A stretch of 32,000 bases of DNA from positions 1,050,001 through 1,082,000 of the forward strand of contig NZ_LNTB01000001.1 of the NCBI RefSeq assembly GCF_001462395.1, given 5' to 3'. Both the position numbers and the translations under genes were made by a program. The stretch is from Pyrodictium occultum. Its GTDB lineage: Archaea; Thermoproteota; Thermoprotei_A; Sulfolobales; Pyrodictiaceae. The notes beneath the pieces were generated by a model. It worked only from the letters and a program-made list of their open reading frames with translations. It was not told where the DNA came from and did not search any database. Each line of letters opens with the position of its first letter. The first letter of the stretch is position 1. This document shows, piece after piece, positions 1-32,000 of this stretch.

Positions 1-23
1 TTCCACCGGGGCTGGCGCAGCAC

Positions 24-860
24 CTAGGCCAGCCTGGCTCTGTCTCTAAGCTCTCTAACAGCCTCTGCCAGTCTCTTGGCCTTCTCCGGGTCTATGGGGT
101 TAGCTGTCCTGCCACCATACTTTATTGACGAGCCTACTATGAACCCGTCCACTATGTTCCAGTATAGCTGTAGATTCTCCTGCCTCAGCCCGCTTCCAAG
201 GAGGACTGGCTTCGGCGAGCCCCGCTTTATGAAGGCAACATACCCGGGATCTGGGGGCCTTGAGGTGGCCTGCCCGCTTGCTATAACTGCATCCATATAG
301 CCTCTCTCCACACAGTCGCTAAGGACAGCGCCGAGGTCATAGCTTCCGAGAGGGTAGCTATGCTTTACATCTATGTCTGCGAAGACCATTATGTGTCTAT
401 CAAGCTGTTTTCTCATCTGCTCCACCTCCCTCGCCGCTGGGGCCAGAAGCCCCTCTGGCGAGAGCCTGGTGTCGCAGTAGGCGTTAAGCCTGATGAACCT
501 GGCGCCGGTGGCATAGGCCACAGCAAGGGCTATGGAGGCGTTGTTTCGCAGCACGCTCAATCCTACGGGGAGCTTTGTTGATCTCACCACCTCCCTTGCC
601 ACGACACTGAGGACAGCGGTCAGCACGTCATCACGGCCTGCCACCGCGAAGGGCTTATCGCCGTAATTCTCTATTATAACTGCATCGAAGCCTGCCTCTT
701 CGAGTTTGCCTGCCTCGTTAACCGTGTACTCGACCAGCCTCTCGACATCGCCATGGCCCCTGGGCGAGGAGGGTGTTGCGGGTAGATGCACTACTCCTAT
801 CAGCGGCTTGAAGCCGAGTACAGGTATTTTGAGCGGCTCAGCGCCATCCTCTCTCCGCAC
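24..860 (-). CDS. BtpA/SgcQ-family TIM-barrel protein
   Basis: 278-aa ORF. Motifs LIGVVHLPATPSSP, IIENYGDKPF, LRNNASIALAVAYATGARFIRLN, DVKHSYPL, LLGSGL..ENL and DGFIVGSSIK follow the BtpA-family pattern as I recall it. Confidence 0.75.
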   Translation of the reverse strand: MRREDGAEPLKIPVLGFKPLIGVVHLPATPSSPRGHGDVERLVEYTVNEAGKLEEAGFDAVIIENYGDKPFAVAGRDDVLTAVLSVVAREVVRSTKLPVGLSVLRNNASIALAVAYATGARFIRLNAYCDTRLSPEGLLAPAAREVEQMRKQLDRHIMVFADIDVKHSYPLGSYDLGAVLSDCVERGYMDAVIASGQATSRPPDPGYVAFIKRGSPKPVLLGSGLRQENLQLYWNIVDGFIVGSSIKYGGRTANPIDPEKAKRLAEAVRELRDRARLA

Positions 861-1098
861 GGTTTTCGGCCCTCGACCTTTTTCATCACAGCACGTTGCT
901 ATAGGCTCTAATGGGCTCTAAATATATAAGGAGGCTCGGTGTCCCTGAACCCCCTATAGTGGCCTAGGGATGTGGATGCGCTGTCCCCAATGGGACCGTT
1001 GAAAGGATGACAGGCCTCCCCCTTTGCCGAAACCTCCCAATAAAAGTGGTTACTGGTTGCCGGAGCCAGGGCCGGTTGTTAGTCTCGTCCCCGCTATG

Positions 1099-1527
1099 CT
1101 ACTTGCCCCCGACAACCTCCTTGAGTATTGATCTGACCTTGTCTTCGAGTCTCGACTCGGTTGTAGCCCCCATTATCACGTCGGCCACGTGGCCGTTTAC
1201 GAATATTATTGTTGTAGGTATGTTTTCGACATTGTAGCGGTCAGCTGTCTCGGGTAGCTTGTCTGTGTCAAGGTATGCGAAGAGTACCTTGCCGTTGTAC
1301 TCCTCTATAAGGCGGCGTGCCACGCGCCGGAAGACTGGAGTGTAGGCCTTGCAGGGGTTGCACCAGGGCGCGGAGAACTCTACCACGGCTACTGGATACC
1401 TCTCTATCACCTTATCAAAGTCCTTCTCTATGTAGTAGAGGGGGTCTCCCAGATCCTGCTCTATGCGTCTTATCTTCTGCTCTACAAGCTTCCGCAGCTC
1501 TGCAGCTACCTCGTCTACGCTGCTCAT
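1099..1527 (-). CDS. thioredoxin-like protein (CxxC = WCNPC)
   Basis: Track ORF 1099..1932 is over-extended, since its 5' part overlaps the opposite-strand gene at 1666. The ATG at 1527 (cat at 1525-1527 on +) gives 142 aa, MSSVDEV..., with VVEFSAPWCNPCK and a thioredoxin-fold C-terminus (IPTTIIF). ATG 1545 is an alternative start. Confidence 0.8.
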   Translation of the reverse strand: MSSVDEVAAELRKLVEQKIRRIEQDLGDPLYYIEKDFDKVIERYPVAVVEFSAPWCNPCKAYTPVFRRVARRLIEEYNGKVLFAYLDTDKLPETADRYNVENIPTTIIFVNGHVADVIMGATTESRLEDKVRSILKEVVGGK

Positions 1528-1665
1528 CCGGTGCCACCCGCGCATCCTTTGCTGGCGGGGCCTACGTTTAATTGTGCTGCAGTGGCGGTCAATGCGGGCT
1601 ATCTTATTTTGAAGTCTCCCGGGCAGCTTATGGTGCGGCGAGTCTAAGGCACGGGGGCGTTTGGG

Positions 1666-2076
1666 ATGCGGGTCTTTGTGGACGAACTTGTTGTGTCTAC
1701 GAGGCAGCGTTTTGAAGCGGTTGACATAACGTCTGAGGTTGAGCGCATTGTCTCTAAGTCTGGGATAAGGAACGGCATGTGTATGGTTTTCGTACCTCAT
1801 GCTACGGCTGCCATAATAGCTAACGAGGCCGAGCCCGGGCTTCTCGAAGACTATATAGACCTTGTTAAGCAGCTCTTTAAGCCGGACTACAAGTGGAGGC
1901 ATAACCGGATAGATAATAATGCCCATGCGCACCTCGCAGCCGCCGTGATAGGCCCCTCAAGGGTATTCCCGGTTGCCGGCGGGAGGCTTGTCCGCGGCAC
2001 CTGGCAGAACATCCTTCTACTCGAGCTCGATGGCCCTAGGAGCAGGAGGGTTATCGTAGAGGTGCTGGGGGAGTAG
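1666..2076 (+). CDS. YjbQ/UPF0047-family protein (secondary thiamine-phosphate synthase-like)
   Basis: 136 aa. The pattern [11 protein letters not shown]...[20 protein letters not shown]......WRHN...DNNAHAHL is typical of the UPF0047/YjbQ family. Confidence 0.8.
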
Positions 2077-2081
2077 GATCA

Positions 2082-3299
2082 TTGCCCCGGAGGCCCCAAC
2101 TATATGTCGCGGATCCAAGGGATATACGTGAAGGCCGTGTGACCGACATCTACTTCACGCGGACAAAGAGGATCCTGGAGGCTAAGGGTCTCTGCGACAC
2201 GCTTGTCAGGGCAGAGTTCCACGCCTACAGCCTCCCTAAGGGCTATGAATGGGCGGTGCTGGCTGGGCTCGAGGAGGCACTTGCCATACTTGAAGGCAGG
2301 AATGTGGACGTCTACGCCATGAGGGAGGGTACGCTCTTCAAGCCCGTAGAGCCCATTATGGTTGTTGAAGGCCCCTACTGCGAGTTCGCAGAGCTGGAGA
2401 CCGCTATACTAGGCGTTCTTAGGCACGAGTCTAGTGTAGCCACCAAGGCTGCCAGGCTCCGGCTGGCTGCGGGGGACAAGGCTCTACTCTTCTTCGGCCT
2501 GCGCTCCGCACACCCGGCTCTGGCTCCAATGCTTGATAGAGCCGCCTACATAGGCGGCTGTGACGCAGTATCTGGAACCATATCGCGCGAGATGCTCGGC
2601 CTAGAGCCTAAGGGAACCATGCCCCATGCACTCATCATAGTCTTCGGGGACCCTGTAAAGGCCTGGAAGGCTTTTGACGAGATCGTTGAGCCCGAGGTGC
2701 CCAGGATAGCTCTAGTCGACACATTCTACGATGAGAGGTATGAGGCACTGCTAGCAGCTAAGACTCTCGGAGATAAGTTGTTCGGCGTGAGGCTTGACAC
2801 GCCGAGCAGCAGGAGGGGCAACATGCGGCGTATCGTTGAGGAGGTGCGCTGGACGCTCAATCTACATGGCTACAACAATGTTAAAATAATCGTCAGCGGT
2901 GGCCTCGATGAAAACGATATAATAGAGCTTAGGGATGTAGCCGACGGCTTCGGCGTAGGCACCTCAATAGCCTTCCCGCCCAGCATAGATATAAGCATGG
3001 ACATTGTAGAGGTTAAGAGGGGCGACAAGTGGGTACCCATAACGAAACGCGGTAAGCTACCTGGAATGAAGCAGGTATACCGCTGCAAGCCGCTCAATGA
3101 TACCATAGTGCCCTGGGGGCAGAAGCCGGAGAAAAACTGCGGCGATGGCTCTGAGCCTAAACCGCTCCTAGAGAAGATCATGGAGAAAGGCGAGCTGCTG
3201 ACAGAGGTACCGAGCCTTGATGAGATAAGGAACTATGTACTATCGCAGCTTAAGGAGCTGGGCGAGAGCTATACCAGCCCTAGCACCAAGCAGCATTAG
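2082..3299 (+). CDS. nicotinate phosphoribosyltransferase (archaeal type II PRTase)
   Basis: 405 aa with a TTG start 5 nt after the preceding stop. N-terminus is ..[15 protein letters not shown]. Other features are the GTMPHALI motif, [17 protein letters not shown] and SGGLDE. Length and motif order match archaeal NAPRTases. Confidence 0.8.
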
Positions 3300-5405
3300 G
3301 GCCCTAATTGCGTCCAGCCTGTGCTCCCTCACGAACCCATATCCTATATTAATGACCTTGCATGCACCGTTACCGCTATCAAGCAATCTCTCTATATCGA
3401 TGACAACTGTACCGCTGTTGAGTGGTTTACCATAGCATAGCACTATGCACTCATAGCTGCATCCTAGATACATGCGCTTCCTATCTAGGAGGCCTACGTT
3501 TACCTTACTCTCGGTAGGCCCAAAGAGCCTTAGGTTCCTCACGCCCCTAGCGTCTCTCAGTGTAAGCTCCACCGGCCCCCCAGGTACACGCAGAGGGAGT
3601 CTAGGCCCCGCTTCAACAACCACATCCAATCCATTAACTCTGGCTGCAAGGTAGCCAGGCCTGCTAAGCTCCATCACTATATACAAGCGGCCCCTTCTAA
3701 TATCTATGTCGAACCTCTCTATGGATCCTAGTACATCCTCCAATGGCTTGACAAGCCGCGCTTCCGTCTTGAGCAATATGCCGTTGTCGTTTACACCAAC
3801 TACTCCTATATTATCACTGTTGACTAGATCCTCCACCGGGACCAAGGCGCTGTAGAGCCTGGCATGTTTCTGTGCAGACTTTACTCTAGCCTTTACAAAC
3901 CGGGGAAGCACTAGCAGCTTGTAGAGCTCCATGTTAGTATCAACCCTAAACACAACCTCGACAATGTCTAGACCGCGTGGAACAACCTCCATCACTGTAA
4001 CTTCTAGGGATAACTGGTGCTCACGTATTCTCTCGATCTCTGCCAGGGCTCCAGTGGCGTTTTCCCGCAGAGCAATCCTGGAAGCGTTTGGCCTAAACCC
4101 GAGCACATAGACTACATGAAATAAATTATTGTCCTCATGGAGCGTTAGTGGCTCTACCCTATTGTCTCCCACCAGCAGCTCTATGCTCTCTACACTATCT
4201 ATTCCCACTAGTTTGCCCCAAGCCTCGAGTATTGATTGCCCGCAATAATTCTCTCTTAGGCAGAGAGTTCCGCTATTAGTTGTCCATAACCTCGCTCCCT
4301 CAAGCCTAATCTCAGCATCAACCAATTTACCAAAGATCTCACTCTCCATTATAGAAACTAGGTTGTTGACGCCGCTCTCTCCCAGCTTTCCTGCACCCAC
4401 AGCCCTGCTAAGCCGCCGTGAGCTGGGGGAAACCTCAAACAGTATTGACGAGACCCTACCCAGCTCTATAATAGAGACCTCATTATCCCTCGTTACGACC
4501 ACGTAGGGAAACACGACAACAGCATTATGGAGAGCCAGCGCCCTCTTGACGAGATTCAGCGCGTATGATGCTAGAGCGCTAGATCCGCCTATTATACGCC
4601 CATCACAGTCAAGTATGCTGTACCCCTCATAGGAGGGTATGGGGGAGGCATCTCGGCAGCGCACGAGCGGCTTTATGCCGCCCAGCTTATCCACAAGATA
4701 TACAACATTATCGTTAGTATTGTAGAGGAGCACATCACCATCCATGCTGTAGCCTAGGGGCTCTAAGCTGCGCTCCACCGAGGGCACGTCGACAAAGCCT
4801 GCCGCGGGATTTACGAGGCGCACATAATCCTGGAAGAATAACGCTACCACGCCATTCCTATATTTCACGAGGCCCGGTTTCTCGCCTATTCTCAAATGCA
4901 TAAACGAGCTAAGTGTGTCGAGTATGAGGAGGTACTCGCCCGCACGCTTATAGAGCACAAAGCTTGATACTAGATCAGATCCCTGGGTCACAACGTTGGC
5001 CTTGCTTATGCTATCCCATCTTTTACATCCGCTTGCACGGAAGAGGACCAGGAGATTTTGACTAAAGAGTCCTCTACGCTCATATATTATGGCGTGAGGG
5101 CCCTCCGCTATAACTTTAGACTCGCTATCGCCCGGCCTACAGCCACTAAAGCTATCTCCAATGGAAACTGTCTGCCCATCTATTAGGGGGACCAGCACGC
5201 TGTCATTGTTATTGCAGCTTAGTTTGAGGAGCCTCTCGTTGCCGCCTACAACTACTAGCCTCTGTGGAATACACCGCTGCAGGTTATCAAAGCTGTTATG
5301 CTGCCCTCCAATGGATATGCTCCTAATGGCAAAGGGCATAACCAGCATGTAGTATCTTCTAGTGTCCATAGACCCCTGGTTTCTCGCGTAGCCCTGGCCG
5401 GTCAC
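3240..5405 (-). CDS. large hypothetical protein (721 aa), no recognisable motif
   Basis: Long uninterrupted ORF on the minus strand with coding-like composition. It is visibly less GC-rich than its neighbours. Its 3' end overlaps the convergent NAPRTase gene by 60 nt. The start is uncertain, with internal Met codons near the N-terminus. Confidence 0.55.
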
Positions 5406-5519
5406 CGTTAGAGGGGGTTGGCCGGAGCTAAAGCAGGCCGGCAGGACTGTGGGGATCTGCTAGGGGAGGGGGTGGCCGGTGTAGAAGGAGTGGCGGCGGG
5501 GCCCGCTCTCTGCGGGCTG

Positions 5520-5596
5520 TGGTAGCGGGGGGTGGATTTGAACCACCGACCTCGGGGTTATGAGCCCCGCGGGCTGCCAGGCTACCCTACCCCGCT
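5520..5596 (-). tRNA. initiator tRNA-Met (anticodon CAT), CCA encoded
   Basis: The reverse complement reads AGCGGGG-TA-GGGT-AGCCTGGCA-GCCC-G-CGGGG-CTCATAA-CCCCG-AGGTC-GGTGG-TTCAAAT-CCACC-CCCCGCT-A-CCA. It has an A1:U72 end pair and three G:C pairs closing the anticodon loop, both archaeal initiator hallmarks. Confidence 0.9.
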
Positions 5597-5748
5597 ATGC
5601 TACCCCGCCATCCGCCATGCTACTTCTTCACGGGTCCCCGCTCTACTTATAAGCTTTACGGGCTTGCCTTGTTAGCCCGGCAGCCACTACACCCGGGAGG
5701 GGATGACTGGCCTCCCCGCAGCAGGGCCGACCCGTAGGTGGGGAGAGG

Positions 5749-6111
5749 GTGAGCTGGAGGGACCCCACAACCCGCAGGGACATTTCATACCTACTCCTGA
5801 CAATAGTCCCTCCAGGCTACACGATAACCTATAATGCTCTAGCCCAGTTGTTAGGTACCTCACCCAGGGCTGTGGGAGCATATATGAGGGCAAATAGGGA
5901 CCTCATAGTAGTGCCCTGCCACCGCGTAGTAGCGAAGAGGAGGCTGGGTGGATTCAGCAAGGGCATCAACTTCAAGAAGAAACTCCTAAAAATAGAGGGC
6001 GCGCTTGACGGGAAAGCCCGGCCCAGGAACGTTATAGACTCGCCCAGCGAGTTCTGGCAGGTTGCAGAGAAGCATGGGAGAGGCATTGAAGTAGACCTTG
6101 ATGACCCATGA
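5749..6111 (+). CDS. ogt: methylated-DNA-protein-cysteine methyltransferase-like protein (stand-alone MGMT active-site/DNA-binding domain)
   Basis: 120 aa with a GTG start. The motif run IVPPGYTITYNALAQLLG.SPRAVGAYMRANRDLIVVPCHRVV....LGGFS.G...K..LL..EG contains the PCHR active-site motif of the Ogt/MGMT family. No N-terminal domain is present. Confidence 0.75.
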   Translation: MSWRDPTTRRDISYLLLTIVPPGYTITYNALAQLLGTSPRAVGAYMRANRDLIVVPCHRVVAKRRLGGFSKGINFKKKLLKIEGALDGKARPRNVIDSPSEFWQVAEKHGRGIEVDLDDP

Positions 6112-6124
6112 AGGGTAAAGGTAC

Positions 6125-6186
6125 AGAGCGTCAGGGGCCGTGCGCTGGACCTCCCTCCTCAGACCACAGGGAACTCATCATGCTCC
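6125..6186 (-). ncRNA. candidate C/D-box sRNA (tentative)
   Basis: The minus strand reads GGAGC-AUGAUGA(C box)-GUUCCCUGUGGU(12 nt)-CUGA(D')-24 nt-CUGA(D)-C-GCUCU. It has a consensus C box, exact 12-nt spacing to a CUGA, a terminal CUGA, and a 4-5 bp terminal stem (GGAGC/GCUCU). The C' box is poor. It may instead be part of a larger structured RNA. Confidence 0.3.
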
Positions 6187-6501
6187 AGGCATGGTCAGCT
6201 AGGTGTTGGCTCAGCATGGCGATGATGACGACCTTTGGGCCCGACCCTCCTTAGCAGGCAGTCCACTAGGCCCCCGGGGGTGAAGAGGCTGGCGGAGCAC
6301 TGATCCAGACTAGGAGGGGTTCGGCCCTGGCCACTTCCCTCACCGCCAACTCGGTCAAAGGGTGTGCACCACATCCCCCATGGCGGAGACTAGAAGCACC
6401 CGGACCCGCCATTTAAAGAATAGCCGCCCAGGGGTTGCCTGTCCAGCTAAGCTTATTAGAGTAGCAGAAGTCGATCAAACCCCAGCCTATGGGGGCTAAA
6501 A

Positions 6502-7653
6502 ATGGCACAGCTAGAGTTCAAGCCCAGGACAGTACGCGGCAAGAGGTGGAAGTACAGGATAGACGACTTCCCAGAGCCCTACCGCACGCTCTACAGGATA
6601 CTCGAAAGGCAGGGCTACATTATAGTCGGGCGCCACAGCGTCGTCAAGAAGTGCCACTGGACCCATGCGGCTCTAGTGGAGAACAGGTTCTGCTACAAGT
6701 GCAAGTTCTATGGCATCGAAAGCCACCGAGACGTACAGATGAGCCCTGCAGCGCTATGGTGCTGGAACGCATGCCTACACTGCTGGAGGCTGAGGCCCAC
6801 CGACACCCTCAAATGGGACGACACCAAGCTACCATGGGTGGATGACCCCGACCTCATAGCCGAGGGCAGCATTGAGGCACACCGCGAGTCGCTCATGGGC
6901 TACTGGGGCCATCCAAAGTTCAACGAGAGGATGAAGCGCATGCTTGAGGAGGCAATGAATCCTGTACACGTGGCCATAAGCCTCACCGGCGAGCCTACCC
7001 TCTACCCGAGGCTCGGCGAGCTTATACAAGAGTACCACAAACGTGGCATGACGACATTCCTCGTCACACGTGGAGTCCGCCCCGACGTTCTTGCAAACTT
7101 GGAGGAGGAGCCCTCCCAGCTCTACATAAGCATAGAGGCCTGGGACAAGAGCAGCTATAACAAGTTTAACAAGCCTCTTGTACCCAGAGCCTGGGAGCTA
7201 ACACTCAAGACGCTAGAGCTCCTGCCAAGCTTCTCAAGCCCCACTGTGATAAGGTTCACGCTAGTTAGGAGCTTCAATATGCATGAAGATGCCTTGAAGG
7301 CCTGGGCTAAGATGGTTGAGATAGCGCAGCCTACCTATGTGGAGTTCAAGTCCTACATGCATGTCGGCGCGGCCAGGAACAGGCTCAGCCGTACTGATAT
7401 GCTGCGCCACTTGGAGATCCTAGCATTCGCCAAGAAGTTCGCCGATATGACAGGCTACAAAGTAATATCACAGCAGATAGAGAGTAGGGTGGTTCTCCTA
7501 TCGAGGATCGACAAGCCGATAAGGCTTGGCAAGGGCTGCCAAGGCGAGATGGAGAAGGAGAAGGATCGGCTAGAGGAGATGCTAGAGGCGCTAAAGAAGA
7601 ACCCAAGCCTCGACGAGACCGAGTACCGGATGGTCCTCGAACAGAAGATTTAA
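6502..7653 (+). CDS. taw1: tRNA 4-demethylwyosine synthase (radical SAM, Taw1/TYW1)
   Basis: 383 aa. It has HSVVKKCHWTHAAL, CYKCKFYGIESHRDVQMSPA (auxiliary cluster region) and the radical-SAM CxxxCxxC as CWNACLHCW, then AISLTGEPTLYP. This is the typical archaeal Taw1 layout. Confidence 0.85.
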   Translation: MAQLEFKPRTVRGKRWKYRIDDFPEPYRTLYRILERQGYIIVGRHSVVKKCHWTHAALVENRFCYKCKFYGIESHRDVQMSPAALWCWNACLHCWRLRPTDTLKWDDTKLPWVDDPDLIAEGSIEAHRESLMGYWGHPKFNERMKRMLEEAMNPVHVAISLTGEPTLYPRLGELIQEYHKRGMTTFLVTRGVRPDVLANLEEEPSQLYISIEAWDKSSYNKFNKPLVPRAWELTLKTLELLPSFSSPTVIRFTLVRSFNMHEDALKAWAKMVEIAQPTYVEFKSYMHVGAARNRLSRTDMLRHLEILAFAKKFADMTGYKVISQQIESRVVLLSRIDKPIRLGKGCQGEMEKEKDRLEEMLEALKKNPSLDETEYRMVLEQKI

Positions 7654-7673
7654 CCCACAGGCCCCAATGGTTT

Positions 7674-8426
7674 CTAGGCGGACTCCTTACTAGCCTCCTT
7701 ACCCTCAACCCTGCCTGCAAGACCGTAACGCACTATATATTCGTAGAGCTTACGCGCCTTGCGCGTATAGAGCCTCACCCTGCTGCCCTTAGGATACCTT
7801 ATCTCGACATAGTTCTTTGACTCGTTCAGCTTGACCTCGCTTCCCTCCGGCAGGGGGAACCCGATGACCTGGCCCATGGAGCCCTTCATAACTATACCCT
7901 TCTCTGTCACGCGGAAACCGTGAGGCACTAGCGGTGGCTGCTTCACACCGCCTCCCACCATGAGCTTTCTGGAGGCCTGGCTCAGCAGGAACATCGCCTC
8001 GAATACTAGTAGCCAGAAGACGAAGCCTGCGAGAACCCCGTGTATGCCAATAGAGTTTAGGTTAGCAACTGCCTCATCATGATACGCTGCCGCCGCCCTG
8101 AAGAGGATGTAGTAGATGGGGAGTAGTAGGAGCATTATCATCATTGACTTAGCCTGGCCGGCGTAGAGCCTTATGAGGTCCTCATCCTCCATCGCTATCT
8201 CAAAGGCCTTATCCTCCTTCATAAGAGTCCTCGCCTTCACCACCTCCTCTCTCGGTACCTTGCCGGAGACCCCCCGGGCTGAATACATGCCCAGCGCCAT
8301 TATGGCCACTATGTAGACTATGAATACAAGCCAGTAGTAGTGAGGCGCTATGGCTATGACTAGGGAGAGCACTGCTAGATAAAGCTGGCCTATGAGCATC
8401 ATGGCACGCTCCGAGAGCAAACCCAC
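7674..8426 (-). CDS. conserved-type integral membrane protein, function unknown
   Basis: 250 aa with about four hydrophobic helices (e.g. LIGQLYLAVLSLVIAIAP, YWLVFIVYIVAIMALGM, MMIMLLLLPIYYILF, LAGFVFWLLVFEAMFLL) followed by a soluble C-terminal domain. Confidence 0.6.
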   Translation of the reverse strand: MGLLSERAMMLIGQLYLAVLSLVIAIAPHYYWLVFIVYIVAIMALGMYSARGVSGKVPREEVVKARTLMKEDKAFEIAMEDEDLIRLYAGQAKSMMIMLLLLPIYYILFRAAAAYHDEAVANLNSIGIHGVLAGFVFWLLVFEAMFLLSQASRKLMVGGGVKQPPLVPHGFRVTEKGIVMKGSMGQVIGFPLPEGSEVKLNESKNYVEIRYPKGSRVRLYTRKARKLYEYIVRYGLAGRVEGKEASKESA

Positions 8427-8824
8427 CCACCTTTATTACCTTGGGCTACAGGCTTCACCCATGAAGTCGGTATGAGCCCCCTTGATCCACCCGGGCTACG
8501 AGAAGTGGGCCCCTAATAAGGCCAGGGGGCTGTGGCTACCCCACACGGGAAGGCCTCCGACGTGATGAATAGAGCCGGGCCGAGCCTGCTGGCGAGGAAC
8601 CTGGAGCTGAGGGCCACGCTCTCGAAAGCCTTGCAGGTGATGTAGGCGTCCTACGCCGAGGGCTATGAGGAGAAGGCTGAGCGCTGACCACCCTCCCCGG
8701 GGAGGCTCGAGACGAGGCCTCAAGCGTGGACGGGCCCTGGCATCCCCCGCCCCGGAGGGTGGGCGGGGTTCACTAGGCCTGCGTGATGCATCATCGGCCA
8801 CTAGAGGCTAGACACTACGATAAC

Positions 8825-8832
8825 CCTATAAA
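8825..8832 (+). promoter_or_regulatory. TATA-box-like element upstream of tRNA-Thr
   Basis: cTATAAAg lies about 38 nt upstream of tRNA position 1. This fits an archaeal TATA centred near -26 with a short 5' leader. Confidence 0.4.
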
Positions 8833-8867
8833 GCCGCCCGCCGGGCCTCCTAGCCATACTACATGGT

Positions 8868-8979
8868 GCCGCCGTAGCTCAGCGGTAGAGCACCGGCCTC
8901 GTAAGCCCCGCTGGGGTCCAGGAGCCGCGGGTTCCGAGGGAGCCGGGGGTCCCGGGTTCGAATCCCGGCGGCGGCTCCA
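8868..8979 (+). tRNA. tRNA-Thr (anticodon CGT) with a 37-nt intron at the canonical 37/38 position, CCA encoded
   Basis: Structure is GCCGCCG-TA-GCTC-AGCGGTA-GAGC-A-CCGGC-CT[CGT]A // intron 8904-8940 // A-GCCGG-GGGTC-CCGGG-TTCGAAT-CCCGG-CGGCGGC-T-CCA. All four stems are fully paired. Confidence 0.85.
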
Positions 8980-9143
8980 GTCGCGGGCCTTCCCCAACCC
9001 ACCATCCGGCTCCATACCCTCATGTTCATGTCCCTCCTTAATTTTCCTAACACTTTATTGATAATTCGCTAACCTAGGATAATAACGTTTATAATGTATA
9101 TCCGTTACTATGTTCTCCTCCCCTCTTTTCATGGGATGATGTA

Positions 9144-9451
9144 ATGGTTAGGAAGGTTAGGGTTTTAGCTGTTGAGGATAGGTCTTGGTGGATGCAGCCT
9201 CTCTTCAGCTTCCCGTTTATTGGAGGCCTGAGCGCTAGGCAGTTGCTAATCATTGTTTCATCATTATATCAGCATCACTATCGATAGGTGGCGGGTTGAG
9301 GTTTGGGGAAGTAGCTGTTATCGTGCTTGTATCAGGCTTCGTAGGTCTGGGTATTGCGAAAAAGCCTGTTAAATCAGTGCTTCCCGAGAAACAGTTTCTA
9401 GTGTTTCTTACAGGCAGGCATAGGCCTAGGATTAGCCGAGGAGCTGGCTAA
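9144..9451 (+). pseudogene. PrgI/VirB3-like small membrane protein, split by one frameshift
   Basis: Frame A (9144-9287) reads MVRKVRVLAVEDRSWWMQPLFSFPFIGGLSARQLLIIVSSLYQHHYR*. Frame B (open from 9239, stop 9449-9451) reads ..ASLSIGGGLRFGEVAVIVLVSGFVGLGIAKKPVKSVLPEKQFLVFLTGRHRPR... Joined, they give about 100 aa with the F.GL(S/T).RQL motif plus two TM helices typical of PrgI-family proteins encoded upstream of VirB4. Confidence 0.4.
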
Positions 9452-9591
9452 TGTGTGGGAGGTTACAGGACTAGATCTGGGGTCTAGGAAGCCTATACCA
9501 TTAAGTTACATAGAAGTATTCAAATGGGATCCCTTCACAGACACATTCTCTCCCAGCACTCCCGAAGAAGTATTGGAGAAAAGCCACAGGC

Positions 9592-9906
9592 TTAAACAAA
9601 TAGCTGAGGCAAACGGTTTAACTCGGAAAGAGTTGCTTGAGCCATTATTGCTCCTGCCAAGATTATTAGCCCAAGCCTCTTCTTAGCCCTAGCCTGTTCT
9701 TCTGGTGTATCCGCTGTGGCAAGCTGGATCCCGGTGCAGATCATTCCGCCTATTAAAACTGCTATGCCTAGATACTGCAGGAGCCCTAGGATCTTGTCAA
9801 CCATTGTAACAAGCTCCTCAGGCGGCTGAGTCTCATCCTGAGCATACACTATACTAGGCAGAATCACAGATAGCCATACCGGAAAAAGCTTGGCAATAGC
9901 GCGCAT
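9592..9906 (-). CDS. VirB2/TrbC-like (CedA1/TedC-like) conjugative-type pilin candidate
   Basis: 104 aa. It has a signal peptide (MRAIAKLFPVWLSVILPSIVYA/QD), then two hydrophobic helices (LGLLQYLGIAVLIGGMICTGI and LGLIILAGAIMAQA) joined by a charged loop (ADTPEEQARAKKR). An A/T-rich box (ggtaaattaaac, 9925-9936) lies about 25 nt upstream of the ATG, suggesting a leaderless transcript. Confidence 0.5.
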   Translation of the reverse strand: MRAIAKLFPVWLSVILPSIVYAQDETQPPEELVTMVDKILGLLQYLGIAVLIGGMICTGIQLATADTPEEQARAKKRLGLIILAGAIMAQATLSELNRLPQLFV

Positions 9907-10078
9907 CCGCCTGCTAAACCCGGTAAATTAAACACATATCTAACACCACAAAGAAACACGTGGTAAAACATAGTTACATATAAATGAAGAAGCGTTTATC
10001 TTTCTTAGAAAGTTATCTGGGCTCTTTGATGAGTAGAGGTTTACATTTTAAAACGAGCAATTGGCTGGGATTGTGTTT

Positions 10079-10729
10079 TCATATGCGTCTATACTTGAGT
10101 GTATCTAGTAGAAGTTTGAGTATGAATGTTGCCAGTCCTATAAGTGATTCTACTTGATATAGTGTTAGTGCTGGACCGGGTGCTAGATGGGGTTGTGTGG
10201 GTTCAGGGCCTCTTGTTGAAATTGTCTTGACATTGGTAAAAACTTCTGTCACGAGCTTAGCTAATAGCTCGTTTCCTTGGAATAGTTCTTTAAGCTTTTC
10301 CTTAACTAGCATGCATCCTCCATTTTGGCTCCTAGTAGCGAGTTTTAAGGGTTCCAACGCATAGCAGGCTTCTATGAGGGCATTCCTAAGAGCTGTTAAT
10401 GGTGGTCCAATACTAAGAGTCTCATATATAGCCTCTCTAGCTCGCTTTAGCGACTTAATAGCATTAATAAAGCGCTGTAAGGACTCCTCCGGCTCTGGTA
10501 ATGGCCCTGGTAATGGGAGCTCTAGCAATACATAGTTTCCAAGTCCTAGTGCGGGGGCAAAATCTCTAACCCATCTAGGACCCTCAATTGTAATAGGTGT
10601 CTCATATTCGCTATATACAGTATTGTTTATACCCAGTAATTTTAATTTGTTTATACCCAGTAATGGTTTTCCGGCTTTTAACATTACAGCATCATTTGGG
10701 AGCCCGGCTAAACGAAAATCCTTTCCCAC
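10079..10729 (-). CDS. hypothetical protein (216 aa), distal gene of a two-gene operon
   Basis: GTG start 4 nt after the stop of the upstream 143-aa gene. The C-terminal half is helix-rich and ends in a hydrophobic segment (LIGLATFILKLLLDTL). It contains an in-frame 24-bp tandem duplication (LLGINKLK/LLGINN). No known motif was recognised. Confidence 0.55.
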   Translation of the reverse strand: MGKDFRLAGLPNDAVMLKAGKPLLGINKLKLLGINNTVYSEYETPITIEGPRWVRDFAPALGLGNYVLLELPLPGPLPEPEESLQRFINAIKSLKRAREAIYETLSIGPPLTALRNALIEACYALEPLKLATRSQNGGCMLVKEKLKELFQGNELLAKLVTEVFTNVKTISTRGPEPTQPHLAPGPALTLYQVESLIGLATFILKLLLDTLKYRRI

Positions 10730-10733
10730 CCTA

Positions 10734-11165
10734 TTATATGTCGTCTGGATGATGAACCGTACTGTAAAGTACTATAAATCTTATTTTAAGCTTCAATTCA
10801 ACTCTATGATACTTGTTTATTCTCCTCCTCTCCTCAATATAGTTTATAGATTTAGGATCTAGTAATGCTTTGCCTCCGAGGATCAGAGTATGCTTGAGAT
10901 CTCTGGGATACTTCTCCCCGTAATCTACTATTATTTGTGGAGGAAATGATGTACCGCTGAATGAAACCTTGTCAAGAATGATTCGTGTCAGAAATTTTTC
11001 ATCATCAGAATATAGTGCGCCATCTACTGGAATATAAATCCCTCTACCAGCATCAAATCCTTCAACACGGACATTAAACATGAGGCATGGAGCTATTGTG
11101 TCTCTGCAGGGTTCCACGTTGGTAGAGGTAATCTTAGGTGATTCCAACTCCATCGCCCACTGCAT
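10734..11165 (-). CDS. hypothetical protein (143 aa), proximal gene of a two-gene operon
   Basis: ATG at 11165. An A/T-rich TATA-like stretch (11188-11202) and an 18-bp perfect palindrome lie immediately upstream. The sequence looks beta-rich, with no known motif recognised. Confidence 0.55.
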   Translation of the reverse strand: MQWAMELESPKITSTNVEPCRDTIAPCLMFNVRVEGFDAGRGIYIPVDGALYSDDEKFLTRIILDKVSFSGTSFPPQIIVDYGEKYPRDLKHTLILGGKALLDPKSINYIEERRRINKYHRVELKLKIRFIVLYSTVHHPDDI

Positions 11166-11169
11166 TTTA

Positions 11170-11187
11170 GGGGAACCCCGGTTCCCC
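11170..11187. promoter_or_regulatory. perfect 8-2-8 palindrome (GGGGAACC cc GGTTCCCC), operator-like
   Basis: It sits between the TATA-like stretch and the ATG (11165) of the minus-strand operon. A repressor bound here would block initiation. Confidence 0.45.
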
Positions 11188-11404
11188 TATTATTTTTATT
11201 TGCAGGGGCTGAAATAGCACGAAAGCCCCCGACCATCCTCACCACAAATTTGTGGCTCAACTGTTTAGGGGGCTCCAACGCATCTTGAACCCCCAACCAA
11301 AGGAAACCCTCTCTATACTCCTTATTGTTTAGGGGAGGCTTCACAGCTCCTCCCAGCCCCCTTAGGAAGGCTGAGAACCGGGGAGTTCTCATCTATGATA
11401 CAAG

Positions 11405-11422
11405 TCTCCATGAGCATGGAGA
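11405..11422. repeat. second perfect 8-2-8 palindrome (TCTCCATG ag CATGGAGA)
   Basis: It has the same geometry as 11170-11187 but a different sequence, and lies in the same 415-bp divergent intergenic region. A further 6-bp inverted repeat, GAGAAC..GTTCTC, is at 11373-11390. Confidence 0.4.
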
Positions 11423-11580
11423 AGGCGAGTAGTTTCCTCCCCAACTATAAGGCTCTCTAAGACTATTCCGCTATGGGATTATGGAAGAAGCTGGTAGTAT
11501 ATATTGCTTAGAGACATTATTCTGGCTGGTTTTATAAAGTATTACCACTATATTCTCTCATAGGAGGTGATATAGTGTTT

Positions 11581-11736
11581 ATGCCTATATTATCCGTTAC
11601 ACGTATCGGTAAATACTATAGAACCACTGTTCCACGTGAAGTAAGGAAGCTTCTAGACCTTCATGAGAATGATGAAATAGAATGGGTTTTCGAAGAAGGA
11701 AGAATAGTTGTTGGGAAGGCTGGGAGCCATGGTTAA
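11581..11736 (+). CDS. AbrB/SpoVT(MazE/VapB-like) swapped-hairpin DNA-binding protein
   Basis: 51 aa, MPILSVTRIGKYYRTTVPREVRKLLDLHENDEIEWVFEEGRIVVGKAGSHG. The core (..TVP.EVRK.L.L...D.I.W....G.IV) is classic AbrB/SpoVT. A strong Shine-Dalgarno sequence, GGAGGTGAT, lies 9 nt upstream. Confidence 0.75.
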   Translation: MPILSVTRIGKYYRTTVPREVRKLLDLHENDEIEWVFEEGRIVVGKAGSHG

Positions 11737-11950
11737 ATGCCCATACTGTGGATACGAAGTAGACATCTCCAAGTTTAAACTGTTAAAAGAGCCGCGGAGG
11801 TTTAGATTTTACACGGTTAGAATACTTGAATGCCCCAAATGCCGTAGCGAATTCAACTACTACTATGGCATAAGCCCTCATGGTAAAGTATCAGAGTTTA
11901 CTACTCTATTAGAATATGTCCTAGGCGGAGAAAAAGTTATAAAAATATAA
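11729..11950 (+). CDS. small zinc-ribbon protein (CPYC...CPKC)
   Basis: 73 aa starting MVKCPYCGYEV. Its ATG overlaps the AbrB-like gene stop by 8 nt (ATGGTTAA), implying translational coupling. Two CxxC pairs are 32 residues apart. Confidence 0.6.
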   Translation: MVKCPYCGYEVDISKFKLLKEPRRFRFYTVRILECPKCRSEFNYYYGISPHGKVSEFTTLLEYVLGGEKVIKI

Positions 11951-12091
11951 AAGCATTGTAGGTGACTTGTGTGAGCAGGGAGGGGGAGATCAGGTTTGCT
12001 CCTGATCTATGGTATAAGTTGAAGAATTATCTTCAAAGCTATATAATATTTATTACATTCTTATTAAGAACAAATTAACAGGGGATCTAAA

Positions 12092-13009
12092 ATGAGCTGG
12101 ATCCTAAGGTGGGCATTTGACAAGTCTACGTACTCGCCAGGAGACACAGCTACTGTGAGCTTCTGGGTTGAAAATACTGGCGATAATTATCTATATTTTA
12201 GTGATTTTGAAATAGAGTTCGACTTCGGAAAATACAGGATCAATACTGTGGCAGGAGCTATTCCCCCTAGGAGCAATATGTACTTGGGTACCGCGAGAAT
12301 ATTGTTGCCTAAAAATGTTGTTGGCAGAAAAATATTTCTAATAAGGCACCGTGTCTACGAGTACTTTAGCAATACATGGGTTGATAGAGGTATTGTGGAG
12401 TATGAGAGGAGGTATTTCTTAAGTATATATCCGCAGCCATTATACAGGGTATTCGTCTCTAGAGGCTTGCGTACTGAGGATAGAGTTATTGGCGATCCCA
12501 TAGTGGAAATGATAAAGGAGTGGGGATTCGAAACGGTTACAATAGGCGTAGAAGTAAAGGTTAGAGAGGAGGAAGTTCCTCAGGCGGTAAGAAGAGAAAT
12601 AGCGAGATCCGATGCTGTAATAGCAATAGCGACACCAAGGCATCTTGATGCTTTGACAGGGCTCTGGAGAACACTAGAGTGGCTCTATAGTGAGACAGGA
12701 ATAGCCTACGGTTTGAATAAACCCATGCTAATAATTAAGGATGAAAGAGTATCATTGGGAGGACTACCTTCCTACCTGACAAGATATGGAAATGCGCCAA
12801 TAATAGAATTTAACCCCTATAAACTCGATGAACTAAGAACAAAATTAGCCACAATAATGCCCGGCTTCAGGGAGTGGATTGAGACAAAAAGACGTCTAGA
12901 ATTCTTTGAAGCCTTAAAGAAGCTGGCAATGTTTGGACTGGCCATGGTGGGAGCTATTCATATCCTGCCAGGTATTGTCGGAGCTCTCATAGGACATTCA
13001 AAGAAATAA
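12092..13009 (+). CDS. tail-anchored protein: N-terminal CARDB/Ig-like beta-sandwich + TIR/nucleoside-2-deoxyribosyltransferase-like domain + C-terminal TM helix
   Basis: 305 aa. Residues 1-115 (STYSPGDTATVSFWVENTGDNYLYF...) resemble a CARDB-like sandwich. Residues 119-245 alternate beta and alpha (VFVSRG / ETVTIG / VRREIARSDAVIAIATPR / WLYSETGIAYGLNKPMLIIKDE), as in TIR-like (DUF1863) and deoxyribosyltransferase-like folds, with a conserved Glu (E201, 12692-12694). Residues 278-301 (LAMFGLAMVGAIHILPGIVGALIG) form a TM helix. There is no N-terminal signal peptide. The gene has its own A/T-rich promoter region and a T7 terminator. Confidence 0.6.
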   Translation: MSWILRWAFDKSTYSPGDTATVSFWVENTGDNYLYFSDFEIEFDFGKYRINTVAGAIPPRSNMYLGTARILLPKNVVGRKIFLIRHRVYEYFSNTWVDRGIVEYERRYFLSIYPQPLYRVFVSRGLRTEDRVIGDPIVEMIKEWGFETVTIGVEVKVREEEVPQAVRREIARSDAVIAIATPRHLDALTGLWRTLEWLYSETGIAYGLNKPMLIIKDERVSLGGLPSYLTRYGNAPIIEFNPYKLDELRTKLATIMPGFREWIETKRRLEFFEALKKLAMFGLAMVGAIHILPGIVGALIGHSKK

Positions 13010-13031
13010 AATGGTCTGAAAAATAACTTAC

Positions 13032-13038
13032 TTTTTTT
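13032..13038 (+). terminator. T7 run, archaeal oligo-T terminator after 12092..13009
   Basis: cTTTTTTTa lies 23 nt downstream of the stop codon. Confidence 0.5.
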
Positions 13039-13238
13039 ATCCTAGAAGAAACCTTTAGAACTGACAGCTCCTATCATAAAAGAAGGATGAAGGTCTCGTA
13101 ACTAAATAGCTCTACATATTCAATAGGCCCTTCTTGTGGCTTCATGAAGTGTTCTAAAAATATAATTTGAGTTGAAAGATTTTATGGGATTAATCAGCAT
13201 CCGTAACTATATTCCTACATACTATGCGTTATTAGGTG

Positions 13239-13690
13239 ATGGCTTTGATCAAACTAAAACGCCTTGAGGAAGTAGTGTATCTGGGTTTATTCAATAATAA
13301 AGCATATGGTATCTATAAGGACGATAGGTGCATATTGCTATATTTGGTGAGTCTGGTACTGGTAAGTCTACATTGTTGAAGTTTCTGATAAAGCAACACA
13401 TTGATCTCGGCGAGGGCTTCACTCTTCTCGACCCTCATGGAGACCTTGCACTTGAGATTGTCATGCTTATACCTGAGGACAAGATTGATAGGCTTGTATA
13501 CATTGACCCTGTAACAGCCAGCGTGTATGGCAGTACTGTTAGGATTAATTTCCTCGAGTACCGCGATGTGCAGGAGTTGGAGCGTGTTGGTGAATCGTTT
13601 ATATCAGCCCTTCAAAAATTATTCTAGGGATTTCTGGGGTCCCCGTCTCGAGCACATACTTAGGAACTGTGTGTACACTATTCTAGAGCA
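13239..13690 (+). pseudogene. VirD4/TraG/HerA-like P-loop NTPase, N-terminal fragment with two frame breaks and 3' truncation
   Basis: Three frames are needed. The first is MALIKLKRLEEVVYLGLFNNKAYGIYKDDR (from ATG 13239). A shift near 13325 leads to HIAIFGESGTGKSTLLKFLI..LLDPHGDL...RINFLEY...FISALQKLF* (Walker A). A shift near 13620 leads to SRDFWGPRLEHILRNCVYTILEQ. Homology-like sequence stops where composition turns GC-rich, near 13690. Walker B and the rest of the ATPase are absent. Confidence 0.6.
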
Positions 13691-13928
13691 GCCTCCCGGC
13701 TCAACGCCCCTTCTCCCCCAGCCTCTCCAGGGCCCCCGGGAGCCCGCTCTCCTCATTGAAGGATGGGGTGCAGGGGCTCAGCTACCCCAGGGTAGCTGGC
13801 GTCATCCCTAGCGCTCGGCAGGCATGACTCTCGTCACAGCCCCGGAGCGCCGGGAGCCTGGGGGCCTCCGAAATCCCCTTCTCCCCAGAGCCTCGGCTAG
13901 GGCCCGAGCCCTGCCTACCCGGGGTGAC

Positions 13929-15317
13929 ATGGGTGTGCCGAAACTCCCCTGGGCCCCTGCGGCGAATAGCAAAGACCGTAGAGAAATGCTCGAGCGTATT
14001 GGAGTTAAAGGCGTGATGGAGCTATACCGGGATATACCGAGGGAGATTATACTCCGGGAGCCCCCGCGTGTGGGGTTCGGCCGCCAGCTCTCCGAGTGGG
14101 AGATAAGGAGGATCATCGACCGGCTTCTCGCCAGGAACCGTGTGTTCCTGGACCCGCCGCCCTTCATGGGCGGCGGTGCCTGCATGCACGTGGTCCCGGC
14201 GGCTGTGGAGGCCATAGTTTCCAGGAGCGAGTTCTATACAGCCTATACGCCATACCAGCCGGAGGTAAACCAGGGCCTCCTCCAGGCCTTCTTCGAGTAC
14301 CAGAGCCTAATGGCTGACCTGCTCGAGATGGATGTAGTCAACCTATCCATGTACGACTGGAGCACCGCCGCGGCGGAGGCGGCGCTGGCGGCCATGCGCG
14401 TTACGAGGAGAAGGAAGATAGTGGTAGCGGGTAATATACACCCGGAGCGCCTAGAGGTTATGAAGACCTGGCTGCTGGGCAAGGACGCCACCCTGGAGAT
14501 CCTAGGCTTCGACGGGGAGACGGGGAAGACCAGCCTAGAGGATGCAGAGAGCAGGATAGACGCCGGCACGGCCGCGGTCTATGTAGAGACGCCCAACTTC
14601 CTGGGAGTGATAGAGGACGAGATAGAGGCTATAGCAGATGCAGCCCACCGGAGAGGGGCACTGCTGATAGCTGGTGTAGAGCCGCTCAGCCTAGGCATAG
14701 TAAGGCCCCCTGGGAGCTACGGGGCAGACATAGCTGTCGGAGACGCCCAGCCCCTCGGCCTGGGGCTCAACTATGGAGGCCCCTACCTCGGCGTCTTCGC
14801 CACCCGCTGGGACCGGAGGCTAGTTAGGCAGATGCCCGGCCGCCTCATAGGGCTCACGAGAGCCGTCGACGGCGAGGAGTACGGGTTCACTATGATACTC
14901 CAGACCCGCGAGCAGCACATACGCAGGGAGAAGGCTACCTCAAACATAACCAGCAACGAGGCCCTCCTGGCTGTGGCGGCTGCCGCCTACCTCTCCCTGC
15001 TGGGCGGCCAGGGGCTGCGCGAGCTAGCCAGGAGCATCTGGCTCCGCAGCCACTACGCCGCCAAGAGGCTAGGCGAGCTAGAGGGTGTTGAAGCCCCTCT
15101 CTTCAAAGGCGAGTTCTTCAAGGAGTTTGTGGCCAGGTTTCCCAAGCCCTACAGGGAGGTGCACAGCGCCCTGCTGGAGAAAGGGATCCTGGGCGGTCTA
15201 CCCCTCGCGGAGAGGCCCCCGCTCCAGGACGAGCGCTCCGCCCTCTTCTGCGTCACCGAGGCCCATAGCATGAGTGATATAGACAAGCTCGTAGAGGCGG
15301 TGGGTGAGGCCCTATGA
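13929..15317 (+). CDS. gcvPA: glycine dehydrogenase (decarboxylating) subunit 1 (P-protein alpha)
   Basis: From ATG 13929 it reads MGVPKLPWAPAANSKDRREMLERIGV..., the typical subunit-1 N-terminus. It also has the YTPYQPEVNQG..Q..FEYQ motif. The upstream part of track ORF 13824.. is R/P-rich and probably not coding. Its stop overlaps the gcvPB start (ATGA). Confidence 0.9.
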   Translation: MGVPKLPWAPAANSKDRREMLERIGVKGVMELYRDIPREIILREPPRVGFGRQLSEWEIRRIIDRLLARNRVFLDPPPFMGGGACMHVVPAAVEAIVSRSEFYTAYTPYQPEVNQGLLQAFFEYQSLMADLLEMDVVNLSMYDWSTAAAEAALAAMRVTRRRKIVVAGNIHPERLEVMKTWLLGKDATLEILGFDGETGKTSLEDAESRIDAGTAAVYVETPNFLGVIEDEIEAIADAAHRRGALLIAGVEPLSLGIVRPPGSYGADIAVGDAQPLGLGLNYGGPYLGVFATRWDRRLVRQMPGRLIGLTRAVDGEEYGFTMILQTREQHIRREKATSNITSNEALLAVAAAAYLSLLGGQGLRELARSIWLRSHYAAKRLGELEGVEAPLFKGEFFKEFVARFPKPYREVHSALLEKGILGGLPLAERPPLQDERSALFCVTEAHSMSDIDKLVEAVGEAL

Positions 15318-16912
15318 GCGGCGGGCTCGAGCTGAGGAAGGGCTGGAGGCAGGCTAAGTGGAGCGAGCCCCTCATCTACGACCTCGGCAGCTACGATAAC
15401 ACCTGGTTCGTCCACCCCTACAGCGATGAAGACGAGAAGCTAGAGCGGCTTGTCGGGGCGCCCGAGGAGCGGCTCGGCAGAATGCTGAGGAGGGAAGCAC
15501 CCAGGGTGCCGGGGCTGAGCGAGGTTGAGGTGGTACGCCACTTCACGAGGCTCAGCCAGATGAGCTACGGCGTCGACACGGGCCCTGTCCCCCTGGGCTC
15601 CTGCACAATGAAGTACAATCCCAAGATAAGCGAGGAGCTGGCCAGAGACCCGCGGATACGCTACCTACACCCCTACCAGGACGAGGAGACCGTGCAGGGG
15701 CTGCTGGAGATCCTTTACCTCCTCGAGCGCTGGCTGGCAGAGCTCACCGGCATGGATAGGTGCAGCTTCCAGCCCCCGGCCGGCGCTGCAGGAGAGCTGA
15801 CAGGGGCGCTGATGATACGCAAGTACTTCACGGACCGTGGCGAGGAGAGGGACGAGATGCTGATCCCAGACTCGGCCCACGGCACCAACCCGGCCAGCGC
15901 CGCTATGGCAGGGTTCCGGGTGGTGAGAATACCGACCTCTGAGCACGGCACCCTGGACATGGAGGCCCTTGAGGCCGCACTCTCCGAGCGCACGGCGGGC
16001 ATAATGCTGACAAACCCCAATACGCTCGGCCTGTTCGAAGACCGGATACTCGAGGTCGCCGAGAAGCTTCACAGCCGGGGGGCGCTCCTCTACTACGATG
16101 GCGCGAACCTCAACGGCATAATGGGGATAGTCCGGCCCGGCGACATGGGCTTCGACATCGTGCACCTTAACGTCCACAAGACCTTCTCCGCACCCCACGG
16201 CGGCGGCGGGCCTGGAGCCGGCGTTGTCTGCGCACGCGGCGAGCTTGTAGACTACCTGCCCAGGCCCCTAATAGCGAGAAAGAACGGCCGCTACTACTGG
16301 GACTACGAGTGCAAGAAGTGCATAGGCAGGATAAGAATGTTCTACGGCAACATACTGCCCCTCGTGAAGACGTTCATATACATAGCCATGCTTGGCGGCG
16401 AGGGGCTCCGGGAAACGGCCATACAGAGCGTGATCAACACAAACTACTTCATAGCGCTGATGAGGGGCGTCAGGGGCTACGAGCTGCCCTATGACCCGGA
16501 TCGCCCCAGGAAGCACGAGCTGGTGCTCTCGGCAAAGCCTCTGAAGAGGGATACAGGCGTGACGGCCGAGGATGTGGCTAAGGCGCTGCTAGACCGAGGG
16601 CTACACGCCCCAACGATGTACTTCCCGCTCATAGTGGATGAGGCGCTCATGATAGAGTTCACTGAGTCAGAGCCCCGCCGCTCGATCGAGGAGTATGCAA
16701 GAGCGCTCCGAGAGATAGTGGAAGAGGCCTACCGGGACCCGGAGGCTGTGAAGCGGGCGCCCCGCAACACCGCTGTGGGCAGGCTAGATAACGTGTACGC
16801 CAACCACCCGCGCAGCGTGACGCCGAGCCACCGGGTGCTCAGGAGGAGGCTTGCGGGAGAGAGCTCTCACTCTAGCCTCCCGTATATCTTCTCCACGAGC
16901 CTCGCCACATAG
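15314..16912 (+). CDS. gcvPB: glycine dehydrogenase (decarboxylating) subunit 2 (P-protein beta)
   Basis: 532 aa with LGSCTMKYNP, DSAHGTNPASA and the PLP-lysine motif NVHKTFSAPHGGGGPG. It overlaps gcvPA by 4 nt. Confidence 0.9.
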   Translation: MSGGLELRKGWRQAKWSEPLIYDLGSYDNTWFVHPYSDEDEKLERLVGAPEERLGRMLRREAPRVPGLSEVEVVRHFTRLSQMSYGVDTGPVPLGSCTMKYNPKISEELARDPRIRYLHPYQDEETVQGLLEILYLLERWLAELTGMDRCSFQPPAGAAGELTGALMIRKYFTDRGEERDEMLIPDSAHGTNPASAAMAGFRVVRIPTSEHGTLDMEALEAALSERTAGIMLTNPNTLGLFEDRILEVAEKLHSRGALLYYDGANLNGIMGIVRPGDMGFDIVHLNVHKTFSAPHGGGGPGAGVVCARGELVDYLPRPLIARKNGRYYWDYECKKCIGRIRMFYGNILPLVKTFIYIAMLGGEGLRETAIQSVINTNYFIALMRGVRGYELPYDPDRPRKHELVLSAKPLKRDTGVTAEDVAKALLDRGLHAPTMYFPLIVDEALMIEFTESEPRRSIEEYARALREIVEEAYRDPEAVKRAPRNTAVGRLDNVYANHPRSVTPSHRVLRRRLAGESSHSSLPYIFSTSLAT

Positions 16913-17274
16913 GGCGCCAGCCTCTCCACAGTTTTTCCGCTAATCATGTATGCCCTAGGACACTCAGGATCAACAGTAACGCCCTCTCCGGGGACGTAGA
17001 CGAGCGGATAGAGGCGGCAGCCCATCGGCCTGTATGGGTATATTCTACACCTCCCGGTTGAGGGGTCGAGGAACACGCAGTGCCCGTCGACATTCCTTAG
17101 GCGCGGAATGCCGTCCACATACTCTACGAAGCTTTCCACACTGTAGCCCAGGGACGCTATCCTCTCAATATCCTCCTTAGTGAGGGGCATCTCAGTGTTG
17201 TAGCAGCAGAGGGCGCACAACCTGCCGTCGGGGAGCCTACAGTCAACCCTGAGCTCGGGAGGCTCCTCGCCCAT
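16867..17274 (-). CDS. YkgJ-family (UPF0153) cysteine-cluster protein
   Basis: From ATG 17274 it reads MGEEPPELRVDCRLPDGRLCALCCYNTEMPLTKEDIERI...GHCVFLD..TGRCRIYPYRPMGCRLYP, the CxxCC and C..C cluster pattern of the family. The track ORF is extended upstream into the PfkB gene. Confidence 0.65.
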   Translation of the reverse strand: MGEEPPELRVDCRLPDGRLCALCCYNTEMPLTKEDIERIASLGYSVESFVEYVDGIPRLRNVDGHCVFLDPSTGRCRIYPYRPMGCRLYPLVYVPGEGVTVDPECPRAYMISGKTVERLAPYVARLVEKIYGRLE

Positions 17275-18199
17275 ACTCCCGTATCCTCGGCGGGTTCTCG
17301 CGGAGGATTTTCTCGACCTCCTCTCTGCTAGGCGCACTCTGGGCACCCCGGCGTGTAACCTTAATGCCCGCCGCGGCCGAGGCCGCTTGTAAAGCCTCCA
17401 GCGGGTCACCTCTCTCTACCAAGTACGTGTTGAATGCAGCTATAAATACATCGCCAGCCCCAGTGGTGTCGACGGGCTCGCCGAGGCGAAGGGCTTCAAC
17501 ATGCCATACACCATCCCTGGCCACGAGCACCGCGCCCTCAGACCCCCTTTTGACTATAATGTAACGGAGCCTCCCGCCGAGCAGGCCACGAGCCTCCTCG
17601 ATGCCTCTATTACCGGCCACAAGCTGGTACTCCACCCTGTTGAGAACCAGTATGTCCACATACCTCCGGGCAGCCTCAAGGATCAGGCCCCCCTCCCTCC
17701 TAGCCACCGAGCTGCCAGGGTCATAGGACACTATGCCGGGGCGCGTGCTGGAAGCTGCACGCTCCAGCACCTCCACGCCGCGGCTAGCCACGTGCAGCAC
17801 GTCGGCAACAGCGCCCCTGGCCTCATCGCCGCGGAGGAGGTTGTTAGCACCCCTCATAGATATCATCGTCCTCTCGCCGCCGGGAGTGACGAGGACAATC
17901 ACTATCCCGGGCATCTCGTCCTCGTGTATCTTCACAAAGGAGGTGTCTACACCCGCAGCCTCGAGCCCGGCCAGAACTCCTAGTTGCTTTGCGAGCCTCC
18001 CCGTGTGGCCTACTATGGCTGCCCGGTGCCCGAGCCTGGATACCGCAACCGAGTAGTTCGACGCCGCGCCGCCAGGCCCGAGGTAGGCCTCACGAGCCAC
18101 CACGTTATCGTCCGGGCCCGGCAAGTAGTCAACCAGGAGGTAGACGTCAACGTTGATGTTACCAACTGCCAGGTGCAGCGGGGGGTCCCGGGCAGGCAA
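17243..18199 (-). CDS. PfkB-family carbohydrate kinase (ribokinase-like)
   Basis: It has LAVGNINVDVYL (N-terminal sheet), GPGGAASNYSVA and the C-terminal VDTTGAGDVFIAAF anion-hole/ATP motif. The start is uncertain. TTG at 18199 is proposed, because the longer ORF (to 18331) would overlap the divergent metG start and is P/G-rich. Confidence 0.8.
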   Translation of the reverse strand: MPARDPPLHLAVGNINVDVYLLVDYLPGPDDNVVAREAYLGPGGAASNYSVAVSRLGHRAAIVGHTGRLAKQLGVLAGLEAAGVDTSFVKIHEDEMPGIVIVLVTPGGERTMISMRGANNLLRGDEARGAVADVLHVASRGVEVLERAASSTRPGIVSYDPGSSVARREGGLILEAARRYVDILVLNRVEYQLVAGNRGIEEARGLLGGRLRYIIVKRGSEGAVLVARDGVWHVEALRLGEPVDTTGAGDVFIAAFNTYLVERGDPLEALQAASAAAGIKVTRRGAQSAPSREEVEKILRENPPRIREYGRGASRAQG

Positions 18200-18261
18200 T
18201 TCACCGGCCCCGGAGCCGCGCCTGGATGAGGGAGCGCCTAAAATAACAAGGGGCGGGCCGC

Positions 18262-20022
18262 ATGCACCTCGGGGAGGCCCAGGCTCCGGAGGGCCAGGTA
18301 GCCGTGGCACGCTGGGTAGTAGCGTCTGCATGGCCCTACGTCAACAACGTGCCGCACCTAGGCAACCTTATCGGCTCAGTGCTCTCTGCCGACGTGTTCG
18401 CCCGCTATCTCCGGCTGCGCGGCGAGGACGTCGTGTTCGTGAGCGGGAGCGATGAGCACGGTACACCGATAGAGATCGAGGCGATAAAGCGAGGGGTCCA
18501 CCCGAGGCAGCTCACTGACCAGGCCCACGAGTACGTGTCCAGGCTCTTCAGGGAGTTCCGGATAAGCTTTGACAACTACACACGCACCGAGAGCCCGGTA
18601 CACAGGGAGTTCGTCCGCGAGTTCATGATGAAGCTCTACGAGAATGGCTACATATTCGAGCAGGACGATATATTGCCCTACTGCCCCCGCGACAAGATGT
18701 TCCTACCCGACAGGTTCGTGGTAGGCACATGCCCCTACTGCGGCTACCCCTACGCCCATGGAGACCAGTGCGACAACTGTGGCAGGCTCCTGCACCCGAC
18801 CGAGCTTAAGAACCCGCGCTGCGCTATATGCGGCGGCCCCGTGGAGTTCAGAAAGAGCAAGCACTGGTTCTTCGACCTGTCCAAGCTTCAGGATAGGCTG
18901 CTCAAGTGGCTCGAGGAGTCGAACCTCCCGCCCAACGTGAAGAACTATGCGCTAAACTGGGTCAGGGAGGGCCTCAAGCCGCGTAGCGTGACCCGCGACA
19001 ACAAGTGGGGCATACCGGCCCCCTTCCCCGGGGCCGAGGGTAAGACAATCTATGTATGGTTTGACGCTCTCCTTGGCTACATATCTGCAACCAAGGAGTA
19101 TGGCTTGAAAAAGGGGGACGAGAGCCTCTGGAAGAGATACTGGTTCGACAAGGAAACGAGGACTGTATACTTCATAGGCAAGGACAACATACCCTTCCAC
19201 GCCATAATATTCCCGGCGATGCTCATGGCCAGCGGTGACCCCTACACACTCCCATGGTATATAGCCTCGACCGAGTACCTGATGTATGAGGGCGAGCAGT
19301 TCTCCAAGAGTAGGCGCTGGGGTATATGGATAGATGAGGCGCTTGAGATACTTCCCGCCGACTACTGGCGCTTCGCACTGATAAAGATGAGGCCGGAAAC
19401 CAGGGACACCAACTTCACCTGGAAGGAGTTCACGAGAATAGTTAACAGCGACATGAACGACGATATAGGCAACTTCGTTCACCGGGTACTCAAGTTCATA
19501 AAGTCTAGGTTTGGCGGCAGGGTGCCAGAGCCGGGAGAGATGAAGGAGCTAGACCGGGACTACCTGGATTACACGCTCAAGGCCCCTGAGAGGGTTGGGA
19601 GCTACCTGGACTCATTCAGACTGAAGCAGGCGCTAGACGAGGTCGTGGAGCTGGCTCGGCACGGCAACCAGTACCTCAATGCAAAGGCGCCCTGGGACAA
19701 GATAAAGACGGAGCCCAGCGATGCCGCTACAACAATGTATGTGGCGGCCAACGCTGTGGCGACACTGGCTGTGATGCTGGCACCCTTCACTCCAGATGCC
19801 GCGGAGAGGCTGTGGAGGATGCTCAACATGCGGGGCTCGGTGCACGAGCCCGGCCGCTGGAGGGAGGCATCCAGGCCCCTCGTGGAGCCAGGCCACGAGA
19901 TAGGGGAGCCAGAGCCGCTGTTCCGGAAGCTGGCCAACGACTTCCCAGAGAAGGTCAAGGAGATCCTAGAGGAGGCCAGGAAGAAGGTGATGGAGAAGAG
20001 GCCGCCGCTGCTACGCTGGTAG
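18262..20022 (+). CDS. metG: methionyl-tRNA synthetase
   Basis: It has [18 protein letters not shown] (HIGH-type motif), zinc knuckles CPYCGY..DQCDNCG and CAICGG, the KMSKS-type motif QFSKSRRWG, and an anticodon-binding C-terminal domain. GTG 18304 is an alternative start. Confidence 0.9.
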
Positions 20023-20043
20023 CCGGCGGGCCCTGATGCAGCC

Positions 20044-20466
20044 ATGCCGCGGCGGAGACGCGTAAGGGTGATTAACGGCCTAGAGGCCGTGGAGAGGCTG
20101 CTCGAGGAGTATAGGCGGCGTATCTACCGCTACAACAGCCTTATACGCGGTACCGGTTTCTACCTCAAGCCCATGCATATAGTGACCAAGAACACGCCGG
20201 AGGGCAAGAGGACCTACTACTACATCGGCAGGTACTGGTGGCGCGTTCTCTATCAGGGCAAGTCGGGCAGCACCTCGCGTGTAAAGTGGATCTATGTCGG
20301 CAGGGAGAAGCCTAGAGAGCTGGAGGGCTATCCCGACCCCCCGGAGCATCCCGTGGCGGGGCTCCGGTTCACTGTGGAGGGGCGCGATATTATTCTTGAC
20401 AGGCGGGTCTATGAGAAGTACCGCTGGGTTTTCGAGGGCTACGAGGCCGTGGAGGAGCCGGAGTAG
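20044..20466 (+). CDS. hypothetical protein (140 aa)
   Basis: The ATG is 21 nt after the metG stop. Composition looks coding, with an R-rich N-terminus and YYYIGRYWWR...KWIYVGREKP. No family was recognised. Confidence 0.5.
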   Translation: MPRRRRVRVINGLEAVERLLEEYRRRIYRYNSLIRGTGFYLKPMHIVTKNTPEGKRTYYYIGRYWWRVLYQGKSGSTSRVKWIYVGREKPRELEGYPDPPEHPVAGLRFTVEGRDIILDRRVYEKYRWVFEGYEAVEEPE

Positions 20467-20645
20467 CCCTCCAGGGCCAGCGCTACCAAGATAGGCGGCC
20501 CAGGCTGGGCTCTGAGCGCGGGTGTGGAGCCTTCCCCTCAGCCGAGGCTCCCCTGGGGCCCCGGTGAGGAGCCTGGGGAGTGGCGGCCGCCACCGAATAC
20601 CCTTCCGGCCTCCAGGGCCGCTCTAGGCGAGTGGTGTAGCGCACC

Positions 20646-21548
20646 TTGCCGGAGCTGCGGGTCAGGATTATAGGGGCCGACAGCTTCGGCTCCCGCTCCA
20701 TGGCCACCGTGGTTGAGGCCGGCGGCGTCAAGATATTCATAGACCCTGGTGTGAGCTACGCGCCCCGCCGCTATGGGCTGCCGCCGCATCCCCTGGAGAT
20801 AAGGAGGCTCGAGGAGATCAAGGAGAGGATATACAAGGAGCTGGAGGACACGGATATAGTGGTGATAACACATTACCACTACGACCACTACCTCTACCGC
20901 GGCGAGGAAGCTGAGCTTTACCGGGGCAAGGTGCTCCTGGTCAAGCATCCAACGAGGAGCATTAATGTTAGCCAGCGTATACGGGCACACCGCCTCCTCA
21001 AGGGCAACAGGGTAGCCGAGCTTGCGAGGCAGGTCATATACCTTGACGGCAGCACGTACAGGGTGGACCAGGGGCTTGAGATAAGGGGTTCTCCTCCCGT
21101 CCCCCACGGGCCCGACGGAACCAAGCTGGGCTACGTGGTGATGGTGCTCGTAGAGTGTTGCGGCTACCGCTTCGTCCATGGCTCGGATGTGCAGGGCCCC
21201 ATATCGGCGCGGGCGATGGAGATCCTGCAGCGCTGGAGCCCGGAGCTTGTTTTCATAAGCGGGCCGCCAACCTACTTCGAGGGCTACAAGGTGGATGAGG
21301 AGAGCGTGGCGCAGGGGCTTAGACACCTAGAGGAGCTGGCTCGTGCAGCCCGCGAGGCTGTAGTGGCGGACCACCATTTCGCCCGCGACCTCGAGTACCC
21401 GAGCTACCTTGAGGATATACGGTCCCGGGGCGGGAGAGTGCTCTCGGCCGCCGAGTTCATGGGTGTGGAGTATGAGCCCTTCGAGGCCCTCCGCAGGGAT
21501 CTCTGGAGGCGGAGCCCCGAAGCCGCTGATAGTGATAGAGCATCTTGA
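20646..21548 (+). CDS. MBL-fold metallo-hydrolase (archaeal UPF0282-like)
   Basis: TTG start. It has RIIGADSFGSRSMATVVEAGGVKIFIDPG and the histidine motif ITHYHYDHY (HxHxDH-like). Confidence 0.7.
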   Translation: MPELRVRIIGADSFGSRSMATVVEAGGVKIFIDPGVSYAPRRYGLPPHPLEIRRLEEIKERIYKELEDTDIVVITHYHYDHYLYRGEEAELYRGKVLLVKHPTRSINVSQRIRAHRLLKGNRVAELARQVIYLDGSTYRVDQGLEIRGSPPVPHGPDGTKLGYVVMVLVECCGYRFVHGSDVQGPISARAMEILQRWSPELVFISGPPTYFEGYKVDEESVAQGLRHLEELARAAREAVVADHHFARDLEYPSYLEDIRSRGGRVLSAAEFMGVEYEPFEALRRDLWRRSPEAADSDRAS

Positions 21549-22173
21549 GGACCACCTATCGCGCTGGCTGCTCCTCGAGTACCAGCATAGCCGTAGCTTG
21601 GCTAGGAGCCGCCTGGTCTTCACCAACGGTAGAGAGTACTGCGGCAGGCTGAGCAGGATAGCGCCATGCTACCGGGAGAGCGTGGTAGAGCTGGAGGGCG
21701 TCCTCTACAGGGAGCGGGGCCGCGTGATAATCCTGGACCCCTCCGCGGAGGCCATGCTCAGCCCAGAGGAGGCCGCTGAAGCCGAGGCGATAGTTGTGGG
21801 CGGCATACTAGGCGACCACCCGCCCAGGCGGCGCACCTGGGAGATGCTGACCCGGCGGGCGCGCGGCATGGCCGCTAGGAGCCTCGGCGGGGACCAGCTC
21901 AGCATAGACGGCGCCGTCTACCTTGCCCTCAAGGCGCTAGAGGGCGTGCACCCCTCCAGCGTGCCTCTAGTCCGCCGGCCCCGGCTGGAGGTGGAGCTGG
22001 ACGGCCTGCTGACGGTAGAGGTCGAGCTACCCTTCGCCTACCCCCTAGTCGGTGGGAGGCCGCTCTTCGCCCCTGGGCTAGAGGAGCTTCTGGCCAGCGG
22101 CCTGGGCTACGAGGAGGCGCGGGAGATGCTCCGGGGCCTAGGACGCGAGGGCGGAGGCGAAGAAGACTCCTAG
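21532..22173 (+). CDS. putative SPOUT-type methyltransferase (DUF431/Sfm1-like)
   Basis: A proposed GTG at 21532 gives (M)IEHLEDHLSRWLLLEYQH..., resembling the IIEH.E...S.W..LEY N-terminus of DUF431 proteins as I recall it. It also has VVGGILGDHPPRRRT. The track ORF start (21409) overlaps the previous gene by 140 nt and is unlikely. Confidence 0.45.
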   Translation: MIEHLEDHLSRWLLLEYQHSRSLARSRLVFTNGREYCGRLSRIAPCYRESVVELEGVLYRERGRVIILDPSAEAMLSPEEAAEAEAIVVGGILGDHPPRRRTWEMLTRRARGMAARSLGGDQLSIDGAVYLALKALEGVHPSSVPLVRRPRLEVELDGLLTVEVELPFAYPLVGGRPLFAPGLEELLASGLGYEEAREMLRGLGREGGGEEDS

Positions 22174-22428
22174 CAGGTAGGCGGCTAGCCCGCTCACCAG
22201 CCCGGTGGTGTAGGGTTCCAGGCCTTCGAGCAGCCGGAGTCTCCTCTCGGCGTAGCCGCTGACAGCTAGGAGCAGAGCCGTATAGAGGGCGAGGCTGGCT
22301 AGGCACCCGCTTGGGAGCACAGCGGCCAATAGCCCGGCGGCAAAGCCTAGCAGGATCTTGGCCAGGGATAGCTTAAACTTCTGTATCCTCTTCTCCACGT
22401 AGCTCTCTAAGGGGCCGCGGCGGCTCAA
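22138..22428 (-). CDS. small hydrophobic protein (about 2-3 TM), tentative
   Basis: 96-aa ORF with hydrophobic stretches ILLGFAAGLLAAVL, LALYTALLLAV and LVSGLAAYLLGVFFA. It overlaps both neighbours, and the GTG at 22398 is an alternative start. Confidence 0.4.
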   Translation of the reverse strand: MSRRGPLESYVEKRIQKFKLSLAKILLGFAAGLLAAVLPSGCLASLALYTALLLAVSGYAERRLRLLEGLEPYTTGLVSGLAAYLLGVFFASALAS

Positions 22429-24379
22429 CGGCCTCGCCCCTGTCCACGTAGACTACTCGGGAGCGGCCGGGCACCCTCTCTCTTATCTCCTCGTGGCTCA
22501 CCGCCTCCACCGCCGGCCGCTGCTCCTCCTCCGCCTTGTTCGCAAGCAGCCTTCGGAGCCGCTGGGCGAGTTTAGAGGGGTCCTCGTCCCCCGGCACAAG
22601 CACGGCGTAGACTATGCTGCGCCTTTTAACCAGCTCTGGAGGCCCCACTATGACCACGGGGGCCTCGTTCTCGAGGCCGATGCCGAGCGCCAGCCTTAGC
22701 TCCACGTTGCGCACGTAGTTTCTCTTCCCATACACCATGAAGGCTCCGCGGGCCAGGTACTCGCCGGGCGGAGGGGATTTGGAGACCTGGCTCCCCCACA
22801 CCCAGTAGACGTCGATCGAGCCCATGCCGGCCTTCCATGCCTTGGAGTAGGCTGCTGTGAGGAGCGCTGCCTCGCGGAGATCCCTCTCCGGCGGCTCGCG
22901 GCCCTCAGCAAACACCACCACCGCGGGCGCCCCATGTATATTGGCGTGCATGAATATCCTCTTCTCGTTCAGGTACCTCTTGACCACCGACTCGTTCTGG
23001 CTCGCATCCCTCCCGCCTATGGCGAGGAGGCCGCTGCTCGTAATGAGCCAGTGGTAGCGCTCGTACCATTCACGCCTCCGCACAACCGCGCGGGCCCTCC
23101 TGGCCCTCATAGCCGCCTTATTCTCGAGCTCGGCCAGCCTCTGCTCAACCTCGGCAACCGCGCGGCGCCCCCTCTCAATCTTAGAGCGTATCTCGCCCGC
23201 CCGCTTGTAGAGCTCTACAACCATCCTGCTCGGGTCGGAGCGTATATCCAGCTCCACCGGCTCCCCCGAAATCTGGACAACGATGATGCCGCGGGAGGGC
23301 TGTACATCCACCACGTGGGGGCAGTTGCCGACTATGTACTCCCAGCCGCTGCTCTTCCGCATTCTCCTGGCGCACTCGAGGGCCTCATAGGCCTCCGCCA
23401 TGTGCTCCGCTAGGAGCTGCGCCTTAGACTCGAGGCTCTTCAGCTTCTCCTCAAGATCCTCCAGGTTCCTCCTAGCCCGCTCCAGGGAGGCTAGGAGGCG
23501 GCGGCGCTCAGCCTCTATCTCCCTGATGGCTTCCGCCTCTTCAGCCCTCTTCAGCTCCTCCACGAAGTACTGGTCGAGGGCCTCACTAATGCTATGCCTG
23601 GAGGCAATCCTAAACCCGTATCTCTCTGCGAGGCCGCGGGGCTCGAAGGGAACCACCGTTAGGGGCTCTCCCTCCGGCGTGTAGAGCAGGTAGGCGCCGG
23701 GCTCCAGGCTCTCACGGTATATACTGCGGAGCGTCTCCACCACCTCGCCCTCGCGACCCCGGAGAGCCTCAACACTATCACCGGGCTCTACTCCAAGCCT
23801 TGCAAGAGCCTCCTCAACGACCTCGCCCGGGTAGCCGAGGCTTCTGGCGAGGCTGCGGGCCGCCTCACCGCCCGCCTTTATCGCCTTCGCCACATGTTCC
23901 TCGGCGAGGTCGAGGGGATGGATGCTGGAGCCGGGTGGGGGCGCGTAGCGGGCGCCGCGCCTCAGCACACGATCCTTCATCACCCTCTGCTCGTCGAGCT
24001 GCAGTATCGTACCCTCCTCGTCGGTCAGCACCGCCACGCCTCGGGGGAGCACCTCCGCTATAAGCCGGTACCTGCGCCCCGCGGCATCGAAGACCATCTC
24101 TACTATCCTGTCGAACCCCTGCTGCTTCACATCCACCAGGCCTGCGCCACGGATGTACTTCCTCACACCCATTATGAAGGGTGGCGGCATCCCCTTACCG
24201 GTTATATCGAACGATGTTATGTGTACACGCTCACCCGGCACCACCGCTATCCTTGCATCCCTGCCTGCCCCCTTCAGCCTAAGCAGCACCAGACCGTCTA
24301 CATAGTAGATGTTGTTAAGCCTCAGGCCCCGGAGACCCGCCATCTCCCTCACGACAGCCGCCACATCGAAGCTCGTCAT
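22373..24379 (-). CDS. NFACT-family protein (RqcH/Rqc2/FbpA-like ribosome quality-control factor homologue)
   Basis: From ATG 24379 it reads MTSFDVAAVVREMAGLRGLRLNNIYYVDG (NFACT-N). It then has a long coiled-coil (EAE..RRRLL..LE..) and an NFACT-R/DUF814 region (HGAPAVVV.., YWVWGSQVSKSPPPGEYLARGAFMVYGKRNY). The 66 upstream codons of the track ORF are not family-like. Confidence 0.85.
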   Translation of the reverse strand: MTSFDVAAVVREMAGLRGLRLNNIYYVDGLVLLRLKGAGRDARIAVVPGERVHITSFDITGKGMPPPFIMGVRKYIRGAGLVDVKQQGFDRIVEMVFDAAGRRYRLIAEVLPRGVAVLTDEEGTILQLDEQRVMKDRVLRRGARYAPPPGSSIHPLDLAEEHVAKAIKAGGEAARSLARSLGYPGEVVEEALARLGVEPGDSVEALRGREGEVVETLRSIYRESLEPGAYLLYTPEGEPLTVVPFEPRGLAERYGFRIASRHSISEALDQYFVEELKRAEEAEAIREIEAERRRLLASLERARRNLEDLEEKLKSLESKAQLLAEHMAEAYEALECARRMRKSSGWEYIVGNCPHVVDVQPSRGIIVVQISGEPVELDIRSDPSRMVVELYKRAGEIRSKIERGRRAVAEVEQRLAELENKAAMRARRARAVVRRREWYERYHWLITSSGLLAIGGRDASQNESVVKRYLNEKRIFMHANIHGAPAVVVFAEGREPPERDLREAALLTAAYSKAWKAGMGSIDVYWVWGSQVSKSPPPGEYLARGAFMVYGKRNYVRNVELRLALGIGLENEAPVVIVGPPELVKRRSIVYAVLVPGDEDPSKLAQRLRRLLANKAEEEQRPAVEAVSHEEIRERVPGRSRVVYVDRGEAVEPPRPLRELRGEEDTEV

Positions 24380-24482
24380 AGACCTCTTGCGCTTGATCAA
24401 AGCCTTCCCCCTTCCCTCGGGCCTCTGTGCGGAGACGGCGGAGCGGCTATAGCGCCTCCCCCAAGGGCCCATCAGTGGGAGG

Positions 24483-24776
24483 GTGTTAGCACTTATACCC
24501 TGGAGCCCAGGAGCCCTGCCCTCCCCCGGGGGGAGCGCAGTGTCGGAGCGCAGTGGCCACGAGTACACCGCCTTCATCCCCGAGAGCCTCTACAAGAGGA
24601 TAAGCAGGGAGATTAGGAGGGAGAAGTATGTAACCCCCTACATGCTGTCGGAGAAGTACGACATGACCGTCAGCCTGGCCAAGCAGGTGCTGAGGAGGCT
24701 CGAGAAGGAGGGCATAGTGGAGCTCTACGCTCCCAACAGAAGGGCTCCGATATACATAGTCAAGGAGGGCAAGTAG
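24483..24776 (+). CDS. rps25e: 30S ribosomal protein S25e
   Basis: The C-terminal winged-helix part, ..LYKRISREIRREKYVTPYMLSEKYDMTVSLAKQVLRRLEKEGIVELY, is typical of S25e. A TATA-like ctatag about 35 nt upstream favours GTG 24483, and GTG 24540 is the alternative. Confidence 0.75.
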   Translation: MLALIPWSPGALPSPGGSAVSERSGHEYTAFIPESLYKRISREIRREKYVTPYMLSEKYDMTVSLAKQVLRRLEKEGIVELYAPNRRAPIYIVKEGK

Positions 24777-24793
24777 GGTCTAGGCAGCGCTTC

Positions 24794-24800
24794 AAAAAAA
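24794..24800 (-). terminator. T7 run (minus strand) downstream of the wHTH regulator gene
   Basis: The minus strand reads ccTTTTTTTg about 30 nt after the stop at 24831. Confidence 0.4.
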
Positions 24801-24830
24801 GGCACCCGCAATAAGGCGTTCTTTGGTTAT

Positions 24831-25079
24831 TCAAGCGCTCATCTCGGGGGCCTCGGCTTCCGCCTGCCTGGCACCCTCCTCCGTTATGCTGTAGAGGCCT
24901 TCACCGGTCCTCTCCACCAGGCCTAGCCTCACGAGCTTCCTCATCTTGGCCGCCACTCTACGCGCGTCGAGGCCAGCCCTCTCAGCTATCTCCTTGGGCC
25001 TGGCGGGGCCTCCTATCTCCTTGAGCGCGCGTAGTATGGCAAGGTCTATCTCGTCAAGCCCCGAGTGCCTGGAGGGCAT
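24831..25079 (-). CDS. small winged-helix transcription regulator (MarR/TrmB-like wHTH)
   Basis: 82 aa. DEIDLAILRALKEIGGPARPKEIAERAGLDARRVAAKMRKLVRLGLVER.GEGLYSITEEG is a canonical wHTH. Confidence 0.7.
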   Translation of the reverse strand: MPSRHSGLDEIDLAILRALKEIGGPARPKEIAERAGLDARRVAAKMRKLVRLGLVERTGEGLYSITEEGARQAEAEAPEMSA

Positions 25080-25189
25080 GGGGGCTCACCCCCCGGGAGC
25101 CCCCGAGACCCGGGAGGCCTGGACCCGGGCTCCCACACCCCGGTTCTAGGATTGCAGTAGCTTAGTACCCCCGATTTAAACCCTTCAGC

Positions 25190-26326
25190 TTAAGACTTAC
25201 CCTGGATATCATGTCCGGGCCGGCTGGCGCCTAGCCCACCCTTCCTGGCCAGAGCGCGCAGCCGCTGATAGTAGGCCGCGACCGGGCTGCGGGTGCCACA
25301 GTCTGCCTTACATATGCCAAGCGTCTTCATCTTCTCGCAGCTGTACACCCTATACTTCTTGCCGGAGCCGCGCAGCCCCGCCAGGTGCTCCACCTGGTAC
25401 CTGGTGATCCTCTCGTTGAAGTCAGGCATGTTCCGGAAGTAGCCCACCACATAGTCCACATCCGCCCCTATATTGAGGAGGAAGGTGGCCAACGCGAATC
25501 GCTCGTGATGACTCAAGTGCTCGCCTCCACGGGCCCTGGCAGCCAGGTCAGCTATGCACGGCGGGAACGCCTCCTCGACCACGACGCCCCGGGGGAGCTC
25601 TACACGGCCCCCACGAGTCCTTGGCCTCTGACGCTCCGAGAGCAGCTCCTTCACATGGTCCAGGAGGCTGGAGAGAGCCTCCGCAGCCTCAGGCCCCGCC
25701 TCCTCGCCGAGGGCGAGTATCCTCCTCTCAACATACTCCGTGACAGCCTCCTTTACTACGCGGACCACGCTCTGCTTCTCGAGATATACTCGCCCCTTCT
25801 TAACGGGGAGGTTTATCGGCTTCCAGGCGTCGTCGCCTACAAGCCTCTTAGCTGCATGCAGGTACTCCAGGAGGCTCATTGAGTACGGGTAGACCTTGTA
25901 GACAGGAACCCCCCGCACGAGCGCAACGGGCTCTCTATAGCCGTTCCCATATGAGAGGCTGCGCAGCCCCACTAGACGGCCGAGATGAGCCACAGCCTCG
26001 TCCTTCTCGTCGCTGAGAAGCTTGTAGGCCCGGTTGGCCTCAGCAAGGGCGAGCCTTGAGACTAGCCAGCGGTTCCCGGAGAGGCTCGCGGCCAGGGCAG
26101 CATAGTAGAAGGAGAGGACCTCCTCCTCGAGGCTCCTCCAGGGCCCCGGGGCCCGGGCGCTGCGGATGGCCCTCTCTAGTCTATACTGGGCCCTCTCCAG
26201 GTACTCCCTCCTCAGCCGCGCCACCTCTAGCGGGCCTACGCCAAACCTCCTCCGCGCGACGGCTACGGGGTCTGCGAGGAAGGGATAGAGCCTGGTATCT
26301 ATCACGGCGGGGACAGCATGGCTCAT
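25190..26326 (-). CDS. priL: DNA primase large subunit PriL
   Basis: 378 aa. It has the FPPCI..L......GEHLSHHERFALATFLLNIG motif and C-terminal Fe-S cysteines (YSCEKMKTLGICKADCG). Confidence 0.85.
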   Translation of the reverse strand: MSHAVPAVIDTRLYPFLADPVAVARRRFGVGPLEVARLRREYLERAQYRLERAIRSARAPGPWRSLEEEVLSFYYAALAASLSGNRWLVSRLALAEANRAYKLLSDEKDEAVAHLGRLVGLRSLSYGNGYREPVALVRGVPVYKVYPYSMSLLEYLHAAKRLVGDDAWKPINLPVKKGRVYLEKQSVVRVVKEAVTEYVERRILALGEEAGPEAAEALSSLLDHVKELLSERQRPRTRGGRVELPRGVVVEEAFPPCIADLAARARGGEHLSHHERFALATFLLNIGADVDYVVGYFRNMPDFNERITRYQVEHLAGLRGSGKKYRVYSCEKMKTLGICKADCGTRSPVAAYYQRLRALARKGGLGASRPGHDIQGKS

Positions 26327-26511
26327 AGCCTATCCTTACCCCGTGGCTTGCCGGGGGCCTAGGCCCCTAGAGCCTCTAGCTGGGATGAGAACACCTTACT
26401 AGGCTTTGGGGCCGGAGGCGGCAGAGGGGCCCGGAGCACAGATAGCCGGCATAACGTCCAGGCTGTTATGGAGGATGCCCTAGCTCCAGCGCTCCAGGCG
26501 GGCGTGGCTCC

Positions 26512-27306
26512 ATGGCGCCCGTGAGGCACGTGGCCAGCCCCGGACTTGAAGAGGGCTACCGCTTCCTCAACGAGGCAGTGGCGCGCCGCGACCTAGTCGT
26601 CGCAGTGGCGAGGTGTAGTGTCGAGTACGAGGGCCGCGGGGCCAGCAGGCTCGGCGAGGGGGACCGGCTGCTAATAGTGAAGCCCGACGGCGCCGTCCTG
26701 GTCCACAGGCCTACAGGCTACTCGCCAGTGAACTGGCAGCCGGACAGCCATGTGATAACAGTGGAGGCCCATAACGGCTTCATAGTACTGCGGAGCGTGA
26801 GGAAGAGGCCGCGGGAAGTGCTAGTAGTAAGGATATCGAGGCTCTACTTCGCAGTAGCGATTCACGGGCTCGTCGACGAGGCAGAGTTCATAGAGTATCT
26901 CGACGAGGGCGAGATAGCGGACTACCTGGCGCGGCACCCGGAGGTGATAGAGGAGGGTCTCCGGGTAGTACGTAGGGAGAGGCCCCTGGAGAGCGGCTAC
27001 GCCGACATAGTTGCAGTAGACCGGGAGGGACGCTACGTGGTCATAGAGGTCAAGAGGGTTACAGCCGGGATGGAGGCAGTCAAGCAGCTCCACCGCTACG
27101 TGGAGGGCCTGCGCAAGAACAACCCGGGAGCCAAGGTTAGGGGCATACTAGCCGCTCCGGCCGCCACCAAGGAGGCTCTGAGCCTGCTCTCGAGCCTAGG
27201 TCTCGAGTACCGCCGGATAGACGTGGCCAAGCTGCACCGGGAGGCCAAGAGGGAGAAGCCTAGAAGCCGGGTAGCCTCGCTGCTCGACTTTATAAAACGC
27301 TCCTAG
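26512..27306 (+). CDS. nucS: endonuclease NucS/EndoMS
   Basis: The N-terminal beta-barrel part is CSVEYEGRGASRLGEGDRLLIVKPDGAVLVH...GYSPVNWQP. The C-terminal PD-(D/E)xK part is GYADIVAVDREGRYVVIEVKR. Confidence 0.85.
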   Translation: MAPVRHVASPGLEEGYRFLNEAVARRDLVVAVARCSVEYEGRGASRLGEGDRLLIVKPDGAVLVHRPTGYSPVNWQPDSHVITVEAHNGFIVLRSVRKRPREVLVVRISRLYFAVAIHGLVDEAEFIEYLDEGEIADYLARHPEVIEEGLRVVRRERPLESGYADIVAVDREGRYVVIEVKRVTAGMEAVKQLHRYVEGLRKNNPGAKVRGILAAPAATKEALSLLSSLGLEYRRIDVAKLHREAKREKPRSRVASLLDFIKRS

Positions 27307-27413
27307 CGCGCGTGCCACGCCCCAGGAGCCTGCCAGCGGCTGGCAGGGCGGGCGATGGTGGATAGGCCCTGAACCCTAGGATAGCCGAGTGGCTAAGCGA
27401 GACGCTGCATACC

Positions 27414-28301
27414 GTGCAGTCGGCTAACAAGCTGTACATTCTCCTAGCCTTAGCGGTCTACATAGCGTCCGTAGCAGTGTACGGTCTACGCTGGGTTATA
27501 GTGCTGCGCAGGGCTGGGGTCCGGCTCAGGCTCCGAGACGCGGTTGAGGCGTACCTGGCCGGCATACTGGTGAACAACATAACCCCCTCTGCTAGGGCCG
27601 GCGGCGAGCTCATGAGGATAGCATACGCCTATGTGAAGACGGGGGCGGCGCCGGCCAAGCTGCTTAACAGTGTCGTCTTTGAGCGCATAAGCGAGGCCGT
27701 GCCGGTGGTCGCTATAGCTGTAGCAGCCCTCGTGGAGGTTCTGCTCTCCGGCGGCAGGGCTCGCGGGCTCATAATCGGTGTTGCCCTAATGCTTGCAGCG
27801 ATAGGCCTCGGCGTAAAGTACTGGGATAGGCTGCTCGAGATGGCCTCGGGGAGGCTGGGCTTCAGCTATGATCCCGGCTCCGAAGCAGCCTTGCAGAGGC
27901 TCCTGAGGGACCGGCGGCTGTTGACGGTGGCAGCCGCTCTCGGCGCTGCTGTATGGGTTATGGATATATTTAGGCTCTACCTTGAAGCGCTGGCGGTGGG
28001 CTGGAGGGCGCCGCTCGGGCACTTTGTCACGGCATCCTTCCTATACCTTATAATCGGCCTGGTAGCCGTAACCCCTGGCGGGGTCGGGATAGTTGAAGGC
28101 GGGCTGGCGGCCACATTCATAGCTCTAGGTGCGGAGCCCAAGCAGGCCCTGGCTATAACCATAATAGAGAGGCTGATCTCATACGTAATAGCCTCGGTAC
28201 TGGGGCTTGTGGTCACACTAATCAGCGGGGCAGGGAGGGCTTGGACCCTCTTAAAGTCGCGCTGGCGTCGGACTGGTTTTACCCCAAGATTGGGGGCATA
28301 G
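27414..28301 (+). CDS. flippase-like (UPF0104 / lysylphosphatidylglycerol-synthase TM-region family) membrane protein
   Basis: GTG start and a polytopic protein. It has LRWVIVLR and GILVNNITPSARAGGELMRIAY, the family signature, with multiple TM helices. Confidence 0.7.
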   Translation: MQSANKLYILLALAVYIASVAVYGLRWVIVLRRAGVRLRLRDAVEAYLAGILVNNITPSARAGGELMRIAYAYVKTGAAPAKLLNSVVFERISEAVPVVAIAVAALVEVLLSGGRARGLIIGVALMLAAIGLGVKYWDRLLEMASGRLGFSYDPGSEAALQRLLRDRRLLTVAAALGAAVWVMDIFRLYLEALAVGWRAPLGHFVTASFLYLIIGLVAVTPGGVGIVEGGLAATFIALGAEPKQALAITIIERLISYVIASVLGLVVTLISGAGRAWTLLKSRWRRTGFTPRLGA

Positions 28302-29455
28302 AGACCCATATACATGAGCTTGCTCTTACGCTGCAGAGGATGGGGCACGAGCCTCACGTGTTCACCCACGACTATAGGGCCTTCGGGCCCTACCGTGACT
28401 CGTTCCCCTACCCTGTGCATAGGCTTAGAGGGAGATTCTACATCAAGTCAGCGCACGTCAGCCTCGGGCCTGGGGCGCTGATGGAGGCGAACAATATATA
28501 CAAGAAGGTGGGGTTTGATATAACCCATGTACACAGCATATACTCGCCCCTTGCCGTGGCAATGGCTAACCTCTCCCGCGGCATCCGTGGAGTGCCTGTA
28601 GTCGCGACTAATCATTCTCTCTTCCTCTGGCGCCGCGCGACCCTCCCCCTAGTCTATGTGATACGGCATTTTCTCCGGCGGGTGGACGCCTTCATAGCCG
28701 TGAGCCGGAAGGTCGCAGAGGATTCGCGGAGGCTCCTGCGGCTAGACGGGCACCCGCTCTATATAGTGCCTAACGCTGTTGATCCATCCTTCTGGAGGCC
28801 GGCAGAGGACGAAGAGAGGGCCAGGGCTAGGCGGGCTCTCGGCATCCCGGAGGAGTCGTTTACCGTGGCCACCGTGGGCAGGTTCACTAGGAGGAAGAGG
28901 ATCCACGTGGTACCACGCATAGTGGCTGAGGCGGCTAGGAAGACCGGGCAAGCTATCAACCTGGTTATCGTCGGCGACGGGCCTCTCGCCGACCTCGTGG
29001 CCGAGGAGGCTAGGAGGTACTCGAGGGAAGTTAGGGTGATGATTCTAGGCTTTGTTGAGAGGGAGAGGCTGCGCGAGATATACTGGGCCTCCGACCTCCT
29101 AGTCGTGCCGGCGAGGCTGGAGGCATTCTCCATAACCGCCCTGGAGGCTATGGCGTGCGGCGTCCCGGTCATAGGCTTCAGGGAGAGCGGCATAAGCGAT
29201 GTCATAGAGGACGGCTCTACGGGGTTCCTCGTGGATAGCGACGAGGAGGCGGCTGAGAAGGCGGCCCTGCTAGCACTCGACGAGGATCTTAGGGCTAGGA
29301 TGGAGCATAGGGCGCCTCTCCATATAGCGCAGCACTTCTCCTGGGAGAAGGTTGGCCGGAACATAGTGGAGATATACCGGGCCACTATGGAGGCCGCTGC
29401 TGGCAGCGATAAACGCTACCTGCTCTACCGGCTCTGGCGGTGGATCATGGGATGA
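28241..29455 (+). CDS. glycosyltransferase, GT4 family (GT-B fold)
   Basis: It has KVALASDWFYPKIGGIETHIHELA (N-terminal G-rich loop) and the C-terminal E..E region (PARLEAFSITALEAMACGVPVIG......E.I.DG.TG). The TTG start overlaps the previous gene by 61 nt, so the start is uncertain. Confidence 0.85.
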   Translation: MDPLKVALASDWFYPKIGGIETHIHELALTLQRMGHEPHVFTHDYRAFGPYRDSFPYPVHRLRGRFYIKSAHVSLGPGALMEANNIYKKVGFDITHVHSIYSPLAVAMANLSRGIRGVPVVATNHSLFLWRRATLPLVYVIRHFLRRVDAFIAVSRKVAEDSRRLLRLDGHPLYIVPNAVDPSFWRPAEDEERARARRALGIPEESFTVATVGRFTRRKRIHVVPRIVAEAARKTGQAINLVIVGDGPLADLVAEEARRYSREVRVMILGFVERERLREIYWASDLLVVPARLEAFSITALEAMACGVPVIGFRESGISDVIEDGSTGFLVDSDEEAAEKAALLALDEDLRARMEHRAPLHIAQHFSWEKVGRNIVEIYRATMEAAAGSDKRYLLYRLWRWIMG

Positions 29456-30186
29456 CCCCCCGGGTGGCGGTGATAAGCTTCGATGTGGAGCAGGACTGTC
29501 CGCCCTACCTGGACTCGGCCCGTGGCGTGGAGGAGGGGCTTCCGAGGATACTCGAGCTGCTGGCCGAGGAGAGGGTCCGGGCCACATTCTTCTTCACTGC
29601 AGAGATGGCTAGGAGGTTCCCGCGGCTAGCCCGGAGGGTTGTGGACGAGGGCCACGAGCTGGGCTCCCACGGCTACCGCCATGAGAGGCTAGACCGGCTG
29701 CCCCGCAGCGAGGCTGCGAGAGTGCTCGAGAGGTCCACTAGCATCCTCCGCGGCTACGGCGAGGTGAAGGTGTTCCGGGCCCCCAACCTGAAGCTGCCGG
29801 AGAACCTGCTGCCGGTACTGGCCAAGCTCGGCTACCGGGTGGACTCCTCCACGGCTAGGTATAAGCCGCCCTTCCCCCGGCGCGTCGAGAAGCACGGGCC
29901 GCTGGTGCGTGTACCGGTGTCGGTAACCTCCTCTGTGCTCCGGCTCCCCTGGAGGCTCCAGCGCCCCCTGCATGGGGCGCTTGCCCCGCCGCGCGTGTAC
30001 TTCTCCCATCCCTGGGAGTACGTGGATATGTCAAGGGAGCCGGTTAGGCTGGACTGTAGATTCAACACTGGGGAGCCGGCGCTCGAGCTTCTACGGCGCC
30101 TCATACGCTTCCTCCGCGGCGAGGGCTACATGCTGGCGACGCTGTGCGAGGCTGTACGCATGCTCGGCCACGATGTGGAGTGCTAG
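29452..30186 (+). CDS. polysaccharide deacetylase (CE4 / NodB-homology)
   Basis: It has ISFDVEQD (Asp-Asp-type motif 1), TFFFTAEMA and HELGSHGYRHE (His-His motif). ATG 29452 overlaps the GT4 stop (ATGA), and GTG 29440 is the alternative. Confidence 0.85.
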   Translation: MTPRVAVISFDVEQDCPPYLDSARGVEEGLPRILELLAEERVRATFFFTAEMARRFPRLARRVVDEGHELGSHGYRHERLDRLPRSEAARVLERSTSILRGYGEVKVFRAPNLKLPENLLPVLAKLGYRVDSSTARYKPPFPRRVEKHGPLVRVPVSVTSSVLRLPWRLQRPLHGALAPPRVYFSHPWEYVDMSREPVRLDCRFNTGEPALELLRRLIRFLRGEGYMLATLCEAVRMLGHDVEC

Positions 30187-30231
30187 CCGGCCCTCCTCTC
30201 GACGAGGCTCCGCACCGCCTCGGGAGAGCAC

Positions 30232-30780
30232 TAGAATTCCTTGAGGACTTGAGGAGAGCCATAGGGTTCTACTACACTGTTTACAGGGTTATGCTTGAAT
30301 CAGGTGCTAGGTATACCCATGTCCTAAGAATGATCAAGGAATGGAATCCTAGTGAGATTATTGAGATACCTGGTGTAGACATAGTATACCAGAGACTAGT
30401 ATGCTTTGGGGACAGGGGTTTCTGTAGATATTGTAGATACTACATGGGGGTACGTGGATCAACTAAGCAGTGTAAGCGGATATACTTCTCCCATAAGACC
30501 CTGGAATTATTAGAGCAGATTACTCCTAGGAGTATAAGCAGGCATCAGCCTAGAAAATATGCTGAGAAACACGGCTTAATCCTACCAAAGTTATATGAGG
30601 AAGATTGCTTGGAGACTAATGACCAAGGCTATGAACAGGGAGGTAGCAAAATTCATACAATCAAGGTTCGGGGAGCTAAGGGTAAGCGAGGCAAGATACG
30701 AAGACCTACTAGAAGAAGCAGATCAAGCATACCCAGAATACCTAAAGCATCTGGTTAAAATAGGTCTTACCGACTACTAA
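30232..30780 (+). pseudogene. tyrosine recombinase, SSV-type integrase C-terminal (catalytic) part, frameshifted
   Basis: Frame 1 reads LEFLEDLRRAIGFYYTVYRVMLESGARYTHVLRM (box I Arg)...IYFSHKTLELL...KYAEKHGLILPKLY. A shift near 30590-30596 leads to MRKIAWRLMTKAMNREVAKFIQSRFGELRVSEARYEDL (RK..., catalytic Tyr in ARY). No N-terminal domain is present, and the AT-rich homology begins exactly at the composition boundary. Confidence 0.6.
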
Positions 30781-30865
30781 TGTGAGTAAATAAAGAAATG
30801 AAAGAATTGGTCTTACATCACTCCCTCATTCCTATAACCTGTCACGATGAAGTCACCAGGTCTTC

Positions 30866-31981
30866 TTAACTGTTGATTAAGTTTTCCAGAAGCTCAGTGA
30901 TTGGTATAATTTTTCTTGAACCAAAATCTACTCCGAAAAACTCTATCTTATCCCCATATCTCTTCCTGTAGATGTTTCTGAGAGCAAGTATATCCTTAAA
31001 ATATATCATTAACTGGGGGTTTGGTATTATTATCCATAACTTCAAGCCTTTCTTAAGCCTTGATTCTATTCTTCTCCTAAGCTTTAGCATTGGAAGACCT
31101 GTTCCATATAGGGTCTCTATTTCTACTGCTAATTCGCCTAATTCTGAATCTCTTACGTATACATCTAATCTCCCATCAACAAATTCATATTCGGTTCTTA
31201 TATTTTCTTCCCTAACTCCTATCCTCTTAAGATATTCAACAACAAAAGCTTTTAGTGCATAATGGAGGATAGATTCACCACCAATGTTTTCCTCATCCTC
31301 ACTGCTAGGTTCTACGGAAACTATTGTGGTTATTTTGCTTGCAAGTCTTTCTATTTCATCAAAGTACAAATCTTCTAATCTTACAACAGTCGCATCCAAA
31401 TTGAATAATACTGGAGTCTCCTTTCTTACTATACCCCACATGACTTGAGCAAGTTTAAAAACAATATCATCCTCTTTTATATTAACCTCATAGTATTTTG
31501 GAAATGGTGAATCGATCTTAAGAATCTCCTTAACCTTACTAAGCTTCTCCTCACTACCATAAAATACTAGGAAACCAAGGTTTTGAGAATAAAGTTCCTT
31601 AAGCCTATCCTTAAGATATCTTGTCTCAACATCTACTTTGTCTAAATCTAAGACCCAAACATGTTTATCAGCTCTTATGTCTAGTTTAATTTCATCGAAA
31701 TCTATAGCTTCCATGTGTGCTGGTCTTGGCAACCCTTTGCCATGTATTCTATAAATTTCTCTTAGAATTCTCTTTAATAACTCTACGTATTCGAATTTCT
31801 TGTTTTTAGGCTTTCTTGCAAGAATTATTGCTGGCCTATTAATGTTTAGCTTAAATCCCGACCCAAATATAGTTTGTATCGGATCAAGGAATTCTAATTT
31901 CTCCACTTCATCAGAAGGAATAGTAAGACCAGCTGATACCGCAGTCTTTTCAAATAATAAGTCCTTTAGATATCTTTTCAC
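30866..31981 (-). CDS. hypothetical protein with PD-(D/E)xK nuclease-like C-terminal domain
   Basis: 371 aa. The C-terminal GESILHYALKAFVVEYL...GRLDVYVRDSELGELAVEIETLYG fits the E...D...ExE/K restriction-endonuclease-fold core. The N-terminal 230 aa or so has no recognised motif. The gene is AT-rich like the rest of the element. Confidence 0.6.
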   Translation of the reverse strand: MKRYLKDLLFEKTAVSAGLTIPSDEVEKLEFLDPIQTIFGSGFKLNINRPAIILARKPKNKKFEYVELLKRILREIYRIHGKGLPRPAHMEAIDFDEIKLDIRADKHVWVLDLDKVDVETRYLKDRLKELYSQNLGFLVFYGSEEKLSKVKEILKIDSPFPKYYEVNIKEDDIVFKLAQVMWGIVRKETPVLFNLDATVVRLEDLYFDEIERLASKITTIVSVEPSSEDEENIGGESILHYALKAFVVEYLKRIGVREENIRTEYEFVDGRLDVYVRDSELGELAVEIETLYGTGLPMLKLRRRIESRLKKGLKLWIIIPNPQLMIYFKDILALRNIYRKRYGDKIEFFGVDFGSRKIIPITELLENLINS

Positions 31982-32000
31982 AGTAATTGTATCGATTCTA

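What the first reader, a model, noticed from the sequence alone, without database searches (positions are those of the whole stretch)
9030..13690. AT-rich island flush with tRNA-Thr is a decayed conjugative-type integrated element lacking its integrase
The tRNA-Thr ends at 8979. About 50 nt later the sequence becomes markedly AT-rich, and it returns to host-like GC-rich sequence around 13690. Conjugation-related genes are present but mostly broken. These are the PrgI/VirB3-like gene (one frameshift), a short ORF after it (9453..) that runs into the convergent pilin gene and may be a VirB4 N-terminal stub, and the VirD4/HerA-like ATPase (two frame breaks, 3' half missing). I found no integrase gene and no convincing direct repeat of the tRNA 3' half at the far end. 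The element therefore seems immobilised, while its cargo ORFs remain intact, which would fit domestication.
Basis: partly seen in the sequence, partly recalled or inferred. Interest (0 to 1): 0.6.

Follow-up and report, generated by a model that had tools for sequence, protein, structure and literature searches.

The report
Decayed conjugative element beside tRNA-Thr
A 4.7-kb AT-rich insert just after a tRNA-Thr gene in a Pyrodictium genome is the broken, immobile remnant of a conjugation-type mobile element acquired from a lower-GC archaeal lineage; this is an ordinary kind of genomic fossil.

Summary
Window ~9006-13715 has 42% GC against 63.5% for the genome (z = -4). It lies 26 nt after an intron-bearing tRNA-Thr(CGU). 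It is absent from three congeneric genomes, where the tRNA lies 160-185 bp from gcvPA.

The headline reading also holds: this is a decayed type-IV-secretion (conjugative-type) integrated element with no integrase and no far-end repeat.

- ORF 9453-9686 is the C-terminal stub of a FlaI/VirB11-type (T2SSE) ATPase, not a VirB4 N-terminus. A ~3.4-kb internal deletion removed the VirB3-like 3' end, all of VirB4 and about 80% of the T2SSE gene.
- The VirD4-like coupling ATPase keeps only residues 2-156 of ~651, with two frameshifts. It ends at 13715.
- The cargo is not all intact. ORFs 10734-11165 and 10079-10729 are one ~355-aa gene split by a frameshift. Domestication is therefore not supported.

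New points:
- Related elements, nearest in a Desulfurococcales MAG and in vent/hot-spring-type metagenome contigs, repeatedly start 126-165 nt after a tRNA.
- The left junction here keeps a 22-nt exact fossil of another tRNA's 3' end plus element flank.

Verdict: a new member of a known kind (archaeal ICE remnant), of modest interest.

The parts
8868..8979 (+). Intron-bearing tRNA-Thr(CGU). It is intact and is the host landmark upstream of the island.
   Evidence: Rfam RF00005, 56 bits. The 3' half is identical in three congeners. The anticodon was read by eye.
8980..9005 (.). 26 nt of host tRNA trailer, conserved in congeners. The element is therefore inserted after the tRNA gene, not inside it.
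   Evidence: Alignment with the empty sites of G001-G003.
9006..9143 (+). Left end of the element. Positions 9006-9027 (CCGGCTCCATACCCTCATGTTC) exactly match the last 9 nt of a different tRNA plus the adjoining element flank in metagenome locus L086. A leader conserved across the element family follows.
   Evidence: Local alignments; multiple alignment of eight family members.
9144..9436 (+). VirB3/PrgI-like pseudogene. Residues 1-38 are in one frame and about 40-98 in another (frameshift near 9257). The C-terminal Ig-like half is missing.
   Evidence: 79% and 51% identity to the 205-aa protein at G141 L073:7886-8503, which sits directly upstream of a VirB4-like gene. There is no Pfam hit, so the name rests on position and topology only.
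9437..9686 (+). Internal deletion junction at about 9436-9445, followed by the C-terminal stub (about 75 aa) of a T2SSE (FlaI/VirB11-type) secretion ATPase.
   Evidence: 61% identity to residues 431-504 of a 531-aa T2SSE protein. It matches the C-terminal ends of ATPases with 480-580-aa open reading frames in 98 of 351 class genomes. In G141 locus 2 the two flanks lie 3.4 kb apart.
9592..9906 (-). Uninterrupted VirB2/TrbC-type pilin gene (104 aa). It has a signal peptide ending VYA/Q, two hydrophobic helices and a conserved ADTPEEQARAKKR loop.
   Evidence: Pfam TrbC (36.4 bits, cut-off 27.9) and T4SS_pilin (28.7 bits, cut-off 26.6). It is 67% and 55% identical to the homologues in G141 and G028. 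Apart from the window's own copy, strong matches (E below 1e-17) occur in only 5 of 351 class genomes, none in the host's own family.
10079..11165 (-). One cargo gene of unknown function (about 355 aa), split by a frameshift near 10730-10745 into ORFs of 143 aa and 216 aa. It also carries an in-frame 24-bp tandem duplication (10623-10670).
   Evidence: All homologues are 325-357 aa long. The 143-aa ORF aligns to residues 4-138 and the 216-aa ORF to residues 145-353 of P0245. The duplication is repeat D8.
11575..11950 (+). AbrB/MazE-fold gene (53 aa) overlapping a zinc-ribbon gene (80 aa). Both are uninterrupted.
   Evidence: Pfam MazE_antitoxin, 35 bits; NCBIfam AbrB domain. Their lengths were not checked against homologues.
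12092..13009 (+). Uninterrupted 305-aa gene encoding an N-terminal beta-rich domain, a TIR/deoxyribosyltransferase-like middle and a C-terminal membrane helix. It is full-length relative to its family.
   Evidence: About 200 homologues, nearly all 300-311 aa and 56-76% identical, occur in archaea and bacteria. One carries Pfam TIR_2. The hit to Nuc_deoxyrib_tr is weak, and there is no PADLOC hit.
13251..13715 (+). N-terminal stub of a VirD4-like coupling ATPase: residues 2-156 of about 651, Walker A included. It has a 1-nt deletion near 13325 and a 1-nt insertion near 13624. Homology stops at 13715/13716, the terminal deletion junction.
   Evidence: 75-87% identity to G141 L028:3011-4966. That protein carries DUF87, TrwB_AAD_bind, TraG-D_C and PadR domains, and its relatives are annotated as T4SS DNA-binding or coupling proteins.
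13716..13823 (.). GC-rich host DNA upstream of gcvPA (which runs 13824-15317). The block 13773-13845 is conserved in congeners.

Best explanation
The island is the dead remnant, about 4.7 kb of what was probably well over 15 kb, of an archaeal type-IV-secretion (conjugative-type) integrated element.

Origin. The element came from a lower-GC lineage; its nearest relatives are in Desulfurococcales/Desulfurococcaceae MAGs. It entered this Pyrodictium chromosome 26 nt downstream of tRNA-Thr(CGU), after the split from the three sequenced congeners.

Family features.
- Members normally begin 126-165 nt after the 3' end of a tRNA gene.
- They open with a VirB3-like gene followed by VirB4, a FlaI/VirB11-type ATPase and a TadC-like platform protein.
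- The nearest relative, G141, also carries a VirB2-type pilin and a VirD4-like coupling ATPase (its locus 1).

Inferred entry. Recombination took place at a secondary site. The left junction keeps only the last 9 nt of the element's cognate tRNA copy, fused to its conserved flank.

Decay, shown directly by the sequence.
- One frameshift in the VirB3-like gene.
- A 3.4-kb internal deletion that took out VirB4 and most of the T2SSE ATPase.
- Two frameshifts in the coupling ATPase.
- One frameshift and a 24-bp duplication in a cargo gene.
- A terminal deletion from codon 157 of the coupling ATPase to just upstream of gcvPA. This removed the rest of the element, its right attachment site and (inferred) its integrase.

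Consequence. The element can neither excise nor build a transfer apparatus. No VirB4 or coupling ATPase of this kind exists elsewhere in the genome. The four ORFs still open (pilin, AbrB-like, zinc ribbon, 305-aa TIR-like protein) need no selection to explain their survival.
For: Composition outlier.

Empty site in G001, G002 and G003, with collinear flanks.

Gene identities:
- pilin:
- coupling ATPase stub:
- T2SSE stub:
- VirB3-like gene with its frameshift and the deletion junction:

Intact VirB3-like, VirB4 and T2SSE genes in that order, with T2SSF following where the contig extends far enough, in relatives.

A tRNA lies directly upstream in G141 locus 1 and in L082, L084, L085, L086 and L087.

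22-nt exact fossil at the left junction.

No integrase domain in the island. No far-end repeat. No VirB4 or coupling ATPase copy elsewhere in the genome.

Split cargo gene.

The closest pilin and ATPase relatives lie outside the host's own family.

The gene repertoire matches published archaeal ICEs: VirB4 and VirD4 ATPases, VirB3, TadC, FlaI, ParB and TFIIB (PMC6563490).
Against: No integrase or right att site was found for any member of the family examined, including the G141 loci. Integrase-mediated insertion is therefore inferred, not shown.

The insertion point is 26 nt outside the tRNA, which is atypical.

The VirB3-like assignment has no profile support.

The single-base frameshifts could in principle be assembly errors. 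They are not in long homopolymers (by eye), and the deletions cannot be errors of that kind.

No same-species genome was available to date the decay.
Confidence: 0.85

Rival explanations
1. Domesticated remnant. The transfer genes decayed, but the surviving ORFs (pilin, AbrB and zinc-ribbon pair, 305-aa TIR-like membrane protein) are kept by selection because they serve the host, for example in defence.
For: The 305-aa gene is full-length and belongs to a highly conserved, widely transferred family. Four frameshifts lie in about 2.1 kb of recognisable pseudogene sequence. At that rate about 3 would be expected in the 1.6 kb of open ORFs, so P(none) is about 0.05 (my calculation from the coordinates).
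Against: A cargo gene is also broken, so decay is not specific to transfer genes. For the 305-aa gene alone, P(no lesion) is about 0.17. The pilin has no assembly machinery left anywhere in the genome. No orthologue in a sister genome is available to measure constraint.
Confidence: 0.12
2. Island 1 and the second AT-rich island (window 30235 to about 34400), which carries an SSV-type integrase fragment, are two halves of one element split by a rearrangement. On this reading the integrase is displaced rather than lost.
For: An archaeal-type integrase fragment (PF16795) begins exactly at the second island's boundary, 16.5 kb away. Both islands are truncated on the side facing the same host segment. 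The two have similar composition.
Against: The 16.5-kb segment between the islands is collinear and in the same orientation as in G001 and G002, which a single inversion cannot produce. The supposedly similar sequence at 13680-13698 lies inside coupling-ATPase coding sequence, 17 nt before the true junction. The second island sits beside its own tRNA at a site that is also variable in G001 and G002, and G001 has a homologous integrase there. No relative of the T4SS element has this integrase nearby.
Confidence: 0.06
3. A decaying chromosomal Ced/Ted-type DNA-import system rather than a mobile element.
For: The island has a VirB2-type pilin and HerA/VirB4-superfamily ATPase remnants, as Ced/Ted systems do (PMC9905601).
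Against: It is absent from all three congeners, which have a clean empty site. Its composition is foreign. Its relatives are tRNA-flanking and patchily distributed. The pilin profile matches no solved chain at E <= 1 except one unrelated hypothetical protein (E = 0.85), so it matches none annotated as CedA1, TedC or VirB2.
Confidence: 0.02
4. The DNA entered by illegitimate or micro-homology recombination of an imported chromosomal fragment from a donor that already carried the element, not through the element's own integrase.
For: The junction lies outside the tRNA. No integrase or attR is present. The right end is a truncation inside a gene.
Against: The left breakpoint falls 9 nt inside the element's tRNA-derived attachment sequence, where a tRNA-targeting recombinase would be expected to cut. 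The host trailer at the junction loosely resembles a tRNA T-arm and acceptor.
Confidence: 0.2

Closest known systems
Archaeal integrative-conjugative elements as described in Thaumarchaeota (Krupovic et al. 2019, PMC6563490) and the pNOB8-type conjugative plasmids of Sulfolobus
   Same: The parent family has a VirB4 and VirD4 ATPase pair, VirB3-like and TadC-like membrane proteins, a FlaI-type ATPase, a ParB-like gene and TFIIB-like genes nearby. It inserts beside tRNA genes, is patchily distributed, and has no recognisable relaxase.
   Different: The host is a Pyrodictium and the nearest relatives are Desulfurococcales. The pilin is a Pfam-recognisable VirB2/TrbC type; PMC9905601 states that no pilus protein is recognisable on archaeal conjugative plasmids. 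This copy is a 4.7-kb wreck with no VirB4, integrase or attR.
Cryptic integrated elements derived from ICEs by loss of the conjugation apparatus (e.g. NitVie-E4 in PMC6563490)
   Same: A shrunken integrated element that retains only one or a few conjugation genes.
   Different: Here the losses are visible as frameshifts and truncations inside the genes, and no replication or integration module survives.
Ced (Sulfolobales, Aeropyrum) and Ted (Thermoproteales) DNA-import systems (PMC9905601)
   Same: A VirB2-fold pilin with a cleavable signal peptide, as in TedC, and HerA/VirB4-superfamily ATPases.
   Different: The island is not a conserved chromosomal locus. It has no VirB6-like CedA/TedA gene and no VirB4-like CedB/TedB gene. 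The pilin profile finds no match among solved chains annotated as Ced/Ted pilins.
tRNA-targeted genomic islands and proviruses of Crenarchaeota that use SSV-type or pNOB8-type integrases
   Same: Location beside a tRNA 3' end and a foreign composition.
   Different: There is no integrase or integrase fragment in the island, no direct repeat of the tRNA, and the insertion lies 26 nt beyond the gene.

Membership tests
Integrative-conjugative element (archaeal T4SS type) | Inserted DNA with an empty site in related genomes | tested here: met
   The tRNA-Thr to gcvPA spacing is 160-185 bp in G001, G002 and G003, against 4.8 kb here.
Integrative-conjugative element (archaeal T4SS type) | VirB4/TrbE-type ATPase | tested here: not met
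   It is absent from the island and from the whole genome. It is present directly after the VirB3-like gene in intact relatives, so it has been deleted here.
Integrative-conjugative element (archaeal T4SS type) | VirD4/TraG-type coupling ATPase | tested here: met
   Present only as a pseudogene covering residues 2-156 of 651, with two frameshifts. The full-length relative carries TrwB_AAD_bind and TraG-D_C domains.
Integrative-conjugative element (archaeal T4SS type) | VirB2/TrbC-type pilin | tested here: met
   Pfam TrbC and T4SS_pilin, both above gathering score.
Integrative-conjugative element (archaeal T4SS type) | VirB3/PrgI-type small membrane protein next to VirB4 | tested here: inconclusive
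   No Pfam, NCBIfam or PDB profile match for the N-terminal part. Support comes only from gene position, two hydrophobic segments and a PrgI-like motif read by eye.
Integrative-conjugative element (archaeal T4SS type) | Integrase and flanking att direct repeats | tested here: not met
   No PF00589 or PF16795 match in the island. No repeat of the tRNA 3' half at the far end. Only a 9-nt foreign tRNA end survives at the left junction.
Integrative-conjugative element (archaeal T4SS type) | Capacity to excise and transfer | not testable with these tools
   Predicted to be lost, from the gene damage. Confirming this needs an excision PCR or a mating assay.
Ced/Ted DNA-import system | Conserved chromosomal locus with a VirB6-like (CedA/TedA) and a VirB4-like (CedB/TedB) gene beside the pilin | tested here: not met
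   The locus is absent in congeners. No VirB4-like gene exists in the genome. No multi-pass membrane gene lies in the island.
SSV-type partitioned-integrase provirus or island | Integrase gene split into Int(N) and Int(C) at the two att sites overlapping the tRNA | tested here: not met
   No PF16795 signal occurs at either end of island 1. The only nearby fragment belongs to the separate island at window 30246-30747.

The most novel reading that the evidence does not exclude
The island documents an undescribed family of tRNA-flanking T4SS elements in hyperthermophilic Desulfurococcales and Pyrodictiaceae. The family combines a bacterial-type VirB2 pilin with a VirB4, FlaI and TadC module. It could be the mobile counterpart from which Ced/Ted-like import systems were domesticated. 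The fossil junction here would then record an off-target integration that defines the family's att core. In addition, the surviving 305-aa TIR-like tail-anchored protein could be a functional single-gene defence cargo.
Probability: 0.25. Interest if true: 0.5.

Novelty: new member of a known kind. Interest (0 to 1): 0.3.

Why it matters
The island shows horizontal entry of conjugation-type DNA from a ~40-50% GC lineage into a 63% GC Pyrodictium. The genus assignment rests on G002's contig length, 2,023,836 bp, which equals the published P. delaneyi Su06T genome size.

It also gives a clean, datable example of how such elements are immobilised: loss of the terminal att and integrase, together with internal deletions.

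The wider value lies in the relatives it led to. They form a tRNA-associated T4SS module with a recognisable VirB2-type pilin in hyperthermophilic archaea. This bears on the origin of the Ced/Ted DNA-import systems.

The island itself is a non-functional fossil and has no evident physiological role.

Tried and rejected
1. A possible displaced attR at G000:C1:59943-59996 (94% identical to the tRNA 3' half). It is simply the 3' half of a second tRNA-Thr(GGU) gene in normal-GC DNA.

2. Degenerate repeat CCGGCTC at both island ends. The right-hand copy is coupling-ATPase coding sequence (EQPPGST) conserved in G141, so it is not an att site.

3. Island 1 and island 2 as one inverted element. Rejected on synteny and on the position of the junction.

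4. The low-GC island on contig 2, which has the same tetranucleotide flavour. It is a glycosyltransferase and methyltransferase surface-glycan cluster with no T4SS genes.

5. Search for an integrase in relatives. None was found near G141 locus 1 or locus 2, or in eight metagenome loci.

6. Scan of viral contigs with the VirB3-like profile: no relatives.

7. PDB sequence-profile searches for the VirB3-like protein and the pilin gave no T4SS match.

8. PADLOC and PHROGs gave nothing informative for the cargo.

The 35.6-kb ENA contig carrying the 86%-identical ATPase (P0003) therefore could not be inspected.

10. ARAGORN cannot type the intron-bearing tRNAs. tRNA identities other than those read by eye are left open.

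Full report
**Observation.**
- Rfam finds an intron-bearing tRNA at 8868-8976. With its encoded CCA it ends at 8979.
- The anticodon loop reads CU-CGU-AA by eye, so it is tRNA-Thr(CGU). ARAGORN's Leu call is an artefact of the intron.
- GC falls from 0.53-0.68 to 0.36-0.48 between about 9000 and 13500.
- Segment 9020-13715 has GC 0.420. Same-length windows across the 1.62-Mb genome average 0.635 +/- 0.054, so z = -4.0.
- Only 0.46% of windows are as low. All of them fall in this island, in a second island at window ~30.2-34.4 kb, or in a contig-2 cluster.
- Tetranucleotide distance from the genome gives z = +6.2.
- The genome belongs to the genus Pyrodictium. Same-genus genome G002 has a contig of 2,023,836 bp, the published size of P. 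delaneyi Su06T (PMC5556600).

**It is an insertion.**
- In G001, G002 and G003 (same genus, ~70-76% nucleotide identity in the flanks), the tRNA region and the conserved block upstream of gcvPA lie 160-185 bp apart. Here they are 4.8 kb apart.
- The host-like tRNA trailer continues to about 9005.
- The next 16.5 kb (gcvPA to a polysaccharide deacetylase) is collinear with G001 and G002.

**Anatomy, left to right.**
1. **VirB3-like pseudogene, 9144-9436.**
   - Residues 1-38 are 79% identical to a 205-aa protein of G141. Residues ~40-98 continue in another frame at 51% identity, including GLGIAKKPVKSVLPEKQ-LVFLTGR. This means one frameshift near 9257.
   - In G141 locus 2 and in five metagenome loci this protein is followed directly by a VirB4-like ATPase of about 609 aa where complete (AAA_10, P-loop_TraG). 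In three of those metagenome loci, as in G141 locus 2, a T2SSE ATPase comes next. In two of them a T2SSF/TadC-like protein of ~770 aa follows.
   - No profile library recognises the small protein itself. 'VirB3/PrgI-like' therefore rests on its position and topology.
2. **Internal deletion at ~9436-9445.**
   - Homology jumps here to residue ~425 of the T2SSE ATPase.
   - ORF 9453-9686 aligns to residues 431-504 of 531 (61% identity, E 2e-31).
   - It also matches the C-terminal ends of secretion ATPases with 480-580-aa open reading frames in 98 of 351 genomes of the class, including the host's own copy at 656-658 kb.
   - In G141 the two flanks lie 3.4 kb apart. One deletion therefore removed the VirB3-like C-terminal Ig domain, all of VirB4 and about 80% of the T2SSE gene.
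VirB4 did, however, once follow the VirB3-like gene.
3. **Pilin, 9592-9906 (minus strand).** It is uninterrupted and passes Pfam TrbC and T4SS_pilin. It is 67% identical to the G141 pilin through both helices and differs only in the last ~12 residues.
4. **Split cargo gene, 10079-11165 (minus strand).**
   - All 18 homologues of the 216-aa ORF are 325-357 aa long.
   - The 143-aa ORF aligns to residues 4-138 of P0245 and the 216-aa ORF to residues 145-353.
   - A full HMMER scan confirms that the 143-aa ORF matches the N-termini of the same proteins.
   - This is one gene with a frameshift near 10730-10745, plus an in-frame 24-bp tandem duplication (D8; the 8-residue insert).
5. **Open ORFs.** These are an AbrB/MazE-fold ORF (53 aa) overlapping a zinc-ribbon ORF (80 aa), and a 305-aa ORF. 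The 305-aa ORF is full-length relative to a tightly conserved family found in both archaea and bacteria. One member of that family carries TIR_2.
6. **Coupling ATPase stub, 13251-13715.**
   - It reproduces residues 2-156 of a 651-aa G141 protein at 75-87% identity. There is a 1-nt deletion near 13325 and a 1-nt insertion near 13624.
   - The full-length protein has DUF87, TrwB_AAD_bind, TraG-D_C and a C-terminal PadR domain. Its wider relatives are annotated as T4SS coupling or DNA-binding proteins.
   - Homology ends abruptly at 13715/13716. The GC-rich stretch 13692-13715 is still ATPase coding sequence (EQPPGSTPLL).

**Relatives and the left junction.**
- Apart from the window's own copy, strong pilin matches (E below 1e-17) occur in only 5 of 351 genomes of the class, none in the host's family.
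- The best relative is G141, a Desulfurococcales MAG (JALVYU01). Its locus 1 has the same order and orientations: VirB3-like, then a convergent pilin, then the coupling ATPase. The first gene starts 147 nt after an intron-bearing tRNA (Tyr by eye).
- A metagenome scan with a VirB3-like profile found eight loci.
- In L084, L085, L086 and L087 a co-directional tRNA ends 126-147 nt before the VirB3-like start.
- L082, which has an intact four-gene module, begins inside the same tRNA 3' half as G141 locus 1.
- The leader between tRNA and start codon is homologous across the family.
- In the window, 9006-9027 (CCGGCTCCATACCCTCATGTTC) is an exact 22-nt match to L086. There, CCGGCTCCA is the 3' end of a different tRNA and the rest is element flank.
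- The island's left end therefore carries a 9-nt fossil of the element's cognate tRNA-derived attachment sequence, joined to host trailer 26 nt beyond tRNA-Thr.
- I infer recombination at a secondary site. Illegitimate recombination of imported DNA is the alternative.

**Integrase and right end.**
- Six-frame searches find one Xer-type recombinase, far away at 345 kb.
- They also find SSV-type integrase signal only at 1127.9 kb (open frame of 313 aa) and at window 30246-30747.
- The fragment at 30246-30747 lacks its first ~132 residues and is frameshifted.
- It opens a second 4.1-kb AT-rich island that lies near another tRNA next to argS. That site is also variable in G001 and G002, and G001 has a homologous integrase there.
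- The intervening 16.5 kb is in ancestral order and orientation.
- No relative of the T4SS element has this integrase nearby.
- I therefore treat the two islands as independent remnants.

**Domestication.**
- Recognisable pseudogene sequence (~2.1 kb) carries four frameshifts. At that rate the 1.6 kb of open ORFs would be expected to carry about three, so P(none) is about 0.05. For the 305-aa gene alone it is about 0.17. This is my own arithmetic.
- One cargo gene is broken, and no VirB4, coupling ATPase or other family component exists elsewhere in the genome to use the pilin.
- Selection on the survivors is therefore possible but not indicated.

**Comparison with known systems.**
- The parent family's repertoire is VirB4 and VirD4-like ATPases, VirB3-like, TadC-like, FlaI-type ATPase, with ParB-like and TFIIB-like genes nearby.
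- This matches what has been described for thaumarchaeal ICEs and is related to Sulfolobus conjugative plasmids (PMC6563490).
- VirB4 homologues are patchy across the class, in 55 of 351 genomes.
- One distinctive trait is a Pfam-recognisable VirB2 pilin. PMC9905601 notes that no pilus protein is recognisable on archaeal conjugative plasmids.
- The island is not a Ced/Ted system. It is not conserved in congeners and lacks the VirB6-like and VirB4-like partners.

**Verdict.** The headline interpretation is supported and two sub-claims are corrected. This is a new, badly decayed member of a known kind.

**Limits.**
- No same-species genome was available.
- No integrase or attR has been identified for any family member.
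- tRNA identities in relatives were read by eye.

Noticed in passing
window 30235-32000, continuing to about genome C1:1084400 (L050:2230-6400): A second AT-rich island (GC 0.37, ~4.1 kb). It opens with a 5'-truncated, frameshifted SSV-type integrase (PF16795, residues ~133-313 of a 313-aa paralogue). Two large ORFs (554 and 404 aa) with no Pfam match follow. It ends ~400 bp from a tRNA next to argS. The same deacetylase-to-tRNA interval holds 12-16 kb of other DNA in G001 and G002, and G001 has a homologous integrase there. This looks like an integration hot spot.
   Followed up: partly
G000:C1:1127870-1128808: An apparently intact SSV-type integrase (313-aa open frame, PF16795 65 bits). It probably marks another integrated element about 48 kb beyond the window.
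   Followed up: no
G000:C2:84000-99000 (L051): A 15-kb low-GC (0.43) island whose tetranucleotide profile is very close to island 1. It encodes glycosyltransferases, methyltransferases, an epimerase and a nucleotidyl transferase, i.e. a horizontally acquired surface-glycan cluster. It has no T4SS genes.
   Followed up: partly
window 12092-13009: The 305-aa protein belongs to a family of nearly uniform length (~300-311 aa) that is 56-76% identical across Baldrarchaeia, Conexivisphaerales, Dehalococcoidales and many metagenomes. One member carries TIR_2. There is no PADLOC model. Conservation this high across domains suggests a mobile, possibly defensive, single-gene module.
   Followed up: partly
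L081:2569-5490 and L082:2681-4804: In two metagenome relatives the T2SSE ATPase gene is one continuous ORF of 973 or 707 aa. An insert of ~1.1 or ~0.5 kb sits between the two homologous halves, most simply an intein.
   Followed up: no
L028 (G141:C26:100-111 kb) and L073 (G141:C26:247.9-258 kb): The closest relative genome carries the T4SS genes at two loci about 140 kb apart. One holds tRNA-Tyr, a VirB3-like gene, a HEPN/MNT pair, the pilin and the coupling ATPase. The other holds VirB3-like, VirB4 and T2SSE genes, a 768-aa protein and ParB. Neither has a nearby integrase. These could be two elements or one split element.
   Followed up: partly
window 8980-9005 and G000:C1:59983-59996: Both tRNA-Thr genes (CGU and GGU) are followed by the same trailer, GTCGCGGGCCT. 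It is conserved in congeners and loosely resembles a tRNA T-arm. Its function is unknown; it could be a processing or termination signal, or an old att scar.
   Followed up: no
G002:C1:695-714 kb; G007:C1:297-318 kb; G018:C11:6-29 kb: Other Pyrodictiaceae and related genomes hold clusters with a coupling-ATPase-like gene, VirB4 and, in G007 and G018, a T2SSE gene within ~20 kb (G002 has a weak pilin-like hit instead). These are candidate intact elements of a more distant branch (27-43% identity).
   Followed up: no

Follow-up and report, generated by a model that had tools for sequence, protein, structure and literature searches.

A tail-anchored beta-sandwich/TIR-like protein in a low-GC island of Pyrodictium occultum: a candidate single-gene defence effector

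The window analysed here, a stretch of 32,000 nucleotides of Pyrodictium occultum DNA, contains a low-GC island in which one gene encodes a three-part protein of 305 residues. The features of the island and of this gene are as follows.

8980..13700, no strand: low-GC (0.42) island, defined by composition; decayed remnant of a conjugative/integrated element, adjoining tRNA-Leu
9592-9906, minus strand: TrbC/VirB2 pilin gene in the island
11575-11736: MazE/AbrB-like ORF in the island, upstream of the 305-residue gene
12040..12053, plus strand: putative archaeal promoter, a TATA-box-like A/T element (TATATAATATTTAT) about 50 nt 5' of the ATG, by sequence reading
12081..12087, plus strand: Shine-Dalgarno-like motif GGGGATC, 5-11 nt 5' of the ATG, by sequence reading
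12092..13009, plus strand: CDS (stop codon included) of the sandwich–TIR-like–transmembrane protein, from the ORF list; 305 aa; WP_168371300.1
12092..12427, plus strand: N-terminal Ig-like beta-sandwich (aa 1-112), putative sensor/assembly module; AlphaFold2 pLDDT ~81-93
12443..12886, plus strand: divergent TIR/NDT-superfamily alpha/beta domain (aa 118-265), from AlphaFold2 b-a-b topology, profiles and BLASTP
12692..12694, plus strand: codon of E201, predicted catalytic Glu (W197-x-x-x-E201 ... K210-P211), from conservation and alignments
12923..12991, plus strand: glycine-rich transmembrane helix (aa 278-300, LAMFGLAMVGAIHILPGIVGALI) followed by HSKK, predicted tail anchor; Kyte-Doolittle
13032..13038, plus strand: putative archaeal oligo-T terminator, a T7 run 23 nt 3' of the stop codon, by sequence reading
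13328-13627: truncated DUF87 ATPase in the island

The ORF lies exactly where the sequence-only reading had placed it, and the motifs quoted there (STYSPGDTATVSFWVENTGDNYLYF, aa 12-36; WLYSE, 197-201; TGIAYG, 202-207; LNKP, 208-211; MLII, 212-215) are all in position, as is the glutamate at residue 201 (codon GAG, 12692-12694). The product is a 100% match to WP_168371300.1 of P. occultum, annotated as "hypothetical". The gene is evidently real, having more than 200 full-length homologues with E values down to 1e-156; the family comprises 233 clusters at 50% identity (E<=1e-3), and its database annotations are all "hypothetical". The TATA-like box, the Shine-Dalgarno-like motif and the T7 run are putative expression signals of the gene, and the candidates at 12040, 12081-12087 and 13032-13038 agree with the earlier proposal that it has a promoter region and an oligo-T terminator of its own.

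The island (9000-13700) has a GC content of 0.42, compared with 0.55 in the left and 0.63 in the right flank; it begins after a tRNA-Leu gene (8868/8907-8979), and the host gcvPA gene starts beyond it, at 13824. There is no integrase in 8980..13700, and the search for flanking att repeats gave just weak 18-nt, 72%-identical matches, so that integration boundaries could not be defined. Given the lack of both an integrase and an att repeat, the island is better regarded as a decayed remnant than as an intact element. The 'AT-rich mobile island' or 'integrated element' first proposed is thus correct as to base composition and the presence of pilin and DUF87 genes, but what is present is a degraded fragment.

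An AlphaFold2 model, the hydrophobicity profile and conservation confirm the proposed three parts of the protein, with the beta-sandwich spanning aa 1-112, the flavodoxin-like domain 118-265 and the transmembrane helix, towards the C terminus, 278-300. The full-length model (pLDDT 77.1, pTM 0.72) has strands within residues 3-112, an alpha/beta domain at 118-265, and a C-terminal helix, over which its confidence is low. As modelled, the N-terminal fold is a generic Ig-like one, with Foldseek matches to TRAP beta/delta subunits, Spo0M, the adaptin ear and MG domains; the CARDB-like identity suggested for it has been abandoned, as no CARDB match was obtained in Pfam at E<=10 for the query, nor any among 47 close and 51 diverse members. 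The sandwich evolves faster than the TIR core (pairwise identity 19% vs 32%), with N28 being retained in at least 90% of members.

The Kyte-Doolittle profile reaches its 19-mer maximum (2.07) at residues 278-296, and the hydrophobicity scan detects no N-terminal hydrophobic segment or signal peptide, as expected for the single C-terminal transmembrane helix predicted previously. A hydrophobic tail is present in 86 of 97 members, and small-xxx-small-xxx-small motifs in 74 of the 97; the 11 members lacking a transmembrane tail are distant ones, and nonetheless keep E201. An NCBIfam match to SecY, which scored 19 bits where the cutoff is 253, was dismissed as a transmembrane-helix artefact.

The central domain belongs to the TIR/NDT superfamily. 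Five parallel strands, alternating with helices in the AlphaFold2 model (118-123, 146-149, 175-180, 212-217 and 237-240), form a flavodoxin-like fold, to which Foldseek matched the TLR1 TIR domain at TM 0.58. A flavodoxin-like fold alone cannot separate TIR from NDT. The query itself falls short of every Pfam threshold: its scores are 13 bits for TIR_2 (cutoff 28) and 15.3 bits for Nuc_deoxyrib_tr (cutoff 28.8), the latter being its best Pfam match at a sub-threshold E of 0.022; it does not match the Pfam TIR or ThsB_TIR (DUF1863) families, and is not recognised by PADLOC or NCBIfam. It is therefore a divergent outlier, rather than a canonical Pfam member, bearing in mind that a gathering threshold is an operational and not a biological criterion.

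Other members of the family are more informative. Among the 47 close members, TIR_2 is matched by 40 (best E 2e-5), Nuc_deoxyrib_tr by 28 (the best score in the family, 24.9 bits, lying under the 28.8 cutoff) and CAP12-PCTIR_TIR by 21 (best E 0.0038, sub-threshold); TIR_2 is also matched by 14 of 51 diverse members, and is the commonest Pfam match in the family. A bridging homologue with the same three-part architecture, P0252, reaches 67.9 bits for TIR_2 (cutoff 28), and also exceeds the ThsB_TIR (30.1 bits) and TIR cutoffs; hhalign to it gives 7.7e-5, and the query domain aligns with the TIR_2 region of a multidomain relative, P0243, by BLASTP at 7e-20 over 150 residues. When PDB sequences were searched with a diverse domain profile (A5), built without the canonical TIR member P0252, the only real proteins matched were TIR domains, i.e. 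those of TIR-1/SARM1 (0.0024), SIGIRR (0.0049) and 8fz9 (0.0072); the top match, to 2l69, a de novo designed Rossmann protein, was dismissed as compositional. HMMER profile searches of PDB sequences gave no NDT-family chain at E<=10. Nothing meaningful in the PDB was found with two close-member profiles (A1 and A2), and a large-database search with A5 gave nothing but fragments belonging to this family, with no outward bridge. By hhalign, the SARM1 TIR domain aligns at 3.7e-4 (probability 36%). The E values for TIR are modest, and the assignment rests on their convergence; profiles and the two bridging homologues, P0252 and P0243, together favour placing TIR ahead of NDT.

Structural comparison gives the reverse order. 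With the domain alone, MilB, DNPH1/Rcl and BcmB account for all of the best 15 PDB matches by Foldseek (E 2e-5 to 8e-4, TM 0.55-0.73), the first TIR domain appearing at rank 34, and the full-length model likewise places nucleoside-5'-monophosphate (NMP) N-glycosidases ahead of TIR; the substrate may, therefore, not be NAD+. The domain-only model is, however, the less confident of the two (pLDDT 68.7 vs 77.1), and in both the lowest confidence falls on the helix region of the active site (aa 185-208), with pLDDT below 50 in the domain-only model, so the Foldseek order should be read cautiously. The TIR-like/NDT-like assignment made at the outset is thus upheld by the fold, the A5 profile and the bridging homologues, with the reservation that the query is under threshold for TIR_2, ThsB_TIR and Nuc_deoxyrib_tr.

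E201 is likely the catalytic glutamate, as judged from its being the sole invariant residue and from its alignment with established active sites. Among 51 diverse members, with identities down to ~23%, it is the only invariant column, and W197 is kept in at least 90%. Both profile and hhalign alignments place it on SARM1 E642, without gaps, and it also falls on the W..E motif of the TIR_2 member P0252. An hhalign alignment with DNPH1 (E 4.9e-4, probability 32%) places it on E104, with EDR on EDR and E201-x-G-x-A...K-P on E104-L-G-R-A...N-K; this alignment needs an 11-residue gap, whereas that with SARM1/TIR-1 needs none. The expectation that a glutamate would occupy the catalytic position of TIR NADases or NDTs thus appears well founded. 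Where DNPH1 has the phosphate loop GSIRGG, the query has SRGLRT, in which S123 is 88% and R124 86% conserved, the latter varying in distant members. E196, considered as an alternative catalytic residue, was set aside since distant members do not retain it.

The family is mainly archaeal, but common to archaeal and bacterial lineages, with a patchy distribution and variable genomic positions. Identity within the core subfamily is 56-76% across phyla. This degree of conservation is unusually high for a defence gene, and extends to the 'sensor' sandwich. Among 643 ORFs in 22 loci there is no recurrent neighbour, and of 72 neighbours at most two have any one Pfam family in common, implying that the gene stands alone. 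The reported lack of an adjacent ThsA, cyclase or other known partner holds both for the window and for the 22 loci, across which no ThsA, SLOG, Macro, cyclase or other partner recurs. A conserved upstream cassette of AbrB/MazE, Zn-ribbon and the gene (two small upstream ORFs, L003-L005) was considered and discarded, since the ORFs are unrelated between loci.

In most well-flanked contexts the gene lies in a defence island or a mobile element. By a qualitative count, eight of nine well-flanked independent contexts have defence or mobility genes within ~5 kb, the genes counted being R-M, HEC-01, Hma, TmtA, PDC-S68, AbiE, TA, integrase, resolvase and conjugation genes. At one locus a type II REase and MTase have been inserted together with the gene between proB and proA; other contexts include HEC-01A/B, HmaA, TmtA and HepT/MNT, PDC-S68 with a DUF1156 methylase, AbiEi/AbiEii with an adjacent integrase (L021), an adjacent resolvase (L023), flanking DUF87/Zot ATPases (L002), and the conjugative remnant in the window. 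The survey of homologues thus supports the suggested association with defence islands, although several loci are dominated by housekeeping genes. Many loci are without any conjugation genes, and searches of 72,556 plasmid records, 50,697 phage records and IMG/VR gave no homologue.

The interpretation that we favour, with somewhat more confidence than doubt, is that the gene is a single-gene, membrane-tethered TIR abortive-infection/defence module, moving horizontally, mostly among archaea, as island or element cargo. It builds on the architecture, the superfamily of the central domain, its catalytic-type residue, the absence of a partner gene and the defence/mobile contexts, as observed; from these an antiviral single-gene role is a credible candidate, with a defence function and NADase activity being presumed from sequence. 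The trigger, substrate, oligomerisation and phenotype can be envisaged as follows. The protein would lie on the cytoplasmic face of the membrane, anchored by its glycine-rich C-terminal tail, with the fast-evolving Ig-like sandwich either sensing an invader-derived cue or holding the enzyme inactive or monomeric. Upon triggering, the TIR-like domains might self-associate, as in TIR enzymes, enabling the site centred on E201 (W197-x-x-x-E201, K210-P211) to cut the N-glycosidic bond of NAD+ or a close nucleotide. Depletion of the metabolite would then arrest the infected cell or kill it, ahead of any spread of the virus or plasmid, and clustering of the glycine-zipper tail may add membrane damage.

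The same active site could instead be that of an NDT-superfamily NMP N-glycosidase of the DNPH1/MilB/BcmB type, rather than of an NADase; it would hydrolyse (d)NMPs, possibly modified ones of viral type such as hm-dUMP or hm-CMP, and so starve the invader of precursors or poison the nucleotide pool. We consider this unlikely. In its favour are the Foldseek ranking of both the domain and the full-length model, the position of Nuc_deoxyrib_tr as the query's own best Pfam match (and a match of 28 of 47 members), and the alignment of EDR and E201 with DNPH1. Yet the Foldseek order derives from a model with active-site pLDDT below 50, and HMMER on the PDB at E<=10 gives several TIR domains, but no NDT. 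The bridging homologues, moreover, score on TIR_2, not on NDT, the DNPH1 alignment requires a gap that the SARM1/TIR-1 alignment does not, and the sequence of the phosphate loop is not reproduced, with R124 varying in distant members. Relatedness of some members to ThsB, e.g. P0252 on ThsB_TIR, would be in keeping with a TIR-like domain making a cADPR-like or ADPR-conjugate messenger for an unlinked effector, in a Thoeris-like manner but in trans; alternatively the glycine-zipper tail may itself be the effector, making pores once TIR domains cluster, such tail motifs being widespread in the family and a similar glycine-zipper segment (Pfam Gly-zipper_Omp) occurring in P0243. Messenger and pore versions, taken together, appear quite improbable. 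No ThsA, SLOG, Macro or other receiver recurs across the 22 loci, and the unlinked-partner version is doubtful because a horizontally mobile single gene could not depend on such a partner; as to a pore, the eleven tail-less members still keep E201, and the tail similarity to P0243 is of low complexity.

Alternatively, the gene might serve the mobile element, as a toxin or addiction module, or as a membrane conjugation or entry-exclusion factor of archaeal conjugative/integrated elements. It lies in the window with the MazE/AbrB-like gene on one side and the DUF87 ATPase on the other, the island also carrying a TrbC/VirB2 pilin gene, and elsewhere it is flanked by DUF87/Zot ATPases (L002) or adjoined by an integrase or resolvase (L021, L023). 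We nevertheless judge such a role distinctly unlikely. The MazE-like and Zn-ribbon ORFs are not kept beside homologues, implying that there is no cognate antitoxin; a conserved adjacent antitoxin defines type II toxin-antitoxin systems, and the MazE/AbrB-like ORF is absent from the other loci. Furthermore, tblastn found no similarity of the DUF87 fragment in the window to the DUF87 genes at L002, so that a relationship of the two was rejected; many loci have no conjugation genes, and the plasmid, phage and viral collections searched hold no homologue. The high conservation across phyla, the housekeeping character of several loci and the uniformly 'hypothetical' annotation could also be those of a non-immune, non-catalytic membrane scaffold or housekeeping protein, in which the TIR-like fold is merely structural. 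That reading is highly improbable: a single invariant glutamate, at the position that is catalytic in TIR and NDT enzymes alike, is a hallmark of enzymes, and the patchy cross-domain spread, variable positions and low-GC island are unlike those of a housekeeping gene.

A more far-reaching form of the defence interpretation, to which we assign a low probability, is that the protein is the founding member of a hitherto unrecognised, mainly archaeal, cross-domain-mobile class of one-protein membrane immune sensors, combining a sandwich, a TIR/NDT intermediate and a glycine-zipper anchor. Such proteins might attack virus-type (modified) nucleotides instead of NAD+, or couple cleavage to pores. If so, the mechanism would be one not described for any TIR system, and the family would be a surviving intermediate that connects TIR NADases with nucleotide hydrolases of the DNPH1/MilB type.

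To our knowledge, the TIR-based immune systems characterised so far come from bacteria, plants and animals, and no archaeal standalone TIR effector has been studied, still less one from a hyperthermophile. The family, which is sharply defined and absent from Pfam, PADLOC and NCBIfam, provides a compact test case for minimal sensor-enzyme-anchor immunity, and a profile for it would improve the annotation of archaeal defence systems. Because its central domain lies at the sequence/structure boundary of TIR NADases and NDT-type N-glycosidases, its substrate and structure would inform on their divergence.

With respect to known systems, ThsB, CAP12 and PycTIR are prokaryotic immune TIR proteins whose genes share an operon with that of ThsA or of a nucleotide cyclase. 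The present family gives weak CAP12-PCTIR_TIR matches in 21 of 47 members, and one member lies above the ThsB_TIR threshold. ThsB beside ThsA, as in Thoeris, is found neither in the window nor at the 22 loci, and with respect to CBASS and Pycsar there is no adjacent cyclase and the N terminus is Ig-like, not SAVED or STING; the suggested link with Thoeris, CBASS or Pycsar-type immunity, in the sense of membership, is therefore unsupported.

Among solved structures, Foldseek places the nearest folds in DNPH1/Rcl, MilB and BcmB (TM up to 0.73), which share with the family a glutamate at a topologically equivalent site in an E-x-G-x-A...K-P-type motif, and an S-R-G...E-D-R stretch after strand 1. 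By contrast, there is no HMMER-level similarity between them and the family, and alignment involves an 11-residue insertion. Enzymes of this type act in metabolism or antibiotic biosynthesis as small soluble dimers, whereas the 305-residue protein is fused to a sandwich, predicted to be membrane-anchored, and encoded by a mobile gene. The TIR domain of SARM1 and C. elegans TIR-1, an NAD+ hydrolase, is the best genuine PDB profile match (E 0.0024), sharing the motif D/E-W-[VL]-H/Y-x-E and aligning without gaps through beta-C/alpha-C, although the similarity is weak (hhalign probability 36%, identity ~17-25%). The eukaryotic SARM1 forms an ARM-SAM-TIR octamer under the control of NMN/NAD+, whereas the 305-residue protein has neither ARM nor SAM domains.

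Single-protein TIR systems, one of which has a transmembrane segment, protect E. coli in a manner requiring the TIR active site (PMC11350192), and for those of the TIR-II/V/VI/IX type (Wang et al., Nat Commun 2024) an abortive-infection outcome, dependent on the TIR active site, has been proposed (PMC11350192). The P. occultum protein resembles these in consisting of one protein with a TIR-type domain and its catalytic residue, in having no partner gene, and in its variable defence contexts, and one of the E. coli systems also has a transmembrane segment. It differs in that there is no detectable sequence relationship, its family is mainly archaeal, it has an Ig-like sandwich and a tail anchor, and its TIR domain is missed by Pfam, PADLOC and NCBIfam. 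The view in the sequence-only reading that this is not a described archaeal architecture holds for the family itself, but in light of the validated E. coli precedent (PMC11350192) its novelty is below the earlier estimate.

The same TIR variant is found in P0243 (BLASTP 7e-20), a conflict-type HNH-TRADD_N-TIR-GTPase protein, which shares the motif W-x-T-x-x-W-I-H-x-E-x-G-[IM]-A-Y-x-x-N-K-P, a GGL...Y segment and a glycine-zipper hydrophobic segment. At 1023 residues, P0243 contains HNH, TRADD-like N and GTPase modules, and its neighbour is GTPase/HSP70-like; compared with it, the protein in the window is a minimal, three-part version.

The forward-strand open reading frame that the sequence-only reading had placed at 12092-13009 is present in the ORF listing and encodes 305 aa; the motifs quoted for it all lie where that reading had put them, and residue 201 is a glutamate. 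Its product has the same sequence as WP_168371300.1, recorded for Pyrodictium occultum as a "hypothetical protein". Full-length homologues (~306 aa, E values down to 1e-156, identities of 56-76%) number more than 200, and HMMER, run exhaustively over 1.84 billion cluster representatives, matched 233 clusters at E<=1e-3, of which 129 reach E<=1e-10; on this conservation the gene is genuine and under selection. Putative expression signals read from the sequence are:

12040: putative TATA-like box
12081-12087: GGGGATC motif
13032-13038: T7 run

The AlphaFold2 model (47-sequence alignment; pLDDT 77, pTM 0.72) comprises a β-sandwich (strands 3-112), a five-stranded α/β domain (118-265) and a low-confidence terminal helix. 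Hydrophobicity peaks at aa 278-296 (KD 2.07) and the profile holds no N-terminal hydrophobic segment, together implying a predicted tail-anchored, N-in topology. The hydrophobic tail is present in 86 of 97 family members, with small-xxx-small zipper motifs in 74, and is absent from 11 distant members. Foldseek matches of the sandwich are generic Ig-like folds (TRAP β/δ, Spo0M, adaptin ear, MG domains); the CARDB likeness proposed earlier found no backing, there being no Pfam match, to CARDB or otherwise, for the sandwich in the query, 47 close members or 51 diverse members. The sandwich evolves faster than the enzyme core, with pairwise identities of 19% versus 32% in the diverse set.

Assignment of the central domain draws on the family more than on the single protein, which lies below the operational thresholds of both TIR_2 (Pfam E 0.15) and the nucleoside 2-deoxyribosyltransferase (NDT) superfamily (Nuc_deoxyrib_tr, Pfam E 0.022). 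PADLOC returned no match for it; its sole NCBIfam match, a weak one to SecY, was judged spurious. Pfam matches among the 47 close members were:

TIR_2: 40 of 47, best 2e-5
Nuc_deoxyrib_tr: 28 of 47
CAP12-PCTIR_TIR: 21 of 47
DUF4062: 10 of 47

Two homologues link the family with canonical TIR. P0252 shares the architecture of sandwich, α/β domain and TM helix, scores 67.9 bits against TIR_2 (cutoff 28), also exceeds the cutoffs of ThsB_TIR and TIR, and has a W..E motif aligning with W197/E201. P0243, a 1023-aa HNH/TRADD-like N/TIR_2/GTPase protein, matches the query domain by BLASTP at 7e-20, in a 150-aa alignment that takes in the motif specific to the family. A domain-only profile, built without P0252, matched among real PDB proteins only TIR domains (the Caenorhabditis elegans TIR-1/SARM1 NADase at 0.0024, the SIGIRR TIR, the 8fz9 TIR and the human SARM1 TIR), and no NDT-family protein at E<=10. 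Against TIR-1 the alignment is gapless and puts E201 on the Glu of DWVHKEL. An identical hhalign test, on SARM1 and DNPH1 sequences checked against PDB chains, gave:

SARM1 TIR: probability 36.5%, E 3.7e-4, 96 columns, no gap, E201 on E642
DNPH1: probability 31.9%, E 4.9e-4, 79 columns, 11-residue gap, E201 on E104

Both SARM1 E642 and DNPH1 E104 are catalytic; PDB 8qhq is the DNPH1 E104Q mutant. By alignment, E201 appears to occupy the site of the catalytic Glu of either class of enzyme.

By contrast, the Foldseek ranking points in the opposite direction to the sequence evidence for TIR, the best 15 matches of the domain-only model being MilB, DNPH1/Rcl and BcmB (TM 0.55-0.73) and the first TIR ranking 34th; in that model residues 185-208, which hold the active-site helix, have pLDDT <50. 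Our reading is of a divergent TIR-branch domain near the TIR/NDT boundary, and activity as an NMP/dNMP N-glycosidase, the function of those Foldseek matches, is considered unlikely. A non-catalytic scaffold is highly improbable: E201 is the sole invariant residue among 51 members diverging to ~23% identity, in an alignment where N28, F121, T150, R183, W197, K210, P211 and R260 are kept in at least 90% and E196 is not conserved. A signal generator or pore effector is improbable. The best-supported explanation, favoured by a little over even chances, has the protein act on its own, tethered to the membrane, as a TIR-type abortive-infection effector: the sandwich would sense or gate, the TIR domains would assemble, E201 would cleave NAD+ or a related nucleotide, and the tail would anchor the protein and might perturb the membrane.

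The gene has no partner gene: the small ORFs upstream of homologues differ from locus to locus, no neighbour recurred when 643 ORFs of at least 35 aa, lying within 2.5 kb of the gene at 22 loci, were compared all-against-all by BLASTP, and each Pfam family is seen in at most two of 72 neighbours; this bears out the earlier remark that no ThsA, cyclase or other known partner is adjacent. Homologue positions vary, and their surroundings are mostly defence-related or mobile:

L024 10001-12669 and L025 2085-4753: three-gene islet between proB and proA (TIR-like gene, ThaI-type Type II REase at 1.5e-87, N6/N4 MTase)
L028 (Conexivisphaerales): HEC-01A/B, HmaA, TmtA, HepT/MNT, DUF1156
L001 (Baldrarchaeia): PDC-S68 (4.8e-268), DUF1156/HmaB-like methylase
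L021: AbiEi/AbiEii and integrase
L022: PIN/MazE
L023: resolvase
L002: DUF87/Zot element

The islet between these proline-biosynthesis genes is common to two metagenome contigs. Recorded hosts are archaeal (Thermoproteota, Bathyarchaeia, Nitrososphaera, Archaeoglobi, Hecatellales, Baldrarchaeia) and, all as MAGs, bacterial (Dehalococcoidales, Aquifex, Desulfobacteraceae, Elusimicrobia), a spread that points to horizontal transfer between the two domains, subject to the customary caution over MAG binning. At L026 (2140-5962), P0243 combines HNH, TRADD-like N, the query TIR variant, an MMR_HSR1 GTPase and a glycine-zipper segment, and the following gene has HSP70/dynamin/GTPase matches; the pair resembles a conflict system built on NTPases, as yet uncharacterised, that reuses this TIR variant.

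In Pyrodictium the gene (42% GC) matches the surrounding 9.0-13.7 kb island, which starts immediately after a tRNA-Leu gene and has flanks of 55% and 63% GC. The island also holds:

9592-9906, reverse: TrbC/VirB2-type T4SS pilin gene
11575-11950: MazE/AbrB-like ORF (53 aa, E 1.4e-8) and four-Cys zinc-ribbon ORF (80 aa), overlapping by 29 nt
13328-13811, forward: DUF87/HerA-type ATPase gene, a 5' fragment with a frameshift, ending at the start of host gcvPA

A search of the island found neither integrase nor att repeat, and it is therefore read as a decayed element, the pilin gene and ATPase fragment being what is left of a conjugative or integrated element of archaeal type. A function benefiting the mobile element itself is improbable, about as much so as the signal generator or pore effector; no family copy was found in IMG/VR, PLSDB or INPHARED. 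The MazE/AbrB-like and zinc-ribbon ORFs, which may be a small regulatory or TA-like pair, are not kept beside other homologues. The tRNA-Leu is called at 8907-8979 by ARAGORN (73 nt, anticodon GAG) and at 8868-8976 by the Rfam model (109 nt), likely because the tRNA has a long variable arm or an intron and ARAGORN overlooked its 5' portion. A second low-GC region (~30100-32000, GC 0.34-0.46) is probably another integrated element continuing past the window edge:

30144-30758: ORF matching the SSV-type archaeal integrase family Phage_integr_3 (E 8e-7), opening the region
30866-31981, reverse: 371-aa ORF without Pfam match

In a region of host GC, a 721-aa ORF (3240-5405, reverse) matches none of the Pfam families at E<=1e-5.

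The family is not in Pfam, PADLOC or NCBIfam, and no description of this architecture or an archaeal counterpart was found in the literature searched. Membership of Thoeris, CBASS or Pycsar is not supported, as the protein is without their defining features and no partner recurs in 22 loci; the defining features of TA modules are likewise absent. Experiments in Escherichia coli have established TIR defence systems that consist of one protein, in one case with a TM segment (PMC11350192), so the kind is already known, and the present protein resembles them in being single-gene and, as in that one case, in having a TM segment.
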